Positions 1 through 64,000 of a DNA stretch of 64,000 nt are shown here, piece after piece. The stretch is taken from the sequence record NC_047880.1, one strand, 5' to 3'. The translations under genes were made by a program, and so were the position numbers. The notes under the pieces were generated by a model, which had not been told where the DNA came from, did no database searches, and worked only from the letters and a program-made list of their open reading frames with translations. Numbering within the stretch: position 1 is the stretch's first letter; each line of letters opens with the position of its first letter.

Positions 1-104
1 CTTACCGTGAACCCCAAGTATTGTCTGTGCCAAATGGCCGTACTTTGATCGCGGTTTCTGTGGGCTTCCCCTTCATTGTTGACCCAGCACTGCCCCGTAT
101 GGAT

Positions 105-113
105 CTGTAAATA
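105..113 (+). promoter_or_regulatory. CTGTAAATA motif (putative phage-sigma-dependent middle/late promoter)
   Basis: Motif recurs about 14 times at gene junctions, oriented towards the downstream gene. Confidence 0.5.
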
Positions 114-129
114 ACCATACTAGGTACTC

Positions 130-816
130 TTGGGAAAATCTGTAATGGCGAAGCTAAAGAAAGAACGAAAAGCTGAGACTAAAAAAGTCGCTGCGAAGAA
201 AACAAATAAACGGAAAGCAATTCCAGTAACAGTAATTGCAGATACGCGCCCTATCATCGTATGCCCTGAACTCGAAGAGACTGCACAGCCTTTCCGATTC
301 AGAGGCCAATGTCCGATGGTCACTTGTCAGTATTGCACAAGAGAGACTACGACAGGCTGCATGGCTCTTGACAGAAAAGAATCCGCTGATCGTTCTATCT
401 CTAACAGGGAGATTGCTTATTACAAGCGTGGCCTCTTTCCTGAACTTAAAGAAATGGACCAAAAGCAATTGGACACGACAGTCCGTCGCGCACAAGCTCG
501 TACCCGTACTGCTCTCTGTCTTAATATGTACATTGCTTCCATTGATGATTCTGATTGCGACCGTACTTTCTCCTTTGTAGAAGGCCGCTCACGAATCGTT
601 GATCAGGTTCATAACTATCTGGTTCAAACATTTACTGACTACCGACCGTGGATGCTCGCGTATCTCGATGATGAAGAACGCTTCAACACGTCAGTGGGCA
701 AAGTAACCAATTCCGAATTCAATTTAGGTTACGCACTGCGCTTAACGCCTCGTAAGTATCAGACGTTCTGCCAGTCGCTGAAAGACCTCAAACAATCTGG
801 AGAAAGACATGAGTAA
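130..816 (+). CDS. hypothetical protein (alternative ATG start at 145)
   Basis: 228-aa ORF, overlaps next start (ATGAGTAA); no recognised family. Confidence 0.7.
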   Translation: MGKSVMAKLKKERKAETKKVAAKKTNKRKAIPVTVIADTRPIIVCPELEETAQPFRFRGQCPMVTCQYCTRETTTGCMALDRKESADRSISNREIAYYKRGLFPELKEMDQKQLDTTVRRAQARTRTALCLNMYIASIDDSDCDRTFSFVEGRSRIVDQVHNYLVQTFTDYRPWMLAYLDDEERFNTSVGKVTNSEFNLGYALRLTPRKYQTFCQSLKDLKQSGERHE

Positions 817-2575
817 CTTTATTTCGTTGGATCAGTATCGTGCTATCATCCAACGCAACATTCTCGTCGAGCCTGCAATGCTTGTCTCGAACCAAACGCA
901 GCCACTGGGTTCTATCACCTTCCAGTGTCCTGGCGACAACTTCCAGATGCGGGATATCACAATCCCTGCTTCGCGTAACGCAGTCGACCTGACTCAATAT
1001 GCACCTCTGGAAAATTTACTTGCGTGTTCTCAACTGAAATCTCTAATTCAGTTGCAGCGCATCGCGTTGTTGAATCCGGAAGACATGCCAACTCCTGGTG
1101 AAGGTATTCAGAAGCCTACGCTTTCTGTTGAACCTGTTGCTGGCGCTATGTCAGTTGATGGCCAGACTATCCCGAATGCAACGATCATCGTTGAGCAGAA
1201 CGGAAACGTTTGGACTGGTACTTCGAACGGTGCTGGTGTATTCACTGTTGACGTTAGCGGACTTGAAGAAGGTTCGTTCTCAATCACAGTGACCGCAGAA
1301 GGCTTCACGCCAGCTCGCTTCACTTACGAAGCAGGTGAACAGCCTCTTCAACCGTACCCAGTTCCTACTGCGACTGCTGTGTTTAAAGAAACCACAGTCA
1401 ACGGTACGACTGTTCCTCTTGCGAACATTGTCGTTGCGTTCGACACTAAATCGTTTACCGGTCAAGCAGATGATCAAGGCGTGTTCGCCATTGATGTTGA
1501 CCCAATTCCGTTTGATGCAATCAGCCTGCACTTCGAAGCTGAGGGCTATTTGGAATACAACACAACGATCAACGCTGCAAGCATTCCTGGTATCGCGTCT
1601 GTTACTGCGCTGAACTTCCTGACAACTAGCGTTGCAGGTACTGCGAGTCCGAACGCAGAAGTTGAGATCTTGATTGATGGCCAGCCGAACGTGTTTGCTA
1701 CTGCAAGCCCGACTGGTGCATGGTCTGCTACAGTGTTGCCTGTTAAAGGCACTGTGCTTGCGCGTAGTCTTGAAGTTGATGGCTATGATGAAGCAACGGC
1801 AACTGCCGTACCTTCTAAATTGAACTTCGGTGACGTTGTTGTTGATGACGCTGATCAATTCGGTGAGAACCGTACAACTGTGACTGGTACAATCGCAGGC
1901 TTGAGCCCTGATGCTACCGACATTGCTGTGACAGTTACTGTTCAGGCGGGTGTCTACGAAGGGACTGTTGACCTTGCTGCTGGCACGTTCAACATTACAG
2001 GCGTTGATGCTAAAGCGGGTGTTGGTTCTACTGGCGTTGTCGATGTTACTTCCGCATTCTACGAAGACGGCTCTGCTGCGTTCACGATTCTGGAAGAGTT
2101 CGCTGCGCCTACGCTGCAACAAGCTGTTGATGGTCAAACTGCTGTTGTCGGCGACACTGCTGCTTCAACCACAGTTAAAGTCACAATGAACGGCGAAACC
2201 AAAACTGCATCTTCTAATCCGCAAGGTGCGTTCTCTGTTGATGGCTTCACTAACGTTGTTCCTGGTGAAATCACAATCGAGTTGTCTCGCGCTCAGTACC
2301 TGACTGCGACGTTCAAACCTGTGCTGGCTGTTCAAGCGTTTGCTGAACTCGATGCAGACCTGAAAGAAGCTGACACAACTGTTGCAGGTCACGCAACTCC
2401 TGGCTCTACTGTTTCTGTTGTACAAGACGCAATCACTGGCGATGCAGTTGCTCAGCCAGACGGTTCGTTCTCTATCACGCTGTCTGGTCCACTGGTTGCT
2501 GGTCAAGCACAATTATCTGTGCAGCACGCCAACTATGTAACGTATTCGTCTGCGCTTCCTGTAGACGCTGCTTAA
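809..2575 (+). CDS. Ig-like domain repeat protein, probable virion surface/decoration protein
   Basis: 588 aa, beta-rich, repeated V-x-G-T-x-x-P-x-A/S-x-V units (TVNGTTVPLA, SVAGTASPNAEV, TVAGHATPGSTV); high-expression codon style. Confidence 0.65.
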   Translation: MSNFISLDQYRAIIQRNILVEPAMLVSNQTQPLGSITFQCPGDNFQMRDITIPASRNAVDLTQYAPLENLLACSQLKSLIQLQRIALLNPEDMPTPGEGIQKPTLSVEPVAGAMSVDGQTIPNATIIVEQNGNVWTGTSNGAGVFTVDVSGLEEGSFSITVTAEGFTPARFTYEAGEQPLQPYPVPTATAVFKETTVNGTTVPLANIVVAFDTKSFTGQADDQGVFAIDVDPIPFDAISLHFEAEGYLEYNTTINAASIPGIASVTALNFLTTSVAGTASPNAEVEILIDGQPNVFATASPTGAWSATVLPVKGTVLARSLEVDGYDEATATAVPSKLNFGDVVVDDADQFGENRTTVTGTIAGLSPDATDIAVTVTVQAGVYEGTVDLAAGTFNITGVDAKAGVGSTGVVDVTSAFYEDGSAAFTILEEFAAPTLQQAVDGQTAVVGDTAASTTVKVTMNGETKTASSNPQGAFSVDGFTNVVPGEITIELSRAQYLTATFKPVLAVQAFAELDADLKEADTTVAGHATPGSTVSVVQDAITGDAVAQPDGSFSITLSGPLVAGQAQLSVQHANYVTYSSALPVDAA

Positions 2576-2588
2576 TCCTATTTACTCG

Positions 2589-2604
2589 AGGGGCTTCGGC
2601 CCCT
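2589..2604 (+). terminator. hairpin after Ig-like gene (terminator or processing stem)
   Basis: AGGGGC-TTCG-GCCCTT with UUCG loop; no long U tract. Confidence 0.45.
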
Positions 2605-2631
2605 TAACAAAACAATTCACGGAGACATACA

Positions 2632-3291
2632 ATGTCAAACACTAAAACTAGCCACGTTAAGCCGATTACTCTGAACACGTACAACGACCGCTACGGCGAC
2701 AACTCTGTTGCTCCGATGTATGTTGTTAACCGTACCGAACCTCGTGGTAACGTTGCATTCACTGCGCAAAACGACATGGGTCAGCCTGTTGCTGTCGTTG
2801 TTCCAGCCACTTTCATCCCGATCGATCTGACTACTCAGGCAACTAAAGAAAGCCTGCTGAAATCTACTCACTTCCGTCGTGCGTTGAACATGGGTCAGTT
2901 GGTTATCATCGAAACTGACAGCGCCGAGTCGTATCTGCAAAACAACAAACTCGCTCAGTCCGAACTGCGCAAGCTGAACAAAATGGGTCATCAGCTGGAC
3001 GTTGACCTGTCTCGCGGCGATAACGAAGAACTGGAAGATATCGATCTGGGTGCGGGTTCTAAGAAACGCGCAATCGTATTCGAAGGTGATAACGTCAGCT
3101 CCAACAACTTCGTCAATGCGTTTATCCAACGCGCCGCTGAAAACAGCGAAGAGTCTGACGACAACTTAGAGCGCGAATTCCTGACTAAAGGTCTGGAACT
3201 GCCTCGCTCTGAACTCGAACTGCTGCGCAAGTACATCACGCGCCCAGCTATCGTTGAACTGATCGTACAAGCACTCGACGACGCACAGTAA
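2632..3291 (+). CDS. hypothetical protein, possibly structural
   Basis: 219 aa, GGAG RBS, high-expression codon style. Confidence 0.75.
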   Translation: MSNTKTSHVKPITLNTYNDRYGDNSVAPMYVVNRTEPRGNVAFTAQNDMGQPVAVVVPATFIPIDLTTQATKESLLKSTHFRRALNMGQLVIIETDSAESYLQNNKLAQSELRKLNKMGHQLDVDLSRGDNEELEDIDLGAGSKKRAIVFEGDNVSSNNFVNAFIQRAAENSEESDDNLEREFLTKGLELPRSELELLRKYITRPAIVELIVQALDDAQ

Positions 3292-3307
3292 TTCTCGGCG
3301 TTTAGAC

Positions 3308-3344
3308 AAAAAAATGGGAGGCCCCGAAAGGAGTCTCCCATTTT
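3308..3344. terminator. bidirectional rho-independent terminator
   Basis: A7-TGGGAGGC..GAAA..GTCTCCCA-TTTT between convergent genes. Confidence 0.8.
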
Positions 3345-3345
3345 A

Positions 3346-4437
3346 CTATGCCGCTGCTTTTTGTCTACTTGACTTCTTTACTACAGGCGGTGGCAACTGA
3401 CATTGCCTACTCCAGCCTAACTTCTTAGCCGGTATAAGTGCTTTCTTACCGTGCTTATCTTTCAACGTCAATCGAACTTCACGAATGATTTCTTTTGGTG
3501 CGTTGTCAGGGTCCATCTTAATCACGTTACCTTCTTTGTCTTTATCACGCGGAAGTTTGAAGTGACGTACGGGAACAGGTGAGCCAGAATTTTCAAACTC
3601 ATACTTGATCTTGTCACGCAACAACTTACCACCGCCGTCGTTATCAGTCATCGTATAAACAACACTGATACCGAGCATCTCAATCGTTCTGCGTTTAGTC
3701 ACACCGAACTGCTCTGCGCCTAACACAGCGATTGCTGGAATGCCTTGTGATAATAACGCAAGCGCATCACGAGGACCTTCAACAAGAACAACGTAACGAA
3801 GATCATAACCTTTGATGCAGTCTTTCACTAACTGCAACGGGAACAGACCTTTCTCTTTCGCCCAATCACCTTGCGAGTTCACATAGCTTGTGCCGTTCAT
3901 TTGCTTACGCAGATACGCAGCGACACCACCTATGTATTTCGTTCCATGCTTACACGGGAAGAAACAAACGTTACTACCTGTTCGCTGTGCATTCAATAAA
4001 CCACCAGCAGCACGAACAAGCGATCCCGGATATGTACGCCACTCAACATCTAGAGGCCATTCCATATAACTGTTTCTGCCTAACGCTTTCATCAATGAAG
4101 CGACAGAAGCATAGGTACCAATCTTCGAACCGAGCTTCTCGTATGTTTTAAGCAATGCACTGAGACTGTTCGACCCAGCATCTTTCAATGCCCAGCCTTT
4201 TATCTCTTGAAGCCCACACTGCTTCGCTAAATCATTCCACCCGCCTTTTGCACCACAACCGAAGCAGTGAAAGAAGCCTAATGGAATCTCCATCCCTACA
4301 GAAGTGTAAATACCACAACTAGGGGACTTATCGCTGTGGAACGGACAGCATACCATAACAGTATCTCCCGCAAACTTTCTGTCTCCGGGAATCTTTGCTA
4401 TCTCGTCCATTATTACCTGATGAACGTCATCTGCCAT
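3346..4437 (-). CDS. dnaG: DNA primase (CHC2 zinc finger + TOPRIM)
   Basis: CPFHSDKSPS...FHCFGCG zinc-binding domain; TOPRIM VLVEGPRDA...TDNDGGG; no helicase domain. Confidence 0.9.
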   Translation of the reverse strand: MADDVHQVIMDEIAKIPGDRKFAGDTVMVCCPFHSDKSPSCGIYTSVGMEIPLGFFHCFGCGAKGGWNDLAKQCGLQEIKGWALKDAGSNSLSALLKTYEKLGSKIGTYASVASLMKALGRNSYMEWPLDVEWRTYPGSLVRAAGGLLNAQRTGSNVCFFPCKHGTKYIGGVAAYLRKQMNGTSYVNSQGDWAKEKGLFPLQLVKDCIKGYDLRYVVLVEGPRDALALLSQGIPAIAVLGAEQFGVTKRRTIEMLGISVVYTMTDNDGGGKLLRDKIKYEFENSGSPVPVRHFKLPRDKDKEGNVIKMDPDNAPKEIIREVRLTLKDKHGKKALIPAKKLGWSRQCQLPPPVVKKSSRQKAAA

Positions 4438-4478
4438 ACCTTACCTGCCTTCTTTCGTAATTTCATAGCATATAAGCG

Positions 4479-4487
4479 TATTTACAG
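4479..4487 (-). promoter_or_regulatory. CTGTAAATA motif upstream of primase
   Basis: TATTTACAG on + strand, oriented towards the only - strand gene. Confidence 0.55.
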
Positions 4488-4502
4488 ATAAAGGAAAAGA
4501 CA

Positions 4503-4844
4503 ATGGTTAATGCGCATCGTTACGTGCATACAGCGGTACGTCGCTTCTATGCACCACATTGGATTCAATTTTGTGATCAGATTAAAGTAAGCCCGCAGAC
4601 GCATGGTGCATTCGACAAGCAAGACAACATGCTTGGTCTGCAACTGCCTCGTAACTTGTTTGACCAACGTATCGATCAGATGGTGCGTCCGCTCAAGCTG
4701 GTTTATTCTGTTAAGGAAAATGAAGTAGAGTCTCGCTGCTATCTGTTCGGCGTTCGCTATTACGTTTTTGTTTTCTTCGAAGAAGTTATCGCTGTCAGTG
4801 AGGACACATATGAGAACGTTCGCAGCCGTACCCAGCAGGGCTAA
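4503..4844 (+). CDS. hypothetical protein
   Basis: 113 aa, AAGGA RBS. Confidence 0.65.
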   Translation: MVNAHRYVHTAVRRFYAPHWIQFCDQIKVSPQTHGAFDKQDNMLGLQLPRNLFDQRIDQMVRPLKLVYSVKENEVESRCYLFGVRYYVFVFFEEVIAVSEDTYENVRSRTQQG

Positions 4845-5895
4845 TGATACTCGTGTGTTGTCACGTATCGGCAAGATGGTTGATGCAGCACTCGACGTAA
4901 AGATTCAAGAGCGACGCTGGCCAAAGAAGCGCGTTAGTCCTTCTATGTTTCCTATCTGTGCGATACAGGAATATGCAAAGCTCCTGTATCAGAAACACAA
5001 CAACGCTGTTACTGGCGAGTCAGGTACGCTGCTGAATATCTTTGCGAAAGCAGGTACGGGGATGCACGAAGCTGTGCAGAATGCTCTCGGCAATAGCGGT
5101 CAGATGGTCGGTCACTGGAAATGTAGAAACGAGAAGTGTCCAGAACACGCGAAGACCAAAGGTAAAATGGTTGATGGTAAGTACAAGAAGGGCAAGTATA
5201 CGCGCACTCGTAGCACGAATAATATTTGTCCCTGTTGCCAACAACCGATGGCTTATGCAGAACTCAAAGTCCTGTACAAGTCGCTCAAAGGTTATGTCGA
5301 TGGCCTTATTGATAATCTCGACGGCACGTATAGCCTGATAGATTTGAAATCAACGACAATCAAGAAAGCTGGTGACGGTACCTTCTTCGTGAAGTATCAC
5401 CGTTTCCAGATCGCAACGTATGCTTACCTGCTGAAAAAGCGCTACGGATATAACATCGTCGATTACACATTGATTTATGTACCTCGCGATAACCCGAAGA
5501 ACTTTGTTGAGAAGACTTTCCTTTTCGATGAAGCTGAATCAAAGCGCACTAAAGATTTTATGATGGAGCAAATTAACGCATGGGACGCGGCTGTTACTTC
5601 TGCTGCTAAGTCAGATCCACTTGCAGCGATGAAGCGCAAGCCTTGCAAAAGTCCTGAGTATTACTGGGACGAGTTCCACGGTTACGATGTATGCCCCTTT
5701 GTTGATTACTGTTTCATACAGTCACACCTGATCGAGTTCCTCGCAAAACTGGAACAACGAATCATGGCTAACCCCGATCTGTCTTATACGGAGATTATCA
5801 AGACAAGTCGGAAAACTCAACAACAAGGATTGATGCAGGACAAAGCGAAGAAGTCGCAACGTCCCGCAGTGATCGTAAAACAATTTGAACTATGA
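4810..5895 (+). CDS. Cas4/RecB-like PD-(D/E)XK exonuclease, solo, with predicted Fe-S cysteines
   Basis: SPSMFPIC; GTGMHE; GYVDGLID..LIDLKST; HRFQIATY (QxxxY); C-terminal C..CPFVDYC; start moved to ATG 4810 after AGGA. Confidence 0.8.
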   Translation: MRTFAAVPSRANDTRVLSRIGKMVDAALDVKIQERRWPKKRVSPSMFPICAIQEYAKLLYQKHNNAVTGESGTLLNIFAKAGTGMHEAVQNALGNSGQMVGHWKCRNEKCPEHAKTKGKMVDGKYKKGKYTRTRSTNNICPCCQQPMAYAELKVLYKSLKGYVDGLIDNLDGTYSLIDLKSTTIKKAGDGTFFVKYHRFQIATYAYLLKKRYGYNIVDYTLIYVPRDNPKNFVEKTFLFDEAESKRTKDFMMEQINAWDAAVTSAAKSDPLAAMKRKPCKSPEYYWDEFHGYDVCPFVDYCFIQSHLIEFLAKLEQRIMANPDLSYTEIIKTSRKTQQQGLMQDKAKKSQRPAVIVKQFEL

Positions 5896-6302
5896 GCATA
5901 CAAAAAGACTACGAACGATCAAAGCGTAGGCTTATGACTGCTGTTCATCGAATGGAAGAACTAGGATATGTGGTGCCACGATGCGTCGATGTTATTGTCG
6001 ATAAAATCTTGCCACCACAGCAAGTAGTGTCACGAAAATATTTAGTGATGCTCATGCTGTTCAGCCAGACGTGCGAGACACTAGGTTACACTCTGACTAC
6101 GCGAGAGCAACTGGTTGTTAAGCTGACACTGTTAAGCCGCAAACACCCTACACCAGAGATACAGCGACGTATTGAGAAGCTCGATGCTCTGGTTATATCG
6201 CATGACAGGAATATCGAAAGCCAGAGATTGTTGCTTGACTATCGCAGTGCAATCCTGATTGAAATTCTTGAAGGGCGAGAACCAAATTCACGATATACCT
6301 GA
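5892..6302 (+). CDS. hypothetical protein
   Basis: 136 aa, ATGA overlap with upstream stop. Confidence 0.65.
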   Translation: MSIQKDYERSKRRLMTAVHRMEELGYVVPRCVDVIVDKILPPQQVVSRKYLVMLMLFSQTCETLGYTLTTREQLVVKLTLLSRKHPTPEIQRRIEKLDALVISHDRNIESQRLLLDYRSAILIEILEGREPNSRYT

Positions 6303-6310
6303 GGTGCAAC

Positions 6311-6817
6311 ATGATTGTATTTATTAGTCTGAGTCAAACGACTTCTGACAAGAATCGAGACAAACCGACTAGCCCTGAATCAAACACGGGCCGTGTCGAT
6401 ATCTCCGAGTACGCTAGTCTGGAGAAGAAAATCCGTCTGACTGATGAAGCTAAGGACAAAGAGAAGTTAGCTCAACAGGCTGGTGGCGGGGATTCTGTAA
6501 AGGGTAAGAAAGACGCTAAAAAAGGCGATACTTCTAAACCCAAAGAAGATGACGCAGACGCGGATGCTGGTGACGACGATGAAGGCGGGGATGACCCGGA
6601 CTTTGGCTTCGGAGGTGGTGACGATGATGCAGATGATTCTTCCGATGATAGTGGAGACGACTCCGATGGAGCAGACGATTCTACCAAAGGCAAGAAAGGA
6701 AAGAAAGCCGGAAAATCCAAAGCTGACGAAGCTGACGATGCAGAACCCGCAAGTGACGACGGGGATGACGATGCTGAAAGCTCTGATGATGAGGAGCTCG
6801 ATGACGGAGACGTGTGA
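6311..6817 (+). CDS. acidic low-complexity hypothetical protein
   Basis: 168 aa, GAGG RBS, N-terminal MIVFISLS, D-rich C-terminal half. Confidence 0.7.
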   Translation: MIVFISLSQTTSDKNRDKPTSPESNTGRVDISEYASLEKKIRLTDEAKDKEKLAQQAGGGDSVKGKKDAKKGDTSKPKEDDADADAGDDDEGGDDPDFGFGGGDDDADDSSDDSGDDSDGADDSTKGKKGKKAGKSKADEADDAEPASDDGDDDAESSDDEELDDGDV

Positions 6818-7331
6818 CGTTGAAAAGTCATACGAGTCCATGCGTGATATCTTGATCGCACTTCGTTATATGTGCACCAAGCGCATGGCATTTCCAATCG
6901 TTACTGCAAATATCGAGCAGAACAACGAGTATCTGGTTATGACACGGATGGGCTTCCAAGTGAAGCCGTCCAACTTCTTTTCTGCTGTGACTGATAACAA
7001 TGGTCGTGTGAACTGTGAATGGTTGTTGAAAGCATTCACGCGCATTGCTATCTACTTTGATCTGAAACCGATCATCGTTGAAAAGAACAATCAGTATCAA
7101 CCGCTGTCTACACGGTATTTCTCCAGAGAGGCTTCTGAGTTTGCGTACAGCCGACATTACGATGTACGTGCTATGCCGCAAGTTGATTCAATCAGAAAAC
7201 CTCGTGTGTATACGCTTCAAGGAGTTAACTATAATGGCGTACAAGTCGCTGGCCAAGAAACCCAAGAAGAGCGCCGCTGCGAAGCAAGCCGAGACTCGGG
7301 AGAAAGCGCACAAGCAAGCGAAACGCGGTAA
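6801..7331 (+). CDS. hypothetical protein
   Basis: ATG 6801 after GAGGAG within ORF 6549..7331; overlaps next gene by about 100 nt. Confidence 0.55.
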   Translation: MTETCDVEKSYESMRDILIALRYMCTKRMAFPIVTANIEQNNEYLVMTRMGFQVKPSNFFSAVTDNNGRVNCEWLLKAFTRIAIYFDLKPIIVEKNNQYQPLSTRYFSREASEFAYSRHYDVRAMPQVDSIRKPRVYTLQGVNYNGVQVAGQETQEERRCEASRDSGESAQASETR

Positions 7332-7890
7332 GCTGGGAAAAGCAGTGAAGACTTTATCTGCTGCTTCTGCTAAGTCTCGTCGTATGACCAAAGGCGAGAA
7401 ACGTGCAATCATGGTTACGCCGTTCAAACCACAGATTGTGCCTCAGCCTCCAACAACTCCGCTGATGCTGAAAGGTCTGTCACTCAACATGCTGATGAAG
7501 TCAACGCCTCGTCTCATGAAAGAGAACTCAACCGAGTGTTACGTTAGTCGTTACAAGATGGGTAAGACAAAGAAAGGTCTGCCTGTCGTTACTGCAAACG
7601 TAAAACACAAAGACCCGATGCGTCCGAACAAGACTGTTCGTATTCATAAGCCGATGATCATTGGTCTTGATGATCCGTTCAAACCGATTCACAAACAAAA
7701 GCGTGTGATGTGTAGCTGCCCGTGTGAGAACTATGTTTTCATGTGGGAGTATGCGAACACTGAACACGGTGCTGCGCGAATCATTTACGGTAACGGCGAA
7801 CCACCGAACTTTACTAACCCAGGTTCTGCACCGGGATTGTGCAAACACTTAATGGCTTTGGCCACACTGGTCAAGCGTAACGGAGATTGA
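7234..7890 (+). CDS. SWIM-type zinc finger protein with Lys-rich N-terminus
   Basis: CSCPC...GLCKHL motif; ATG 7234 after GGAG. Confidence 0.7.
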   Translation: MAYKSLAKKPKKSAAAKQAETREKAHKQAKRGKLGKAVKTLSAASAKSRRMTKGEKRAIMVTPFKPQIVPQPPTTPLMLKGLSLNMLMKSTPRLMKENSTECYVSRYKMGKTKKGLPVVTANVKHKDPMRPNKTVRIHKPMIIGLDDPFKPIHKQKRVMCSCPCENYVFMWEYANTEHGAARIIYGNGEPPNFTNPGSAPGLCKHLMALATLVKRNGD

Positions 7891-7893
7891 TAG

Positions 7894-8118
7894 ATGTTCT
7901 TCAAAAATCCTGTTGGCGGCATTGTGCCGAACTTCCCTGTTCAGTTATCAATTGTTCAGATGCACCGCGAAGTCGCAGAACTGCATGGCGAGCTGAAAGC
8001 TGCTGGTTGTGAGATCGTTCAGCACTGCGGTGACATTGAAATCAAAGTTCCTGCCGGCATTGATATCCAGACTATTATGGATAAGCACATGCACATGTTT
8101 AATAAAGGTGCTCAATGA
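7894..8118 (+). CDS. hypothetical protein
   Basis: 74 aa, tightly packed in + strand run. Confidence 0.6.
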   Translation: MFFKNPVGGIVPNFPVQLSIVQMHREVAELHGELKAAGCEIVQHCGDIEIKVPAGIDIQTIMDKHMHMFNKGAQ

Positions 8119-8450
8119 AAAACTTGAAAATCTTTCTTGGCGGTCATCCTCTCGATTGTACGCAGGCTGCACTTCAACCTGTGTCTGTCAAGAGCGAGTT
8201 CGATACTAATGAAGGTATCATGTCAATGTTTAAACGTTGGCAAGAACTCGTTGCAGAACCGACACCAACGCCTCCGCCGATGTGTGCTCCTGTTCCTGAG
8301 TACATGCGTCAAGTGTTTCGTGATCAGGGTTTCTCTGAGGAACGCATTGATCGCATCGTTATCACAGGCTTCGAACCTGAATTGAATCTGAATTGTCTCG
8401 AAGACAAGACAGTGCAAACAGTTCAGATTACGTGGGCTGATGGCTTGTAG
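8115..8450 (+). CDS. hypothetical protein
   Basis: 111 aa, ATGA overlap, AAGG RBS. Confidence 0.6.
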   Translation: MKNLKIFLGGHPLDCTQAALQPVSVKSEFDTNEGIMSMFKRWQELVAEPTPTPPPMCAPVPEYMRQVFRDQGFSEERIDRIVITGFEPELNLNCLEDKTVQTVQITWADGL

Positions 8451-8658
8451 TGGTTGTGGTCGTCGTAGCACACGCATTAGTTACGGCAGACAGTCAGTTC
8501 CTCAAGAGCTAGTTCCTATTGAGGACGATACGTTAAGCGCCGCGCGTTTGACACCTCACGGTTGGGTACGAACCTGCATCAAGTGCGGTAAAGTATCTGA
8601 CCCTTCTCCCTTTGCAGAACATATCAACCAGACTTGTGACTGCAAAGCTGACGAGTAA
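8440..8658 (+). CDS. small Cys-rich (zinc-ribbon-like) protein
   Basis: CSGC, CIKC and CDC motifs in 72 aa. Confidence 0.55.
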   Translation: MACSGCGRRSTRISYGRQSVPQELVPIEDDTLSAARLTPHGWVRTCIKCGKVSDPSPFAEHINQTCDCKADE

Positions 8659-8663
8659 CTAAA

Positions 8664-9347
8664 ATGGAACAACTTGCTTCTTATGCTTCTGATCTGGACA
8701 ACATTCGTTTCTATGCTCAGAACATGTTGAACGTCCAATTCGGTTCTCCTTTGCAACTGTGTCCGTATACGCATCGCGTGTATATCAGGCACGGGAGTCT
8801 TCAACGACTGATTGCAACTATCGAGCGTGATTTTGATAACGCAATCAGTCGTGGTGATCTTGCTTTCCCGTCTGAACCTCTTATCTATAAGTTCCGCGCT
8901 GCGCTTGATCGCTACAGAACCTCGTACTTTTACACGCAATTACAACCATGTTTGCCTAGCTTGGGTTACGATCTGAAAGTTCCTGAGCGTGGTAATAAAT
9001 CTGCGCGTGAGTTTGCTTGTTTCTTCTTGGACTACGCGGCCGAGCAGGTAAGGAGTTTCATTTATCTTCTTTCTATCGAGTGCTACGCAAAGCAGACGGA
9101 CGATAGTGTCTTACCTCTATGTCCGCAGCGCTTCGAAGTTCCTCATGTGTTTGATTGTCTGCAAATGCAAGATGCTCACGCTAACGTTGCGCGTTCCATG
9201 CTGGAAGCTCTGTTGCTGTCTTATCGCGATGGGGAAAACTCTCATAATCCTATTCTACGTGAATACGGCAGAGATGTTATTCTGCCTCTCGTAGCAGAAG
9301 CCCGCAATGTTATTTATGCGGCATACCCAGAAGTGCGAGGCGAATAA
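8664..9347 (+). CDS. hypothetical protein
   Basis: 227 aa, no recognised motif. Confidence 0.7.
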   Translation: MEQLASYASDLDNIRFYAQNMLNVQFGSPLQLCPYTHRVYIRHGSLQRLIATIERDFDNAISRGDLAFPSEPLIYKFRAALDRYRTSYFYTQLQPCLPSLGYDLKVPERGNKSAREFACFFLDYAAEQVRSFIYLLSIECYAKQTDDSVLPLCPQRFEVPHVFDCLQMQDAHANVARSMLEALLLSYRDGENSHNPILREYGRDVILPLVAEARNVIYAAYPEVRGE

Positions 9348-9871
9348 TGCCAGACGTAATAGCGTTCGTAGATCAACAAAGCTGGGAAGATATTGGCACT
9401 GCTATGTACGAGGAGTACAAACTCAGCGTTACAACCACAGCAAGCCAAGCGATGCACATTCCTGTAGTCGCACCTAATGGTGATGTTAAACACGCGCTGA
9501 CCTATAAAGACACGAACATTTGGTCTGAGAAGGTTGTTCTTGACCTGTTGATCGAAGAGGCAGAAGTACCTAACGGTGTTGAGCCTTACTTCGATGCGAC
9601 TGGTCTTGAAGTTGCTGTGCGTCAGGTAGTAGCTCACTATCAGGCCGTTGCGAAAGATCTTGATTGTCATACTGTTGGTCGTTATCTGACAGAAGACAAC
9701 AAGATTCAAGGTGCGCTTGTGCGTGTATTCCGCAATGCAGATTTCGAGTGTAAAGGCCACCCAGAAATGTTGTTCGGATCTCCAATCGGAATGTTCCACT
9801 GCGACAAATGCGGAGAGATGCAAGTCGCGGGTTCATTCCATCTGGCTAAAGAGGAAACAGCTAATGGTTAA
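9347..9871 (+). CDS. hypothetical protein with C-terminal CxxC
   Basis: 174 aa, TAATG overlap, FHCDKCG. Confidence 0.7.
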   Translation: MPDVIAFVDQQSWEDIGTAMYEEYKLSVTTTASQAMHIPVVAPNGDVKHALTYKDTNIWSEKVVLDLLIEEAEVPNGVEPYFDATGLEVAVRQVVAHYQAVAKDLDCHTVGRYLTEDNKIQGALVRVFRNADFECKGHPEMLFGSPIGMFHCDKCGEMQVAGSFHLAKEETANG

Positions 9872-10331
9872 AGGCGGTCTGTGGCGCGTCTTTCCTGATT
9901 ACGATTCAGAAGAGATGCTGCTTAAACTGTTGTCTACTATCGGCATAGACTCCGATGATGAATCTGTGCCTGATGAATTCCACGTTACTCTCGCTTATGA
10001 TATGTCTAATCCAGACGTCAAAGCAGAGATCAACGATCCAGGGGAATTCTTCGGCGTAGTGAAAGAGGCAACGTTGTTCGGAGAGGGTCAAGATAAGATT
10101 CTTGTTCTCGTACTTGAGTCCGAAGACTTGCAGCGCGAACACAATCGCATTCATGCGTGTGGTGCAGCGAAGTTTAAGTTCACTCCGTACAAACCTCACG
10201 TTACTCTCACTCATGCGGCGAAAGATAGTCACGCAGAATTCCTGAATCAGGTTATCTCGCATCCGGGTCGCCCTCCAATTACTTTGCGCTTCATCGAAGA
10301 AGACCGCAAAGTGCTTGTACAGAAAGACTAA
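9864..10331 (+). CDS. acb1: 2H phosphoesterase, Acb1/T4 gp57B-like (candidate anti-CBASS nuclease)
   Basis: Two HxT motifs (FHVTLAY, KPHVTLT); LVLVLESEDLQREH..GA resembles T4 gp57B from memory; ATG 9864 after GAGG. Confidence 0.7.
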   Translation: MVKGGLWRVFPDYDSEEMLLKLLSTIGIDSDDESVPDEFHVTLAYDMSNPDVKAEINDPGEFFGVVKEATLFGEGQDKILVLVLESEDLQREHNRIHACGAAKFKFTPYKPHVTLTHAAKDSHAEFLNQVISHPGRPPITLRFIEEDRKVLVQKD

Positions 10332-10386
10332 CCCAATCAGAGCGGTGGCCATTGTGCTGCCGCTTTTGTCATTTGAGGACAAAACA

Positions 10387-10704
10387 ATGGAAATGCTCAT
10401 TAGCCTTAGCCATGAGATTCGCATCGAAGAACAGGATGTGAAGCCCGTTACTCAACCAACTGATCAAGCGCAGCAGGCCCTTGCGTTAAAAGACCAACAA
10501 CGTATCGTAGAGGATTACGGTATTGACGCCTCACCTGAGGAAATTGAAAAAGGTGAGAAAGAGCGCACAGAGCAGGAAGAAGAGAAAGCAGAGGAAGCAA
10601 AGAAAACTGTGCCTCAGGATTTGGGTCAGTTCAAACAGTCTGATGAATCAGAGAACAATGCTGCTAAGATCCAGCAATCTCATGATAACCTCACAGACCT
10701 GTAG
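10387..10704 (+). CDS. acidic hypothetical protein
   Basis: ATG 10387 after GAGG; N-terminal MEMLISLS; E/Q-rich. Confidence 0.65.
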   Translation: MEMLISLSHEIRIEEQDVKPVTQPTDQAQQALALKDQQRIVEDYGIDASPEEIEKGEKERTEQEEEKAEEAKKTVPQDLGQFKQSDESENNAAKIQQSHDNLTDL

Positions 10705-10708
10705 GAAT

Positions 10709-10717
10709 CTGTAAATA
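10709..10717 (+). promoter_or_regulatory. CTGTAAATA motif upstream of sigma factor gene
   Basis: Intergenic, exact motif. Confidence 0.5.
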
Positions 10718-10749
10718 TGAGTCAAAGCAACTGACAGGTGTATTTGACC

Positions 10750-11787
10750 ATGAGCGATAAGTCTAATCTCACGGGTGGTCAGATTGAGAGTGTGATGGAC
10801 ACACTTCTTCATGACTGCCTTAGTGAGATTGTTGAGAATACAAATATCTTTGACGTGCAACTGACCTATCTACTCGGTCTTATCACGTCTAATAAAAAGC
10901 GAAAGCCGTACAACGCAGAAACCCGCGAACGTGCGATAAGCCTGCTGATCAAAGCACTCTCTGTTACGCGGGACCAGAAGATGGTTTATATCCGCGAGCT
11001 TAAAATGGAACGTAACTTTATCTACGTCTTCCTGGACAATGTAATTAAGCGATACTACGCGACGTATGTTGATCTGTATCGCTGCTTTATCGTGACTGCC
11101 GATGTGAACAAGCGTATTCGTTATGCTCAACGCCTTGACGTGTACGTTAAGATGTTCGGTGCGGATTCACGATCAAAGTTGTTTGTAGCACTCAATCGCC
11201 TCAATGATTTGCTTCCGCACTTCATGGAATACTTCCACTCGGTTGTTGCTGACTTCTATCGTCTGTGTACAAAGCAGACACGATTTTATGTTGATACCAA
11301 TAAAGGCAAACAGTACGACAGCAAAGATGTTCGACAGAACTTCCTGCGCAACGTCATTATTGCGATCAACAAGTATGACTCGTCGCGTGGTGCGATTGTG
11401 AGTTATACGAAGTGGTGGATTCTGAACGCTCAAACCTGTAGCAGTAGCGAACACGAATATGGGATCGCGTATACAATACCGCAGACCCAGCGTAAGAAAC
11501 TCGCAACAGGTGAAGATACCACTTCACTCAATTTCTCGGTTAGTCTCGATGCTCCGACTTCTGAATCTGATGAAGGACCGGACGCGAGCCTCCATCAAAA
11601 AGTGAGTGACCATCATCACTTAGAAGATCACGTCGATAGCGAAAGACGAACCGGAAAGCTGAGACTCTTGATTAAGCGTGTAGACCCGTTGGGTGTCGCT
11701 CGCCTCACGATGGATGTGGGTGAGGAGTTCGACAAAGACGAACTGGAATTTATGCGCCGTTACATGAAGTCTCAACGGCTAGCCTAA
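10750..11787 (+). CDS. phage-encoded sigma70-family RNA polymerase sigma factor
   Basis: Region 2-like segment KDVRQNFLRNVIIAINKYDSSRGAIVSYTKWWILNA, followed by SLDAP (region 3 end motif); GTG 10738 is an alternative start. Confidence 0.75.
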   Translation: MSDKSNLTGGQIESVMDTLLHDCLSEIVENTNIFDVQLTYLLGLITSNKKRKPYNAETRERAISLLIKALSVTRDQKMVYIRELKMERNFIYVFLDNVIKRYYATYVDLYRCFIVTADVNKRIRYAQRLDVYVKMFGADSRSKLFVALNRLNDLLPHFMEYFHSVVADFYRLCTKQTRFYVDTNKGKQYDSKDVRQNFLRNVIIAINKYDSSRGAIVSYTKWWILNAQTCSSSEHEYGIAYTIPQTQRKKLATGEDTTSLNFSVSLDAPTSESDEGPDASLHQKVSDHHHLEDHVDSERRTGKLRLLIKRVDPLGVARLTMDVGEEFDKDELEFMRRYMKSQRLA

Positions 11788-11789
11788 AA

Positions 11790-11798
11790 CTGTAAACA
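11790..11798 (+). promoter_or_regulatory. CTGTAAACA motif upstream of SSB
   Basis: Intergenic variant of recurring motif. Confidence 0.5.
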
Positions 11799-11831
11799 TT
11801 GCGAAAGCAAACTCAATATTGAGGATATATA

Positions 11832-13094
11832 ATGGCACGTGGATTTGATAACATCAGCGACAACAGTAAGCGCGACAGCTTACGTGAGTCGGATATCTTT
11901 GAGATTTATCCGTTAGCGAAAAAAGCTGCTGGCGGCTGGGTGTCTATTCGTTTACTTGAAACTGACCTGCTGCCTATCAAAAAGCACTGGATCAAAATCA
12001 TGGGCGGCAAAGACAAAGACAAAGAAATCAAAATCCCACGTCTTTGTGTTAGCTTCGACCCTGACAATGCCGGTAAACCGTTACGCGGTATGAAGTGTCC
12101 GTACTGCGGCATTGCTCACGGTAACGATGAATCAGGTGCACCAGCGCAGTACGACTTTAAGTGGTATGCGCAAGCGATTGTTCGTGATGAACAAGAAACT
12201 CAGCCACGCAAATTGCCGAAGCACACGAAGCAAGAGCTGAAAACGAAAAAGAAAGAAAAAGGCTCAGAAAGCTGGACTCCGGTATTTTGTATCCCGCTCA
12301 CTAACAGTCTGGCTGGCCGTATCAAAGAGCTGGGCGAGCGCAACATTCACAACGTTAAAGACAAAAAGTCTGGCAAGAAGTCTAAGCAAGCGTTTCAGGT
12401 CAATCATCCGAAGTACGGCTGTGACATTGAAATCAAATACAACGCTAAGAAATCTCCTGCAGAGCGTTACTCAATCGAACGCGGTGAGCATAAGCCGCTG
12501 ACCGAAGAAGAAAAAGAATATCTGACCTGGGACTTCGAAAACTGGGAAGAGATTTATGATCTTCTCGGCCGTCTGTCAGAAGCAGATGCTCTTGCTGACT
12601 TCAAGAAGATGGACGTTCTCGGCGTCGAACCTGATGATAGCGATGACGACGAAGACGACGATGACGATGGCATGTCATTGGGCAAGAAAGGTAAAAAGTC
12701 CAAGAAGTCTCGCAAAGACGATGACGACGAAGACGACGAGGATGACGAAGACGAACGACCGTCTAAGAAATCCAAGAAGTCCAAGCCTTCTAAGTCTAAG
12801 CGTCTGCTGGACGATGATGAAGACGACGAAGACGAAGATGATGACGAAGACGATCGTCCATCTAAAAAGTCCAAGAAGTCTTCTAAGGACAAAAAGTCAG
12901 TGAAGTCCAAGAAGTCTAAAAAATCCAGTCGTGACGATGACGACGAAGATGATGAAGACGACGAAGACGAAAAGCCTAAGAAGAAGAAAAAGAAAACTTC
13001 TTCTGCTGACAAGTCTTCCGTGAAGAAGAAGAAAAAGAAATCTTCTGACGACGATGAAGACGAAAAGCCAAAGAAAAAGAAAAAGAAAAAGTAA
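11832..13094 (+). CDS. single-stranded DNA-binding protein (T4 gp32-like) with long D/E-K/S block tail
   Basis: Aromatic OB-like core with H..C..CPYC zinc ligands, GCDIEIKY motif, position directly before recA; low-complexity C-terminal third. Confidence 0.6.
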   Translation: MARGFDNISDNSKRDSLRESDIFEIYPLAKKAAGGWVSIRLLETDLLPIKKHWIKIMGGKDKDKEIKIPRLCVSFDPDNAGKPLRGMKCPYCGIAHGNDESGAPAQYDFKWYAQAIVRDEQETQPRKLPKHTKQELKTKKKEKGSESWTPVFCIPLTNSLAGRIKELGERNIHNVKDKKSGKKSKQAFQVNHPKYGCDIEIKYNAKKSPAERYSIERGEHKPLTEEEKEYLTWDFENWEEIYDLLGRLSEADALADFKKMDVLGVEPDDSDDDEDDDDDGMSLGKKGKKSKKSRKDDDDEDDEDDEDERPSKKSKKSKPSKSKRLLDDDEDDEDEDDDEDDRPSKKSKKSSKDKKSVKSKKSKKSSRDDDDEDDEDDEDEKPKKKKKKTSSADKSSVKKKKKKSSDDDEDEKPKKKKKKK

Positions 13095-13106
13095 CTGATC
13101 GATCAC

Positions 13107-13138
13107 ATGGGGTGGCATAAGCTGCCCCATTCTTTTCT
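13107..13138 (+). terminator. rho-independent terminator
   Basis: ATGGGGTGGC-ATAA-GCTGCCCCAT followed by TCTTTTCT. Confidence 0.7.
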
Positions 13139-13159
13139 CTAATCAGGAATTACCTCTCG

Positions 13160-15652
13160 ATGGCCAAAGAGAAGAAAGTAAAAGAACCCAAAGCTAAGAA
13201 AGCAAAAGCTGTTGCTTCTGATGATGTGGGTGGAAAAGAGATTAAGGTGTTTAGTCTCTCAAGCATGATGGACGACACGCTCGATCTCATTGAGAAGAAA
13301 ACGAAAGTAAGTTCTCAGGATGCAGCGCGTCACGCACCACGTATCTCAACTGGTGTGCTCGCTCTCGATATGTATCTCGATGGCGGTATTGTACCTGGTG
13401 GCTGGTATACATTTGCAGGCGGTGAGCAGTCCTGTAAGTCTACGATGACCATGAGTATCATGGCGTCTCTGATTCGTCTGAAATATAAAGGGACCAGCGT
13501 AGTATTCGACTACGAAGGTTCAACCGATGCTGACTACGTTGCTGGTCAGTTGAAAACGTTTGGCGTTACTGTCGATCCGAAAACAATCTTCGGTGTGCGC
13601 GATACTGATGGTGGTGGCTGGATCATCAAACCTCAGATTCGCTACTACGCACCTGATAACGGTGAGCGCTTCTTCGATTACATGTCGATGCTGCGTCGTC
13701 GTCTGCCGAACAAAATCGTTGAGAAAGACGGCTCTGCGTATTACGTCTTTGAGAACACCAAAGAGAACGCGAAGAAAGTCGCTGGCTTCTACGATAAGAA
13801 GTGGTTCAGTCGTAACAACGAATTCAAAGTACCTGCCGAAGATGCACACATGCAGGCTATGGTTATCGTTGACTCCTATCCGGCAATGATGCCTGATGCT
13901 GTCGATGATGACGATGGTTCAAAAGCAATGGCAATGCAGGCGCGTATGTTCTCTGACGGTATCAAACGTTTCCGTGGCGGTATGCGTCGTAAGATGATGA
14001 CTATCGTTGGCGTTAACCAGATTCGTCTGAAACCTGCTGTAATGTTCGGCCCGCCTGAGTACGAGCCGTGTGGTGAAGCGTTGAAGTTCTATTGCTTCGC
14101 GTCTGACACTAACATCCGTACTGATCACGGTGTGCTGACTGCACCTCAGATCAAAGAGCTGCTGGATGCAGGTAAAGACGTTAGCGTTGAATCGTTCGAC
14201 GGCTTCCAACAGATCGTTCAGGCGTGGAAAGTCGATGACGCTCCATTCCCTATCGAGCTGTACGCTGGTGGTCACGCATATGTTGGCAGTGCAGAGCACC
14301 GTCAGTTCACGCTGATGCACGACACAACCGATGATGGTATGCGTGTGTTACGTCCTGAATGGAACACACTCAATCAGCTTGCGCAATTCCCAAGCGCCGA
14401 AGGCCAGTACGCCGCGTTGCGTGTCGCTAAAGTTGAAGAACTGAAACAGCATACGCCTGACGTGTATGATGAATCTTCCGCTGCTGTTAAACGCCTACTC
14501 GCTAACTGCGATCCACAAAGCAAGCAACTGCCTCTCGTATCTAAAGGTGATACGACGTATGCAGCGAACTGCCTCGTGATTGATATGGTTGGTGATAGCA
14601 CTGACCAGTCAGACTTCGAGCTGTGGGTTAAGCACTTCATGAACATCGGTATCTTGGCGTTTGCTGATGCTAACGGTATCTGGTTGCCGGGTCTGCATAA
14701 GCATGAGCTGGAAGAAGCCTTAGTTCAAGATGCTCTCGGTGCACACGCAGGTATCAGTGATGCTTCGTCCGCTCGTCAACGTCAGACTCAGATGCTGACT
14801 GTGATCGCTGACGTATTCCCTGAACTGACTCGTTACGTCCTCGACTACAACCTGACTAACGAGCCTATCTATCTGGCTCCTGGTTATGATTTCGCGGAAG
14901 CGCTTGACGCAATTCTGCATAAAGAAATCAGCGGTTACGACGACCAGTACGATCTGCTGATGACTCAGCTTGCGTATATCGAAGACTGGTACACGGTCTG
15001 TGACTCAATCGTTCCTGTTCCGTTCTCTCTTCGCGCTCTCGACCGTGATGTTGAGTTCTGGGATGTTAACGTTGCATCAACCTCAGTCGTTATCACGAAC
15101 AACTTCGCATCGCATAACAGTGACGTGCGCGTTCGTCTGACTTCTCGCGCTGTGCCTCAGGGCTGGCCTGTGATGAAAGACGCTCACGGTATCGTCGGCG
15201 AGAAGTCTGTTACTGTTGAAGGTGGTACTGACCGCTATCGTTTCATTGCGGCTAAGACTACCAAGAACAAGATGGGTGGCATCCCGAATCAGCAAACGTG
15301 GATGCGTTTGTGGGAAGCAGATGGTAATGGTGAAGCTCGTGGCTTCGACCCAGTGTTTGACTGCTGGCATTATCTGAAAACCCTGGGCTTGATCAACGGT
15401 ACGCGCAAGAACTTCAAAATGAAAGCGCCGTGTCCTCTCGCATCTGATGTTAAGATCGATTGGGACGAGTTCCGTACTTTGATCAACGGTAACAAGCAAC
15501 AAATCATTGACGTGTGTCGTAAGCTGAAAGTGAAGAAGCCTCTGTCTTTACGTGCGTGGTGCTTCAAGTTCGTGCAGTCCACACAGGGCAAAGAGATGTT
15601 GAAAGCGTCTATCAGTAAGTCGGCTAAAGTCGAAGACGACGAAGACGATTAA
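13160..15652 (+). CDS. recA: RecA/UvsX-like recombinase containing an intein (spliced product about 488 aa)
   Basis: ISTGVLALD, Walker A GGEQSCKST, Walker B VIVDS, MQARMFS, NQIR, GEALKFY, KTTKNK. Confidence 0.9.
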   Translation: MAKEKKVKEPKAKKAKAVASDDVGGKEIKVFSLSSMMDDTLDLIEKKTKVSSQDAARHAPRISTGVLALDMYLDGGIVPGGWYTFAGGEQSCKSTMTMSIMASLIRLKYKGTSVVFDYEGSTDADYVAGQLKTFGVTVDPKTIFGVRDTDGGGWIIKPQIRYYAPDNGERFFDYMSMLRRRLPNKIVEKDGSAYYVFENTKENAKKVAGFYDKKWFSRNNEFKVPAEDAHMQAMVIVDSYPAMMPDAVDDDDGSKAMAMQARMFSDGIKRFRGGMRRKMMTIVGVNQIRLKPAVMFGPPEYEPCGEALKFYCFASDTNIRTDHGVLTAPQIKELLDAGKDVSVESFDGFQQIVQAWKVDDAPFPIELYAGGHAYVGSAEHRQFTLMHDTTDDGMRVLRPEWNTLNQLAQFPSAEGQYAALRVAKVEELKQHTPDVYDESSAAVKRLLANCDPQSKQLPLVSKGDTTYAANCLVIDMVGDSTDQSDFELWVKHFMNIGILAFADANGIWLPGLHKHELEEALVQDALGAHAGISDASSARQRQTQMLTVIADVFPELTRYVLDYNLTNEPIYLAPGYDFAEALDAILHKEISGYDDQYDLLMTQLAYIEDWYTVCDSIVPVPFSLRALDRDVEFWDVNVASTSVVITNNFASHNSDVRVRLTSRAVPQGWPVMKDAHGIVGEKSVTVEGGTDRYRFIAAKTTKNKMGGIPNQQTWMRLWEADGNGEARGFDPVFDCWHYLKTLGLINGTRKNFKMKAPCPLASDVKIDWDEFRTLINGNKQQIIDVCRKLKVKKPLSLRAWCFKFVQSTQGKEMLKASISKSAKVEDDEDD
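14093..15118 (+). mobile_element. intein (342 aa, precursor residues 312-653)
   Basis: ALKFY|CFASDTNI block A; GSAEH block B; FWDVNV block F; ASHN|S block G with Ser+1. Confidence 0.9.
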
Positions 15653-15664
15653 TATAAACCAATA

Positions 15665-15690
15665 GAGGCGGGCTTCGGCTCGCCCTTTCT
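15665..15690 (+). terminator. rho-independent terminator
   Basis: GGCGGGC-TTCG-GCTCGCC then CTTTCTT. Confidence 0.7.
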
Positions 15691-15707
15691 TTAACAGGAA
15701 AAATGAA

Positions 15708-16085
15708 ATGTCAAAAACGTATCTCGCTGATATCGGAAACTTAGGTCTTATCAAACTGGCTATCAATGCTGACGTTCGCCCTCTGAATATCGAAACGCTC
15801 AAAGAGCTGGACTCTGCTGATCTGCCTACTGACCTGAACCGTGTGTATGTCGTTGGGGCTAACGTCGCGCCTGCTATGTTCACTGAACTCGAAAGCTACA
15901 TCGACCCGTCTGAACTCGTTGCTGACGTTGAGAAAGGTAATATCGGCAAGCTGTTCAACCGTGATGTTATTCGCAGCGAACAGGTAGACCCGGATATGCT
16001 GGCGCTGGTCCTGCTGTTTAGTCCGAACAATGACAGCGCAGCACTCGAAGTTCTCGGCTTTGCTGCTGTGAAGATTAATCTGTAA
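15708..16085 (+). CDS. hypothetical protein
   Basis: 125 aa, AGGA RBS. Confidence 0.7.
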   Translation: MSKTYLADIGNLGLIKLAINADVRPLNIETLKELDSADLPTDLNRVYVVGANVAPAMFTELESYIDPSELVADVEKGNIGKLFNRDVIRSEQVDPDMLALVLLFSPNNDSAALEVLGFAAVKINL

Positions 16086-16118
16086 ATACAACACAGAGCG
16101 GGAGATTCACTCTCGCTC
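16080..16118 (+). promoter_or_regulatory. CTGTAAATA motif plus leader hairpin
   Basis: Motif at 16080-16088; GAGCGGGAG-ATTCA-CTCTCGCTC at 16096-16118. Confidence 0.5.
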
Positions 16119-16159
16119 ACATTCAACTCGATAGACCATACGGTCAGGAGTATTAGACG

Positions 16160-16879
16160 ATGAAAAGAATTCACGTACAGACATTACCGCTAGACGCACT
16201 CAACGGACTTGTTCACGGTTTCCACCACCATGAACGTCACCACAATTTCGGTCGGGTCGATGTATCTTTATATTACATGGACGTGACAGCTCAAGCAGCG
16301 CAGAACTCCTTGTTTTCTATTTTGAAAAAAGAAAAGCATAACATCAAACCTGTGGGTTACGATAGTATCAGTTCTGTTCAAGGTAAAACGCTGCCTGAAA
16401 TAGCTGGCACTGTGTTATCTACTAGCCTGCTTCACGTTGACCGTGCATCTATCGCATCTAACCTAAACGACATGTTTGGCAGTATGCGCCGCTCTGGACT
16501 CACTAAACAAAGCACAATAACAATTTACGGTGAGCCTGGAATTGAGAAGCTTATGCACATGGCGAACGACGTTGCATACGCAGCATATAGCGAAGCCGAT
16601 AACTCCTCAATCCGACTGGGCCATGAAGGTACGACGACAAATCTTCCGTTAGATACTCTCATGAAACTTATTCTCGACACTGAGAAGAACATTTGTGCTA
16701 CGATTCATAATTCGCCTGCGAACGTATACACGTTTGGTCCTGAGCTTACGATCTTGGACCCTGAGTGGTTGTCTAAGTTTCTTTCGTGTGTGAAGCGTAC
16801 AGGCAAGAGCGCACATCTTCATCCAGAACTTCATCGTAAGTTTTTTGACGCTGAAATTTCCATTTACGAATTCGTATAA
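16160..16879 (+). CDS. hypothetical protein
   Basis: 239 aa, AGGAG RBS. Confidence 0.7.
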   Translation: MKRIHVQTLPLDALNGLVHGFHHHERHHNFGRVDVSLYYMDVTAQAAQNSLFSILKKEKHNIKPVGYDSISSVQGKTLPEIAGTVLSTSLLHVDRASIASNLNDMFGSMRRSGLTKQSTITIYGEPGIEKLMHMANDVAYAAYSEADNSSIRLGHEGTTTNLPLDTLMKLILDTEKNICATIHNSPANVYTFGPELTILDPEWLSKFLSCVKRTGKSAHLHPELHRKFFDAEISIYEFV

Positions 16880-16918
16880 CTGAACACAATGCTGTGTGTA
16901 GTCTTTGCCAATTGGCAC

Positions 16919-16948
16919 GGGAGATCATGATGGTCTCCCATTTTTTTT
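16919..16948 (+). terminator. rho-independent terminator
   Basis: GGGAGATCA-TGA-TGGTCTCCC followed by A and T8. Confidence 0.8.
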
Positions 16949-16985
16949 ATTTAAATTCCCCGCATATGTCTTGAGAGTCTGCGCT

Positions 16986-18005
16986 ATGTCTAAAGAAACT
17001 TACTTAGAAGTACATGATGCCTATATTGCAAACAATTTCTTGCAGGATATTCCACGTTCTAAACTGACAGCTCGCTTCACTGAATATTTGAATCGTGTCA
17101 AAGGCGTTGTTCCTTCCAACGGTATTCCTATGGCTGAATTCTTGCAGTGGGCAAACATGATGCCAGCTAAGGACGAGGAGATCGATTCCCGTAGAATGCT
17201 GTTTACGGTTGGCATTGTCTACACGCATTTCATCTGGTCGTTCACTAAAGCCTCCTATGTTGTTGAGCGTGATATATGGAAGCATCTTGTCGAGAGCGAC
17301 TCTCCAAAAATACTACCGTCTGCTACACTCAAGCAACTCCCTCACTGGTCTCAGTGGATTGCAGCACCAGTTACTGTCACACACAAAGACAGCAAGTCCG
17401 ATACATCTTACATAATTGATTCGGATGGTTTCTGGGCGACCTATGCAAATTTCAACGAAACAACCCACATGAACCTGGCCTTTGTTGGGTCTATCAGCAT
17501 TAATAACGCCCGTCATATAATGCACATGCAACTTATCTTTGACATTACCAAAGATATGGAATTGATTGATGGTTTCGATTGGTTCATGTTTATATTGGGT
17601 GAAAACGGAAGTTCACATATAGACCCGAGTACACCAGAAGGTCCTGTCGTAGCTCGTATTCTTCAAGAATTTATGAAGCCTGTCGTCAACGTGCTTTTGT
17701 TCATTGCCTCAGAAGTAGACAACATCTACAAGGGAGGTATGAAAAGATTTAAACCCCGCAAACAGGGTAACTCATACAAAGTTATACCAGTGCGCGATGT
17801 AAGAGAGTGGAAAGTAGGTACAGAGTTACTTAATGAAATTCGTACATACGAAAACGAAGTAGAGACTGCGAAATCTCAAGGCCGTCGTGCTCATATACGA
17901 CGCGGCCATTATCATAACTACTGGTACGGTCCGCGTACTGGTGATCGTCAGCTCAAATCAAGATGGGTTCCACCTTGTGTTGTTAGAGGCACCATCGAAG
18001 ATTGA
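16986..18005 (+). CDS. hypothetical protein with C-terminal HxRRGH basic motif
   Basis: RRAHIRRGHYHNYWYG..RWVPP; start moved to ATG 16986 because the track start lies in a terminator. Confidence 0.7.
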   Translation: MSKETYLEVHDAYIANNFLQDIPRSKLTARFTEYLNRVKGVVPSNGIPMAEFLQWANMMPAKDEEIDSRRMLFTVGIVYTHFIWSFTKASYVVERDIWKHLVESDSPKILPSATLKQLPHWSQWIAAPVTVTHKDSKSDTSYIIDSDGFWATYANFNETTHMNLAFVGSISINNARHIMHMQLIFDITKDMELIDGFDWFMFILGENGSSHIDPSTPEGPVVARILQEFMKPVVNVLLFIASEVDNIYKGGMKRFKPRKQGNSYKVIPVRDVREWKVGTELLNEIRTYENEVETAKSQGRRAHIRRGHYHNYWYGPRTGDRQLKSRWVPPCVVRGTIED

Positions 18006-18050
18006 GTTCTATCAACCTCCACGTATGAGCGTTTAGCTCGGAGAAAAACT

Positions 18051-18812
18051 ATGTCTCGTGTACAAAATGTCTATATCCCTGATGTTGAATCGTTTGAACC
18101 TTACGTCCGCTCACTGTGTCACATGGCGCGTATACTCGATCAAAATGGTACTAACTACAACAAGATGAAACACGTAGTTGTTATCGGTACTTCTAAACGT
18201 ATGGCAGAAGCTTATGTGCGACAGCTTCTTGGATCAAAAGACCTGCCTAGCAATCTTATCTGCTTCGGTTGTGATGAATCACCTGTCAATCACCGCGAGT
18301 TCTCTTACATCGGTTCGCATGTCGTGCTGCTGCCTGAATTGAACTATGCGTCTGAAAGCGCTTTGGATAAAATCTCACGCCGCGTTATTGAAATGATTTT
18401 GAGCCTGAAACAGAAGGACGAAGACACAGAGCTAAAGAATGGCGCTCTCACTGTCACGTATCAGAATCCAAGAATCTGGTCATGCCTCATTTCATGTGGG
18501 GCCGTCATGAACGCGCCGAACTATGCTAACATTCAGTTCCAGAAAGATTTGGTGTCTTCCATAGGCGTAGGCCAACTCATGGACTGTATGACGAATGAAG
18601 ACTACCACGAACTTCATGCGCAAACGATCACGATCGGCCTTGAGTTCCTGTACGTCAAAACCGAATACATTATTGAGAAACTGCACAACCTGCTGTGGTC
18701 ACTCAGCTCAACAAACAGTGAGTTCAAGGATAAGCACACGATAGTCCTGCACGACGATTTCCGTCTGGCCTTATTCGAACAATATCTGCTCTACGACTTC
18801 CGTGGGTTTTAA
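18051..18812 (+). CDS. hypothetical protein
   Basis: 253 aa, GGAG RBS. Confidence 0.7.
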   Translation: MSRVQNVYIPDVESFEPYVRSLCHMARILDQNGTNYNKMKHVVVIGTSKRMAEAYVRQLLGSKDLPSNLICFGCDESPVNHREFSYIGSHVVLLPELNYASESALDKISRRVIEMILSLKQKDEDTELKNGALTVTYQNPRIWSCLISCGAVMNAPNYANIQFQKDLVSSIGVGQLMDCMTNEDYHELHAQTITIGLEFLYVKTEYIIEKLHNLLWSLSSTNSEFKDKHTIVLHDDFRLALFEQYLLYDFRGF

Positions 18813-18886
18813 GACTATTCTTAGTCCTGTTCTCTAATTTCTAAACGTCGGCAAGTAGTGCTGACGAGACGTTATTGGAGAATAAC

Positions 18887-19147
18887 ATGTGCGGACGTAG
18901 CCTAGTACGGTTGAAGTATCTCGCACGGTCCTCGAACTGGTGCAACAATAAAGTAAACGCTTGTAATAAGCGGAAGGCGAAGCATGTACAGTGTGAAGAA
19001 TTTCTGGCAGCCACGAAAGGTTGTAGCACTGTCCAACTCTCGCCCAGTGTTATCTCGTTCTATTGTAATTCTGAACTGGTCGGTCAGACAGTATGGCATG
19101 AAATAGAAGGCGATAATTCACTTCAATTCCGTCTGTTACTCGCATAG
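18887..19147 (+). CDS. small hypothetical protein
   Basis: ATG 18887 after GGAG, followed by terminator. Confidence 0.45.
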   Translation: MCGRSLVRLKYLARSSNWCNNKVNACNKRKAKHVQCEEFLAATKGCSTVQLSPSVISFYCNSELVGQTVWHEIEGDNSLQFRLLLA

Positions 19148-19150
19148 TCT

Positions 19151-19190
19151 AAAGGGCTGTCAGAAATCAATCTGATGGCCCTTTCTCTTT
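19151..19190 (+). terminator. rho-independent terminator
   Basis: AAAGGGCTGTCAGA / TCTGATGGCCCTTT then CTCTTTT. Confidence 0.75.
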
Positions 19191-19255
19191 TATACGCTAA
19201 TTTTTAAACGTATAAACGCGCGGTGTTCCGCTACCTCACTCTAAGGATATTCATT

Positions 19256-20188
19256 ATGTCTTTGATTAAACTCGAAGGCGTTGCATCTACTTCTGCTGTA
19301 TCAAAAGCACAGAAAGATGCGGCTGTCTACATGTTCGGTTCTAAAGGTCACAGCATTGTTGCAGTGCTTGACAAGTTCGCTCGCGCAAAAGAAATTCAGG
19401 CGCCGCACCTTGCTGGTATTCTCGCGCTGATGAAAGATGGTGAAGATGACGAAATCATCAAATTCACATCGTCCGCTGCTGGGAAGAAGTCTATCGTTGC
19501 TGCGAAGCAATTCGCTATTGCAAAAACGTTTACGAACGCAATCAAATACCTGAAACTGATTCGCGTTCCGATGAAGTGGATTCCAGGCCACTCTGATACT
19601 GCGGCTGCACGTATTCAACAAACCGAAACTATTCGTGCAAGCAAACGCGCTTCTACAAAACCTGAGAAGCCTATCAAGCTTGATAACCCTCATGCACCTG
19701 AAGCCGTAGAGCAAGAACAAACCAAAGCGTCTGCCGCTATCAACAAGATTTGGGACCTGTCTAAGTTCAAATCAAATCTTCTTGATTCGTCTTGGTCTGC
19801 GTTGATCACTGCATTCAACACAGAGTTCAAAGGTCGCTATGTGTTGAAACTGAACAAGCGTGAAGGTGCATTCCGCATCAACACTCTCAATGGCGGTTAC
19901 TCTGGTCGTGGTGAAGCATTCCTGTCTGCTGCTTTCGAAAACAATTCGTGGGTAATGTTTGCCAACGACCCTGCGACTAAGAGTGCTGCATTCGATAGTT
20001 GGTACGTCGGTCCTAAACTGACATTCGCAACAATCGTTTCGTATCTGAGCAACGAACTTGCTGGTCCTCATTCCGGTGAGAAGCAAGAGATCGATAAGCT
20101 GATCGCTGGCGCTGTTATCTTCCCGCACAATGATCGCTATTACGATGCGACAGAAGACCAGCCGAAAAAGACTACTGCAAAAAAGTAG
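19256..20188 (+). CDS. hypothetical (possibly virion) protein, 310-aa short form
   Basis: ATG 19256 after AAGGA; ends GCA AAA AAG TAG. Confidence 0.75.
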   Translation: MSLIKLEGVASTSAVSKAQKDAAVYMFGSKGHSIVAVLDKFARAKEIQAPHLAGILALMKDGEDDEIIKFTSSAAGKKSIVAAKQFAIAKTFTNAIKYLKLIRVPMKWIPGHSDTAAARIQQTETIRASKRASTKPEKPIKLDNPHAPEAVEQEQTKASAAINKIWDLSKFKSNLLDSSWSALITAFNTEFKGRYVLKLNKREGAFRINTLNGGYSGRGEAFLSAAFENNSWVMFANDPATKSAAFDSWYVGPKLTFATIVSYLSNELAGPHSGEKQEIDKLIAGAVIFPHNDRYYDATEDQPKKTTAKK

Positions 20189-20244
20189 TTACCAGTGCAC
20201 CTGCTGCATACACTCCTTCTGGGAAAAGCGCAGATACACTGGTA
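20179..20244 (+). other. programmed -1 ribosomal frameshift cassette
   Basis: A AAA AAG at 20179-20185; stem TACCAGTG (20190-20197) / CACTGGTA (20237-20244) with inner CTGC/GCAG helix. Confidence 0.65.
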
Positions 20245-20889
20245 GACGAAATCGCAGAAACTCCTGCCAAGAAAATTGCAGCGAAAGGTCTTCGCGAGAA
20301 AGAAGAATACTTTGCTGCACTAGCTACGGTGCTAGGTCGTAACTTGCCTGCATATCGCGTAGAAGCAACGCACGAAGGTGTGACTGTTACACGTGGCTCG
20401 AAGGTCAACACTGTGCGTCTTGGCGAAAAAGCTTGGACCATTCAGATGGGCATCACTGCTAAATTGAAATCACTCGGCTCCAAGTTTGATATCGTTGATC
20501 TGCTTGGTATGATTGACAAAGGTATCGCCAGCCCAAAGCTTAAAGCCGGAGTTCCCGGCCAAGCAATGCCGATGCCTTACTTTGATGCCGTGAAGAAGAA
20601 CGCGCAAGACGGAACGTATGATACCGTTATCTACATGGAAGCTGATCGAATTTATCCTCTGGCGCTCAAGCGTGAAGGGAATATGTTCACAATGAAAGTT
20701 TCTATGTTCGGCCCTATTCAGCATTTCATCACTCAAGGTATTCAGGAGTGTGGTGCAACGCTGACTGGTGTGACGGGTAGATCATTCACGTTCAATGAAG
20801 ACGATGCCAACGCATTTGAGAAGTGGCTTAAAGCTCAACGTAGACCGAAGACGCTTTCGACCAAATATCTGATGCCACAGGCTTTGTAG
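20179..20889 (+). CDS. -1 frame extension of the 19256 gene (predicted 544-aa fusion)
   Basis: Frame open from 20134 to 20889 with protein-like sequence upstream of GTG 20329; no SD before 20329; A_AAA_AAG at junction. Confidence 0.65.
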   Translation, partial: KKVVTSAPAAYTPSGKSADTLVDEIAETPAKKIAAKGLREKEEYFAALATVLGRNLPAYRVEATHEGVTVTRGSKVNTVRLGEKAWTIQMGITAKLKSLGSKFDIVDLLGMIDKGIASPKLKAGVPGQAMPMPYFDAVKKNAQDGTYDTVIYMEADRIYPLALKREGNMFTMKVSMFGPIQHFITQGIQECGATLTGVTGRSFTFNEDDANAFEKWLKAQRRPKTLSTKYLMPQAL

Positions 20890-20906
20890 TAGCAACTGCT
20901 TGAACC

Positions 20907-20935
20907 AAAAAGGGGTGCCTTCGGGTGCCCCTTTT
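20907..20935 (+). terminator. rho-independent terminator closing the core block
   Basis: AAAAGGGGTGCC-TTCG-GGTGCCCCTTTT. Confidence 0.85.
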
Positions 20936-21010
20936 GCGTCTCTGTATGCCGTTAAAAGCACTAAAAATCGACCTCATATAGCTACATATAATAGACCGCA
21001 CATCTGCTGA

Positions 21011-21068
21011 ACTCTGCATATAATAGGCTAAAATAGCGCTAGATTTGAGGTGCTGAATATGATATACT
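21011..21068 (+). promoter_or_regulatory. sigma70-type early promoter with conserved upstream element
   Basis: ACTCTGCATATAATAGGCTAAAATAG, 26 nt, then TG-a-TATACT. Confidence 0.7.
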
Positions 21069-21115
21069 GAATGCGAGCAATAACGCTCAATACACTGATT
21101 GCCAAGGGGCATACA

Positions 21116-21754
21116 ATGACTACTTATACATCTATCTATGAAATCGCAGAAGCAATCGACGGCGGCCTGAATTCAGAAGAAGTTGCGCAAGCTCTTAACA
21201 TCACAGCGTCTGCACAAGAAATTCTGGTTTGTGGTCTGCAAGAAGACTTCGGTATCTACGTGCCGCTAATCAATGATCAAAACTATCTGATCGCTGACAC
21301 AGACGATTTGTTCTCTGAACATCTGAAAGGTCAAGGCGCTTTCACCGTATGCCGCATCTTCACACCAGAAAATGAAATGTTCGATCAAGAAGAAGTCGAA
21401 GTTGAACAGCTCGGCGAGTTTAATGATTTTGAAACTGCACTCGCAGCATTCGTATCTGCTATCAACACAGCCGCAAATCTGAAAGCAGAATTAGAAGCAT
21501 TTGCCGCACGTATCAATCAACTGCTGCCTGATGATCGCAGTGTTGTGGTTTTCGATGATATCGAAGATGAAGCCGCATACATGATGATCGTCAAAGTAGA
21601 GAACGGCAACGTGGTTGAAGATATCGGCTACAGTATTTCTCACTCGCTTTCAGGCACTGATTGTTCTTACGCTGACGCGGGCGACTACCCGACAATCGAG
21701 CTTGGCAAAACTGATGAAGAAGTTGCGGCCAACATCGCTGCTCTGACATTCTAA
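21116..21754 (+). CDS. acidic hypothetical protein
   Basis: ATG 21116 after AAGGGG. Confidence 0.7.
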   Translation: MTTYTSIYEIAEAIDGGLNSEEVAQALNITASAQEILVCGLQEDFGIYVPLINDQNYLIADTDDLFSEHLKGQGAFTVCRIFTPENEMFDQEEVEVEQLGEFNDFETALAAFVSAINTAANLKAELEAFAARINQLLPDDRSVVVFDDIEDEAAYMMIVKVENGNVVEDIGYSISHSLSGTDCSYADAGDYPTIELGKTDEEVAANIAALTF

Positions 21755-21773
21755 ACTGACACATAGCAGGCAG

Positions 21774-21810
21774 AAATTCTGATTGTATTTGAACTGCTGC
21801 CTGCTATTAT
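21774..21810 (+). promoter_or_regulatory. sigma70-type early promoter
   Basis: TTGTAT, 16 nt, TG-c-TATTAT; shares downstream leader with the 53971 promoter. Confidence 0.55.
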
Positions 21811-21859
21811 ATGATCTCTAGCGCAATGACGCGCTCAACACTGAACGAGAGAAAACAAA

Positions 21860-22111
21860 ATGACAGACAAGAAAGTAGTTATTGATTTAGTCGCTGACGT
21901 TGCATCGCCAACAGAAGTTGTTTTTGAAGATGGCCAGAAATCATCTGAGTGGCTTGCGCCTTACGATCTGCGTTTGAACGTGTCGCAAACTGTAGGACCG
22001 AACGGCTACCCCGAAGTTGAAATCATCGGCGACGATGCTAATCTCATTAAGTTCTTCGACGAGCAAATGCCTAACTCTGAACTTTCAGAAAACGACTTGC
22101 TCGATCTGTAA
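21860..22111 (+). CDS. acidic hypothetical protein
   Basis: 83 aa after promoter. Confidence 0.65.
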   Translation: MTDKKVVIDLVADVASPTEVVFEDGQKSSEWLAPYDLRLNVSQTVGPNGYPEVEIIGDDANLIKFFDEQMPNSELSENDLLDL

Positions 22112-22124
22112 CAGCGCCGTACAC

Positions 22125-22152
22125 AAGAGACGTTACGGCGTCTCTTTTCTTT
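22125..22152 (+). terminator. rho-independent terminator
   Basis: AAGAGACGT-TACG-GCGTCTCTT then TTCTTTT. Confidence 0.75.
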
Positions 22153-22178
22153 TATACTAATTGCCAAGGGGCATACTG

Positions 22179-22835
22179 ATGAACGTTTTAAAAACTGCTG
22201 CTGACTTTGATCGCGCACTACATAACGCCGTTACTCTGAACGACACGACTGAGATTGATCAATTCATCACGTCTATCACAACTGAACTTAATCGTTCAGA
22301 TATCGTTTTGCGTTTTGTTGCAGGCGACGACCCCGCGAATAGCGAGTCTAACATGGACCTTTCGCCTACATACATTTCAGCGGCGCGTGTTGCGAACCCC
22401 GAAGAAGAGTTGCTCACTATCATTCTGCCTACTGCTCATGAAGATTATAAGTGTGATACGATTGATATCGTAGGCACTGACCTGTGCGTGTCTCGCTGTA
22501 AGGCTTACATCAAAATCAACGATACGACAATACAAGAAGTCGCTCGCGTGATAGCGCAGACCATTAAGCGCCGTTCGCCTCTGCTTAAACTGGCTGACGC
22601 TGATCGCTCTATCATTGAGATGTACAGTGCAGGTCTTATCTCGATGACTGAGCTTGTGCTTGACCTTGTATCGCGTGGTATTGGCATTCGTCAAATAACT
22701 ACAGGCACAACTGATGACCCAGCAATCGAAGTCATTGTTCGTCACGGCAAACTCTACTTAGACCTCACACATGATGCAGGCCAAGTCGATGAACACAACT
22801 GGCCTGTGCTGCAATCAGTTGTTGTGCTAATCTAA
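22179..22835 (+). CDS. hypothetical protein
   Basis: ATG 22179 after AAGGGG. Confidence 0.7.
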   Translation: MNVLKTAADFDRALHNAVTLNDTTEIDQFITSITTELNRSDIVLRFVAGDDPANSESNMDLSPTYISAARVANPEEELLTIILPTAHEDYKCDTIDIVGTDLCVSRCKAYIKINDTTIQEVARVIAQTIKRRSPLLKLADADRSIIEMYSAGLISMTELVLDLVSRGIGIRQITTGTTDDPAIEVIVRHGKLYLDLTHDAGQVDEHNWPVLQSVVVLI

Positions 22836-22886
22836 TTCAATTCGCCCTGCTGCGGGGCTTTTATATTTCTGTTTGAGAGAATCGTT

Positions 22887-23414
22887 ATGAAAAATCAATA
22901 CCTCATTATTCGCATGAAAGCCGCTGACCTGTACAACAACAAATTTTTAATGCGCGGCTTTGATCGAAAACGTATCGATCAAGTCATCGGGATCGTTGTC
23001 GTTGTAGCTGATGAACACAGCACTTCCCTGAAAGACAACATGTATCACCTGTCCAGCGTTGGTGTTGAAATGCTAGTTTCTGATACGCAGCAAAAACATG
23101 CGCGACTGTTCTGGAATGACGAAGACCGTCGTGTGATACAAGATGGTAAAACACTTCTGCCTGCGGATTTACGCAAGACGATTGATTCTATGCTGAACAA
23201 TCGTATGTACCATACAGTAGATACTCAAATACCAGAAGCGTTTCGTGAGTGCCACACTGTGTTTGATATTCCAGCAGGCACAGAAATGCGTGAGCGCATA
23301 AATAAACGCTTGCACGATATGCAGAAGAAAGACGTTCTGGATAAATTCACTGTAGAAGAATTATTGCAGCACCTGAAGAAACGTACAGGTGCTAAGATCA
23401 CACTCGAACTGTAA
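22887..23414 (+). CDS. hypothetical protein
   Basis: 175 aa, GAGAG RBS. Confidence 0.7.
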   Translation: MKNQYLIIRMKAADLYNNKFLMRGFDRKRIDQVIGIVVVVADEHSTSLKDNMYHLSSVGVEMLVSDTQQKHARLFWNDEDRRVIQDGKTLLPADLRKTIDSMLNNRMYHTVDTQIPEAFRECHTVFDIPAGTEMRERINKRLHDMQKKDVLDKFTVEELLQHLKKRTGAKITLEL

Positions 23415-23430
23415 ATCAAAACTAACCAAC

Positions 23431-23454
23431 AGCCTTGCGCAAGCGGGGCTTTTC
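23431..23454 (+). terminator. rho-independent terminator
   Basis: AGCCTTGC-GCAA-GCGGGGCT-TTT. Confidence 0.65.
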
Positions 23455-23470
23455 TGATCTGGAGAATGCT

Positions 23471-23740
23471 ATGTACCAATACGATCACGATGAACTGTCT
23501 GTTATGCCTCTCGATGCGCTGTATGGTCTTGCTGAGTCTCGTAACTTGTTGGACGACGATGCTGGCGATGATGATTCAGATGCACCTGATGCGGACCAGT
23601 TGATTGCACTGATTATTCAAGATCAGATCGATCAACAACAGGACGAAGATGACGCGGCAGACAAGCAGCGAGCCGAAGATGATCGCGATCCGCTGATCAA
23701 TCGTCGTGATGGCCAAGACGGCTCTGACGACTACTGCTAA
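23471..23740 (+). CDS. small acidic protein with helix-extension-helix (Rho-N-like) pattern
   Basis: DELSVMPLDALYGLAESRNL...DQLIALII; ATG 23471 after GGAG. Confidence 0.6.
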   Translation: MYQYDHDELSVMPLDALYGLAESRNLLDDDAGDDDSDAPDADQLIALIIQDQIDQQQDEDDAADKQRAEDDRDPLINRRDGQDGSDDYC

Positions 23741-23784
23741 AACGAAGAGACACCAAACGAGTGTTTCAATAACTGGAGAACATC

Positions 23785-24126
23785 ATGGACCGCATGATAA
23801 TCAAAGTAAGCCCTGACGAATTCAACGCTCGTCAGATTCTATTGCCTCACGCTTTACCTTTCACTAAAGAAGAGGCTGTTGTGTTTGTCGTAACGAGCAC
23901 GAACGAGTTTGGTGGTTTGACGTATGAAGACGCATACCTTATCACTAAACTCAAAGTGACTGACAACACAACTCCTGGAGGGCCTGCTCAAACGCTTGAA
24001 ACGCAAGAGTATGGCAAAGTCACATTAGACGAAGCGTGGAAAATTCCACTCTTGCCTAAAGTGTATATCGTTGAGCCTGTACCTGAACGCGATCAGCGTA
24101 TCTACTCGCAGACTGAATTCGTCTAA
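23785..24126 (+). CDS. hypothetical protein
   Basis: 113 aa, GGAG RBS. Confidence 0.65.
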   Translation: MDRMIIKVSPDEFNARQILLPHALPFTKEEAVVFVVTSTNEFGGLTYEDAYLITKLKVTDNTTPGGPAQTLETQEYGKVTLDEAWKIPLLPKVYIVEPVPERDQRIYSQTEFV

Positions 24127-24131
24127 CTATC

Positions 24132-24172
24132 AAGGGCTGCCTAACGGTGGCCCTTTTTCGTTTCTGTAAATA
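24132..24172 (+). terminator. terminator followed by CTGTAAATA motif
   Basis: AAGGGCTGCC-TAAC-GGTGGCCCTT-TTT; motif at 24164-24172. Confidence 0.7.
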
Positions 24173-24202
24173 CTGCTCACGAACAAACAAAAGGTAATCA
24201 CT

Positions 24203-24562
24203 ATGCGCCGCTCTTTCATTGTATTTCTTATCTCTCAAGGCGAACTGAACAACGGTCGCTTCTTTCAACCCAAGATGAAACTTGGCGCAGACCTGCTGGC
24301 TCACATTGATTGTGTGTTGCTCGTCGTGCGTGATACCAAACACGTCTACTGCCCTAAGCAGTTTGAGCACCGTGAAAGCGCAGAGCCTGGAATCTATCAG
24401 GTTGACTTTGAAGACATGCAAGAAGTCACCACGATGATCAATGCTATTCAGGCACTCAAGATGCCTATTGACAGGACTGCACCGATCGAAGAGATTCGCT
24501 ATTTCTTGCGCACACCAGCACAAGACACAGACCCGTCACTTGTAACTTATATCGAGGTATAA
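24203..24562 (+). CDS. hypothetical protein
   Basis: 119 aa, AAGG RBS. Confidence 0.65.
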   Translation: MRRSFIVFLISQGELNNGRFFQPKMKLGADLLAHIDCVLLVVRDTKHVYCPKQFEHRESAEPGIYQVDFEDMQEVTTMINAIQALKMPIDRTAPIEEIRYFLRTPAQDTDPSLVTYIEV

Positions 24563-24832
24563 ATGGCATACGATCCACCTAAGCCGAGAACGAATCTCGG
24601 TGCATCACTGGCAGCACGTTTTGGTGTTACTTCTGCTGAGAAGATTGCGAAGAGAAAAAAGATCTATCCGAAAAACAAAACAGCTTCGTCTGCTGTCACT
24701 ACTCCGATGTATGTTGCACTGACGAAGCTGGCTAATCGTCGTGGTATCTCTGCTGCCCGTCTTATCGAAAGTCTGTTGGAGCGTGAGCTTACCGCAGAGA
24801 ACATTCCTTACATAGGAGTTCAAGACGAATGA
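24563..24832 (+). CDS. ribbon-helix-helix-like DNA-binding protein
   Basis: SSAVTTPMYVALTKLANRRGISAARLIESLLEREL resembles the RHH pattern. Confidence 0.5.
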   Translation: MAYDPPKPRTNLGASLAARFGVTSAEKIAKRKKIYPKNKTASSAVTTPMYVALTKLANRRGISAARLIESLLERELTAENIPYIGVQDE

Positions 24833-25194
24833 GTCTGCATATTTATTGTCGTCTGTATGGCGTACAGCATCGCTTGCGTATCACGGAGCATGATTTCACA
24901 CGCACACCTAAAATGGTCACTGTGTGTAACGCAGACTTCCTCACAATGATGCCTCTTGTTATTGTCGGTGCTGCTTACGACACGTACACGCCGTACAAAA
25001 TTTTGAAAGCAGGTAAAGCTGATTTTAAGATCAGAAGAATTGAACGTGTATCGTCAGACAAGTGGCTTTATGTATTCGAAGATTCACAGGGCAATGCGTT
25101 CCAAACGTATTTGCATAGGAGGATGTATGAAACGTATCGGGACAATCGTAGCACTCGGACTGAAAGACAAACAGCCGAAGTCGTGCGACATTGA
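24829..25194 (+). CDS. hypothetical protein
   Basis: 121 aa, ATGA overlap. Confidence 0.6.
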   Translation: MSLHIYCRLYGVQHRLRITEHDFTRTPKMVTVCNADFLTMMPLVIVGAAYDTYTPYKILKAGKADFKIRRIERVSSDKWLYVFEDSQGNAFQTYLHRRMYETYRDNRSTRTERQTAEVVRH

Positions 25195-25762
25195 TATAAC
25201 GCCTGTGTCGAAAGACGACGAATGGGGCTCGCTGAGTCCCTTTCATTTAGGACCATGCAGAACACCTGACGGTACGATGTTCTATAACATGGAAAACCTC
25301 TGGCAGTACAGCAAAGTGTATGAAGACCATCTGAACAACTCTAACGATATCTTTAGTGGTGAAGTTAGTCCAGACTGGTATGCGTGGCATCTCAAAGGTG
25401 CTATGTCAAAACAGGCGCATCGTTATCCCATGGGTAAAGGCCAAAAGCCGTTATTCAGTCGCTGGGGTAATCTGCGTCTTTCTTACGTTCCAGCGCGAAA
25501 ACAAATCTACGTGCCTGAGTATGCGAAGCTGGTAATTGAACAGAAGAAGTTCAAACAGCTCCTCAAAGAATATAAGAAAGGTGCTAACATCGTTGTGCGT
25601 GACTATGACACATACGATATTCATAAAGCATATCCTGATTCACGCTCCCCGTGGATAAGTGCGATAGAGAATCCTCACAACAAGTTCGGACACTCATTCG
25701 TGATCGCTCTTGCTCTCTTATTTCATGAACGACCTCTCTGGTACAATCAATGGGTTTTATAA
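25127..25762 (+). CDS. DUF6939-like / NADAR-like protein
   Basis: LSPF...ENLWQYSKVY...LSYVPARKQIYVPEY...GHS; ATG 25127 after GGAGG. Confidence 0.5.
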   Translation: MKRIGTIVALGLKDKQPKSCDIDITPVSKDDEWGSLSPFHLGPCRTPDGTMFYNMENLWQYSKVYEDHLNNSNDIFSGEVSPDWYAWHLKGAMSKQAHRYPMGKGQKPLFSRWGNLRLSYVPARKQIYVPEYAKLVIEQKKFKQLLKEYKKGANIVVRDYDTYDIHKAYPDSRSPWISAIENPHNKFGHSFVIALALLFHERPLWYNQWVL

Positions 25763-26124
25763 AAATCAATCGACAAGGTTGTACGCGCATTGTTTTCCTG
25801 ACAAAGAAGTATGCGATCAAGATTCCTACTATAACAACGTGGGAAGGATTCGTTCTCGGCCTGCTGGGAAATATGAATGAGCGCAGGTGGAAAGACTCAC
25901 CTCCTGAATGGTTTATCTGCCCGCTTCTTTATAGCAATCGTTTTGGTCTGTTGAACATAATGCCTCGTTGTAGTCCAGTCAAACATCGAGGTTTGTATCT
26001 CACGGAACTGAAACGTATCTGTGTGCTTTCACCTCTGTCCGATGAATTCTATATGTCAGACGCAAAGCCTCAGAACTATGGAACGTATAAAGGCCGCATG
26101 GTCAAACTTGATTATGGGAGTTAA
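25750..26124 (+). CDS. minimal protein-kinase-like protein
   Basis: GCTRIVF, YAIKIP, NxNE, DAKPQN, KLDYG, then stop. Confidence 0.6.
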   Translation: MGFIKINRQGCTRIVFLTKKYAIKIPTITTWEGFVLGLLGNMNERRWKDSPPEWFICPLLYSNRFGLLNIMPRCSPVKHRGLYLTELKRICVLSPLSDEFYMSDAKPQNYGTYKGRMVKLDYGS

Positions 26125-26127
26125 AGC

Positions 26128-26442
26128 ATGATTCAACCTAAATACGAATGGCGTATGCGCTTCGAAAACCGTGAAGGTAATCTCAACTTACCTGAGTTAC
26201 CTCCTGATATCGAAATCTATATCAAAGACAACCTCACGCTTCAACGCATCCCTGTCTTAGTTAACCGCACAACAATCGTAAGCGTTAACGGTAAGACGTG
26301 TGGTTGTTTACAGTGGCTCGATACTGCTAATCTACTCGTTTGGTCTTCATTTGAGATCTATCGTTTTACGCTGTTTGTCGAACGAGTCACACGCGAAACT
26401 GCATCTGAGACAGCCCTGCAATCTGAACAACTCTGCATATAA
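26128..26442 (+). CDS. hypothetical protein
   Basis: 104 aa, GGGAG RBS. Confidence 0.6.
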   Translation: MIQPKYEWRMRFENREGNLNLPELPPDIEIYIKDNLTLQRIPVLVNRTTIVSVNGKTCGCLQWLDTANLLVWSSFEIYRFTLFVERVTRETASETALQSEQLCI

Positions 26443-26487
26443 TAGGCTAAAATAGCCGTTCACTTCTAGACGCTCCTATGCTATAAT
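26430..26487 (+). promoter_or_regulatory. sigma70-type early promoter with conserved upstream element
   Basis: ACTCTGCATATAATAGGCTAAAATAG; TTCACT, 17 nt, TATAAT with TGn. Confidence 0.75.
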
Positions 26488-26533
26488 AGATTCAAGCAAT
26501 AGTGCTTATAAATCTAACGCTGAGGAGCGTATC

Positions 26534-26977
26534 ATGACTGTATATCACATCTCAACTCTGACTTCCCCAGAAGACTTCCTTGAAGCGCGTTTTGGCCACA
26601 TGGAAAACCTCGTTACTAAAATCAAAGAAGCGTTGAATCGTCCTGATATCGAAGTGTACTTAGATGCGGACGACGGGCAGATGCTCGAAGAAGCAAACAC
26701 AGAAGGTCCAGACCAGAAGATTGACGATAGCCTGATCAACGTTCACATTCGTTATGCAGGTATGTCGTCTGATGAATCGACTGAGAAAGGTGTGTGGGAT
26801 ATTCTGCTGGGCGTTCCTCATGTTGATAACGACATGGGCGACTGGACGAATTCATACACGCTGTTCATTCTCGATGAAGACATGGACGCTCTTGAGGAAG
26901 TTGCGATTGAAAACGGAAATCCTCATATGTTTGAGACTATCGTTGATCGCATTAACTTCTGGTTACCTAAACTGTAA
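26534..26977 (+). CDS. acidic hypothetical protein
   Basis: 147 aa, TGAGGAG RBS. Confidence 0.7.
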   Translation: MTVYHISTLTSPEDFLEARFGHMENLVTKIKEALNRPDIEVYLDADDGQMLEEANTEGPDQKIDDSLINVHIRYAGMSSDESTEKGVWDILLGVPHVDNDMGDWTNSYTLFILDEDMDALEEVAIENGNPHMFETIVDRINFWLPKL

Positions 26978-26979
26978 TT

Positions 26980-27018
26980 GATTTGTGAAGGGCCTTCTCT
27001 GAGGGCTCTTTGAAAATC
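26980..27018 (+). repeat. intergenic palindromic repeat, copy 1
   Basis: GATTTGTGAAGGGC...CTTTGAAAATC forming a near-continuous stem with G-U pairs. Confidence 0.75.
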
Positions 27019-27042
27019 TAACCTAAGCTGAGGAGCTTAACA

Positions 27043-27369
27043 ATGTCATCATCAACTGAAATCACTTTCTCTTTCTCTTCTCTGACTAGCCTTGAAGTTG
27101 TGACAGGCAGTAGTGCTGTTGCCGACTATATGGGCGTGGCTGCGAATCAGAAGAAAACGTTTAGCAACAAAGAAGCGTTGGACCTGATGCAGAACAGCAA
27201 CATCATTAGCGCGTTGTCTCGCTTTGACCAAGCGATTGTCAATCTGCTGATCGATCAGCAAGAGAGCCACGAAGAACAGCGCAAGCATTATGTTGAACTT
27301 GCTCGTGGTATCGATCGTCCTGAAGATGTCCATGCAGGCGTGTATCTGACAATCAGACACTGCCGCTAA
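27043..27369 (+). CDS. hypothetical protein
   Basis: 108 aa, TGAGGAG RBS. Confidence 0.7.
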   Translation: MSSSTEITFSFSSLTSLEVVTGSSAVADYMGVAANQKKTFSNKEALDLMQNSNIISALSRFDQAIVNLLIDQQESHEEQRKHYVELARGIDRPEDVHAGVYLTIRHCR

Positions 27370-27409
27370 GATTTGTGAAGGGCATTCTAGCGAGTGTCCT
27401 TTGAAAATC
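27370..27409 (+). repeat. intergenic palindromic repeat, copy 2
   Basis: Same 14-nt and 11-nt flanks as copy 1, different apical stem. Confidence 0.75.
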
Positions 27410-27435
27410 ACATAACCCGTTCTGAGGAGAACAAC

Positions 27436-27792
27436 ATGTCTGCTACTCAACTGCCTATCGACGCTCGCGCTTTTGATGACCTCGATAACATCGGCTTTTT
27501 GCATATCACTAACTGCCTGTCGATTATGCTTTCTCGTGGCGATTTAGAACTCGTCACTGATATTGCAGATCGCACAGTCACTGTTAAGTACAGCACTGGC
27601 GCTGTGAACAAACTCGGACACGGACTCATTGTCCTGCGTTTCCCCTCAGAAGTGCTTCAATCAGATATTCTCGAAGACTTCGAAGTGACCGTTGATAAGA
27701 ATATTGTGATTCTTATCGAACGCCAGTACAGTTCAGCCGCAACGTTTCAGCGCATTGCTGGCGTGATTGAAGGTCTGATGTACAAACTGTGA
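27436..27792 (+). CDS. hypothetical protein
   Basis: ATG 27436 after TGAGGAG. Confidence 0.7.
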   Translation: MSATQLPIDARAFDDLDNIGFLHITNCLSIMLSRGDLELVTDIADRTVTVKYSTGAVNKLGHGLIVLRFPSEVLQSDILEDFEVTVDKNIVILIERQYSSAATFQRIAGVIEGLMYKL

Positions 27793-27794
27793 TT

Positions 27795-27830
27795 GTTGCT
27801 TGCAGGTTCTTACGAGAGCTTGCTGTCAAC
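27795..27830 (+). repeat. diverged intergenic stem-loop, copy 3
   Basis: GTTG..GCAGGTTCT-TACG-AGAGCTTGC..CAAC, then ATAACCC...CTGAGGAG as in copy 2. Confidence 0.55.
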
Positions 27831-27856
27831 ATAACCCACATGCTGAGGAGCATACA

Positions 27857-28276
27857 ATGATGAAATTCCCAACACGCGGCCAGACTTACACACTGCGTCA
27901 AATTCTGCTTGAACTGCCTTTACGTGATTCCGCGTTCTTGCGTTTCTACCCGACTAAAGTTCGTTATGTCGGATCAAGTGAAGCAGATATTCAAGTCATT
28001 CAGACTTCTGCATTGAGCGACGAGCATTTGCTGCTTGACCCTCAGTGGGAAAACAGTGAGTGGGTATTCGTCGAAGAGACTTACGAGTGGATTCCTATCT
28101 TCCGCGCAAAAGATAATGCAGCAATCGAAGCGCTGTGTGTTATCGAAGCTTCAACCGAGTCATTCCATCGTAACAACGGGCACATGCACGTATACCCAAA
28201 AGGTATGCAGTTCCCGCAGTACGAACCGTATGATGAAACAGTTCACGCCAGCTATCTTGAGCGTGTAGGCGAATAA
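27857..28276 (+). CDS. hypothetical protein
   Basis: ATG 27857 after TGAGGAG. Confidence 0.7.
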   Translation: MMKFPTRGQTYTLRQILLELPLRDSAFLRFYPTKVRYVGSSEADIQVIQTSALSDEHLLLDPQWENSEWVFVEETYEWIPIFRAKDNAAIEALCVIEASTESFHRNNGHMHVYPKGMQFPQYEPYDETVHASYLERVGE

Positions 28277-28283
28277 CAAAACA

Positions 28284-28315
28284 GGGATGCTCACAAAGGT
28301 GGGTGTCCCCTTTTA
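28284..28315 (+). terminator. rho-independent terminator
   Basis: GGGATGCTCAC-AAAG-GTGGGTGTCCC-CTTTT. Confidence 0.7.
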
Positions 28316-28336
28316 CTTTCTGTTGAGGAAAAAGCT

Positions 28337-28846
28337 ATGACAAATAACACCAGTGCTATCGTTCTTCGTCTCATGACTCACGTTCATCTGATGCACAGTG
28401 TAGAGCAGGTCTGCATCATGCAGGACGTTGTACGCATCCGTCTGTCTGGGATCATGTATGACGTGCGCACAAACGGCCATACGTTCTTAGTGCATGAGAT
28501 TGAATCCTCCTGCATGTCATCAACTAAGGCAGCGCGTGACCTTGAAGAGAAATTGAACGGCGAGCGTGAAGCGGTACCTGTGCACGGTTTAAAAATTCAA
28601 CCACACTGGCCACCGATTATCGACAAATACACCCAGTCAATGTCTCCTCATTACATTCAAGAATACACGGAACATTGTGGTGGGCCTGACTTAGATGGTC
28701 TCAAAACAAAAACTATCTGGGTAAGATCTCACTTGCTTGAATTCTGGCGAGCGAATGGTCTGAACAATTTCCTCGACCACGTACTCTTTATCGAAGGTCG
28801 CATTCGCCGCGACGAGCTGTTCAAAGAAATCCAAAAGCACTGCTAG
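28337..28846 (+). CDS. hypothetical protein
   Basis: 169 aa, GAGG RBS. Confidence 0.65.
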   Translation: MTNNTSAIVLRLMTHVHLMHSVEQVCIMQDVVRIRLSGIMYDVRTNGHTFLVHEIESSCMSSTKAARDLEEKLNGEREAVPVHGLKIQPHWPPIIDKYTQSMSPHYIQEYTEHCGGPDLDGLKTKTIWVRSHLLEFWRANGLNNFLDHVLFIEGRIRRDELFKEIQKHC

Positions 28847-28872
28847 TTCACTCATAACAAAAGAAGGACCAA

Positions 28873-29181
28873 ATGAAAACATTACCGCTTAACTTAGCGG
28901 GCTTTGTTGTAGCGATTTATAGTCGCATTAAGTACCGTAGGGAAAGATTTAAAAACGAAATATTGGACGCGATTATAAAATTGAATCAACGAGACCGTAA
29001 CCTGTTGTTCATCGTGTTTGATTTAGAAAACAATGACAGTGGCATAACTGCATTGTCTAACATGAGTCGCAGACAGCTTGCTGACCTGTGTGCTCAAAAC
29101 TACGTGCGTGTCACAGGCAGAGATTGGTCTGTGTACCACACATTCAACCAAGTAGTATCTGCAACTAGAAGATGGGGTTAA
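28873..29181 (+). CDS. hypothetical protein
   Basis: 102 aa, AAGGA RBS. Confidence 0.6.
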   Translation: MKTLPLNLAGFVVAIYSRIKYRRERFKNEILDAIIKLNQRDRNLLFIVFDLENNDSGITALSNMSRRQLADLCAQNYVRVTGRDWSVYHTFNQVVSATRRWG

Positions 29182-29183
29182 TC

Positions 29184-29624
29184 ATGAGCGATATAGATAT
29201 TCTGATCCGTGAATACCAACGGGCGTATCTGAAAGCGGAGTCATCACACTGGGGAAACGTTGCGTACCACGTTGAAGATCTTACTGAGTGTTCGATCTAC
29301 ATGCGATTCCGTTCAGGCAGACAAGCTCTGTGGCAGCGACCCGTTCTTGTACTCGCAACAATCGACGTGAAAAATCCGGGCAACGGTTTCTTCTCCAAGC
29401 TTCTCGCTGAAACGAAAGCCCTGTGTAAAGAACGCGACTGGGTGCTACAGCTTGAGAACGTGTTGACTCCGCAGTTTCGTCGCTTCCTATCTCGTGGTGG
29501 ATTCACACCACAAGGCGTAGACTCTGATTCTGATCATGGCAGTATGTACTGGTTCCATGACGAAAGTATCCTCAGCACAACGCCTATGCGACCTGAGTAT
29601 TTTGAATTGATCAAACAGCTCTGA
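29184..29624 (+). CDS. GNAT-family acetyltransferase-like protein
   Basis: LATIDVKNPGNGFFSKLL (motif A-like) and QLENV..FRRFLSRGGF (motif B-like). Confidence 0.55.
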   Translation: MSDIDILIREYQRAYLKAESSHWGNVAYHVEDLTECSIYMRFRSGRQALWQRPVLVLATIDVKNPGNGFFSKLLAETKALCKERDWVLQLENVLTPQFRRFLSRGGFTPQGVDSDSDHGSMYWFHDESILSTTPMRPEYFELIKQL

Positions 29625-29640
29625 ACATTGATAACCACCC

Positions 29641-29671
29641 AAGCACTGGTCTGAAAAGGTCAGTGCTTTTC
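29641..29671 (+). terminator. rho-independent terminator
   Basis: AAGCACTGGTCT-GAAA-AGGTCAGTGCTT-TT. Confidence 0.65.
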
Positions 29672-29691
29672 CTACATTACTGGAGCACTAC

Positions 29692-30732
29692 ATGACTAAC
29701 GAAACTGGCATGATGATTGATGAAGATGTTCTTGATTACCTCGAAGACAGACTCACGCATGAGATGCAAGACATTACCAATGCGTTGAACAACCTGCTGT
29801 ACGCACACCGCGCTGTGTTGCAGATCTCTCACCTTGAATCAGATGAAGACATTGCTGCATTGTCTCACGCTGACCTTACGCTGCTGCTCAAGCTGGCTGA
29901 CCCGAACAGTTCTTACGACAACGTTACTCTGTCTAACAGAAAGATTCTCGGTCTTGTGCTGAATGCTCTGAACGTTGTAGAGTACCGCCTGCCGACATAT
30001 CAATCCACGCTCTTGGAGAAACGTGCCTTTGAGCTAAATGAAGTTCTCATTCTCGACAAGACTGTAGGCCAAGGTGTTATCTTCTCTGCTGCATGGAACT
30101 GGCTGCACGGCATTCAAGATGTGAACCTCGATCAGATTGGATTCAGTGAAGTGCCTGAGACAGATGGTATCTATCTCGTACTTGATGAACATAAGCAAGT
30201 GCGTATGGGCCGACTGTTCCACAACGCAGATGATGGACTTTCGTTTATTGAGCATCATGCAAATGAAAGTTCTGCGTGGCACAAGGCAGAAGAACTCAAC
30301 GAAGATGAATTGCCTATTTGCTTACTCACTAACTGGGTTCTGGTTATACCTGAGATAGTGCCTACAGTCCGTGCAACAGGTGCACCGCTTAAAGCTGCTA
30401 CTGACTGCACTCGCATCTATGCGTTCGTGACAAACCTCAGCCCTCACGTTAAGACTGAACTTGTCACACACTTCGCAGGCATTCTTGATCGTGAACTCAA
30501 TTCCGTTCAAGCGATAGGTCGTCTGTCTGAACTTGACTGGCAGAACGCAGCCCGCGCCGTTGCTGACGATGTGCTGTTACGCCTGAGTGACCGTACATCG
30601 TGGTCTACAGAGAAAGCGTGGCCGTGCTTTGTTGCTGTGTTAAAGGAGTTGGGCTTCAACTTCGAAACCCATCAGTTCGATGCTCAATATGAGTATGGTG
30701 CTAACGATGAAGAACATGATACAGATTCGTAA
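29692..30732 (+). CDS. hypothetical protein
   Basis: 346 aa, GGAG RBS. Confidence 0.7.
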   Translation: MTNETGMMIDEDVLDYLEDRLTHEMQDITNALNNLLYAHRAVLQISHLESDEDIAALSHADLTLLLKLADPNSSYDNVTLSNRKILGLVLNALNVVEYRLPTYQSTLLEKRAFELNEVLILDKTVGQGVIFSAAWNWLHGIQDVNLDQIGFSEVPETDGIYLVLDEHKQVRMGRLFHNADDGLSFIEHHANESSAWHKAEELNEDELPICLLTNWVLVIPEIVPTVRATGAPLKAATDCTRIYAFVTNLSPHVKTELVTHFAGILDRELNSVQAIGRLSELDWQNAARAVADDVLLRLSDRTSWSTEKAWPCFVAVLKELGFNFETHQFDAQYEYGANDEEHDTDS

Positions 30733-30928
30733 AAAGTTATATTTGAATGTGACAGCCTTAGTGCTGTCCTTCATTCTTATCACACTGCTTTGTTGGTCCG
30801 ACCTAAACATATTTGCGTTTGCATACGCTATGCTGCTGGGTCTATCTCTATTCTGCGCAGGCGTTGCTATTGGCCGCGTAGAAAAAACAATTGAAGAACT
30901 ATTTGAAAAGGAAGATCAGAATGGCTAA
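30716..30928 (+). CDS. small membrane protein
   Basis: Two hydrophobic segments; start uncertain. Confidence 0.5.
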   Translation: MIQIRKKLYLNVTALVLSFILITLLCWSDLNIFAFAYAMLLGLSLFCAGVAIGRVEKTIEELFEKEDQNG

Positions 30929-31466
30929 GTCACTCGGCGTATACATGACATACGTGTTACGTCACAGTCCGCAATCAATCGGTATTGCTATGGACACTCA
31001 GGGTTGGGTATCAGTTTCTGATTTCTTGCAGAAGCAACAATGGCACAAGACAAAGACTGTCTCTCTGGAAATGCTGATCGAAGAAGTGGCGAATGACGAG
31101 AAAGGCAGATTCGAGTTGAACACAAGTCAGACCAAGATTCGTTGTGTTCAAGGACACTCCGTCGAGCATGTGATTCTTAACTTGCAGGACTACATGCCTG
31201 AAGATTACCTGTATCACGGTACTGCTGAAAAGAACTTGGCAATCATCTTACAGGAAGGTCTGAGCAAGATGCGCCGCAAGCACGTTCACATCTCTGACAA
31301 CCAAACTACTGCAATGCAAGTAGGTCAGCGACACGGCAAACCTGTTGTGCTTTCAGTTGACGCCGCTACTATGGCTTCTCATGGATATAAGTTCTACCGT
31401 GCAGAGAACGGAGTCATTTTGATTAACGAAGTACCTCCACGATATCTTAGGATTGCTCATGAATAA
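30921..31466 (+). CDS. kptA: RNA 2'-phosphotransferase (KptA/Tpt1 family)
   Basis: YVLRH, GW, KGRF, IRCVQGHS, LYHGT, GLSKMRRKHVHIS, RHG, ENGV. Confidence 0.92.
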   Translation: MAKSLGVYMTYVLRHSPQSIGIAMDTQGWVSVSDFLQKQQWHKTKTVSLEMLIEEVANDEKGRFELNTSQTKIRCVQGHSVEHVILNLQDYMPEDYLYHGTAEKNLAIILQEGLSKMRRKHVHISDNQTTAMQVGQRHGKPVVLSVDAATMASHGYKFYRAENGVILINEVPPRYLRIAHE

Positions 31467-31857
31467 AAGATACTATCAATATCTAGGTGGTCGTCGATTC
31501 GTCAGATCGCCTAGCGGTACTTGGTACTTCGTGTTTCAGCGCGATGGTGCTATGGTAACGAACAGCAACGGAACAACGTTCTACCGTACAGGTTCAGAAG
31601 TGTGGAAAGATATCACGATGACTGAACGTAACCAACTTGAACGCATGTTCGTGGAATCGAGACAAGCCGAACGCAAAGTAATGAAAGAGGAAGATATGCA
31701 CTGGCTGACCCTGATCCGTGTTCTTATCAATGACTCAATGATTGAAAGCAACGAAAACAAGGCCGAATTGGCGGGGCTTTTAGATGGGCTGCGCATAGCG
31801 TCATATCAAGAGAAGCTGTCTGATCTAGACACATTATTGGACAAAACGTCTGTATAA
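31459..31857 (+). CDS. hypothetical protein
   Basis: ATG 31459 after AGGA. Confidence 0.6.
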   Translation: MNKRYYQYLGGRRFVRSPSGTWYFVFQRDGAMVTNSNGTTFYRTGSEVWKDITMTERNQLERMFVESRQAERKVMKEEDMHWLTLIRVLINDSMIESNENKAELAGLLDGLRIASYQEKLSDLDTLLDKTSV

Positions 31858-31917
31858 AGTGTAAGCACAACCTGATATACTATCTATGAACGCTAGACAT
31901 TCTGTTTAGCTATTTAC

Positions 31918-33276
31918 ATGAGGAACATGTACATGAAAAAGATCAAACACACTTTCCGCCTTGCTGACTTGGTTCACATCAAACCAAACACAAAGAAAAC
32001 CCGCAGTCACTTCGAATCCGATGTTGATGCAATCGTCGTTGGTCGTGATGATGAAGAAGACAAGTATGACCTTCACATTAAAGGTGTTGGTGTAAGTGCT
32101 TGGTACCCAGCAGAAGATCTGATTCTGATCAAACATGATCAGAGCGAACTGCTTGACCAGTGGGAATCAGGCAACTACGGGAAAAAGAAGCGCAAGATTC
32201 CTAAGACGCTGCGCAACTTCACAGCGATTCTGCCTGTGACCTGCAACGCCGATTGTTCGTTCTGTCCAGAGAAAGAGATGGAAACGAAAGCAGGCCAGAA
32301 AGAATGGCAAGACAATTTGATCGCTTCTATTCTTGCGCATGAACATCGCTTCGACCACGTATCAATCAGTGGAGGCGAACCTACTCTGCGTCAGAAATTC
32401 CTGTTCGAAACGATCGACCGTATTCTGTCTGAGACTTCAATCAAGAAAGTCGGTCTGACCTCCAACGGCCAATTCCTTGAGAAGCATAATAACACTCTGG
32501 ACTTTCTTGATCGTAACACAACGCTTGAGATGACGAGCAAGCTGTCGCATCTGAATATCAGTATGCACTCATTCAACCGTGACCGTGCAAACGAAATTAT
32601 GGGCGTGAAGTATCAGCACAGTCTGGAAGAGCTTGCCCGCTTTCGTCGTCAGTTAGGTCGCAACGTTAGCTTCCACATTAACTTTGTTCTGAATGAAAAG
32701 TCCGATGACTATCAGAAAGAGTTTCTGGCAGCACAAGCTTTCATGAAAGAACATCCGTACATTGATGTTGTATTCCGTGTTGACTACAACAACAAAGAGC
32801 TGTCGCAAGAGCTGCGCGACTACGCTATGGCCGTTGAAGAGTATCACGCACAATCTGCTGATGCTGTTAAACGCCGCTTGAAGTTCAAGGCGCCTAAAGT
32901 ATTACGTCCTAAGCTTGTTCAGAAGTTTGATGGAGTCTTCGGGCATAACGAAGATCACGAAGAAGGTGCTTGGACAACGGGCTGTCCGTCTTGCTTCACT
33001 CACTGTTCTGATTCCGTCAACAATAGTCATGCGTACTTGAAAGCGAGTTCATACGAACCGAATGAAGATGAAGATGAATACACTGAGATGGTGTTTCACA
33101 TGGACGGTAAGTTGTACTTCGATTGGTCGCGTGTGGATGTAGTGCCTGCTAAGAAACCGAAAGCAAAGAAAGTTGTGGCGAAAGCTAAGAAAGAAAAGAC
33201 TAAACGCGATTGTGTGTACTACCCGCGTTCTGGTTGTTCTTATGCTCGTACTGGCGTAGGCTCTTGTCAATTCTAA
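31918..33276 (+). CDS. radical SAM enzyme with extra N-terminal domain (start may be 31927 or 31933)
   Basis: CNADCSFC (CxxxCxxC), SISGGEP, GLTSNG, LNISMH; further Cys near C-terminus. Confidence 0.85.
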   Translation: MRNMYMKKIKHTFRLADLVHIKPNTKKTRSHFESDVDAIVVGRDDEEDKYDLHIKGVGVSAWYPAEDLILIKHDQSELLDQWESGNYGKKKRKIPKTLRNFTAILPVTCNADCSFCPEKEMETKAGQKEWQDNLIASILAHEHRFDHVSISGGEPTLRQKFLFETIDRILSETSIKKVGLTSNGQFLEKHNNTLDFLDRNTTLEMTSKLSHLNISMHSFNRDRANEIMGVKYQHSLEELARFRRQLGRNVSFHINFVLNEKSDDYQKEFLAAQAFMKEHPYIDVVFRVDYNNKELSQELRDYAMAVEEYHAQSADAVKRRLKFKAPKVLRPKLVQKFDGVFGHNEDHEEGAWTTGCPSCFTHCSDSVNNSHAYLKASSYEPNEDEDEYTEMVFHMDGKLYFDWSRVDVVPAKKPKAKKVVAKAKKEKTKRDCVYYPRSGCSYARTGVGSCQF

Positions 33277-33287
33277 GGGGATAAAAA

Positions 33288-33842
33288 ATGAAACCTGTTG
33301 AACATTCCGAAGGTTACTGGGCATCTGCACTCTGCCCTCTTCTGCCTACAGCGATTCATAAAGATCGCGCATGGCACGGCAAGAAACTGTTTCTTGCAAA
33401 ACTTGATCGCGTAGAGTTGCAAGCGAACCGTGTGCAATTCCGTGGCATCTCTAAATGTCGTCTGTGTAACTGTCAGAACGGTGGAGGTACCTTTGAGTAT
33501 CTCGGCTGGCGTTGGCCTCAAGGCTATTCTCATTACATCGACGAGCACAACATCAAGCCGTCTGCTGAGTTCTTTGAATTCGTTAATCGCTGTACGACCG
33601 ACCCGAAGATCAAAGTAGACGTTAGCACAGGCGTAACGAAAAAAGAGATGTTGCTTCTGGAGCATGTTGCATGTGCCTATGCAGGCAGCGAGCAAGTGCG
33701 CCTCCATGCAATGTATATTGTGGCTAAGATGCTACGTGCTGAACGCGGCCAGAACATGCCGCACACTAACGTGGTTATTGTTGATGAAAATAGTAGCGAA
33801 GACGAACTCCGCGCTGCTCTGAAAAGAATGGGAGTCTTATAA
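33288..33842 (+). CDS. hypothetical protein with CxxC and HY..H putative zinc site
   Basis: FRGISKCRLC...GWRWPQGYSHYIDEH. Confidence 0.7.
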   Translation: MKPVEHSEGYWASALCPLLPTAIHKDRAWHGKKLFLAKLDRVELQANRVQFRGISKCRLCNCQNGGGTFEYLGWRWPQGYSHYIDEHNIKPSAEFFEFVNRCTTDPKIKVDVSTGVTKKEMLLLEHVACAYAGSEQVRLHAMYIVAKMLRAERGQNMPHTNVVIVDENSSEDELRAALKRMGVL

Positions 33843-34174
33843 TGTATTCTGTTTATTACACTGCGTACCATACGTGGCGCAAACGCTTTTCTGCTGTCGT
33901 CGTGTTGTTAGTTCTGACTCTGATTGCTCAGGGTTACATGAGCCAAACAATGGCGAACAGTTACTGGATGTGGATTGGCATTCTGTACATCATACCGCTT
34001 GCTGTTAGTTGGTACTACATGGCTTTCTATAGTGACTGTCTGATTTCTGATTTGCAGGCAGGAACTCACGTTGTCTGTCCTGGCTATGACAAGTGGAAAA
34101 AGCGACACATCGCTTGGTACACAAAACGTTTTGGCAGCGCACCTCGTATTAAACAGATGGGGGATAATAACTAA
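33842..34174 (+). CDS. membrane protein
   Basis: Two hydrophobic segments. Confidence 0.65.
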   Translation: MYSVYYTAYHTWRKRFSAVVVLLVLTLIAQGYMSQTMANSYWMWIGILYIIPLAVSWYYMAFYSDCLISDLQAGTHVVCPGYDKWKKRHIAWYTKRFGSAPRIKQMGDNN

Positions 34175-34500
34175 TGATTACTTTCCTTCTCCGTGCTCTA
34201 GGCCTGCGCTACCCCTCAGTCTATTGTGCCCTGAACAATATGCGCAAAGATTGTGTGCGTATCTCCTATGACTCTTACGTTGTAAAAAATTCTTCTGGAC
34301 TAGCCGAAGCAATCAATGACTATATCAAAAATACTTACGATATGGTTAGCCCTAATGATCGTGATACAGCTTCGGCGTTGCGCGTTAATCTTTTAGAAGG
34401 TGCAACAAACGTGCATTATCCTAGCGTTGTGTGGGTGACGCAGAGTTCATTAGAAATTCTGCATGTTGATTATGATCAATCTGATGCGTACGGAGCGTAG
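34174..34500 (+). CDS. hypothetical protein
   Basis: 108 aa, TAATG overlap. Confidence 0.6.
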   Translation: MITFLLRALGLRYPSVYCALNNMRKDCVRISYDSYVVKNSSGLAEAINDYIKNTYDMVSPNDRDTASALRVNLLEGATNVHYPSVVWVTQSSLEILHVDYDQSDAYGA

Positions 34501-34503
34501 CTA

Positions 34504-34980
34504 ATGAGTCGTCTGTTTACTGAGAACCACCGCAAGAAACATCACGTTGCTTCAACTGACCCTAAGTATCATGGTGCTGAGTGTGAAGCAATCTATCTCA
34601 ACGGTATGGAGTTGTTGAAAGAGCATCACTACCTACGCTCTGTGCTGACCAACATAAATATTGTTTCTAGTTCTTCTGGCATCACTAATAAGACAACGCG
34701 CAAGACTCGTAACGCTTGGGTGAAAGCTGTTGCTGCCCTAGCAGACGAACCGCGTAGTCGTGCAACTCTTATTGCTCGGTACAACGATGTTGCCGAGCTG
34801 CTGAAAGATGCAAGGCACTCTTATTCCGAGTACCACAGCGAACGACACGGCGTGCCTATCCTGTATCACGTAGTCGACCCGCGTATGCAGGTTCTCGTCA
34901 AGTGTCACACTCACGGGTATGCCCGTCACTATATCGACTCAACGGGCATCATCGCAAAACTTAAATATATTAAGGTGTAA
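34504..34980 (+). CDS. hypothetical protein
   Basis: 158 aa, GGAG RBS. Confidence 0.65.
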   Translation: MSRLFTENHRKKHHVASTDPKYHGAECEAIYLNGMELLKEHHYLRSVLTNINIVSSSSGITNKTTRKTRNAWVKAVAALADEPRSRATLIARYNDVAELLKDARHSYSEYHSERHGVPILYHVVDPRMQVLVKCHTHGYARHYIDSTGIIAKLKYIKV

Positions 34981-34984
34981 AGAA

Positions 34985-35242
34985 ATGGCTGTAGGCTTTG
35001 GACCTGCTGATGGTGTTCAAGATACCATCCACGCAAACTTGATGAATGAACTTGATCGCGTTCGTTCAGAACTTCAAGGTAGTGGTAGCGATTATTGCCA
35101 TGACTGTGACGCAGAGATTCCAGTCATGCGCAAGCTTGCAATGCCGAACGCTATCTACTGTGTAAGCTGTCAATCAGATCACGACGGCAGCGCTCACGTT
35201 TCCTACAACCGACGTGGCTCGAAAGACTCACAGTTGAGGTAA
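34985..35242 (+). CDS. ybiI: DksA/TraR-family C4 zinc finger protein (YbiI-like)
   Basis: CHDC..EIP..R..AMP....CVSCQ; C-terminus YNRRGSKDSQLR as in E. coli YbiI (from memory). Confidence 0.85.
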   Translation: MAVGFGPADGVQDTIHANLMNELDRVRSELQGSGSDYCHDCDAEIPVMRKLAMPNAIYCVSCQSDHDGSAHVSYNRRGSKDSQLR

Positions 35243-35244
35243 GT

Positions 35245-35610
35245 ATGGGTATCAGATATATTCCTCGTTGGATTTACCTGAGTATCAAACGTGTCGTTCT
35301 CTCCATCGAATTGAAACTGCTCGAACGTAAAGTCCAGCGAACGGAAGAACAAAGAGTTGTGTTCGATGCGATTGCGAACATGGGCGTTCGTGGTCATCAA
35401 GTCTTGGTTTACTTTGATCGTTACTACAAGAAACCTCGTGGCATTAGTCACAATCTTGTTTACTTGTGGCCGAAGAAAACATTGCATCAAGTATTCCACA
35501 ATAACGGTATTGAAGTGTCAGACACACCTGACTACGAAGTTGCGTTCAACCAACTACTCGACAAAGTATACAGAGAAGATAAGCATGAAACCGACTATAT
35601 GGAAAGTTAA
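35245..35610 (+). CDS. hypothetical protein
   Basis: 121 aa, GAGG RBS. Confidence 0.6.
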   Translation: MGIRYIPRWIYLSIKRVVLSIELKLLERKVQRTEEQRVVFDAIANMGVRGHQVLVYFDRYYKKPRGISHNLVYLWPKKTLHQVFHNNGIEVSDTPDYEVAFNQLLDKVYREDKHETDYMES

Positions 35611-35944
35611 GTACACGCAGAAAGATAAGCCAAGCAATACGCATGGCGCTATCTTTTTCTCTCAAGAGGACTTTGAGAAATCTGCGTGGTTGCACTCTCT
35701 CAATTTCACTGTCGATGTTCAGACATTCATTGAGCTGCCGCTTGATTCGTTTCAATACCCAAACGTACCAAGCACCACGGAACCTCCGCGTATCTTTAGC
35801 GTTAAGCATTACACAGGCGACGAGCATCCGTCACTGATAGGCATGAAGCAATACTTCCACGTCATTGGTGATCGTGAGGAAGTACAAGAGTTTGCTGACA
35901 TGCTCAACACCGCACTGCTGTGTGCGTCAAAAGTTAAACAGTAG
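35585..35944 (+). CDS. hypothetical protein
   Basis: ATG 35585 within ORF 35357..35944. Confidence 0.6.
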   Translation: MKPTIWKVKYTQKDKPSNTHGAIFFSQEDFEKSAWLHSLNFTVDVQTFIELPLDSFQYPNVPSTTEPPRIFSVKHYTGDEHPSLIGMKQYFHVIGDREEVQEFADMLNTALLCASKVKQ

Positions 35945-35951
35945 GTGAATC

Positions 35952-36287
35952 ATGAACGAGAAATTCGGTGGAATCTCTGACGAAGAAGTGGAAGTCTTCT
36001 TGAAGCAGAATGGTTTTATGCAAGTGCGTAAGCTTGAGACAGGTGAATGGATTGGACTGATGCGCCTAGCATTCACAATGAGCGTGTGTTGTGATATTGA
36101 TGACATGACACCGTTTCGTTATCGTTGGTGTTTCAGCGAACTTGCCGAAGCCATGCACTTCTTCGCTGTATGCAAGTCTGTGACAGAAGTACCAGAAGAA
36201 GATCGTAGACATTCACTTGCTGGTCATCGGTACATTGATAAGCCGTTACTCGTTCTGTACAACGAAGTGGGGCTGCCTCGCTGGTAG
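35952..36287 (+). CDS. hypothetical protein
   Basis: 111 aa, AGGTG RBS. Confidence 0.65.
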   Translation: MNEKFGGISDEEVEVFLKQNGFMQVRKLETGEWIGLMRLAFTMSVCCDIDDMTPFRYRWCFSELAEAMHFFAVCKSVTEVPEEDRRHSLAGHRYIDKPLLVLYNEVGLPRW

Positions 36288-36338
36288 TCGATACGATTCT
36301 GTAAATCCCCTCTATAACTGTTGAGTAAGGAAAAGAAA

Positions 36339-36704
36339 ATGATTAAACAACTTCCGAACATCGTCAAAGGTATGAACTGTGACGATGCTGCCGATTACGT
36401 CGGACTTCACGAGTACAGCGCTACTGTCAAAGGTACGTGGCGTCTCATTCACGGTTTGAGTGCAAGCGGTGAACGGGTCGTTGTCCTGTCCGTACCTCAA
36501 GAACATCATGTGCTGCCTGACTATAAAGGCGTTCAGACTCTTATCCACTACGGCTTCAAAGAAGTGGACGCTCTGCTTGCGTTGTGTATTCATCGTAACG
36601 AGTATGCACAAATGAAGAAGAAAGACAGAGCTGCCAAACGTAAAGCAGCCGAAGTAAAACAACAACCGCGTCGCAGCGGTCCTGTATCTCTCGACGATCT
36701 TTAA
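36339..36704 (+). CDS. hypothetical protein
   Basis: ATG 36339 after AAGGA; CTGTAAATC at 36299. Confidence 0.65.
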   Translation: MIKQLPNIVKGMNCDDAADYVGLHEYSATVKGTWRLIHGLSASGERVVVLSVPQEHHVLPDYKGVQTLIHYGFKEVDALLALCIHRNEYAQMKKKDRAAKRKAAEVKQQPRRSGPVSLDDL

Positions 36705-36713
36705 GGAACAATC

Positions 36714-37430
36714 ATGACAACTAAACCTGAACTGAGTGAGTTCGCTAAAAGCGGCCGTATCGTTCGTCAATGTGAAATCCGTCTGGCTCTTGCTGATTGC
36801 TATCGGACTCTGCGTGATAACACATTCTTGCAGTCGATTGAATTGCCTGCTGATGAACGTAAAGCATTCAACATGTTCACGTCTACCATGGACGAAGGCG
36901 ATTGTGTACGCTTCCAGTCAATGGTATCAACGTGTGCATTCGCTCTCGATAAGTTTTGTAGCGGCGCACTGACTGATCTCTCTAAACTGATTGCGCTTCA
37001 TTATGATCGCAGCCGTGAAGAAGATAGCGTCCGCACTTCTATTCACCCGCATCAACAAGCTATCATGGATGATCTTGCACGTACTGAAGGTGCAACTATT
37101 CATGTGGCTTCTGTTGAGCCTGAAGAAGACATTCGCACATTCGTTGCTGCGTTGATCGAATACATCAAAGAGCATCTGGACGAAGAAGACCGCGAGCCGT
37201 GTGTAATCGAAATCTGCGAAGCGCTTGAAGGTGAAGAGTACGATATCTTCGCAGACAAGACCGAAGACGAGATGTTCGCGTTCTTGCGTGAAGCGATGTT
37301 TGCCACAGACATTCCTGTTGAAGATCTCAAAGAAGATGTTCTGAATGTTATTCAAGGAAACGGCTGGCCTCAAGTTGGTATCTTCGGGGCTGACGAGGCT
37401 GACGATGAAAACTACGCACTCGCTCCTTAA
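36714..37430 (+). CDS. hypothetical protein with acidic C-terminal half
   Basis: 238 aa, AAGGA RBS. Confidence 0.7.
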   Translation: MTTKPELSEFAKSGRIVRQCEIRLALADCYRTLRDNTFLQSIELPADERKAFNMFTSTMDEGDCVRFQSMVSTCAFALDKFCSGALTDLSKLIALHYDRSREEDSVRTSIHPHQQAIMDDLARTEGATIHVASVEPEEDIRTFVAALIEYIKEHLDEEDREPCVIEICEALEGEEYDIFADKTEDEMFAFLREAMFATDIPVEDLKEDVLNVIQGNGWPQVGIFGADEADDENYALAP

Positions 37431-37602
37431 TCGTTACTGGCGCGAACTGATCATTGTGATTGTGTTCGCTGCCGTTGCTACTGCTGTTATTTTCCTTGGA
37501 GTAGAAAGCCCGAAGGTTGTCGTGATAGTGGCAATCATCTGTGCTCTCTACTTCATTGCTGTTCAGGTCTGTAGACCATCTTATGGGGATAAGAAAGAAT
37601 GA
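37405..37602 (+). CDS. small membrane protein
   Basis: Two hydrophobic helices; ATG 37405 after GAGG. Confidence 0.5.
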   Translation: MKTTHSLLNRYWRELIIVIVFAAVATAVIFLGVESPKVVVIVAIICALYFIAVQVCRPSYGDKKE

Positions 37603-38159
37603 AAAAGAATGAAGTTAAACTGAGTGCGAAAGATATTGAAGCAGGCAAGAAGCAAATCTTAGACATGTGCCTGCATTACGGTATCACTGTTGAAGCTGGT
37701 GGCGTGGGTTATGAAACGCTGTACACCGATGACATGGATGAAACGCAAGGCGGCTGGTATTGTTCTTTCGATAAGAAGATGAAAGAGCGACTGCGTGAAG
37801 CGCGTGTTACTTCGTGGCAGAACATCGGCATGGTGTCTGATGATACCATCAACGGCTTACTCGTCAATCTGCGTGACTTAGGCACCAAGCTGCGCAATCG
37901 CCGCAAAGCAGATCCTCAGACTGGTCTGACTAAAGCTGAGACTCTGACTAAAATGAAAGTGGCCAACACAAAAGCTGCGATCAACAAGTTCCACAGCACG
38001 GGTGCTCTGACTGATGAAGAACTCAATCTTTGCATCAAGCACTATCAAACCTTAGAGCAAGCAATTCATGCAGACCAAACACTGCAACTTGCTTGGGCTT
38101 ATGTGTCGCAGAGTCTAAACACTCTCGTCCAGTTTAAAGAAGCACGTAAGCGCAAGTAA
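37599..38159 (+). CDS. hypothetical protein
   Basis: 186 aa, ATGA overlap. Confidence 0.7.
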   Translation: MKKNEVKLSAKDIEAGKKQILDMCLHYGITVEAGGVGYETLYTDDMDETQGGWYCSFDKKMKERLREARVTSWQNIGMVSDDTINGLLVNLRDLGTKLRNRRKADPQTGLTKAETLTKMKVANTKAAINKFHSTGALTDEELNLCIKHYQTLEQAIHADQTLQLAWAYVSQSLNTLVQFKEARKRK

Positions 38160-38161
38160 CA

Positions 38162-38194
38162 TAATGGGAGATCTCGACAAGAGGTTTCCCATTA
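38162..38194 (+). terminator. stem-loop, probable terminator
   Basis: TAATGGGAGATCTC-GACAA-GAGGTTTCCCATTA. Confidence 0.6.
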
Positions 38195-38215
38195 GTCATT
38201 TCTGGAGCAAATTTT

Positions 38216-39190
38216 ATGAAGTACGGATTCGCCTGCAAGCTGATTGATAACAAGGGCAAACAGCCTTTCCCTAATCGCAGTATCAGCTACAAACACTTCG
38301 CACCGTTAACTGACGAAGACCAGAGACTCAAACTGATTGAGATCGCTACGCACAACCTGACAATGTTGCTCGCTATGATTCACTATGTCGGACGTCTGCG
38401 TATGGACTTGCGTATGTTCCGCATAACAAGCGAACTGCTTCCTCTGTACACGCATCCGAAAGTCAGTGCATTGTATCAAGAGCCTCACATACGATCATTG
38501 ATTGAACCAATGCTTGCTGAGTGTGGTCGTGCTGCGCGTACACGTCAAGTTCGTTTGTCGTTTCACCCAGGCCAGTTCACCGTACTTGCATCTGACCGAC
38601 CAGAAGTTGTCGTGTCTGCAATTGAAGAACTTGAGTACCACGCGTACTGTGCATATCAGATGGGATACGGCAGAAAGTTCCAAGACTTCAAAATCAACAT
38701 TCATCTGAGTGGCCGACTCCGTGCAGAAGGTTTCCGTACTGCGTTCAAACTCCTGTCACCTCACTGTCGTCGCATGTTGACCGTTGAGAATGACGAGATC
38801 ACCAGCAGCATCGAAGACGTGTTAACTCTAGGTGACTTGTGTCCGATCGTCTTGGACGTGCATCATCATTGGGTAATGACTAACGAATACATTCTGCCTA
38901 CAGATGATCGCGTTAAGCGCGTGATAGACTCGTGGCGTGGCGTTCGACCTGTTGCACACTATTCAGTGTCTCGACCTGAGCATGTACCGTCACGTGGTAT
39001 GCCCGATCAGAACAAGCTGCAAGCTAACAGAATGCAGTTACGCGCACACGCTGAATACTATCACAATGAAGACGTAAACGACTGGGTCCGTACTTTCTCT
39101 GATTTCGACATAATGTGCGAGTCAAAAGCTAAAAATCTAGCTCGCTTAAAATTGGTGTATTTTGAGTCAACTCTGCATATAATAGGCTGA
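38216..39190 (+). CDS. uvsE: UV-damage endonuclease (UVDE)
   Basis: GFAC, FRITS, RLSFHPGQF, LTVENDE, VLDVHHH, AH, DIMCESKAK. Confidence 0.92.
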   Translation: MKYGFACKLIDNKGKQPFPNRSISYKHFAPLTDEDQRLKLIEIATHNLTMLLAMIHYVGRLRMDLRMFRITSELLPLYTHPKVSALYQEPHIRSLIEPMLAECGRAARTRQVRLSFHPGQFTVLASDRPEVVVSAIEELEYHAYCAYQMGYGRKFQDFKINIHLSGRLRAEGFRTAFKLLSPHCRRMLTVENDEITSSIEDVLTLGDLCPIVLDVHHHWVMTNEYILPTDDRVKRVIDSWRGVRPVAHYSVSRPEHVPSRGMPDQNKLQANRMQLRAHAEYYHNEDVNDWVRTFSDFDIMCESKAKNLARLKLVYFESTLHIIG

Positions 39191-39227
39191 AATACGGCTT
39201 GTGCTGTAGGTCGCACCGTGATAAACT
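39170..39227 (+). promoter_or_regulatory. sigma70-type early promoter with conserved upstream element
   Basis: ACTCTGCATATAATAGGCTGAAATAC; TTGTGC, 17 nt, TAAACT with TGn. Confidence 0.7.
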
Positions 39228-39281
39228 GTACATGAGCACTTTTGCTCGTTTAGCTTGTCTAAAAAGACATAAGGAAACGCT

Positions 39282-39575
39282 ATGTACACTAATCACATTA
39301 TCGCAAAGAAACCTGCTGCACCTCTGACGTATTCAGCAAGCAACACGTATGAACAACGCGACCGCATCTCCTGCATCTGGCCTGGCTGTCTCGATGTTCC
39401 TGCTGCAATTAAACGTTGGTGCCGTGCTCATGAGATTATGATCGATCTCGATTCCTATATGCGCGTTCGATTTCGAGGACGTCGTGCGGATATCCTGACA
39501 TTGATTGCAACTCACATTGCGCCTAACAATTCTGAACTGACCGCACGTATCGTCAGCACAATCACAGAGGCTTAA
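39282..39575 (+). CDS. hypothetical protein
   Basis: 97 aa, AAGGA RBS. Confidence 0.65.
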   Translation: MYTNHIIAKKPAAPLTYSASNTYEQRDRISCIWPGCLDVPAAIKRWCRAHEIMIDLDSYMRVRFRGRRADILTLIATHIAPNNSELTARIVSTITEA

Positions 39576-39576
39576 A

Positions 39577-39840
39577 ATGAAAATCGAAAGAATGGAAGCT
39601 ACCTATGAGTTGCGTGATACGAAAGCGGCTTTAGTTGAGAAGAGGGGCTTTCGTACCGTTGAGTCGAAGTATGTTGACGGTACGGAGGTTAGATTACAAC
39701 GGAGAGACCACGAGGTTCTCGAACGTATCGTTGTAGGCTACGACAGATTTGGTCGTGCCGTGTACGGGTCACTCGTACCACAACGTTCGTTCGAAGTGCG
39801 TGACAGCAAGGACGGCGTACCTCAAGTGCCAGCTCCCTAG
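39577..39840 (+). CDS. hypothetical protein
   Basis: 87 aa, GAGG RBS. Confidence 0.6.
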   Translation: MKIERMEATYELRDTKAALVEKRGFRTVESKYVDGTEVRLQRRDHEVLERIVVGYDRFGRAVYGSLVPQRSFEVRDSKDGVPQVPAP

Positions 39841-39917
39841 CAAGCTCACAACAAGAAGCCATAGAATATACAAACTCAAAAATAATTCTGTGCTTAAACC
39901 TAGTGGGGTGTCACAAA

Positions 39918-40295
39918 ATGATCGTCATCTGTAATTCTTCAAAAGACTTTTCTTTTGAACGGTTGTCACACGGGGACGCATTTGTTTTTGGAAAGACACG
40001 CATGTTACTACGTGCGGACTTTATCGTCCTGACCGACAAGAACAATGCTTTCTATGTTATACGCAAATCTGATGTTGTTTGGTCGCCGGAACTTACTGGT
40101 GCAACGCAAATGGTGAAAGTCCGGGCGTTTGCCCAGATTAAACCGTTCGAACTAAACACTGCATGTCCGCAATTCAACAGCCGCGTATACGGAACAGTAG
40201 CTTTTCGCAACACGCACTTTGAGTATCGGTTAAATCACCTACAATATAAACCAACACAGTTCGGAGGTTTACATGGCACGGTATCATGTGTTTAG
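39918..40295 (+). CDS. hypothetical protein
   Basis: ATG 39918 after GGGG. Confidence 0.55.
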   Translation: MIVICNSSKDFSFERLSHGDAFVFGKTRMLLRADFIVLTDKNNAFYVIRKSDVVWSPELTGATQMVKVRAFAQIKPFELNTACPQFNSRVYGTVAFRNTHFEYRLNHLQYKPTQFGGLHGTVSCV

Positions 40296-40521
40296 CGCTA
40301 CCCATCAGTATTACGGCGAAGCTTACGCTGGGACATATCTTAAAGATATCGACATGGGCGTAACGCTGAACCAAGCGGAGTTCAAGGACTTCGCCTCAGC
40401 CAAAACTTGTGCAGACAAACTGCATGAGGTTTGCGATATAGGCTGGATTGTCTACAACGCATTTTCTGAAATGCCGATGTACGACACTCGGACGTCTACT
40501 GACGAGTCTGTAAATACATAA
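40273..40521 (+). CDS. hypothetical protein
   Basis: 82 aa, GGAGG RBS. Confidence 0.65.
   Translation: MARYHVFSATHQYYGEAYAGTYLKDIDMGVTLNQAEFKDFASAKTCADKLHEVCDIGWIVYNAFSEMPMYDTRTSTDESVNT
40508..40516 (+). promoter_or_regulatory. CTGTAAATA motif
   Basis: Exact motif upstream of exported-protein gene. Confidence 0.45.
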
Positions 40522-40591
40522 CAGGCCCGCCTACATCTTCCAGTGTGATGCTTACGGGCTTCACGCAAATTCACTTAAATGAGGTTTTACT

Positions 40592-41101
40592 ATGAAACGT
40601 TTTATCACTGCTATCGCTTTTGTTGTTGCTTCTTCTAACGCATTCGCTTCTACCCAGTACGTTGCGCCAACAATTAGCGGACTGAACCCAAGCACTGACC
40701 TGACTATCACTCATGCACTTGATAGTTCTTGCAGTACAAAGATGGCGACTGCTATCGATCTGCGTGGTGGCCTTGTTGATTTTGCTGTCAACAAGAACAC
40801 AATAGACACTAAACCTCTGTGGCCTCTGCTGTGTAGTCCGACAGTTGAAGCCACGAAAGTGGATGTGGAACGTGCGGGGCAAGACATTACTCTGACCTAT
40901 ACCAACCGCGATAAATCAATGCCTAAGCTGATTATCGTTATGCAGCGCGTCGAATCTGAGAACGACGATGATGCGCCAACGTATCAGATCGTCCGCGTAG
41001 GCGATATGAATGCTATGGGCTATGAAGAACAGGCGGCACTGCAAGACTGGCTGCTTGATTGCTACGCTGCAACTAATCAAGATTCGTTGGCGCTGAACTA
41101 A
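40592..41101 (+). CDS. exported protein with Sec signal peptide
   Basis: MKRFITAIAFVVASSNAFA-S (basic N, hydrophobic core, AxA site). Confidence 0.7.
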   Translation: MKRFITAIAFVVASSNAFASTQYVAPTISGLNPSTDLTITHALDSSCSTKMATAIDLRGGLVDFAVNKNTIDTKPLWPLLCSPTVEATKVDVERAGQDITLTYTNRDKSMPKLIIVMQRVESENDDDAPTYQIVRVGDMNAMGYEEQAALQDWLLDCYAATNQDSLALN

Positions 41102-41403
41102 TGGCTAAAACGAAAACCATGCTGACGTATTCTAATCAGTTGCAGAAAGATATCTCAAAGCCCGAAGACTGGCAGTTGTTCAAGGACATGCTACTTAATC
41201 TTCGGCTTGCTGTACTGACTGAGCCTAAGCCTCATGCTAAAGTGCGTGAACTATGTCGCACTTGGTATAGTGGCGGGAAATATCGAAGCCCGATTTGTGA
41301 TTCAACCCTTATTCGTTTGTCTTCAACAAAGAAAGCGCATACGCTGTTAGACGAACTGATTGAACTTTATGTTGATATTGAGGAAAAGAATGATGACCAG
41401 TAA
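41101..41403 (+). CDS. hypothetical protein
   Basis: 100 aa, TAATG overlap. Confidence 0.6.
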   Translation: MAKTKTMLTYSNQLQKDISKPEDWQLFKDMLLNLRLAVLTEPKPHAKVRELCRTWYSGGKYRSPICDSTLIRLSSTKKAHTLLDELIELYVDIEEKNDDQ

Positions 41404-42460
41404 ACCTGTTATGAGTGCAACCCAAATTGAAAACCGTCGCGTGACTGGTGTGCGCAACAAAGTTACTGCTGCCTTGCAAGGTGGTTTCGATGCAATGCGT
41501 GTGCCGCGTCCTGATCAAAGCCATGTGCGTGATGCTTTCCGCTTCATTGCTAATCAGGTTCTTCACGCAGGCGCACAGTTCAAGTATGAAGACACTAAGC
41601 CAAGTCATGCAGCCGCGTACGATATTATTCGTCAGTACGAAATCAAACTCACTGGACCTCAAGCGCGAATCGCTCGCCCTGATGTTATTGTTGATTTTGA
41701 AGATCTGCTGCGTCCGAACTTACAGGCAGTCTGGCCGAGCGTTCTGCGCAATCTAACGATCACAAACTCGTTGCTTCGCAATCCAGATTCGAACGTATTC
41801 TCTCCTGACCCTGATGCGAATACACAAAACCTGATGAACTCGCTTGCGTTCTGGTTCACTGAACTTGGCTTGAAAAATATGCTTATCGATCCATCAATCG
41901 TTGAGCACACCAACTTAGTATCGATCAACGTTGTCACTGCGGCATCGCACTATGATCTGTCTGCGTGTGATTGGGAGTATCGCAACCGTCTCTACGGCCG
42001 CTCGTATGAACCTGATACACAAGAAGTCCCAGACTGGAAAAAGCCAGCACCTTCGAACTGCACCTGCAACACAAGTTCTTATGACGACGATTGCCCTGCT
42101 CACGATACAGGCGATGATATTGACGATGAAGTTCCTGCTTTCTATACAGACCGCTACATCGTCGAATTCGAACACAGCCTGCGTGACGTTGATTTCAACG
42201 CTGAAAGGCCTGCACCAGTTGCCTTAGATTCCGTACAACAAAAACAGCGCTTCAAGAAAGCAAAGTCTAAAACACCTCGTGGCGGCACGTTCGATTTCAT
42301 GCCTCAATGGTATGTGCTCGATGAACGTGAAGCGAAAGGCGTATACTTCGCTGTCGTGCTTATGTCTCGTTCTACAGTCGGTATCCCAGTTGTTACTGCG
42401 ACAACCCGCGAAGCTCTCGCAATCGCAGAAGTCCTGCACTCGTTCGAATTCGACAAATAG
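41390..42460 (+). CDS. hypothetical protein
   Basis: ATG 41390 after GAGG; about 356 aa. Confidence 0.7.
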   Translation: MMTSKPVMSATQIENRRVTGVRNKVTAALQGGFDAMRVPRPDQSHVRDAFRFIANQVLHAGAQFKYEDTKPSHAAAYDIIRQYEIKLTGPQARIARPDVIVDFEDLLRPNLQAVWPSVLRNLTITNSLLRNPDSNVFSPDPDANTQNLMNSLAFWFTELGLKNMLIDPSIVEHTNLVSINVVTAASHYDLSACDWEYRNRLYGRSYEPDTQEVPDWKKPAPSNCTCNTSSYDDDCPAHDTGDDIDDEVPAFYTDRYIVEFEHSLRDVDFNAERPAPVALDSVQQKQRFKKAKSKTPRGGTFDFMPQWYVLDEREAKGVYFAVVLMSRSTVGIPVVTATTREALAIAEVLHSFEFDK

Positions 42461-42467
42461 AAGGTAG

Positions 42468-42505
42468 AAACAGCGCTCGAAATGAACGCACTTCTATGAT
42501 ATAAT
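42468..42505 (+). promoter_or_regulatory. sigma70-type early promoter
   Basis: AAACAG, 26 nt, TG-a-TATAAT. Confidence 0.6.
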
Positions 42506-42571
42506 CATAGCTAGAGCATATCGCTCTCACGTAACCTTTAAACATACGTTAATCAGTAACGGGAATATATA

Positions 42572-42874
42572 ATGGCTCGCACACTCTCACGCAAGAAAGC
42601 ACTCGCCCTCATGTCTGACGCTTACAACTCAAAACACGAACAATACCTTCCACGACTTATGGCGGAAGATATGGAATCGAAACACCTCTTCGAATTCCGT
42701 GAGCAAGTTGTCGCTAAGATTCAGGCGGGCGAGAATCCCTCTAAAGTTGTCGATGATATGATCGATACCGCGATTCGCGTTACTCTGGTCCGTCGTCGCA
42801 CGAGCAATGACTATAATCCAAAACTTTCTGATGTGCTCACTGACGAACTGCGTGATGCACTGCGTAACTTATAA
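42572..42874 (+). CDS. hypothetical protein
   Basis: 100 aa after promoter. Confidence 0.65.
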   Translation: MARTLSRKKALALMSDAYNSKHEQYLPRLMAEDMESKHLFEFREQVVAKIQAGENPSKVVDDMIDTAIRVTLVRRRTSNDYNPKLSDVLTDELRDALRNL

Positions 42875-42882
42875 GGTATAAA

Positions 42883-43443
42883 ATGAAAAGCTACGGTTAC
42901 TTTTTGGTTCTTAACCACATCGCACTCGCGGTTGACAATCCCAGCAAGGAGGCTGGGTTCAAGTCTCTTATCGAACTTGATATGTTCAATCGTGCTTCCT
43001 CAATCGTTCTGCCTGATGCTGAGCCGAAAGGTTTCAAGCTCGCAAAAGATTTGACGGAAGCTATCTATCCTGCGTCTGCTGACGTTCAACCAACAATCGG
43101 CCAACGCATGATGATGGTGCAAGCCCTTCATGACCAAGAAGTAGCCGCACTGTTAGGCGATACAACGATCTTTGTCGCTCATTCATTCACTAATGATGAA
43201 TTGATGACACGCTTTGGTTTCTTCTACGACGGTACAGACACTGCGCTGTTCATGCCGTACTACTTGCGCAAACACATCATGGCAGATCAAGCGGTCTTCT
43301 GTGAAGGTAAGCTGACGAGTTTTGATTATGCCTGCTCAAACGGTGCAATCACACCTCATGTCCATTCTTACGGTTTGCTGACTGCGCAAGCTTATGGTCA
43401 CGATACAATGCCAGCTAAGTACCGTCACAATTTTCTTCTCTGA
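42883..43443 (+). CDS. hypothetical protein
   Basis: 186 aa, AAGG RBS. Confidence 0.65.
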   Translation: MKSYGYFLVLNHIALAVDNPSKEAGFKSLIELDMFNRASSIVLPDAEPKGFKLAKDLTEAIYPASADVQPTIGQRMMMVQALHDQEVAALLGDTTIFVAHSFTNDELMTRFGFFYDGTDTALFMPYYLRKHIMADQAVFCEGKLTSFDYACSNGAITPHVHSYGLLTAQAYGHDTMPAKYRHNFLL

Positions 43444-43457
43444 CGGAGGCCGCACTC

Positions 43458-43904
43458 ATGGGTGTAGTCAAAGGTATCACATCGACTGAGTTTCCAGCTC
43501 GCGACCGCGACGAGTATTCGCAAGTCATTATTCAAATGTCTGACGGTACATTCAGCGCAACGCTAATGCGACGAGATCGTACGGAGCCGCTGAATACAAT
43601 CTGGCGTATCGACGGCGACTGTCTGCCTGAAGAATTCTTTCAAGGCACTCGCCCTATGTATGTGTCTGCATCGTATCTGCAAGACAACGGCAAGAGCTTG
43701 TTAGTTGCAGCAGGTCCGAATGAAGGTCTGTTCTGCGAAGTCTGTTTTGATTTTGATTTGAAGTCAAAAGTTGACGGCGTTGTTCTTACACACCGTGCTA
43801 ACCAAACAATCATTCAGATTCTGAGCGGACCTCATGAGGGTCGTATCGTCAGTTCTGCTGAGTGTCAGTATTCAATCCTCCCGTATAAAGGAGTTAAGCT
43901 GTGA
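43458..43904 (+). CDS. hypothetical protein
   Basis: 148 aa, GGAGG RBS. Confidence 0.65.
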   Translation: MGVVKGITSTEFPARDRDEYSQVIIQMSDGTFSATLMRRDRTEPLNTIWRIDGDCLPEEFFQGTRPMYVSASYLQDNGKSLLVAAGPNEGLFCEVCFDFDLKSKVDGVVLTHRANQTIIQILSGPHEGRIVSSAECQYSILPYKGVKL

Positions 43905-44083
43905 TCAAGTTTAAAGTTCTCGTAATCTCTACCGTTGTCCGTGGCTGTGAGTCTGGCGCAGGTGTCAGTCAGACCGTGCTAGACTTCGACACAAAAGAAG
44001 AGGCTGATACTGCCGCAGATCGAATCAACGGCACAAAGCCAGTAGAGTATTACTTAAAGAATCAGGCTATCCCACTCTACTGA
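43901..44083 (+). CDS. hypothetical protein
   Basis: 60 aa, GTGA overlap, AAGGAG RBS. Confidence 0.55.
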   Translation: MIKFKVLVISTVVRGCESGAGVSQTVLDFDTKEEADTAADRINGTKPVEYYLKNQAIPLY

Positions 44084-44096
44084 TTTAGGTGACGCT

Positions 44097-44360
44097 ATGA
44101 GCAAAGGTAATTTCATGAAGCGCCTTGAAGCGGGCGAGACGTTCTACATGTACGTGTCTGGAAAAGACTGCACTCCAATCGCTCTTGGTCACGATGCTAA
44201 TATTACGGACTTGCGTGTTGCTATAGGCGGACTTGCGTTTGCTCACAACCTCAAGAAAGTAAAAGTATCTTTTAGTCGCAACATCATGGCAGACCCTGAT
44301 GGTGTTGTGTATTTCGATATCGTTCAAACAATCACTGTTAAAAAAGAAAAGGTGTACTAA
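44097..44360 (+). CDS. hypothetical protein
   Basis: 87 aa, AGGTG RBS. Confidence 0.6.
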   Translation: MSKGNFMKRLEAGETFYMYVSGKDCTPIALGHDANITDLRVAIGGLAFAHNLKKVKVSFSRNIMADPDGVVYFDIVQTITVKKEKVY

Positions 44361-44896
44361 TGCAATTTCTCGTTAAGCCAGACCTGAATCGTTACCCAGA
44401 TTTCATCGTACCAAAGCGTGGCTCTGCGCAAGCTGCTGGTATTGATCTGTTCGCTCAACAGGATATGATCATTACTGCTGATACTGAGCTGTTCGACCTG
44501 GGTTTTCAAGCTGCTGTGCCTGATGGTTACGTTGCTATTATTTTCCCTCGTAGCGGTCTTGGCGCTAAGTTCAATGTGCAACTGTCGAACACTACTGGCG
44601 TTATTGATAGTGACTATCGTGGCGAGTGGAAAGCTGCTATTCATCTCGGCGGTAAAGGTACGCAAGTCGATCAACTTGATTGGCTGAGCGCTGCGTATCT
44701 GCAATCGGACATGGACGAATTCCCTGACCTCGACGATGACGAAGATCAGAAAGCATTGCTGATCAAACGCGGCGAAGCTTACGCACAGGTACTCTTCTTT
44801 GAAGTGCCTCTGATGGAAGTTGCGCTGGCCGAAGAACTGCCTGATACAGAACGCGGTGATGGTGGCTTCGGTTCTACAACTGCACCACGTGTCTAA
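44360..44896 (+). CDS. dut: trimeric dUTPase with acidic insertion
   Basis: AAGIDL, PRSGLG, GVIDSDYRGE, GEAYAQ, RGDGGFGST (motifs I-V). Confidence 0.93.
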   Translation: MQFLVKPDLNRYPDFIVPKRGSAQAAGIDLFAQQDMIITADTELFDLGFQAAVPDGYVAIIFPRSGLGAKFNVQLSNTTGVIDSDYRGEWKAAIHLGGKGTQVDQLDWLSAAYLQSDMDEFPDLDDDEDQKALLIKRGEAYAQVLFFEVPLMEVALAEELPDTERGDGGFGSTTAPRV

Positions 44897-45113
44897 TTGG
44901 CCAGCGATAGCCATCGCGTATTATCTCGTTGGTTGTGTTATGGCTTATCGTGATTTCAAAGTGGCTAGTGCGGAAGTCAAGAAAGATTCTTACAAGACAA
45001 CCATTCTTGGCAAAATGCCTCGATATAAAATTGTTTTGTTAGCTCTGATGATTTCCGCCATCGTGGTGTTCATTGATATCCCCACGTGGCCATTTAGGAA
45101 GAAACGTTCTTAA
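44889..45113 (+). CDS. small two-helix membrane protein (holin-like candidate)
   Basis: GTG 44889; two hydrophobic segments, basic C-terminus RKKRS. Confidence 0.45.
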   Translation: MSNWPAIAIAYYLVGCVMAYRDFKVASAEVKKDSYKTTILGKMPRYKIVLLALMISAIVVFIDIPTWPFRKKRS

Positions 45114-45161
45114 ACACGAAGGGTCCTTCACTGGGCCCTCATTTATCGTAATATAAACACT

Positions 45162-45476
45162 ATGAGAAAGAAAACTTGCTTGCTGCCACGAGAGCGTAAA
45201 AGCCCGCTAAAGAACATGCGCGCCTATCTCGCATTTCTCGCCCGGAAACCCAATGATAATCGCAGAGTATTAGAAGCGTATTGCAATGCAGCGTTAGCTC
45301 AAATGCGCCGTGACAGATTCTTTGTTGGCAGGCTCTTTGCTCATAAAGTGTATACGAAGTCGAACAAGGTCGCATACACAGTTGTCTGGATTGACCCATA
45401 CAACTACGACTGTCTTGTTCTCAATCACAGAGAGAGGAAAGTAGAATTTAAAAATCTATATGGCCTGATTCTTTGA
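45162..45476 (+). CDS. basic hypothetical protein
   Basis: 104 aa. Confidence 0.55.
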   Translation: MRKKTCLLPRERKSPLKNMRAYLAFLARKPNDNRRVLEAYCNAALAQMRRDRFFVGRLFAHKVYTKSNKVAYTVVWIDPYNYDCLVLNHRERKVEFKNLYGLIL

Positions 45477-45515
45477 TTAGGTCCTAGCGCCTACACACTA
45501 GGAGATATTCCAAAA

Positions 45516-46193
45516 ATGTTAGTTATCATCAACAATCGTACCGACGAGGTAATGAACCGCCTGAACGTAGCAGTATGGGTTTGTGTGGCATTCGCGTTTG
45601 CGCTTTTAATAGCGTTACGCATTTCGCCGTCATTCGCCAGTATGTCTACAGGCATCGAGAAACCAATTGATGTTTCGTCCGCAGTGTCGCTTGATGCCTC
45701 CCATCGAGTGGCTAAACAATACAAGGAGATAGCTGCATCTGAGCAACAACAAGAACGAAGGCGAGAGAAATCCCTGACGAAAGAACGCCTTCAACAATTG
45801 TATGCACACCTGCCGCACCCGTCAGACCTAGGCAAGCAAATTGATTTGGCCGCAGCAAAGTATGGCGTAGACGCAAAACTCGTCCTCTCTATCTGCGTGT
45901 CCGAGTCGCATCTTCGTGCTAAAGTCAGAAACAAATCTGGTGCTACTGGCTTATGTCAGATAATGCCAAAGATGCACGGGCGTAGTTCCCGCGAGTTACT
46001 TGATTACCGTGTTAACGTTGATCTTGCAGCACGTATCGTTTCAGATCTTACCAAGCAATGCAAAGGCCGTCGTGCCTGTGTGATTCAATCTTACAATACT
46101 GGCTGGGGAGCATACCTGAAGGGTGCGCGAGCGCCACAATACTTAGCTAAAGTACAGACCGAGTATCGCCGCAAGCATACTCCTTCTTCCTGA
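45516..46193 (+). CDS. lytic transglycosylase (SLT domain) with N-terminal membrane anchor
   Basis: AAAKYGVD..LVLSICVSES, SGATGLCQIMP, NVDLAARI, SYNTG; hydrophobic residues about 17-36. Confidence 0.85.
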   Translation: MLVIINNRTDEVMNRLNVAVWVCVAFAFALLIALRISPSFASMSTGIEKPIDVSSAVSLDASHRVAKQYKEIAASEQQQERRREKSLTKERLQQLYAHLPHPSDLGKQIDLAAAKYGVDAKLVLSICVSESHLRAKVRNKSGATGLCQIMPKMHGRSSRELLDYRVNVDLAARIVSDLTKQCKGRRACVIQSYNTGWGAYLKGARAPQYLAKVQTEYRRKHTPSS

Positions 46194-46207
46194 GAGGATA
46201 TAATACA

Positions 46208-46882
46208 ATGAATATTCAATTCGCAGACCTGTGTAAGTTGCAGCGGGAAATATTAAAGCCGTTATCTCCGAACCAAGAGTTCGCTCTGGTTCAGTTGCTC
46301 GTTGACGAAGACTGTGCTGATGAAGTTGCTGGCATCATTGAAGTGATGTTGAAAGAGCATGACCACACAGAACGTCTGTATAGTGCTTGGTTGGAATCGT
46401 CTAAGCACACAAACGTTGTCCCGCTGATCGTTCCTGTTATTGACAGTGAAAACATCATGCGTGACATTCTCAACCGCGATAATAGCACTCTCGGTCTGGC
46501 GGACAGCTTGCGCCACGTTCTTGATGAAGCACACATCCGCATGTTGCGTACTGCTGAATCTCAAACAGAACTGCTGTCTGTATCAACTACTGGTCCTGCA
46601 CTGACTGTTGATTATGTTGTTGGCTGTATGCTCGACGCTCTTAATGAAAGTCTGATGCCTATCGCAGTACGCCCTACTCAGGAACAACGTGCTTCGCGTA
46701 AAGAGAACCTGCTGTCATTCAGCAAACTCAAAGCACTCGACCTGTTCTCTGGCACACTCGATTATAGCCGCGCACTCCGCCCTACTCCTGAACATCGTCA
46801 GGAACGTATGCAGATTGCCGCTTCAATCGCACACAGTGCTGGTAAATCAAACGAAGATTATTCCTTCGTGTTTGAACGCTAA
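46208..46882 (+). CDS. hypothetical protein
   Basis: 224 aa, GAGG RBS. Confidence 0.7.
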   Translation: MNIQFADLCKLQREILKPLSPNQEFALVQLLVDEDCADEVAGIIEVMLKEHDHTERLYSAWLESSKHTNVVPLIVPVIDSENIMRDILNRDNSTLGLADSLRHVLDEAHIRMLRTAESQTELLSVSTTGPALTVDYVVGCMLDALNESLMPIAVRPTQEQRASRKENLLSFSKLKALDLFSGTLDYSRALRPTPEHRQERMQIAASIAHSAGKSNEDYSFVFER

Positions 46883-46891
46883 GTAAAACTC

Positions 46892-46922
46892 AACGGGAGA
46901 CCTTAACTGGTTTCCCGTTTTT
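46892..46922 (+). terminator. rho-independent terminator
   Basis: AACGGGAGACC-TTAACT-GGTTTCCCGTT-TTT. Confidence 0.75.
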
Positions 46923-46953
46923 CATTCTTGTACGAATTTTTGAGATCAACCAA

Positions 46954-47895
46954 ATGACTAAAATGGTTACTATGCCGTGGGAAACTTCTGAGCAACGCAA
47001 TGACTTTTTCTCTACGCAAGTGCGTCAGTTAGACTTACATCCTGTGTGGAGCTATGTCGAAGTGCAAAACAATCCTCAGTGGAAAGGTGACCCGCTGCTT
47101 CACCACATGCACTATCATTCGACAGAACACATGAAGCAGGTAACTGCACTTGCATTGTGGTTGCTGACAGAAGAAATGCAGTACGCATGGCAGTATGAAA
47201 ACGGTGCGCTGCCGCTGGCCGTCGCGTGTATGTTCCACGATATGCACCACTCACTTGGTCGTCTTAATGATTCAGGCAATATTCTCATCGCCAAAGATGC
47301 TTTCAAAAAGTATCTGACCTTCTGTACAGACCAACGTATTATTGATCAGCAAGAGATCATTCTTGAACTGATTGGCATTACCGAATTCCCTTACATGAAG
47401 AACAGACAGCCGAAGAATCTGATTGAGCGCTGTATTCGTGATGCAGATATTCTCTACGGTATGCAGGATGACGCAATGGACGTAGTGCTATTTGCTCTGC
47501 GTCGTGAAGTGAATCGCAACGTCAATACTAATACGCGCTACAACCAAGAACAGTGGGCTACAGGCCGTGTTGACTTCCTCATGTCCGTTGAGATGTACAC
47601 ACCTACTGCGAATGCAATCATGGCCTGGGCATTAGCTGAGGATAACGATCACAACCATCAATCTAAGATTGATAGCTGGGCGAAAGAGAATGTATACTTC
47701 CGTGATACGACTGCACACCAGCTAAAAGCTAATGACGTGTTGTTCATTGATACGCAGGAAGACAGTACTCCGAAACGCCGTCTGATCGAAAGTGTTGAGA
47801 CAGTTCATCCATACCTGAACATATACTTCCACGACGGCTCTGCTATCTCGCTGCGTGATGGAGAGAGCTGCGTGGTATGCGAAAGACGCAAATAA
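46954..47895 (+). CDS. HD-domain phosphohydrolase (PDE-like motif pattern)
   Basis: YHSTEH..V, ACMFHDMHH, IRDADIL. Confidence 0.8.
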   Translation: MTKMVTMPWETSEQRNDFFSTQVRQLDLHPVWSYVEVQNNPQWKGDPLLHHMHYHSTEHMKQVTALALWLLTEEMQYAWQYENGALPLAVACMFHDMHHSLGRLNDSGNILIAKDAFKKYLTFCTDQRIIDQQEIILELIGITEFPYMKNRQPKNLIERCIRDADILYGMQDDAMDVVLFALRREVNRNVNTNTRYNQEQWATGRVDFLMSVEMYTPTANAIMAWALAEDNDHNHQSKIDSWAKENVYFRDTTAHQLKANDVLFIDTQEDSTPKRRLIESVETVHPYLNIYFHDGSAISLRDGESCVVCERRK

Positions 47896-47940
47896 TAGGC
47901 TGAAATAGAGGTTCAGCAAACACCTCATATGTGATATAAT
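47894..47940 (+). promoter_or_regulatory. sigma70-type early promoter with conserved upstream element
   Basis: AATAGGCTGAAATAG; TTCAGC, 17 nt, TATAAT with TGn. Confidence 0.7.
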
Positions 47941-47969
47941 AATCAGACACACATAAAGAGAGAAATAGA

Positions 47970-48662
47970 ATGAGAACTTTAAAACGAATCAACATCGGCT
48001 CAGATACTAACTTTTTTGCGCTTAACGCAATCGTCGTACCTGTTGCTGCAATCTACATGGACGTCACTATGACGGAGTCAGGCAAAGAACTGAAACTACC
48101 TGTACGTGTTGATCCGAACGTATCTCCTGAAGCCATGTCGATATTTGTTGAATACAAACTGGATATTCCTGTGCTTGCCTGTCATCCGATATCTGATACC
48201 GAGTTCTATACAGAGATCGGATTTACGTCAGTTAATGCTCGTCGTTTTAATCTTGAACACAGAGGTGTTTCGCCTATCGCTTACATGGGAATGCTGCCTG
48301 ACGTTACCGAATCTGATGTTGGGGATAAACGATACGTTGCGCCTTTATCAGTTTATCAACTTCCTGAACGTACAGACATTCCTAAACCATTTTCAAAGGT
48401 CCGCAGATACGGCGCTGTATTGCGTACTGATTATTTGCACACACCACTTCTTGATGCTATTGATGACGAAACGTGGGCCGCTCGTTTGCTGGAGCCAACA
48501 GGTATGATGTGGTCTGAATTTCTCGAGGGTGCGACAAACGGTAGATTCACACCAGCCGATGATTTGTCTGAATGCTTCGGCGATCTGGATGCGGAGTTTG
48601 TACCTGAGTCTGACCTAAAGTATCTTGTAGGTCTTAAAGTTAAAAATCGAATGAAGGACTAA
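47970..48662 (+). CDS. hypothetical protein
   Basis: 230 aa after promoter. Confidence 0.65.
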   Translation: MRTLKRINIGSDTNFFALNAIVVPVAAIYMDVTMTESGKELKLPVRVDPNVSPEAMSIFVEYKLDIPVLACHPISDTEFYTEIGFTSVNARRFNLEHRGVSPIAYMGMLPDVTESDVGDKRYVAPLSVYQLPERTDIPKPFSKVRRYGAVLRTDYLHTPLLDAIDDETWAARLLEPTGMMWSEFLEGATNGRFTPADDLSECFGDLDAEFVPESDLKYLVGLKVKNRMKD

Positions 48663-48664
48663 TC

Positions 48665-48883
48665 ATGATGCACGATTTGTATAAGGTAAGTGCTATCCTG
48701 TTCTACGCTCTAGGCGCTATGGCATTCCTTGCACATATCGTAGGCTTCATGAAGAACTGGATGAAGATAAAAGAGATGCGCCAGAAGAGTCGTGACAAGC
48801 TGAAAAAATCAGTAACGCCTATGGCAGCAATTCGTCGTCGTCTTAAACAAGCAAAGCGCGATACACTGCGCAATAAGAGGTAA
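48665..48883 (+). CDS. small membrane-anchored basic protein
   Basis: One hydrophobic helix, Lys/Arg-rich tail. Confidence 0.6.
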   Translation: MMHDLYKVSAILFYALGAMAFLAHIVGFMKNWMKIKEMRQKSRDKLKKSVTPMAAIRRRLKQAKRDTLRNKR

Positions 48884-48887
48884 TGCT

Positions 48888-49220
48888 ATGACAACCAAAC
48901 AACGTAACAGCCAGTATATCCGAAGTCGTGTGATGTTAGCCCTTGATGCAATGTTCGCACGTAAGCAAGAGCAGAACCTCGCTGATGATACAGCGTTCTC
49001 CGTGTTACAGACAGACCTACTTCCTGTTGGGGAAATGATGTTCAGAGATGCCTCAATGATTGAGCGGTGTCTGCAAAGTCCCCACTTCGTTAATCTCTAC
49101 GGCGCGTATACAATCACTCCTGCTCGTAATCAAAAAGACGAGCGCGTTGTTGTTTTCGTTCGTGTGCCTGATATTGATGACGTAGTGCAAGTGGAGGTAC
49201 TGAACGATGGAACAAATTGA
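48888..49220 (+). CDS. hypothetical protein
   Basis: 110 aa, GAGG RBS. Confidence 0.65.
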   Translation: MTTKQRNSQYIRSRVMLALDAMFARKQEQNLADDTAFSVLQTDLLPVGEMMFRDASMIERCLQSPHFVNLYGAYTITPARNQKDERVVVFVRVPDIDDVVQVEVLNDGTN

Positions 49221-49749
49221 TATGTTCGCTTTCAGAGAAGCGCAATCAGTGACACGATTCTCTGAGTACCACAACCCTGCTATTTCTGATGATGATCGTG
49301 CTAGGACTTGGCGTAAAGCACAAGCAGCCTTTGGTGCCGGACCTGCTGGCAGTCCTATTCGTGTTGAAACTCTGCACAAACAAGTTGGCCGTGTGCATGA
49401 ACTTGTTATCGTTCCAAGCGAGTTCTTCCGTGCAAAGCTTGTACAGAACATGGGTGAGCCGCGTGATGCAGATGACCAGACCTACTTAACTAACCTGTAT
49501 ACGCATACAGAAACAGTTGGTGCGTTTGTCCGCGACTTTCTTGAGTACGAACAAGACATGGGACTCGTAGGCTGTATGCCGTTATTCACGGCTGCTACGA
49601 TATATGAAATCCGTCTCGTCATGTTCTGGCATTTGAATAAACTTGAAACAGTAGACGATTGGACTGCATGGTTAAAAGCAGTTAGCGACTACATCGATCA
49701 AGAGAAGTGTTTCGAAATCCACAGTTCGACTGAACTCTATTCCAAATAA
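49207..49749 (+). CDS. hypothetical protein
   Basis: 180 aa, GGAGG RBS. Confidence 0.7.
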   Translation: MEQIDMFAFREAQSVTRFSEYHNPAISDDDRARTWRKAQAAFGAGPAGSPIRVETLHKQVGRVHELVIVPSEFFRAKLVQNMGEPRDADDQTYLTNLYTHTETVGAFVRDFLEYEQDMGLVGCMPLFTAATIYEIRLVMFWHLNKLETVDDWTAWLKAVSDYIDQEKCFEIHSSTELYSK

Positions 49750-49786
49750 GCCGTAATGCTCACGGGCATTATACAGGAGATACAAA

Positions 49787-51085
49787 ATGTTATTCGATAT
49801 CCGTAAGAACTTACTCATGGTTCGTGTTGTTATGGGCGGCCAGCCTGTGTACAACTTCTACAATGCGTGTGGTCGTGAGTATCAACTCACTGGCCTAGTG
49901 TGGAAAGAAATTGTAGAGCGCCAGTTCTCTGGTAGTCTGAACGTACAAACTGCGTGGGGTCAAAGCGTCCGCATTGATCGTCAGACTTTCATCTTCGACG
50001 AATCGGGTGACATGTTGATTCGCCTGTATGTAGGTCCGTACGGTTCAATTGATGTACCTGTCGCTGATGTGACTAACGGCGATTCTATCTTCAACGTGAT
50101 TGACGGTGTGTGCATTGAAGACTCAATGCGTGGTGATATCCGCGCCCACCTGCGGGCAACAAACAGACCTGTTGAAAACATTGTCTGGTATCATGATATG
50201 TCTGATACTGAGCTGCGTATTGTTCTCAAGAGCTTCGGGCAAGGTCCGATGCGTATCGACAAAGCTGACACAGAAGGTCTGCATAAGATCTGGGAAACGT
50301 TTATCGAACGTCACGATGACGTGTACAAATACACGCACAGAGCAATCGGTATTGAAGACGATGAAAAGATTCCTGCTGATCTGCGCCCTGAAAGTCTGCG
50401 CCCGATTTCAAAACGTTCTATGGCTCCGAATAAAACCGTTGAGCTGATGAACGTTGCTCTATTTGACATACTCAAAGTCATGGCCATTATTCCTGTAGAT
50501 GCGGAGAATGGACTTGATCGCCAGCAGTTGCATGACATTGTTTTCGAGTGGTACAAGTCGCTTGAAGATGATCGCCTGCCTACGTACTTGAGAAACCCTC
50601 AGTTCACTGTCAATTTCATCTACGGTATGTTGCCCGACTATGATTGGAAAACAATCAATGACGAGACAGAAGACTATCAACAATCTCTCGTCCGCGCTGC
50701 GCTTATCGAGCTGGAAAAAGAATTCGAATTAAATCCACGCCCAGAATTGAAGCAGACTGGTGCGTGTAAGCTTCCTGAGCTGAGGCTTCTCTCTGATGTG
50801 AAGTGGGCTATAGTGCGCCGCGTCTTACGCACTATTGAGACACGTTGTGCTTTGGGTCATGACGTACTTCGTATCGGCATCCCAGACGTTCTCAAACTTC
50901 TTGAGCAAGATGATGTATTGTCCTCGCTGCACAAAAGCCAGCTTGTGACTCTTGCTAGTGCTTTAAGCCACTTTGAAGCAGCAAAACAAAATACAGAATA
51001 CCTGAAAGAACTAATTACATATGCGGCGCTGAACATAGAACGTCTTTCAGATGAAGCCGACGAAGAGGAAGAAGAAGACGAGTAA
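49787..51085 (+). CDS. hypothetical protein
   Basis: 432 aa, AGGAG RBS, acidic end. Confidence 0.75.
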   Translation: MLFDIRKNLLMVRVVMGGQPVYNFYNACGREYQLTGLVWKEIVERQFSGSLNVQTAWGQSVRIDRQTFIFDESGDMLIRLYVGPYGSIDVPVADVTNGDSIFNVIDGVCIEDSMRGDIRAHLRATNRPVENIVWYHDMSDTELRIVLKSFGQGPMRIDKADTEGLHKIWETFIERHDDVYKYTHRAIGIEDDEKIPADLRPESLRPISKRSMAPNKTVELMNVALFDILKVMAIIPVDAENGLDRQQLHDIVFEWYKSLEDDRLPTYLRNPQFTVNFIYGMLPDYDWKTINDETEDYQQSLVRAALIELEKEFELNPRPELKQTGACKLPELRLLSDVKWAIVRRVLRTIETRCALGHDVLRIGIPDVLKLLEQDDVLSSLHKSQLVTLASALSHFEAAKQNTEYLKELITYAALNIERLSDEADEEEEEDE

Positions 51086-51134
51086 GCTTCTTCCGATTCA
51101 CACTCAATCATACCTAACATTGTAGGGAACAAAA

Positions 51135-51566
51135 ATGGTACAGTTTAATAAAAAGATTCTTGTAGTTGACCGCGTGTCTCTCGTAATGAATGACGAAACT
51201 ATTGCTGCGTGGGGAATAGCTGCTGGTGCTGATCGTGAAGGCGCAGCGACTAACACTGCCCTGATACTCGGCAAGCTGCAACGTGATATCGCTTGTTCGC
51301 TTTATACGAACCATCCAGAAGCTGCGCTGCGTGGAGAAATTCTCTGGACCTCTTACGGTAGCGTGTCACTGCAAGGTCTGTTCGTCATTGCGTCTAATGC
51401 TGACAATGAACTCCTCAACTCTATCGAAGATCAGGATTACCTGTGCCATCTTCGTAGCATTCAGGAAGTTGCCACTGCCTCTGGTTTTAACGTCAACATC
51501 CAGCGCGTTCAAACGTCATTCCCGATCAATACAATCGAAGTACCTGCGTCTCTCTTAAACTCCTGA
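51135..51566 (+). CDS. hypothetical protein
   Basis: 143 aa, AGGGA RBS. Confidence 0.65.
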   Translation: MVQFNKKILVVDRVSLVMNDETIAAWGIAAGADREGAATNTALILGKLQRDIACSLYTNHPEAALRGEILWTSYGSVSLQGLFVIASNADNELLNSIEDQDYLCHLRSIQEVATASGFNVNIQRVQTSFPINTIEVPASLLNS

Positions 51567-51575
51567 GGTGATATC

Positions 51576-51875
51576 ATGACAACAAAGACAATGACAGTAC
51601 CGAATGCTGTAATCGTTTGCGCCATGCGTGAGTCTAGTTCTTTCATGGGGCAGAAAGCAGACGGCTGGGTTTATCTGCCAAGCAAAGAAGCGCTCGAACA
51701 ATTCAAGAAACACATTGAACAACACAAGCGCATTGAGGAGTACAGCTACATTGTGAGCATAGACCTCAAAGTAATCAATGAAGCGGGTATGCTGCAACTC
51801 GCGGACTGCATCAACGACGAAGATGATCGCCCGTGGCTGTGGTCGAATGATGACTTCTCTGTCAAGCTGTGGTAG
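51576..51875 (+). CDS. hypothetical protein
   Basis: 99 aa, GAGGTG RBS. Confidence 0.65.
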   Translation: MTTKTMTVPNAVIVCAMRESSSFMGQKADGWVYLPSKEALEQFKKHIEQHKRIEEYSYIVSIDLKVINEAGMLQLADCINDEDDRPWLWSNDDFSVKLW

Positions 51876-51883
51876 CTATCAAG

Positions 51884-51939
51884 TCTGCACAAAATAGGCT
51901 GAAATAGCGGTATCAATAAAAGCCTCAATATGATACAAT
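51884..51939 (+). promoter_or_regulatory. sigma70-type early promoter with conserved upstream element
   Basis: TCTGCACAAAATAGGCTGAAATAG, 26 nt, TG-a-TACAAT. Confidence 0.65.
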
Positions 51940-51992
51940 AGAAGCGTAGCAGATGCTGCGCTTTTTTACTTTATAGTCTGAGGAGACTCGTT

Positions 51993-52457
51993 ATGTTAGA
52001 ACCAATCAAATTCAATCAGTCTGAAATCGATCTGCAAGACGCAATCATGGAAGTAGCTGTGAGCAACGTTATCAAGCTGACACCTAACTGGACTGATATT
52101 TGTCTTGCTGCTGCCCGCCTGTATCTGACAACCTGCGATATGCTTAACGGAACAATTCCTGAAATCCGTTTCATTCATAACGGAAAGTCTACTCGCCTTG
52201 AGTACCGTCTCAAAGAAGTTGAAGGTACCGAAGATTTTGAAGCTGACGCTGCGGACATTGAAAAGCAGAAAGCAATTCTCGACGCGATGTTTGACACTGC
52301 TGAGAAATCAGAAGACGGATTCAGTTACGGCGACTTGCTGATCTGTTCGGGTCGTTTGTTCATGATTGGTTACGATGGTCTTGCTGGAACCAAAGACGTT
52401 CTGAAATTCCGTCACAACAAAAAGAACTTCACTATGCACCTTGTTGAGGCCAAATAA
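51993..52457 (+). CDS. hypothetical protein with internal tandem duplication
   Basis: Two related approximately 60-aa halves; GAGGAG RBS. Confidence 0.7.
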   Translation: MLEPIKFNQSEIDLQDAIMEVAVSNVIKLTPNWTDICLAAARLYLTTCDMLNGTIPEIRFIHNGKSTRLEYRLKEVEGTEDFEADAADIEKQKAILDAMFDTAEKSEDGFSYGDLLICSGRLFMIGYDGLAGTKDVLKFRHNKKNFTMHLVEAK

Positions 52458-53090
52458 ATGGAAACCTATTTCGTACTCAAACGTCACATGCGCGATAGCC
52501 GCAATCTTGCATTCTTCCACGACGATAAGTGTCTGGCGATGTTCTCAACACGCTTGATGCAACGTGTGCTGGAAATTCTTGAGCTGCCTACAGTTATGTC
52601 CACAATCGTTTGGGCAGACGACAAAGAAACGCACAACCGTCTGTTGATCGTTGACCGCTCATTCATAACACGCGACAACGAAATGCGCACTAACTTTGAA
52701 CTGTCGATGATCACTTCGCCTGCTGGCCGTCCTGATTATTCGATACCTGTTGATGTGTGTCGTATGCACGACGGCATCACACCGTACATCAAAGAGATTC
52801 GCATTGAACAGGCGATTGCTCAACTCATGCTGAAAGAGATTCAAACTCTGCTGCTGTCTGAACCTAAAGAAGACGACGAAGACATGTATGAGTCTCTTTT
52901 AGACGGCGACGAAGTATCGGACATAGAATTCTCTCCTGAGTTCCTGCGTCAGGAAATTGCCGACGGCTATCGCACAGAAGACTACATGCTTCGCCTGAGC
53001 ATTGAAGACGTATTGGAGATACACGATAAAGAAGTCGGAGTATTCATGCCAGACCACGAAGACCAAGACCAAACACCTTTCTATTATTAA
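52458..53090 (+). CDS. hypothetical protein with acidic C-terminus
   Basis: 210 aa, GAGG RBS. Confidence 0.7.
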   Translation: METYFVLKRHMRDSRNLAFFHDDKCLAMFSTRLMQRVLEILELPTVMSTIVWADDKETHNRLLIVDRSFITRDNEMRTNFELSMITSPAGRPDYSIPVDVCRMHDGITPYIKEIRIEQAIAQLMLKEIQTLLLSEPKEDDEDMYESLLDGDEVSDIEFSPEFLRQEIADGYRTEDYMLRLSIEDVLEIHDKEVGVFMPDHEDQDQTPFYY

Positions 53091-53101
53091 GGCAGTACAG
53101 A

Positions 53102-53293
53102 ATGAAAACAACAAGTGACCTTGTCAAAGAACTCAAACAACATGGCGTCTTGATTATTGAAGACCACATGAAACACACTCTGCCTGATTTAACTTTCACG
53201 CTTGATTGTATGTGTATCACTTATTCTAAGCGTGAGATTGAAAGTACCAAGCTGGGCCGTGTTGTTCGTATTCGAATGATGGCCGCACACTAA
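53102..53293 (+). CDS. hypothetical protein
   Basis: 63 aa, AAGG RBS. Confidence 0.55.
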   Translation: MKTTSDLVKELKQHGVLIIEDHMKHTLPDLTFTLDCMCITYSKREIESTKLGRVVRIRMMAAH

Positions 53294-53417
53294 TACATGC
53301 GGTTTGCCTGACGTGCCTCACACTCAACCACGCATTTGCGGGTGGCATAGTCGGGCTCTTTTTGAAATGTGTTTGTTTGACGCGCATTACATAAAGATAA
53401 ACCAACAGGAGGCTGTT

Positions 53418-53756
53418 ATGAACAGATTTACCGCAGTATCGAAAGACGCACAAATCGTTTTGCTGAGTTGCGCTCTCGCAGGCACGCTGAACATTCTAGG
53501 CAGAGAACATCAAGACGGCGGAAAGCAGGTATTCGAATTCACCCTTGCTAAAATTGGCCTCGCACCAGACGAGTTCAAATTCATTCTTGATCAAATGTCG
53601 TCTGATGTGGAAGAAGAAGTCAGATCTGTTACTGGTCTGCCTGACGAAGACGAAGACACCGCGTCTGATTTAGACACTATGGAAGACAGCCCAAACAAAG
53701 GCGAATATGATACAAGCCGCATGAACAAAGATGGCTGGGAAGATTTAGACCGCTAA
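53418..53756 (+). CDS. hypothetical protein with acidic C-terminus
   Basis: ATG 53418 after AGGAGG. Confidence 0.65.
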   Translation: MNRFTAVSKDAQIVLLSCALAGTLNILGREHQDGGKQVFEFTLAKIGLAPDEFKFILDQMSSDVEEEVRSVTGLPDEDEDTASDLDTMEDSPNKGEYDTSRMNKDGWEDLDR

Positions 53757-53763
53757 TGTGAAG

Positions 53764-53819
53764 TCTGCATAAAACAGGCTAAAATAGAGGTTGAGACATA
53801 TATCAACACCTGTTATACT
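53764..53819 (+). promoter_or_regulatory. sigma70-type early promoter with conserved upstream element
   Basis: TCTGCATAAAACAGGCTAAAATAG; TTGAGA, 17 nt, TATACT with TGn. Confidence 0.75.
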
Positions 53820-53826
53820 TATTAGA

Positions 53827-53947
53827 CAGCGAGACATATGTGTTGCTGAGTTCGATTGATAGCTTTTAGCTGTATGTGAACTTTTCCCCCGCATACAGCT
53901 CTTTTTAAAGTGACTTGATTGAGGTTGCTTTAAAAAAGACCAGCTAT
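53827..53947 (+). ncRNA. candidate structured RNA (5' hairpin plus three-way junction), sRNA or regulatory leader
   Basis: Four complementary helices in an ORF-free gap directly after a promoter. Confidence 0.45.
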
Positions 53948-53970
53948 TTGATGTATGCAAAAAGTTGGAC

Positions 53971-54008
53971 GAAATAGCGGTTGTGCAAAATGCTCTGCCT
54001 GCTATACT
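53971..54008 (+). promoter_or_regulatory. second tandem sigma70-type promoter
   Basis: GAAATAG; TTGTGC, 16 nt, TATACT with TGn. Confidence 0.65.
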
Positions 54009-54073
54009 TATATCTCTAGCGCAATAACGCGCACAACGTAGTATCTCATATACAATACTGAGGAGTATTAATC

Positions 54074-55612
54074 ATGGCTATCGAAACTAACACAAATCTG
54101 GTTGGCAAAACTATCGTTCTGTTGGACGGCACTAAAACTAAAATCACTGATGCAATCGCGTCTGGTTATAAAGTGAAAAGCCGCACAGCCCGCGTATCAA
54201 CTCGTTGTGTAGTTAAAGACGGCGCTCACTTCCGTGAAATCGAGCGCATGAACATGAGCCAGTTAGAAGATACAGGCGAAGGTTACGTGAAAGTGAAAGA
54301 CGCGAAAGCGACCAAGTCTGCTAAAACCGCGAAAGCTGAAAAGCCAGCTAAGACCGCGAAGACAACCAAAGCAGATAAGAAACCTGCTAAGCCGTCTAAG
54401 AAAGACGAACCTGCTCCGAAAGTTCGCAGCAAGAAAGAAAAAGAAGCGAAGCAACAAGAAGATTACTTGAGCCTCGCAACTGCGATCATTAAAGGCGGCA
54501 AGAAAGTTGCGCCTGTCGAAATCGAAGCAACCGACGCTGAACTGACAGACGCGATTGCAAAACGTCTGGTCGATGTTCTCGAAAATACCGAAATCGCCCG
54601 TGTAGCTGCTGACAACAAAACGCCGATCGCAAACGCAATCGCAATCACGTACGGCGCTGAGTTCGCCGAAGAAGCTAACGTGCTTCAAATCACGCTGAAC
54701 CTGCAATACGCTAAGCCTGTAGTATCAGCGCCTGAGCCTGAGCTGGATGAAGCTGTTGCTCGTCGTGCTGCTAAACTCGCCGCTAAGAAAGTGGGCAAAG
54801 TGCTGGCGAAAGCGATCAAAACTGCATTCGACCTCGAAGATGCAAACGACCTGCTGCCTGGTACCGTGTTGCTCAAAGCAGAAGAAGAGTTTATCTTCTG
54901 CGGCGAAAGCGCGAAACATGCAGGCAAAGCGCTGCTGTACAAAACAGCCGACGATAAGTTTGCGTCTGTCGCTGCTGATGCTCTGACTGAATACGAAATT
55001 GTTCAGGAAGAAGCTGAGGCCGAAGAAGAGGAAGAGGAAGAGGAAGCTGATGAAGACCTCGATGACTCTGACGCTTATTCATACATCGCCGTTGATAAAG
55101 ACCAGCTCGCACTCGTTAACAAGAAAGTGACTGCTAAGTATCACGCTGCAACCGCTGAACGTTTCGGCGTTAGCGAAGAAGCTCTGGTCCCTGGCCTTGT
55201 CGTTACAGACGGCGACACAACGTTTGCTTATCTGGGCTTCGATAGCAAAGGCGGTATGCTCGTCATTGACAATGAAGCCGAAGATCAAGATGTTCTGTGC
55301 TACTCAAAAGCAGACATTAAATCTCTGGTAGACTTCTCGCCAGTAGTTGGCGAAGCGGACGAAGCTGATTCTGACGACGAAGAAGACCTCGACGACGAAG
55401 AAGAAGCTGCTGATGACGAAGAGGAAGAGGAAGCAGACGACGAAGAAGAAGCTGATGATGACTTCGACTTCGGCTCTGATATCCCGTCAGAAGATCTTGA
55501 AGACCTGACCGCTGATGAACTGCGTGACCGTGTTGTTCACTTAGGTCTGTCTACCCAGAAGAAAGCAGATCGCATGGACGAAGACGAACTCCGCGCACTG
55601 CTGACTGAATAA
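54074..55612 (+). CDS. large protein with Lys/Ala-rich segment and very acidic C-terminal half; paralog of next gene
   Basis: 512 aa, GAGGAG RBS, high-expression codon style. Confidence 0.8.
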   Translation: MAIETNTNLVGKTIVLLDGTKTKITDAIASGYKVKSRTARVSTRCVVKDGAHFREIERMNMSQLEDTGEGYVKVKDAKATKSAKTAKAEKPAKTAKTTKADKKPAKPSKKDEPAPKVRSKKEKEAKQQEDYLSLATAIIKGGKKVAPVEIEATDAELTDAIAKRLVDVLENTEIARVAADNKTPIANAIAITYGAEFAEEANVLQITLNLQYAKPVVSAPEPELDEAVARRAAKLAAKKVGKVLAKAIKTAFDLEDANDLLPGTVLLKAEEEFIFCGESAKHAGKALLYKTADDKFASVAADALTEYEIVQEEAEAEEEEEEEEADEDLDDSDAYSYIAVDKDQLALVNKKVTAKYHAATAERFGVSEEALVPGLVVTDGDTTFAYLGFDSKGGMLVIDNEAEDQDVLCYSKADIKSLVDFSPVVGEADEADSDDEEDLDDEEEAADDEEEEEADDEEEADDDFDFGSDIPSEDLEDLTADELRDRVVHLGLSTQKKADRMDEDELRALLTE

Positions 55613-55637
55613 GCTGTACTCACTGTAAACTGATATG

Positions 55638-55661
55638 ATAGCGGTCTATGAAGGCCGCTAT
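55638..55661 (+). terminator. stem-loop (terminator or leader hairpin after CTGTAAACT at 55623)
   Basis: ATAGCGGTCT-ATGA-AGGCCGCTAT. Confidence 0.5.
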
Positions 55662-55697
55662 ACTTTGACTAATCGCGCTGATTGAGGAATCACAACT

Positions 55698-56933
55698 ATG
55701 TCAACTTCAAACAAAATGTTATTGAACGCCCGTGTACGTCGTCTTGATGGTACTGTTACTCACATCAACAAGATCAACACTAACGGTTATAGCACTGATG
55801 CCAAGGGGCCTCAGATACCTGTTAAGCGTCTCGTTCTTGCAGGCAAATCTTTGAAAGAGATTGAAGCGCCGTTCGCAAAAGACGAGTGCATCATCTCACA
55901 AGGCGTTACAGTCAAACTGAACAAACGCCAGCAACGTGAACTCGCAGATAAAACGCTTGATGAAAAAGCGTTGCGTCCTGACTTCGGTAGCTTGGTGTTT
56001 ATCGACCCTGACACAGGCAAAGCGACTGACGGCAAGAAAGTGAAAGTGAAAGCTGGTGCGAAAGAAAGTCTGAAAGAAACGCGCAAGCATAACAAAGAGC
56101 CGAAAGTTAAGAAAGCAGAGAAAGTTTCTGCCAAGAACGATCTGAAAGATTCACTCGACCTGATTGACGAACGTAAGGCGCCTAAGTCTGCGCTCGTTGA
56201 AATGCTCACTGCTACACTCGAAGGCGATACGACGAAAGAACAGCGTAAGCAATTCGCTGATGCGTTTGGTATCGACTGGAAAGCTGCTAAGAAGCTCGGC
56301 GGCAAGGGTATCGTTAAGCAACTCGGACGTAAAGCTGCGCAAGCTGCTGCTGACAAGCTGAATGCTACTGTGACCTCTGATGCGTTCATTAAGCAGATGC
56401 CTCCTGAGTTGAAGCGTCTGATGCGTGAAGGTTCGCTGACCCTGAACAAAACACAGATTGAGCGTGTACTGTCTGCGCTTGGTCTTGATACGAAGTTCTA
56501 TGCTATCGCAATGCAGAACTTCCTGGGTAATCTGACACTGGCTATCAAGCCTGAAGAAGTGAAGACTACGCAGAAGAAAAAGAAAGCTGCACGTCCGCAG
56601 TATGCGACTGATAAAGACGCGAAGCGCCGTGTAAAGAAGATGACAATAAAGCTGTTGGCGCCTGATGCGAAAGGTATGAAGACTGCTAAGGCTCACCTGA
56701 AACAGGCGAAAGCAATCTTAGCCTCTAAGCTGGGTATCGCTACAAAAGATATTAAACGCGGTCTGATTGTGTATCACAAGAACGGCGTTGATTACATGTT
56801 CGTGGCCTGTGATGTACGCGGTCCGATCTTCATCGACAAAGATGGTGACCCGGCAGTGTATACTTACGCGAACCTGCAAGACACGTTCGACTTCACACTG
56901 ACGCCAACCTCTGAGCTGGACGCCGCTGTATGA
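55698..56933 (+). CDS. Lys-rich basic protein; paralog of preceding gene
   Basis: 411 aa, GAGG RBS; shared LDGT..GY..EIE N-terminal domain. Confidence 0.8.
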   Translation: MSTSNKMLLNARVRRLDGTVTHINKINTNGYSTDAKGPQIPVKRLVLAGKSLKEIEAPFAKDECIISQGVTVKLNKRQQRELADKTLDEKALRPDFGSLVFIDPDTGKATDGKKVKVKAGAKESLKETRKHNKEPKVKKAEKVSAKNDLKDSLDLIDERKAPKSALVEMLTATLEGDTTKEQRKQFADAFGIDWKAAKKLGGKGIVKQLGRKAAQAAADKLNATVTSDAFIKQMPPELKRLMREGSLTLNKTQIERVLSALGLDTKFYAIAMQNFLGNLTLAIKPEEVKTTQKKKKAARPQYATDKDAKRRVKKMTIKLLAPDAKGMKTAKAHLKQAKAILASKLGIATKDIKRGLIVYHKNGVDYMFVACDVRGPIFIDKDGDPAVYTYANLQDTFDFTLTPTSELDAAV

Positions 56934-57319
56934 AAACATCTGAAATAGTTATGACAGGTGTATTTGCTCAACTGTATGCGCGGCTAGTAATGGCCGCCAT
57001 CAATAAAGTTCACATCTACTACATGGACTTAGCGCCTGTAGTGTTCGGTGTGCAATTCAGTAAGATGGATAACTCGCAAGTAGAAGCTGTCTGGCAGATG
57101 CTGCGTATGTCCATGCAAATGGATATGCAACACAATAGACCGCCGCTCGCTGCGCTGTTTGTCAGTCGCGCTTCTGAGTTAAAGAAACCTGGCCGCTCAT
57201 TCTTCAATGAGTATGAGAAGATTACAGGAATTAAGCTCTCCTACGAAGACTGGCAGAAGCTCGTTGAAGAAGTATGGGCGCATTATTCAATGCAAGATTT
57301 CGTTGGAGAGCAATCATGA
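56930..57319 (+). CDS. hypothetical protein
   Basis: 129 aa, ATGA overlap. Confidence 0.65.
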   Translation: MKTSEIVMTGVFAQLYARLVMAAINKVHIYYMDLAPVVFGVQFSKMDNSQVEAVWQMLRMSMQMDMQHNRPPLAALFVSRASELKKPGRSFFNEYEKITGIKLSYEDWQKLVEEVWAHYSMQDFVGEQS

Positions 57320-57795
57320 AAAAGTTAAAAATCAAATCGTCAATCAGTCGCGGTGGTTACAAGCCGAAGTCTGATGACGAAGCCCGCAAGCTGGTAGTTG
57401 AGTTTATTCTCGGTACTATCGGTACTGCACCAACTGTTCTGAGCCAGACGTTAGTTCTGAACGTTGCGAACTACAACTGGCTGACGTCAATACCTGATAC
57501 TGCTAAGCCTACGCAATCGAATCAATCAGTGTTGCATAAAACTGTAAAAGAACTTAATGAGTTCTGTCGATTGAACAAATTTCCACTGGGCTTACTAATT
57601 ATGCCCCACACATCATCGAGTGACTATAGCGGTGATGAAGTGATAGCAATCCCGTGGAAACATGTTGCGGCGAATTCACAAAGTCAGTCCGCTGTTAATT
57701 CGATTTTCGAAACAGTGATCGCTGATGGATATCCGCAGTTCGTAGCCGATGCAAAAACTTTGCACGTAGACGTAGAGGGTAGCGATGTTTTATGA
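57316..57795 (+). CDS. hypothetical protein
   Basis: ATG 57316 after GGAGAG. Confidence 0.65.
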   Translation: MKKLKIKSSISRGGYKPKSDDEARKLVVEFILGTIGTAPTVLSQTLVLNVANYNWLTSIPDTAKPTQSNQSVLHKTVKELNEFCRLNKFPLGLLIMPHTSSSDYSGDEVIAIPWKHVAANSQSQSAVNSIFETVIADGYPQFVADAKTLHVDVEGSDVL

Positions 57796-59065
57796 TCACG
57801 TATTCACGCATGACGAGCGGCAGGCGTTGCTGCTCCTTGCTGAATCATTCTTTCTGGTAAAAACTGAATGTCCCGACTATCTCAAAAAGTCTAAGCACTC
57901 GATTGAGATTCGACACACGATTAATCATCGTGGGAAAGAACGCCGGTCGGGTCACATTGTAACGTCATTCGTTCCGCGTATTCACATGAGCGTTATTCAG
58001 CGTCTTGTTCGTGTGATTCGTGACGACTACGATATCCGCGCAGCACATCACCTGAGCAAGTTGTTTGAACTCGGACTCGGCGTGCCGAAGCAACGTGACA
58101 TTGCACTTTACCTGAGTGACTACTCAAAAGAAGCTGATCCGAAAGGTGTGGGTATGAAGTATATCCGCAAGCTGATTAATGAGTATCACCGCAAGTATCG
58201 TCGCAGCATGGCAGGTAGTCGCTGGATTATGCCAGCCGCGTATACTGCGAACATGATGCACATGCAGTCTTTCATTCACTTGAAAGAGAACGGTTATGCG
58301 AAGCAACTCAAAGTGCCTGATGGAATACCTGTGGTTCTCGTGTACAACAACACGAACCATGAGCGTTCTGAGTTTACTTTGTGTGACGCATTCATGATAA
58401 GCCCGCTGGGCTTCCCTGTACCGTTCGCGCAGATTGCATTACGTCCTGAATTCAAAGCTGTGCCGAAAACGTTTTGCTCGAAAGCACTTCGCGGTCGTGG
58501 TATGTACAGCATGGTGATGGGTGTTGTTCATTGGTCTGATACTGATTCTGTGAAGCACTTCCGCGAACTGATGGAAATTGATGCTGATAGCTATCTGTCA
58601 TTGCTTGATAGTGAACAGTACATGGACCGACGTTCGCCTGAGTATCAAGCGCTGTGCGACAAGCGCGCCGAGTATAACGAACAACGTGTAGAGATGAATG
58701 AAGTCCTCGCTAAGTTCGGAACTACGAAGCGTATTCTTAAACCCGAGCAGCAGGCTAAGTTAGACCGTGCTCTCAAGTTCTTCGCAGACCGTAAAGACTT
58801 CCTCAAGGAGTTTGATCAGTTTGAGAAGAAAGAACAGCACAAGGCAGCGAAGCAATTCGCAGTAGCCAGTGCGCAGTTCGCAGCAATTGACTGTGGTACT
58901 ATCATGGACCGCACAACGTATATGGCGGTCAGTACGACACTCGATAAAGTTCACCACATTCTTGGGAAGTGGGGATTTACTACTGTCGATACTGTTAATG
59001 CTAGTTTGAAACACTCACTCATGACTTACGGCGAATCAAAAGCAACTCGTCGCTGGTCACTATAA
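57785..59065 (+). CDS. hypothetical protein with one Sel1-like repeat
   Basis: AAHHLSKLFELGLGVPKQRDIALY; 426 aa. Confidence 0.7.
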   Translation: MFYDHVFTHDERQALLLLAESFFLVKTECPDYLKKSKHSIEIRHTINHRGKERRSGHIVTSFVPRIHMSVIQRLVRVIRDDYDIRAAHHLSKLFELGLGVPKQRDIALYLSDYSKEADPKGVGMKYIRKLINEYHRKYRRSMAGSRWIMPAAYTANMMHMQSFIHLKENGYAKQLKVPDGIPVVLVYNNTNHERSEFTLCDAFMISPLGFPVPFAQIALRPEFKAVPKTFCSKALRGRGMYSMVMGVVHWSDTDSVKHFRELMEIDADSYLSLLDSEQYMDRRSPEYQALCDKRAEYNEQRVEMNEVLAKFGTTKRILKPEQQAKLDRALKFFADRKDFLKEFDQFEKKEQHKAAKQFAVASAQFAAIDCGTIMDRTTYMAVSTTLDKVHHILGKWGFTTVDTVNASLKHSLMTYGESKATRRWSL

Positions 59066-59087
59066 CCTTTATCTGAGGAGATATGTA

Positions 59088-62000
59088 ATGTCTGATAACA
59101 ACGAAAACTTGGGCGCATCAAGCCGCTTCGGCACAGAGTTACAACAACAAGTGACGAACGAACAACGTCGCGCTAACTCTGCTGAAAGTGGTACCGTACA
59201 TCGCAGCACTATCGTGGTGCTGACTACCCTGAACTCGAACGAAAAATATTCGTACATGTCTGCCGACGAGCAACTGCACGAAAAGCCTATCATCGGTAAA
59301 ATCATCGACCGTCTGCCTGCGCTGATCGAACGTGCATCAGGTCCGTCTGCTGATAAGAACAGCGCGTACTATCTGCTGCATCCGAACAACGGTGTACCGA
59401 CCAGCATTGATGAACGTGTTAAGTTCGGCGACTCATTTGCTGCTATCGTTTCATATACTGTAAATAAAGCAGTATCAGAGATGCACGGTACGCTGTCGCT
59501 TGCGCTGTTTGCTGCTGTGGATTCTTCTGACTTGTCAGACTTAGCTGCTGAGTTCGGTATCCACGCAATCGCAATCGTGCCTGCTGATAATAGCGGTGTG
59601 TTCATCAAAGCACTGACTGAACAACTCGAAGCGCTGCAATCTGTAAACGTACTGAGCATTGACGACACTGATGGTACTCTGGACCGCGAAGTGATCGACT
59701 ACGCTGCTCTGCCCGGCAATCCAGTAACTGTGGTATCTGGTGCTGTGCGTACTTTCATTACGCAATCTATCGGTGGCGAAGTCATCGCTGCAATCCCAAA
59801 TAACGGAGAGTTCAACGTGAAACAAAACACAATCAATCCTGCGCCAGTCGATCTTGAAGAAGACTTCGATAATGAAGACGAAGTTGAAGATCAGCAGGAA
59901 GACGGTGAAGAAAGTCCTGCGTCTGGTGCCGAGCTGTTCGGCTTCAAGTCAGAAACCCTGACCACTGAACAGATGACCGAAGCTCTGGAAGCTGTCGGTT
60001 ATGATTGTACCGAATTCGCAGAAGATGAACTGCGTGTATCGTTCGAAACCGAACAGGCGTTGTATCTGTCTAAAGAAGACGCTGCGGAAGAAGAGTCTGA
60101 TGAAGAAGAATCAGACGACGAAGAAGAAGCGGAAGAAGAATTCGATCCGTGCGCTTCTCTCGCTCAACTGCTGGCTGAAGAATCTTTCGACCGTCGCGCT
60201 CTGAAAGTCCTGGTACTGTCACAAGAACTGAAAGTGTTCAAGTCTGACACCGAAGAAACTCTGGTAGCGAAGCTGCTGGAAAACGTCGAAGATGCAACGC
60301 AGCAAGAGCTGTTTGAGCTGGTATCAACGTTCGTTGAACTGCTGGGTGAACGTGAAATCGAATGCCCTGCGCTGACTGCCGCGATCTCGTCTGACGACGA
60401 AGACACATCAGGTGATGATTCTGACGACGAAGAAGAGTCAGAAGAAGAGGAAGACGAAGATGAAGATGAAGAATCAGAAGATGATTCCGAAGAAGCGCCT
60501 GTCTCTGACCTGACCTCTGTAACTGATCCGCTCGACTACTTCCAGTTTGCTGGTGGTGAACTCGAACATCATCATCGTCTGGCCGCTGTTGAAGCGATGG
60601 GCGAAAACGTTGAAGGCCTGAACATCATTCAGGTAATGAAAGCGTTCAACCGCATTCAGCAACAAACCAACGCAATCGAAATCACCGGCCTGTCCGTCAA
60701 CGCCGATGTAGACGATGCAGAAGACGCGGGTCTGGAAGATCAGATTCGTGCGATTCTCGAAGCGAACGAAAGCGGTGATGACGACGACACTGCAATCGAA
60801 GATCTGTGGACGCTGCTTGATTGTGCATCTGATGATCAAGACGCTACCATGATTGACGATATCGTTGCGTCTGGTACCGAAGAGCGTCACGCTACCGCTC
60901 TGCAATCTGCTGCTGAAACCTACGGCGTGGACATTTCTGAAATGTCTTACGAAGAAGGTCTGCTAGCATTCCTGGCCGAGTTCTTCTCTGAGGGTGATGC
61001 AGAAGAAGAATCCGAAGAAGAGTCGGACGATGAAGAAGCGGAAGAAGTTGATGACCGTGAAGGTTACGAAGCTGACACTGCTGAAAACGCATCGAGCCTG
61101 CTGTTCCTGAAAGATATCGACAAGTCAAACCCAATCGGTCCGATGCTGTCTGTTGATATGGCGCAAGCGCTGATCATCAACTTCACGCTGACTGATGGCC
61201 GCACTTACACTGATATCGAAGCTGAACTGAACGATGTTAACGATGTTAACTATCGCATTCCGTTCAACGTAGGCGCTGCTGATAAAGCTGCCGGTTCTAT
61301 GCACGTACCTGCCGGTATCATCGTTGATGTTATTCAACGCGCAGGGACCAGCCGCTTCTTAGCTGATCCGAAAACGTTCGACGTTGGTTCATGGGCTGAA
61401 AGTCTGGAACAAACTCTCGACGCTGAGATTCAGAACTCTATCTACGAAGGCCGCATTCCTGATGGCGCTGACCCGCAGGAAGCTGGTGTTGTAGTCGGTG
61501 ACTTCATCGACGAAGACGAGCTGGAAGAAGCTGCCGAGCTGGGTATTGACCCAAGTCAGTTTGACGAAATGGGTACTGGTGATCATCTGCCGATTGCAAG
61601 CCTGTACAACGCACACACTCGCGTCCGTCCGGTTAACGATGGTGATAACTACATCGTCGCTCACACCACTGTGTTGAACGTTGCACTGCCGGGCTTCTGG
61701 GGAGCTGAGTCTGCTGAGATTGTTGGCCGCATGATTCAAGCTGCTGTCAATCGCGTTATCAGTAGCATCGCAGATCGCACCGACGTTAAAGTCTACGCTG
61801 CGTTCACTCTGGAAGCTGCTGCTCTGCTGAACAATAGCAACCTGTTCGCTGCTATGTCTGTGTTGCGTGACATGGAGCGTGTACAAGCGTACTCTGCGGC
61901 TGACGCCGCTGCGTTCACCGAAACTGATGACGTGATCGAAACTGCATCTGCTCTGGATGATCGTGACCTGCCGTTCACTGTCCTGACTTCTGGCATTGCA

Positions 62001-62105
62001 CAAGCAACGTTCGAAAACGGCGGTGACCTGACTGTTCTGGTGCCATGCTTCGAAGAAGAAGCTGAGTACGAAGACGAAGCCGAAGACGACGGCGACGACG
62101 AATAA
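59088..62105 (+). CDS. very large, extremely acidic protein (1005 aa)
   Basis: GAGGAG RBS; E/D tracts throughout; high-expression codon style. Confidence 0.85.
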   Translation: MSDNNENLGASSRFGTELQQQVTNEQRRANSAESGTVHRSTIVVLTTLNSNEKYSYMSADEQLHEKPIIGKIIDRLPALIERASGPSADKNSAYYLLHPNNGVPTSIDERVKFGDSFAAIVSYTVNKAVSEMHGTLSLALFAAVDSSDLSDLAAEFGIHAIAIVPADNSGVFIKALTEQLEALQSVNVLSIDDTDGTLDREVIDYAALPGNPVTVVSGAVRTFITQSIGGEVIAAIPNNGEFNVKQNTINPAPVDLEEDFDNEDEVEDQQEDGEESPASGAELFGFKSETLTTEQMTEALEAVGYDCTEFAEDELRVSFETEQALYLSKEDAAEEESDEEESDDEEEAEEEFDPCASLAQLLAEESFDRRALKVLVLSQELKVFKSDTEETLVAKLLENVEDATQQELFELVSTFVELLGEREIECPALTAAISSDDEDTSGDDSDDEEESEEEEDEDEDEESEDDSEEAPVSDLTSVTDPLDYFQFAGGELEHHHRLAAVEAMGENVEGLNIIQVMKAFNRIQQQTNAIEITGLSVNADVDDAEDAGLEDQIRAILEANESGDDDDTAIEDLWTLLDCASDDQDATMIDDIVASGTEERHATALQSAAETYGVDISEMSYEEGLLAFLAEFFSEGDAEEESEEESDDEEAEEVDDREGYEADTAENASSLLFLKDIDKSNPIGPMLSVDMAQALIINFTLTDGRTYTDIEAELNDVNDVNYRIPFNVGAADKAAGSMHVPAGIIVDVIQRAGTSRFLADPKTFDVGSWAESLEQTLDAEIQNSIYEGRIPDGADPQEAGVVVGDFIDEDELEEAAELGIDPSQFDEMGTGDHLPIASLYNAHTRVRPVNDGDNYIVAHTTVLNVALPGFWGAESAEIVGRMIQAAVNRVISSIADRTDVKVYAAFTLEAAALLNNSNLFAAMSVLRDMERVQAYSAADAAAFTETDDVIETASALDDRDLPFTVLTSGIAQATFENGGDLTVLVPCFEEEAEYEDEAEDDGDDE

Positions 62106-62117
62106 GCACAAGCCTGC

Positions 62118-62144
62118 AAGCGGCTCTTCGGGGCCGCTTCTCTT
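62118..62144 (+). terminator. probable rho-independent terminator
   Basis: AAGCGGCTC-TTC-GGGCCGCTT then CTCTTT. Confidence 0.6.
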
Positions 62145-62160
62145 TGAAGGAAATGTGTAA

Positions 62161-63009
62161 ATGTCAGAAGCAAAGCAAGACAGTATTGACCACGGTGCAA
62201 AGCTCGCTGAATTGATTGGCAAGCAAAGCGCAGACTACGACAAGCTGCATTACAGCTATGTTGAAGTACGTGGCAAGAACATGGACTTGGAAGAAGAACT
62301 CGCCGAGTCCACCCGCCGTGAAACGAAGCTGCGCCTCGAAGCACGTAACACGCAGCGTCTTAACCGCGACCATGCGATTCGCCTCGAACGTATCATCGAG
62401 CAAGAACGTGGTGATAAGGTTGATGCGCAAAACGAAAATGCTCGTCTGCTTGTTCAGATCGATAAGCTGAATGAAACTGTAAAACAGAAGCATGTAGAGC
62501 AAGCGTCTGTTGTTCTGCAAATGATAATGTCAGAATCTGTCAGGCAGTTCGGTAATGTTGTTCAAGCTGTCTCGCACATGTTCGTCAATCGTCGTAAGTC
62601 AAAAGCCGACGCAGCCATGCAATCAACATTGCTGATGGACTATGTGACTAAACAGCCTTCACTGTATCGCACTGTTGCGCAGTATTACAACTCAATCAAT
62701 CTGCCTGTACCAACCGCAGCCGCGTTGAAGTTGCAAATGATTGAGCACGTTAAACAGAACGCGCATCTGTATCTCAAAGACCCTGATATTCAAGCCTATC
62801 GTGAAGCATTGATTATCATGGTTACGCAACCGACTTCGCAAGTTAATCGCAGCCGCGTTATGACCAGTGTGCGTGATGGTTTCGACTACATCAATGTTTT
62901 CGATGCTGGGTTCGACGTAGCTATTCTGTCGGACAATACTTCGTGGGCAGCAACACTGTCTGACTCGCTGTTAGATATTTCGGGTCATCTTATCAGCGCG
63001 AATTTTTAA
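62161..63009 (+). CDS. coiled-coil hypothetical protein
   Basis: 282 aa, heptad-like charged N-terminal half, AAGGA RBS. Confidence 0.7.
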   Translation: MSEAKQDSIDHGAKLAELIGKQSADYDKLHYSYVEVRGKNMDLEEELAESTRRETKLRLEARNTQRLNRDHAIRLERIIEQERGDKVDAQNENARLLVQIDKLNETVKQKHVEQASVVLQMIMSESVRQFGNVVQAVSHMFVNRRKSKADAAMQSTLLMDYVTKQPSLYRTVAQYYNSINLPVPTAAALKLQMIEHVKQNAHLYLKDPDIQAYREALIIMVTQPTSQVNRSRVMTSVRDGFDYINVFDAGFDVAILSDNTSWAATLSDSLLDISGHLISANF

Positions 63010-63035
63010 TCTGTAAAAAATATTCGTAAAGTAAT

Positions 63036-63054
63036 CTGTAAACACTAATTGAAG
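63036..63054 (+). promoter_or_regulatory. CTGTAAACA motif with downstream TAATTGAAG
   Basis: Second copy of the motif at 63011; same architecture at 63763. Confidence 0.55.
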
Positions 63055-63104
63055 TTCACACTGAGCAACTCGCTCAACCGCATAAATCTGGAGCATTAAA
63101 GAAA

Positions 63105-63665
63105 ATGGCAAAAGCTACTAAAGGTACTAATCTGGTTCCGACCATTGTTTCCCGTATCGCAAAGAAAGCTGGTTCTATCGGAACTACCAAAGTTAAGCCA
63201 ACTGATCTGCCGCACGACATTCTGATTGAAAGCGTTCACGCTTCTGAAATCGTCGGTTTCATCACAGACCGTTCTGCTACCAGCGTAACGATTCGTCACA
63301 AACGTGGCCACGGTTCTTCTGCTCAAATCGTTTCTACTTTCGGTCCTGGTCAACTGCTGACTGTTCTGGGTGAAGCCGGTTCTCACGGTCAAGTCCGTGC
63401 AATCGTGACTGCGCCAGTGTGTGAGCTGAAAGGTTACACTGTTAAATTCGACGGCGCAATCATCATCGCCACCTCAATCGAAACTGGCGAAGTGATTAAC
63501 GTTAACACCAACCTGCCGGGCTACACTGTTCGCGCTACTGTTAACGAAAACGCTGCTGCTAAAAAGTACGGCACTGCTGCGCCAGTTAAAAACAAAAAAG
63601 TTGAAAAGTCTGACAAAGCCGGTAAATCTGCGAAAGCGATTAAAGGCGGCAAAGTAAAAAAGTAA
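63105..63665 (+). CDS. hypothetical protein with Lys-rich termini
   Basis: 186 aa, GGAG RBS, strong high-expression codon bias. Confidence 0.75.
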   Translation: MAKATKGTNLVPTIVSRIAKKAGSIGTTKVKPTDLPHDILIESVHASEIVGFITDRSATSVTIRHKRGHGSSAQIVSTFGPGQLLTVLGEAGSHGQVRAIVTAPVCELKGYTVKFDGAIIIATSIETGEVINVNTNLPGYTVRATVNENAAAKKYGTAAPVKNKKVEKSDKAGKSAKAIKGGKVKK

Positions 63666-63762
63666 CGGCGTCTGACGAAGACTTTTAATAGTCTCTGACG
63701 AATCTGTAAAGAATGATTATGCAGCAACATAAAAAATGTGTTGCTGCCGAATACAAACGAAT

Positions 63763-63793
63763 CTGTAAATCTTAATTGAAGCAATAACGCTTC
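63763..63793 (+). promoter_or_regulatory. CTGTAAATC motif plus GAAGC-AATAAC-GCTTC leader hairpin
   Basis: ACGAATCTGTAAA is duplicated (motif starts at 63704 and 63763). Confidence 0.55.
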
Positions 63794-63817
63794 TCGAACT
63801 CAAAGGAAATTCGTATC

Positions 63818-64000
63818 ATGGCTAAAGCTAAATCCGCAAACGCAGCAACTCTGGTTCTGGCATCTATCTTCGGTGTTGTTGTTGAGAACGCTTCGAACGA
63901 AGAGATTCAAAAGCTGCTGGCAGACGCGGGTCTGACTGTATCCGGTGGTAAAGTTGTTAAAGGCAAAGCTGCTAAAGCTGAAAAGCCTGCTGCTAAAGGT
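63818..64000 (+). CDS. Lys/Ala-rich (histone-like) protein, 3' truncated by window edge
   Basis: ATG 63818 after AAGGA; MAKAKSANAATLVLASIFG...KGKAAKAEKPAAKG open to the end. Confidence 0.7.
   Translation, partial: MAKAKSANAATLVLASIFGVVVENASNEEIQKLLADAGLTVSGGKVVKGKAAKAEKPAAKG

Follow-up and report, generated by a model that had tools for sequence, protein, structure and literature searches.

The genes gp249 (310 aa) and gp250 (186 aa) of the jumbo phage Erwinia phage vB_EamM_Y3 are listed as separate genes in both GenBank and RefSeq, and the same is the case for pEp_SNUABM_52. An earlier note on this DNA had proposed that the region encodes 310-aa and 544-aa forms of one protein by means of a programmed −1 ribosomal frameshift, and had anticipated that annotation would split such a pair into two hypotheticals, which is how the records present it. 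The locus raises the question of whether two genes are found here, or a single gene whose C-terminal part is reached by ribosomes that change frame. We address this question for the window, i.e., the whole stretch of 64,000 nt from NC_047880.1 that was analysed, and for relatives of the two reading frames.

Reading frames at the junction

The last codons of gp249, read directly, are GCA (20177–20179), AAA (20180–20182), AAG (20183–20185) and TAG (20186–20188). A_AAA_AAG is thus in the X_XXY_YYZ register relative to ATG 19256 and abuts the stop codon, exactly as had been claimed. The features around the junction are:

19256–20188, plus strand: 0-frame ORF, gp249 of Y3, 310 aa, starting at ATG 19256 with the C-terminus ...TTAKK-TAG
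20179–20185, plus strand: slippery heptamer A_AAA_AAG in the 0-frame register, identical in L002, L012/L013 and L017
20186–20188, plus strand: 0-frame TAG stop codon immediately 3′ of the heptamer, conserved in all four sources of the junction
20185–20889, plus strand: −1-frame coding region of 234 codons plus stop, comprising the domains C1 (YTPSGKS...TLVDE...) and C2, homologous to the in-frame C-terminus of relatives
20185–20328, plus strand: start-less stretch of the −1 frame, 48 codons without ATG, GTG or TTG, encoding the first helices of C1
20329–20889, plus strand: gp250 as in GenBank, 186 aa from a GTG start, with no Shine-Dalgarno (SD) sequence upstream

The −1 reading frame stays open between 20134 and 20889, with the translation ...KKVVTSAPAAYTPSGKSADTLVDEIAE..., and its earliest ATG, GTG or TTG is GTG 20329, in agreement with the earlier description. 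No AGGAGG-like sequence is found ahead of this GTG, and no SD sequence precedes ATG 20445 either. Since 20185–20328 contains no start codon, it can be translated only by ribosomes coming from gp249. In Y3 the −1 ORF reads as real protein, with no initiation signal of its own near the overlap, and the predicted shift would give a product of 310 + 234 = 544 aa. A_AAA_AAG alone is not rare, with 13 copies in the window vs. 16.3 expected; it is when register, neighbouring stop codon, hairpin and an open −1 frame of 234 codons with homology to the C-terminus of relatives are taken together that chance expectation is exceeded. We found no Rfam match within 19000–21200 and no tRNA genes in the window.

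The neighbours of the gene are small hypothetical genes. Its flanks and its middle part contain the following elements:

19151–19184, plus strand: terminator-like hairpin with a T-run, a 14-bp stem followed by CTCTTTTATA, closing the upstream unit
19766–20170, plus strand: hypervariable, mosaic middle-module cassette, delimited by the blastn segments 18304–19765 and 20171–20903
20912–20935, plus strand: GC-rich hairpin GGGGUGCC-UUCG-GGUGCCCC followed by TTTT; its AAAAGGGGTG motif is also present 3′ of the gene in relatives

The first of these hairpins marks the left edge of a transcription unit holding only this gene, and the second is likely the terminator that closes it. Between the gp249 and gp250 halves we found neither a promoter nor a terminator.

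The gp249 protein has a helical N-terminal domain (aa ~13–111), conserved in 24 homologues, together with a linker that is disordered and rich in K/P, and a single variable middle module. For the intact relative P0002, AF2 modelling gave a pLDDT of 66 overall and of about 80–90 in C1 and C2, whereas the AF2 model of the Y3 N-part is poor except for the N-domain. With the helices of C1 mapped on the AF2 model, a start at GTG 20329 would drop the three N-terminal helices of this domain. As this start furthermore has no SD sequence, we judge the annotated gp250 to be an artefact of the split. Searches of Pfam, PHROGs and NCBIfam were without significant matches, both for the two pieces and for the intact relatives, and a sequence-profile search of the PDB gave 0 matches. 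A Foldseek search of the PDB with the P0002 model found no fold match (best E = 0.065), a BFVD search with the same model returned only its own uncharacterised family and paralogues, and by these measures there is no similarity to capsid or virion proteins in sequence or fold. BLASTP did not show the middle module and the C-part to be repeats of one another. In the open literature, we found neither Y3 proteomics or ribosome profiling for these genes nor mention of a frameshift.

Relatives and selection

The N-domain and the 'YTPSGKS..TLVDE' C1 domain are joined in one ORF in all of the more distant relatives examined (16/16), a set composed of Alexandravirus, Snuvirus and the Logan contig L014. 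From this we conclude that the two Y3 ORFs are halves of one gene, split by a lineage-specific shift of 1 nt. The earlier note had held that relatives with in-frame fusions lacking the heptamer would count against a frameshift. The distant relatives are literally of this kind, but this does not refute the shift; they only mark it as a derived state of the Y3 lineage.

The same GCAAAAAAGTAG junction is found in Y3 (Switzerland), pEp_SNUABM_52 (Korea), Logan SRR29211246/7 and the JGI metagenome 3300029799, and the comparison of heptamer and stem that the earlier note had called for finds both, as well as the stop codon, identical across these four sources. The Y3-like phage from Logan carries a different 838-nt block at the position of the cassette, with homology restarting at 20171, 8 nt before the heptamer. 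Its upstream ORF is 453 aa long and has other middle modules, and still ends in TTAKK*. Neither a protein scan nor an exact-pattern scan of metagenome contigs gave further carriers of the junction, and a search of IMG/VR returned just Y3 itself and SNUABM_22.

Only about 2.6% divergence separates the carriers of the shift, so that the selection signal consists of 18 (+4) substitutions. On the assumption that the shift is older than their divergence, a comparison of Y3 with the Logan phage (L013) in the −1 frame at 20185–20886 gives 16 synonymous changes against 2 non-synonymous ones, corresponding to dS 0.10 and omega 0.036 (binomial p = 8e-9). For the other two frames, omega is above 1. In the start-less stretch, 5/5 changes are synonymous (p = 1e-3), or 6/6 with SNUABM_52 (p = 3e-4), and the 234 codons of the −1 frame contain no stop or indel across lineages at dS 0.10. 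Conservation and purifying selection are thus both seen among the sequences with the shift, and the substitution pattern indicates that strong purifying selection acts on the −1 frame, also within the 48 codons at its beginning that have no start. As the arrangement is retained by selection, it is very probably used and does not represent a dead pseudogene.

Gene fission would fit the annotation of two genes in both GenBank records. The halves would now be separate genes, with the C-part translated from GTG 20329 or ATG 20445, and a frameshift product would be irrelevant. The purifying selection seen in 20329–20886 alone (11 synonymous and 2 non-synonymous changes) is explained equally well by such an arrangement. 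On the other hand, neither of the two start codons has an SD sequence and no promoter or terminator separates the halves, and fission leaves aside the 48 start-less codons, which have 5–6 synonymous and 0 non-synonymous changes, and which encode the first three helices of C1, contiguous in every relative. We find fission improbable for these reasons.

It is also very unlikely, in our opinion, that a recent inactivating frameshift has left the C-half as a decaying pseudogene, next to a slippery run and a hairpin that are there by coincidence. The in-frame state of all distant relatives and the location of the indel within a homopolymer would agree with this, as would the plain frameshifts in the family member L016. 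However, the omega of 0.036 and the uninterrupted 234 codons already disfavoured a pseudogene, and the junction moreover persists on three continents or sources and through a module swap, with the hairpin kept.

Downstream hairpin and proposed mechanism

We find that the compound stem-loop described in the earlier note is the predicted MFE structure (−20.8 kcal/mol) of the region downstream of the heptamer:

20189–20245, plus strand: compound stem-loop, candidate frameshift stimulator, with an outer stem of 8–9 bp, inner CUGC/GCAG and apical UCCU/GGGA

The arms of the outer stem are TACCAGTG at 20190–20197 and CACTGGTA at 20237–20244, and the hairpin begins 4 nt after the heptamer, slightly short of the usual spacer of about 5–9 nt between a heptamer and a 3′ stimulatory structure. 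Its significance is moderate only (z = −2.68, with 4/200 shuffles folding as well), and it is not present in the distant relatives. It ranks in the top 1.3% among all 60-nt windows of the 64-kb sequence, and perfect 8-nt inverted repeats (loop 3–60 nt) begin at just 0.18% of positions. In three sequence variants z is −2.7 to −3.0, and all three substitutions within the hairpin are at unpaired third positions (p = 0.036), one of them lengthening the inner stem. In E. coli, A_AAA_AAG and C_CCA_AAG rank within the top three motifs for −1 shifting, with up to 54% shifting in the presence of a stimulator and only about 0.3% for A_AAA_AAG when it has no working stimulator (PMC4066793). We infer from the predicted structure that the hairpin probably raises the frequency of slipping.

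No SD-like stimulator is found 5′ of the heptamer, which bears out the earlier reading: the segment 20155–20178 is AGACCAGCCGAAAAAGACTACTGC, with no GGAGG, AGGA or GAGG, and L013 has none either. Other candidate signals were considered and rejected. An inverted repeat ACTACT/AGTAGT around the heptamer is broken in L013 and L017, and an upstream G_AAA_AAG (20164–20170), a candidate second shift site, is missing from the same two sequences. Alexandra and SNUABM_30 also have A_AAA_AAG in their linkers, considered as dnaX-like sites, but these heptamers are in frame, where no shift is needed, and have no downstream structure (z = +0.4 and +0.9).

We consider it probable that gp249 and 'gp250' are one gene with a utilised −1 ribosomal frameshift and with products of 310 and 544 aa. 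The proposal of the earlier note is thereby supported by the kept hairpin together with what the sequences demonstrate, namely the anatomy of the site, the ancestry as one gene, the persistence of the shared junction, and the purifying selection that acts on the −1 frame and also on the part of it without a start codon. The lysine-codon A/G run of an inter-domain linker would have lost 1 nt in the Y3 lineage, and C1 and C2 would thereby have come to lie in the −1 frame. The majority of ribosomes would stop at TAG 20186, giving the 310-aa form (N-domain plus middle module), and a fraction would slip back one base to give a 544-aa form, ...TTAKK-VVTSAPAAYTPSGK..., matching the full-length protein of all relatives. 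Slipping could take place at A_AAA_AAG by re-pairing of tRNA-Lys from AAA-AAG to AAA-AAA, and/or in the P site, with tRNA-Lys slipping while UAG sits in the A site. The TAG that ends the 310-aa form may in this way add a 'shifty stop' contribution on top. We infer both the ribosomal nature of the event and the ratio of the two products.

A product with the identical sequence (...AKKVV...) would also arise from transcriptional slippage, where RNA polymerase adds an A in the A6 run and some of the mRNAs come to be in frame for 544 aa. The site is a homopolymer A run, which is the known substrate for this process (reviewed in PMC5009743). We nevertheless give this explanation little credence. Productive transcriptional slippage in bacteria normally needs about 8–9 or more identical bases, whereas only six are found here. 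It has no need for a 3′ RNA hairpin at the distance of a frameshift stimulator, and at an independent site in the same family, in L015, the sequence C5A3G fits a heptamer for ribosomal shifting instead of a run for polymerase slippage. Finally, homopolymers are error-prone, and the earlier note had raised the possibility of an assembly error. That the true sequence is A7 (or A5), or that the tract is phase-variable and the population flips between frames, is nevertheless highly implausible. The identical A6G-TAG in four independently generated sequences rules out a sequencing error, and an A7 allele was absent from every database searched.

Known frameshift systems and proposed recoding within the family

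A close likeness is to tau and gamma of E. coli dnaX, which has the identical heptamer, a stem-loop a few nt downstream, two products sharing their N-terminus and the same dependence on a single enterobacterial tRNA-Lys(UUU). The dnaX shift, however, truncates the protein, as the −1 frame stops after one codon, whereas the Y3 shift would extend it by 234 aa. Furthermore, the SD-like element located about 10 nt upstream of the heptamer in dnaX has no visible counterpart in Y3, the spacer is 6 nt in dnaX and 4 nt in Y3, and the proteins are unrelated. Members of the IS3 family (IS911, IS3, IS150) are similar to Y3 in having A_AAA_AAG or C_CCA_AAG near the end of orfA, with the 0-frame stop near the motif and, in these elements, a 3′ stem-loop or pseudoknot as stimulator. 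Shifting there yields orfAB, in which orfA is continued by a −1 ORF that has no efficient start of its own. In contrast to these elements, the Y3 gene is neither a transposase nor part of a mobile element, and its arrangement is derived in an otherwise in-frame family, while that of IS3 is ancestral and universal.

Among phages, gene 10A/10B of T7 and T3 likewise gives a C-terminally extended minor form by a −1 shift near the 0-frame stop, but uses G_GUU_UUC with a distant 3′ element in T7. The T7 extension is about 50 aa, compared with 234 aa and two folded domains in Y3, whose protein has no capsid or virion match. The analogy to a virion protein drawn in the earlier note, and the fixed ratio of short to long form that it proposed, gain no support from these comparisons. 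The tail assembly chaperones G/GT (G_GGA_AAG in lambda) share with Y3 an X_XXA_AAG-type heptamer and the production of short and long forms. G/GT genes are flanked by those for the tail tube and the tape measure, a position conserved across phages, whereas the Y3 gene is surrounded by small hypothetical genes, is read in a single frame in most relatives and has no PHROG, Pfam or NCBIfam match; neither by family nor by position is it a tail chaperone.

The Y3 site also resembles 'corrective' or 'compensatory' frameshifting of an indel, as in herpesvirus TK G-run mutants (Atkins et al. 2016, PMC5009743), where an ORF has been split by a homopolymer indel and ribosomes that slip on this very run still make some of the full-length protein. 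There, the product made without a shift has no use, and the state does not usually last. In Y3, on the other hand, the 310-aa product holds complete domains and may be functional, and the state is stable across diverged isolates and accompanied by a candidate stimulatory hairpin. It counts against our reading that an indel in a homopolymer is an ordinary mutation expected at such a site, and that it automatically leaves a slippery run.

An independent split is present in the same family in L015, where C_CCA_AAG lies two codons before the stop codon and is followed by a hairpin (−22.6 kcal/mol, z = −2.5). A search for more splits of this type returned L015 itself only. What plain indels look like is illustrated by another contig, L016, whose two frameshifts are both located at non-slippery sites. 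A heptamer with the same sequence is also found further downstream in Y3:

20532–20543, plus strand: second heptamer, C_CCA_AAG, at the boundary of C1 and C2 and in register with the frame of the C-part; one codon on, the next −1 frame has a stop (GCT TAA)

From its sequence, this is a possible dnaX-like truncation site giving ...SPKA. The truncating geometry is the same in Alexandra, SNUABM_35 and L014, with a strong hairpin at the SNUABM_35 site, the Y3 hairpin at this second heptamer is not significant, and a '...PKA' C-terminus is encoded directly in phages without C2. We tentatively raise the idea, which we regard as more doubtful than not by a wide measure, that this modular protein family, found in 'hairy' jumbo phages, employs −1 shifting at inter-domain linkers to switch between nested isoforms in an evolvable way. 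Single-base indels may then flip which isoform is the default and which the frameshift product. At the first site, Y3 and L015 may be short by default and long by shifting, and at the C1/C2 site a shift at C_CCA_AAG may regenerate the '...PKA' C-terminus. If this is true, one gene would give three or more nested isoforms, with their stoichiometry set by RNA signals and not by separate genes.

The 'hairy' Erwinia and Dickeya jumbo phages are under development for fire-blight biocontrol, and this family of modular proteins, with its hypervariable middle cassette, would be a candidate for host-interaction or virion-decoration functions. If the frameshift is confirmed, gp249/gp250 of Y3, pEp_SNUABM_52 and the related contigs would be re-annotated as one recoded gene, and this would be a well-documented −1 frameshift beyond the tail-chaperone and capsid genes of tailed phages, in a jumbo phage. 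With all distant relatives in frame, and with purifying selection maintaining the shift in the closest ones, it would furthermore be a rare case where one can date and dissect how an ordinary indel gave rise to a utilised frameshift site, with the homopolymer indel, the retained slippery run, the lineage-specific hairpin and the parallel event in L015 as its visible components.

One gene in two frames

The window is 100% identical to Erwinia phage vB_EamM_Y3 (NC_047880/KY984068), a 'hairy' jumbo myovirus (genus Sasquatchvirus) of 261 kb. The phage's record lists two adjacent hypothetical proteins, gp249 and gp250, at the following locus.

Features of the locus (window coordinate = record coordinate - 186000)
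19151-19184, terminator-like hairpin at one edge
19256-20188, gp249, hypothetical protein in the record, 310 aa
20329-20889, gp250, hypothetical protein in the record, GTG start, 186 aa
20912-20935, GC hairpin followed by TTTT at the other edge

As terminator-like hairpins stand at both edges with nothing between the two ORFs, the locus looks like one transcription unit. The region is annotated alike in the Korean isolate pEp_SNUABM_52, which is 99.7% identical to Y3. Two genes upstream, the product in relatives has a precomputed Pfam match to PF26125 (AcrVA2-like; Logan contigs L015 43-1107 and L016 1-759), and the Y3 ORF at the equivalent position (16986-18005) gave no match at E <= 0.01 in a Pfam scan. 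An EPS depolymerase or tail-spike beta-helix gene lies immediately downstream in several relatives, which is not so in Y3.

We compared 16 more distant relatives, namely the Logan contig L014 and 15 phage records of Alexandravirus, Snuvirus and unclassified phages (SNUABM_17, 2910A, Alexandra, AD1, SNUABM_35, SNUABM_30, SNUABM_7, SNUABM_3, SNUABM_16, SNUABM_22, phB78, SNUABM_2, SNUABM_1, SNUABM_21 and SNUABM_34). All 16 carry a single ORF beginning MSL(I/V)K..., in which the conserved N-domain is followed by a K/P/A-rich linker, zero to three variable middle modules and then, in frame, the C1 domain, '(Y)TPSGKS..TLVDELAE...', which Y3 encodes in the -1 frame directly past the heptamer A_AAA_AAG. 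C2, the last domain of Y3, is also present in SNUABM_35 and L014. By their sequences gp249 and gp250 are one gene and, since the ORF is single and in frame in all 16 distant relatives, the Y3 arrangement is a derived 1-nt shift within a linker, for which the loss of one base from GCA AAA AA(A/G) GTA would be the simplest event. The earlier note had taken in-frame fusions in relatives to speak against a frameshift; the distant relatives are indeed such fusions, but this shows only that the shift is lineage-specific.

The slippery site and its hairpin

The 0 frame of gp249 ends GCA AAA AAG TAG, which places A_AAA_AAG (20179-20185) in the X_XXY_YYZ register, directly adjoined by the TAG stop (20186-20188), as the earlier note had proposed. 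It was also right that the -1 frame is open from 20134 to 20889 and that no SD-like sequence precedes 20329, the first ATG/GTG/TTG of that frame; the same holds for ATG 20445. By itself the heptamer is ordinary, with 13 copies in the window versus 16.3 expected. A G_AAA_AAG lies at 20164-20170, 15 nt 5′ of the main site, with its A_AAG tetramer in register and the -1 frame already open, and a 6-bp inverted repeat ACTACT/AGTAGT (20171-20189) would place A_AAA_AAG in a 7-nt loop. We rejected both as functional elements; neither is kept in the Logan assembly L013 or the JGI metagenome contig L017, and they are probably incidental.

The compound hairpin described in the earlier note is recovered as the predicted MFE structure of 20186-20250 (-20.8 kcal/mol, z = -2.68, 4/200 shuffles equally stable), and among 6394 windows of 60 nt from the phage's own sequence it stands in the top 1.3%. 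Perfect 8-nt inverted repeats with loops of 3-60 nt begin at 0.18% of positions, and the chance that one begins 3-9 nt past a given site is about 1%. The 5′ arm lies within a Y3-specific linker and is missing from the distant relatives, so that the hairpin came into being either together with the shift or later. SNUABM_52 keeps it at -21.1 kcal/mol (z = -2.96) and the Logan phage at -22.3 kcal/mol (z = -2.94), and the three substitutions inside it (20199, 20208, 20220) all fall at unpaired positions (p = 0.036, from 7 unpaired among 19 third-codon positions), the one at 20208 making the inner stem longer. An in-frame A_AAA_AAG also occurs in the equivalent pre-C1 linkers of Alexandra (L005 3508-3514) and SNUABM_30 (L008 2470-2476), where no shift is needed. 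There the -1 frame stops after one codon, a dnaX-like geometry, and a shift would yield a short form equivalent to the Y3 0-frame product. Since the 60 nt 3′ of these two heptamers are unstructured (z = +0.4 and +0.9), they are most likely incidental.

In Erwinia, as in E. coli, tRNA-Lys(UUU) reads both AAA and AAG, and its pairing with AAG is poor. Two routes to the shift are proposed. In one, AAA occupies the P site and AAG the A site, and the two tRNAs could move back together by one base and pair anew. In the other, translocation has already brought AAG to the P site, and its tRNA could slip during the slow decoding of UAG in the A site (the 'shifty stop'; Weiss et al., 1987, as cited in PMC5009743). 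Either route would give ...TTAKK-VVTSAP..., and the G/C-containing outer stem of the hairpin would reach the mRNA entrance channel at about the moment of slipping. The products would be a 310-aa majority and a 544-aa minority. Sharma et al. (2014, PMC4066793) place C_CCA_AAG, G_GGA_AAG and A_AAA_AAG at the top of the -1 motifs in E. coli for efficiency; shifting is about 0.3% on the motif alone and reaches as much as 54% when a stimulator is present. Slippage during transcription is unlikely, as the run is only A6, and it cannot extend to the C5A3 of a second split in the family (L015).

Substitutions in the -1 frame

Y3 and the Logan phage differ by 18 substitutions within 20185-20886. When these are read as -1-frame codons, 16 leave the amino acid as it is and 2 change it (dS 0.104, dN 0.0037, omega 0.036; binomial p = 8e-9 against 23.5% synonymous sites expected), while the same changes give omega 1.5 and 4.2 in the other two frames. 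Across the 48 codons beyond reach of any start codon (20185-20328), 5/5 changes are synonymous (p = 1e-3), or 6/6 if the single SNUABM_52 change is included (p = 3e-4). With dS 0.10 in the C-part and a matching 0.08 in the N-terminal domain, the two halves have a single history in common; omega of the N-terminal domain is relatively high (0.29; 9 synonymous, 9 non-synonymous). In the AF2 model of an intact relative (P0002), three C1 helices lie upstream of the equivalent of GTG 20329, and the annotated gp250 would thus be a truncated domain. From omega, the synonymous changes in the start-less stretch, the shared dS and the C1 helices we argue that the -1 frame is translated from the junction onward by ribosomes coming from gp249. 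The selection evidence is drawn wholly from sequences about 2.6% apart, and this is part of the main residual uncertainty. Independent initiation at 20329 would leave the start-less stretch unexplained, and a pseudogene C-part is contradicted by omega.

The junction ...GCAAAAAAGTAGTTACCAGTG... is identical in four independent sources: Y3 (Switzerland), pEp_SNUABM_52 (Korea), the Logan phage (two assemblies, L012 and L013, SRR29211246/7) and the JGI contig L017, whose sequence stops at 20200 of the window. This agreement excludes a sequencing or assembly error at the A6 run, a concern of the earlier note, and the shift is, on these sequences, older than one isolate. The flanks of the Logan phage are ~98% identical to Y3, with 19766-20170 swapped for a different 838-nt block, so that the upstream ORF has 453 aa and contains two middle modules, which are divergent. 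Homology restarts at 20171, 8 nt 5′ of the heptamer, and the Logan ORF also ends TTAKK-TAG. The gp249 middle module (19766-20170) is a mosaic cassette, the Logan block being twice as long, with its right-hand recombination boundary at 20171.

Other sites in the family and the nature of the protein

The N-part of L015 (DRR494324) is 55% identical to that of Y3, and its ORF ends ACG CCC CCA AAG CGG TAG, with C_CCA_AAG in register and the stop two codons on (L015 3901-3949). The -1 frame stays open over 245 codons, takes in a middle module and all of C1 and ends there, and the downstream hairpin has -22.6 kcal/mol (z = -2.5). This arrangement indicates a second, independent -1 split in the family; a search for more copies found no further L015-like sequences, and L015 is a singleton. 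L016 (ERR13298114) carries two 1-nt deletions, GGG to GG and A5 to A4 (2790-2830 and 3233-3260), without an in-register slippery heptamer. Its deletions probably reflect either an error of assembly or sequencing or the decay of this copy, and L016 shows, as a negative control, how shifts look when they are not programmed.

A second C_CCA_AAG stands in frame at the C1/C2 boundary in Y3 (20532-20543), Alexandra (L005 3886), SNUABM_35 (L007 2821) and L014 (3498), and the next -1 frame stops exactly one codon on (GCT TAA in Y3, GCC TGA in the others). A shift here would give a ...PKA end, the C-terminus that C2-less relatives encode directly (CGT CCT AAA GCA TAA). The perfect heptamer is found in 4/5 lineages continuing past C1 versus 0/10 stopping there (hypergeometric p about 0.004, without phylogeny correction). 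The sequence 3′ of it folds into a strong hairpin in SNUABM_35 (z = -5.4) and in Alexandra (z = -2.2), but not in Y3 (z = -0.75) or L014 (z = -0.49). It is a possible second, dnaX-like shift site.

Searches of Pfam, PHROG, NCBIfam and PDB sequences gave no match for the protein. A PDB fold search gave nothing significant; the top matches were L6-like and PUR-like alpha/beta repeats at E >= 0.065, which we do not take as evidence for either fold. Matches in BFVD were restricted to the protein's own family and to paralogues of its modules in Y3 (A0A2H4IB92, 408 aa), AD1 (A0A384ZYB0, 325 aa), Yoloswag (two) and JA13 (two, 605 and 105 aa), and the module domain family seems specific to this clade of 'hairy' jumbo phages. 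The N-domain is helical and conserved, the linkers are disordered and basic, and the modules are beta-rich and swappable; the two ends are conserved and the cassette that they flank is hypervariable. This architecture suggests, speculatively, a modular binding or decoration protein.

IS3-family orfAB and dnaX use the same heptamers and a 3′ stem-loop, the latter predicted in the Y3 cassette; dnaX has a 5′ SD element that the Y3 cassette is without. Unlike the IS3 case, the Y3 cassette is derived within a family that is otherwise in frame. Its extra interest is evolutionary, since the origin of a shift site that is probably in use can be dated here and has a parallel in L015; the C1/C2 boundary, where a second site of the dnaX type is possible, increases this interest.
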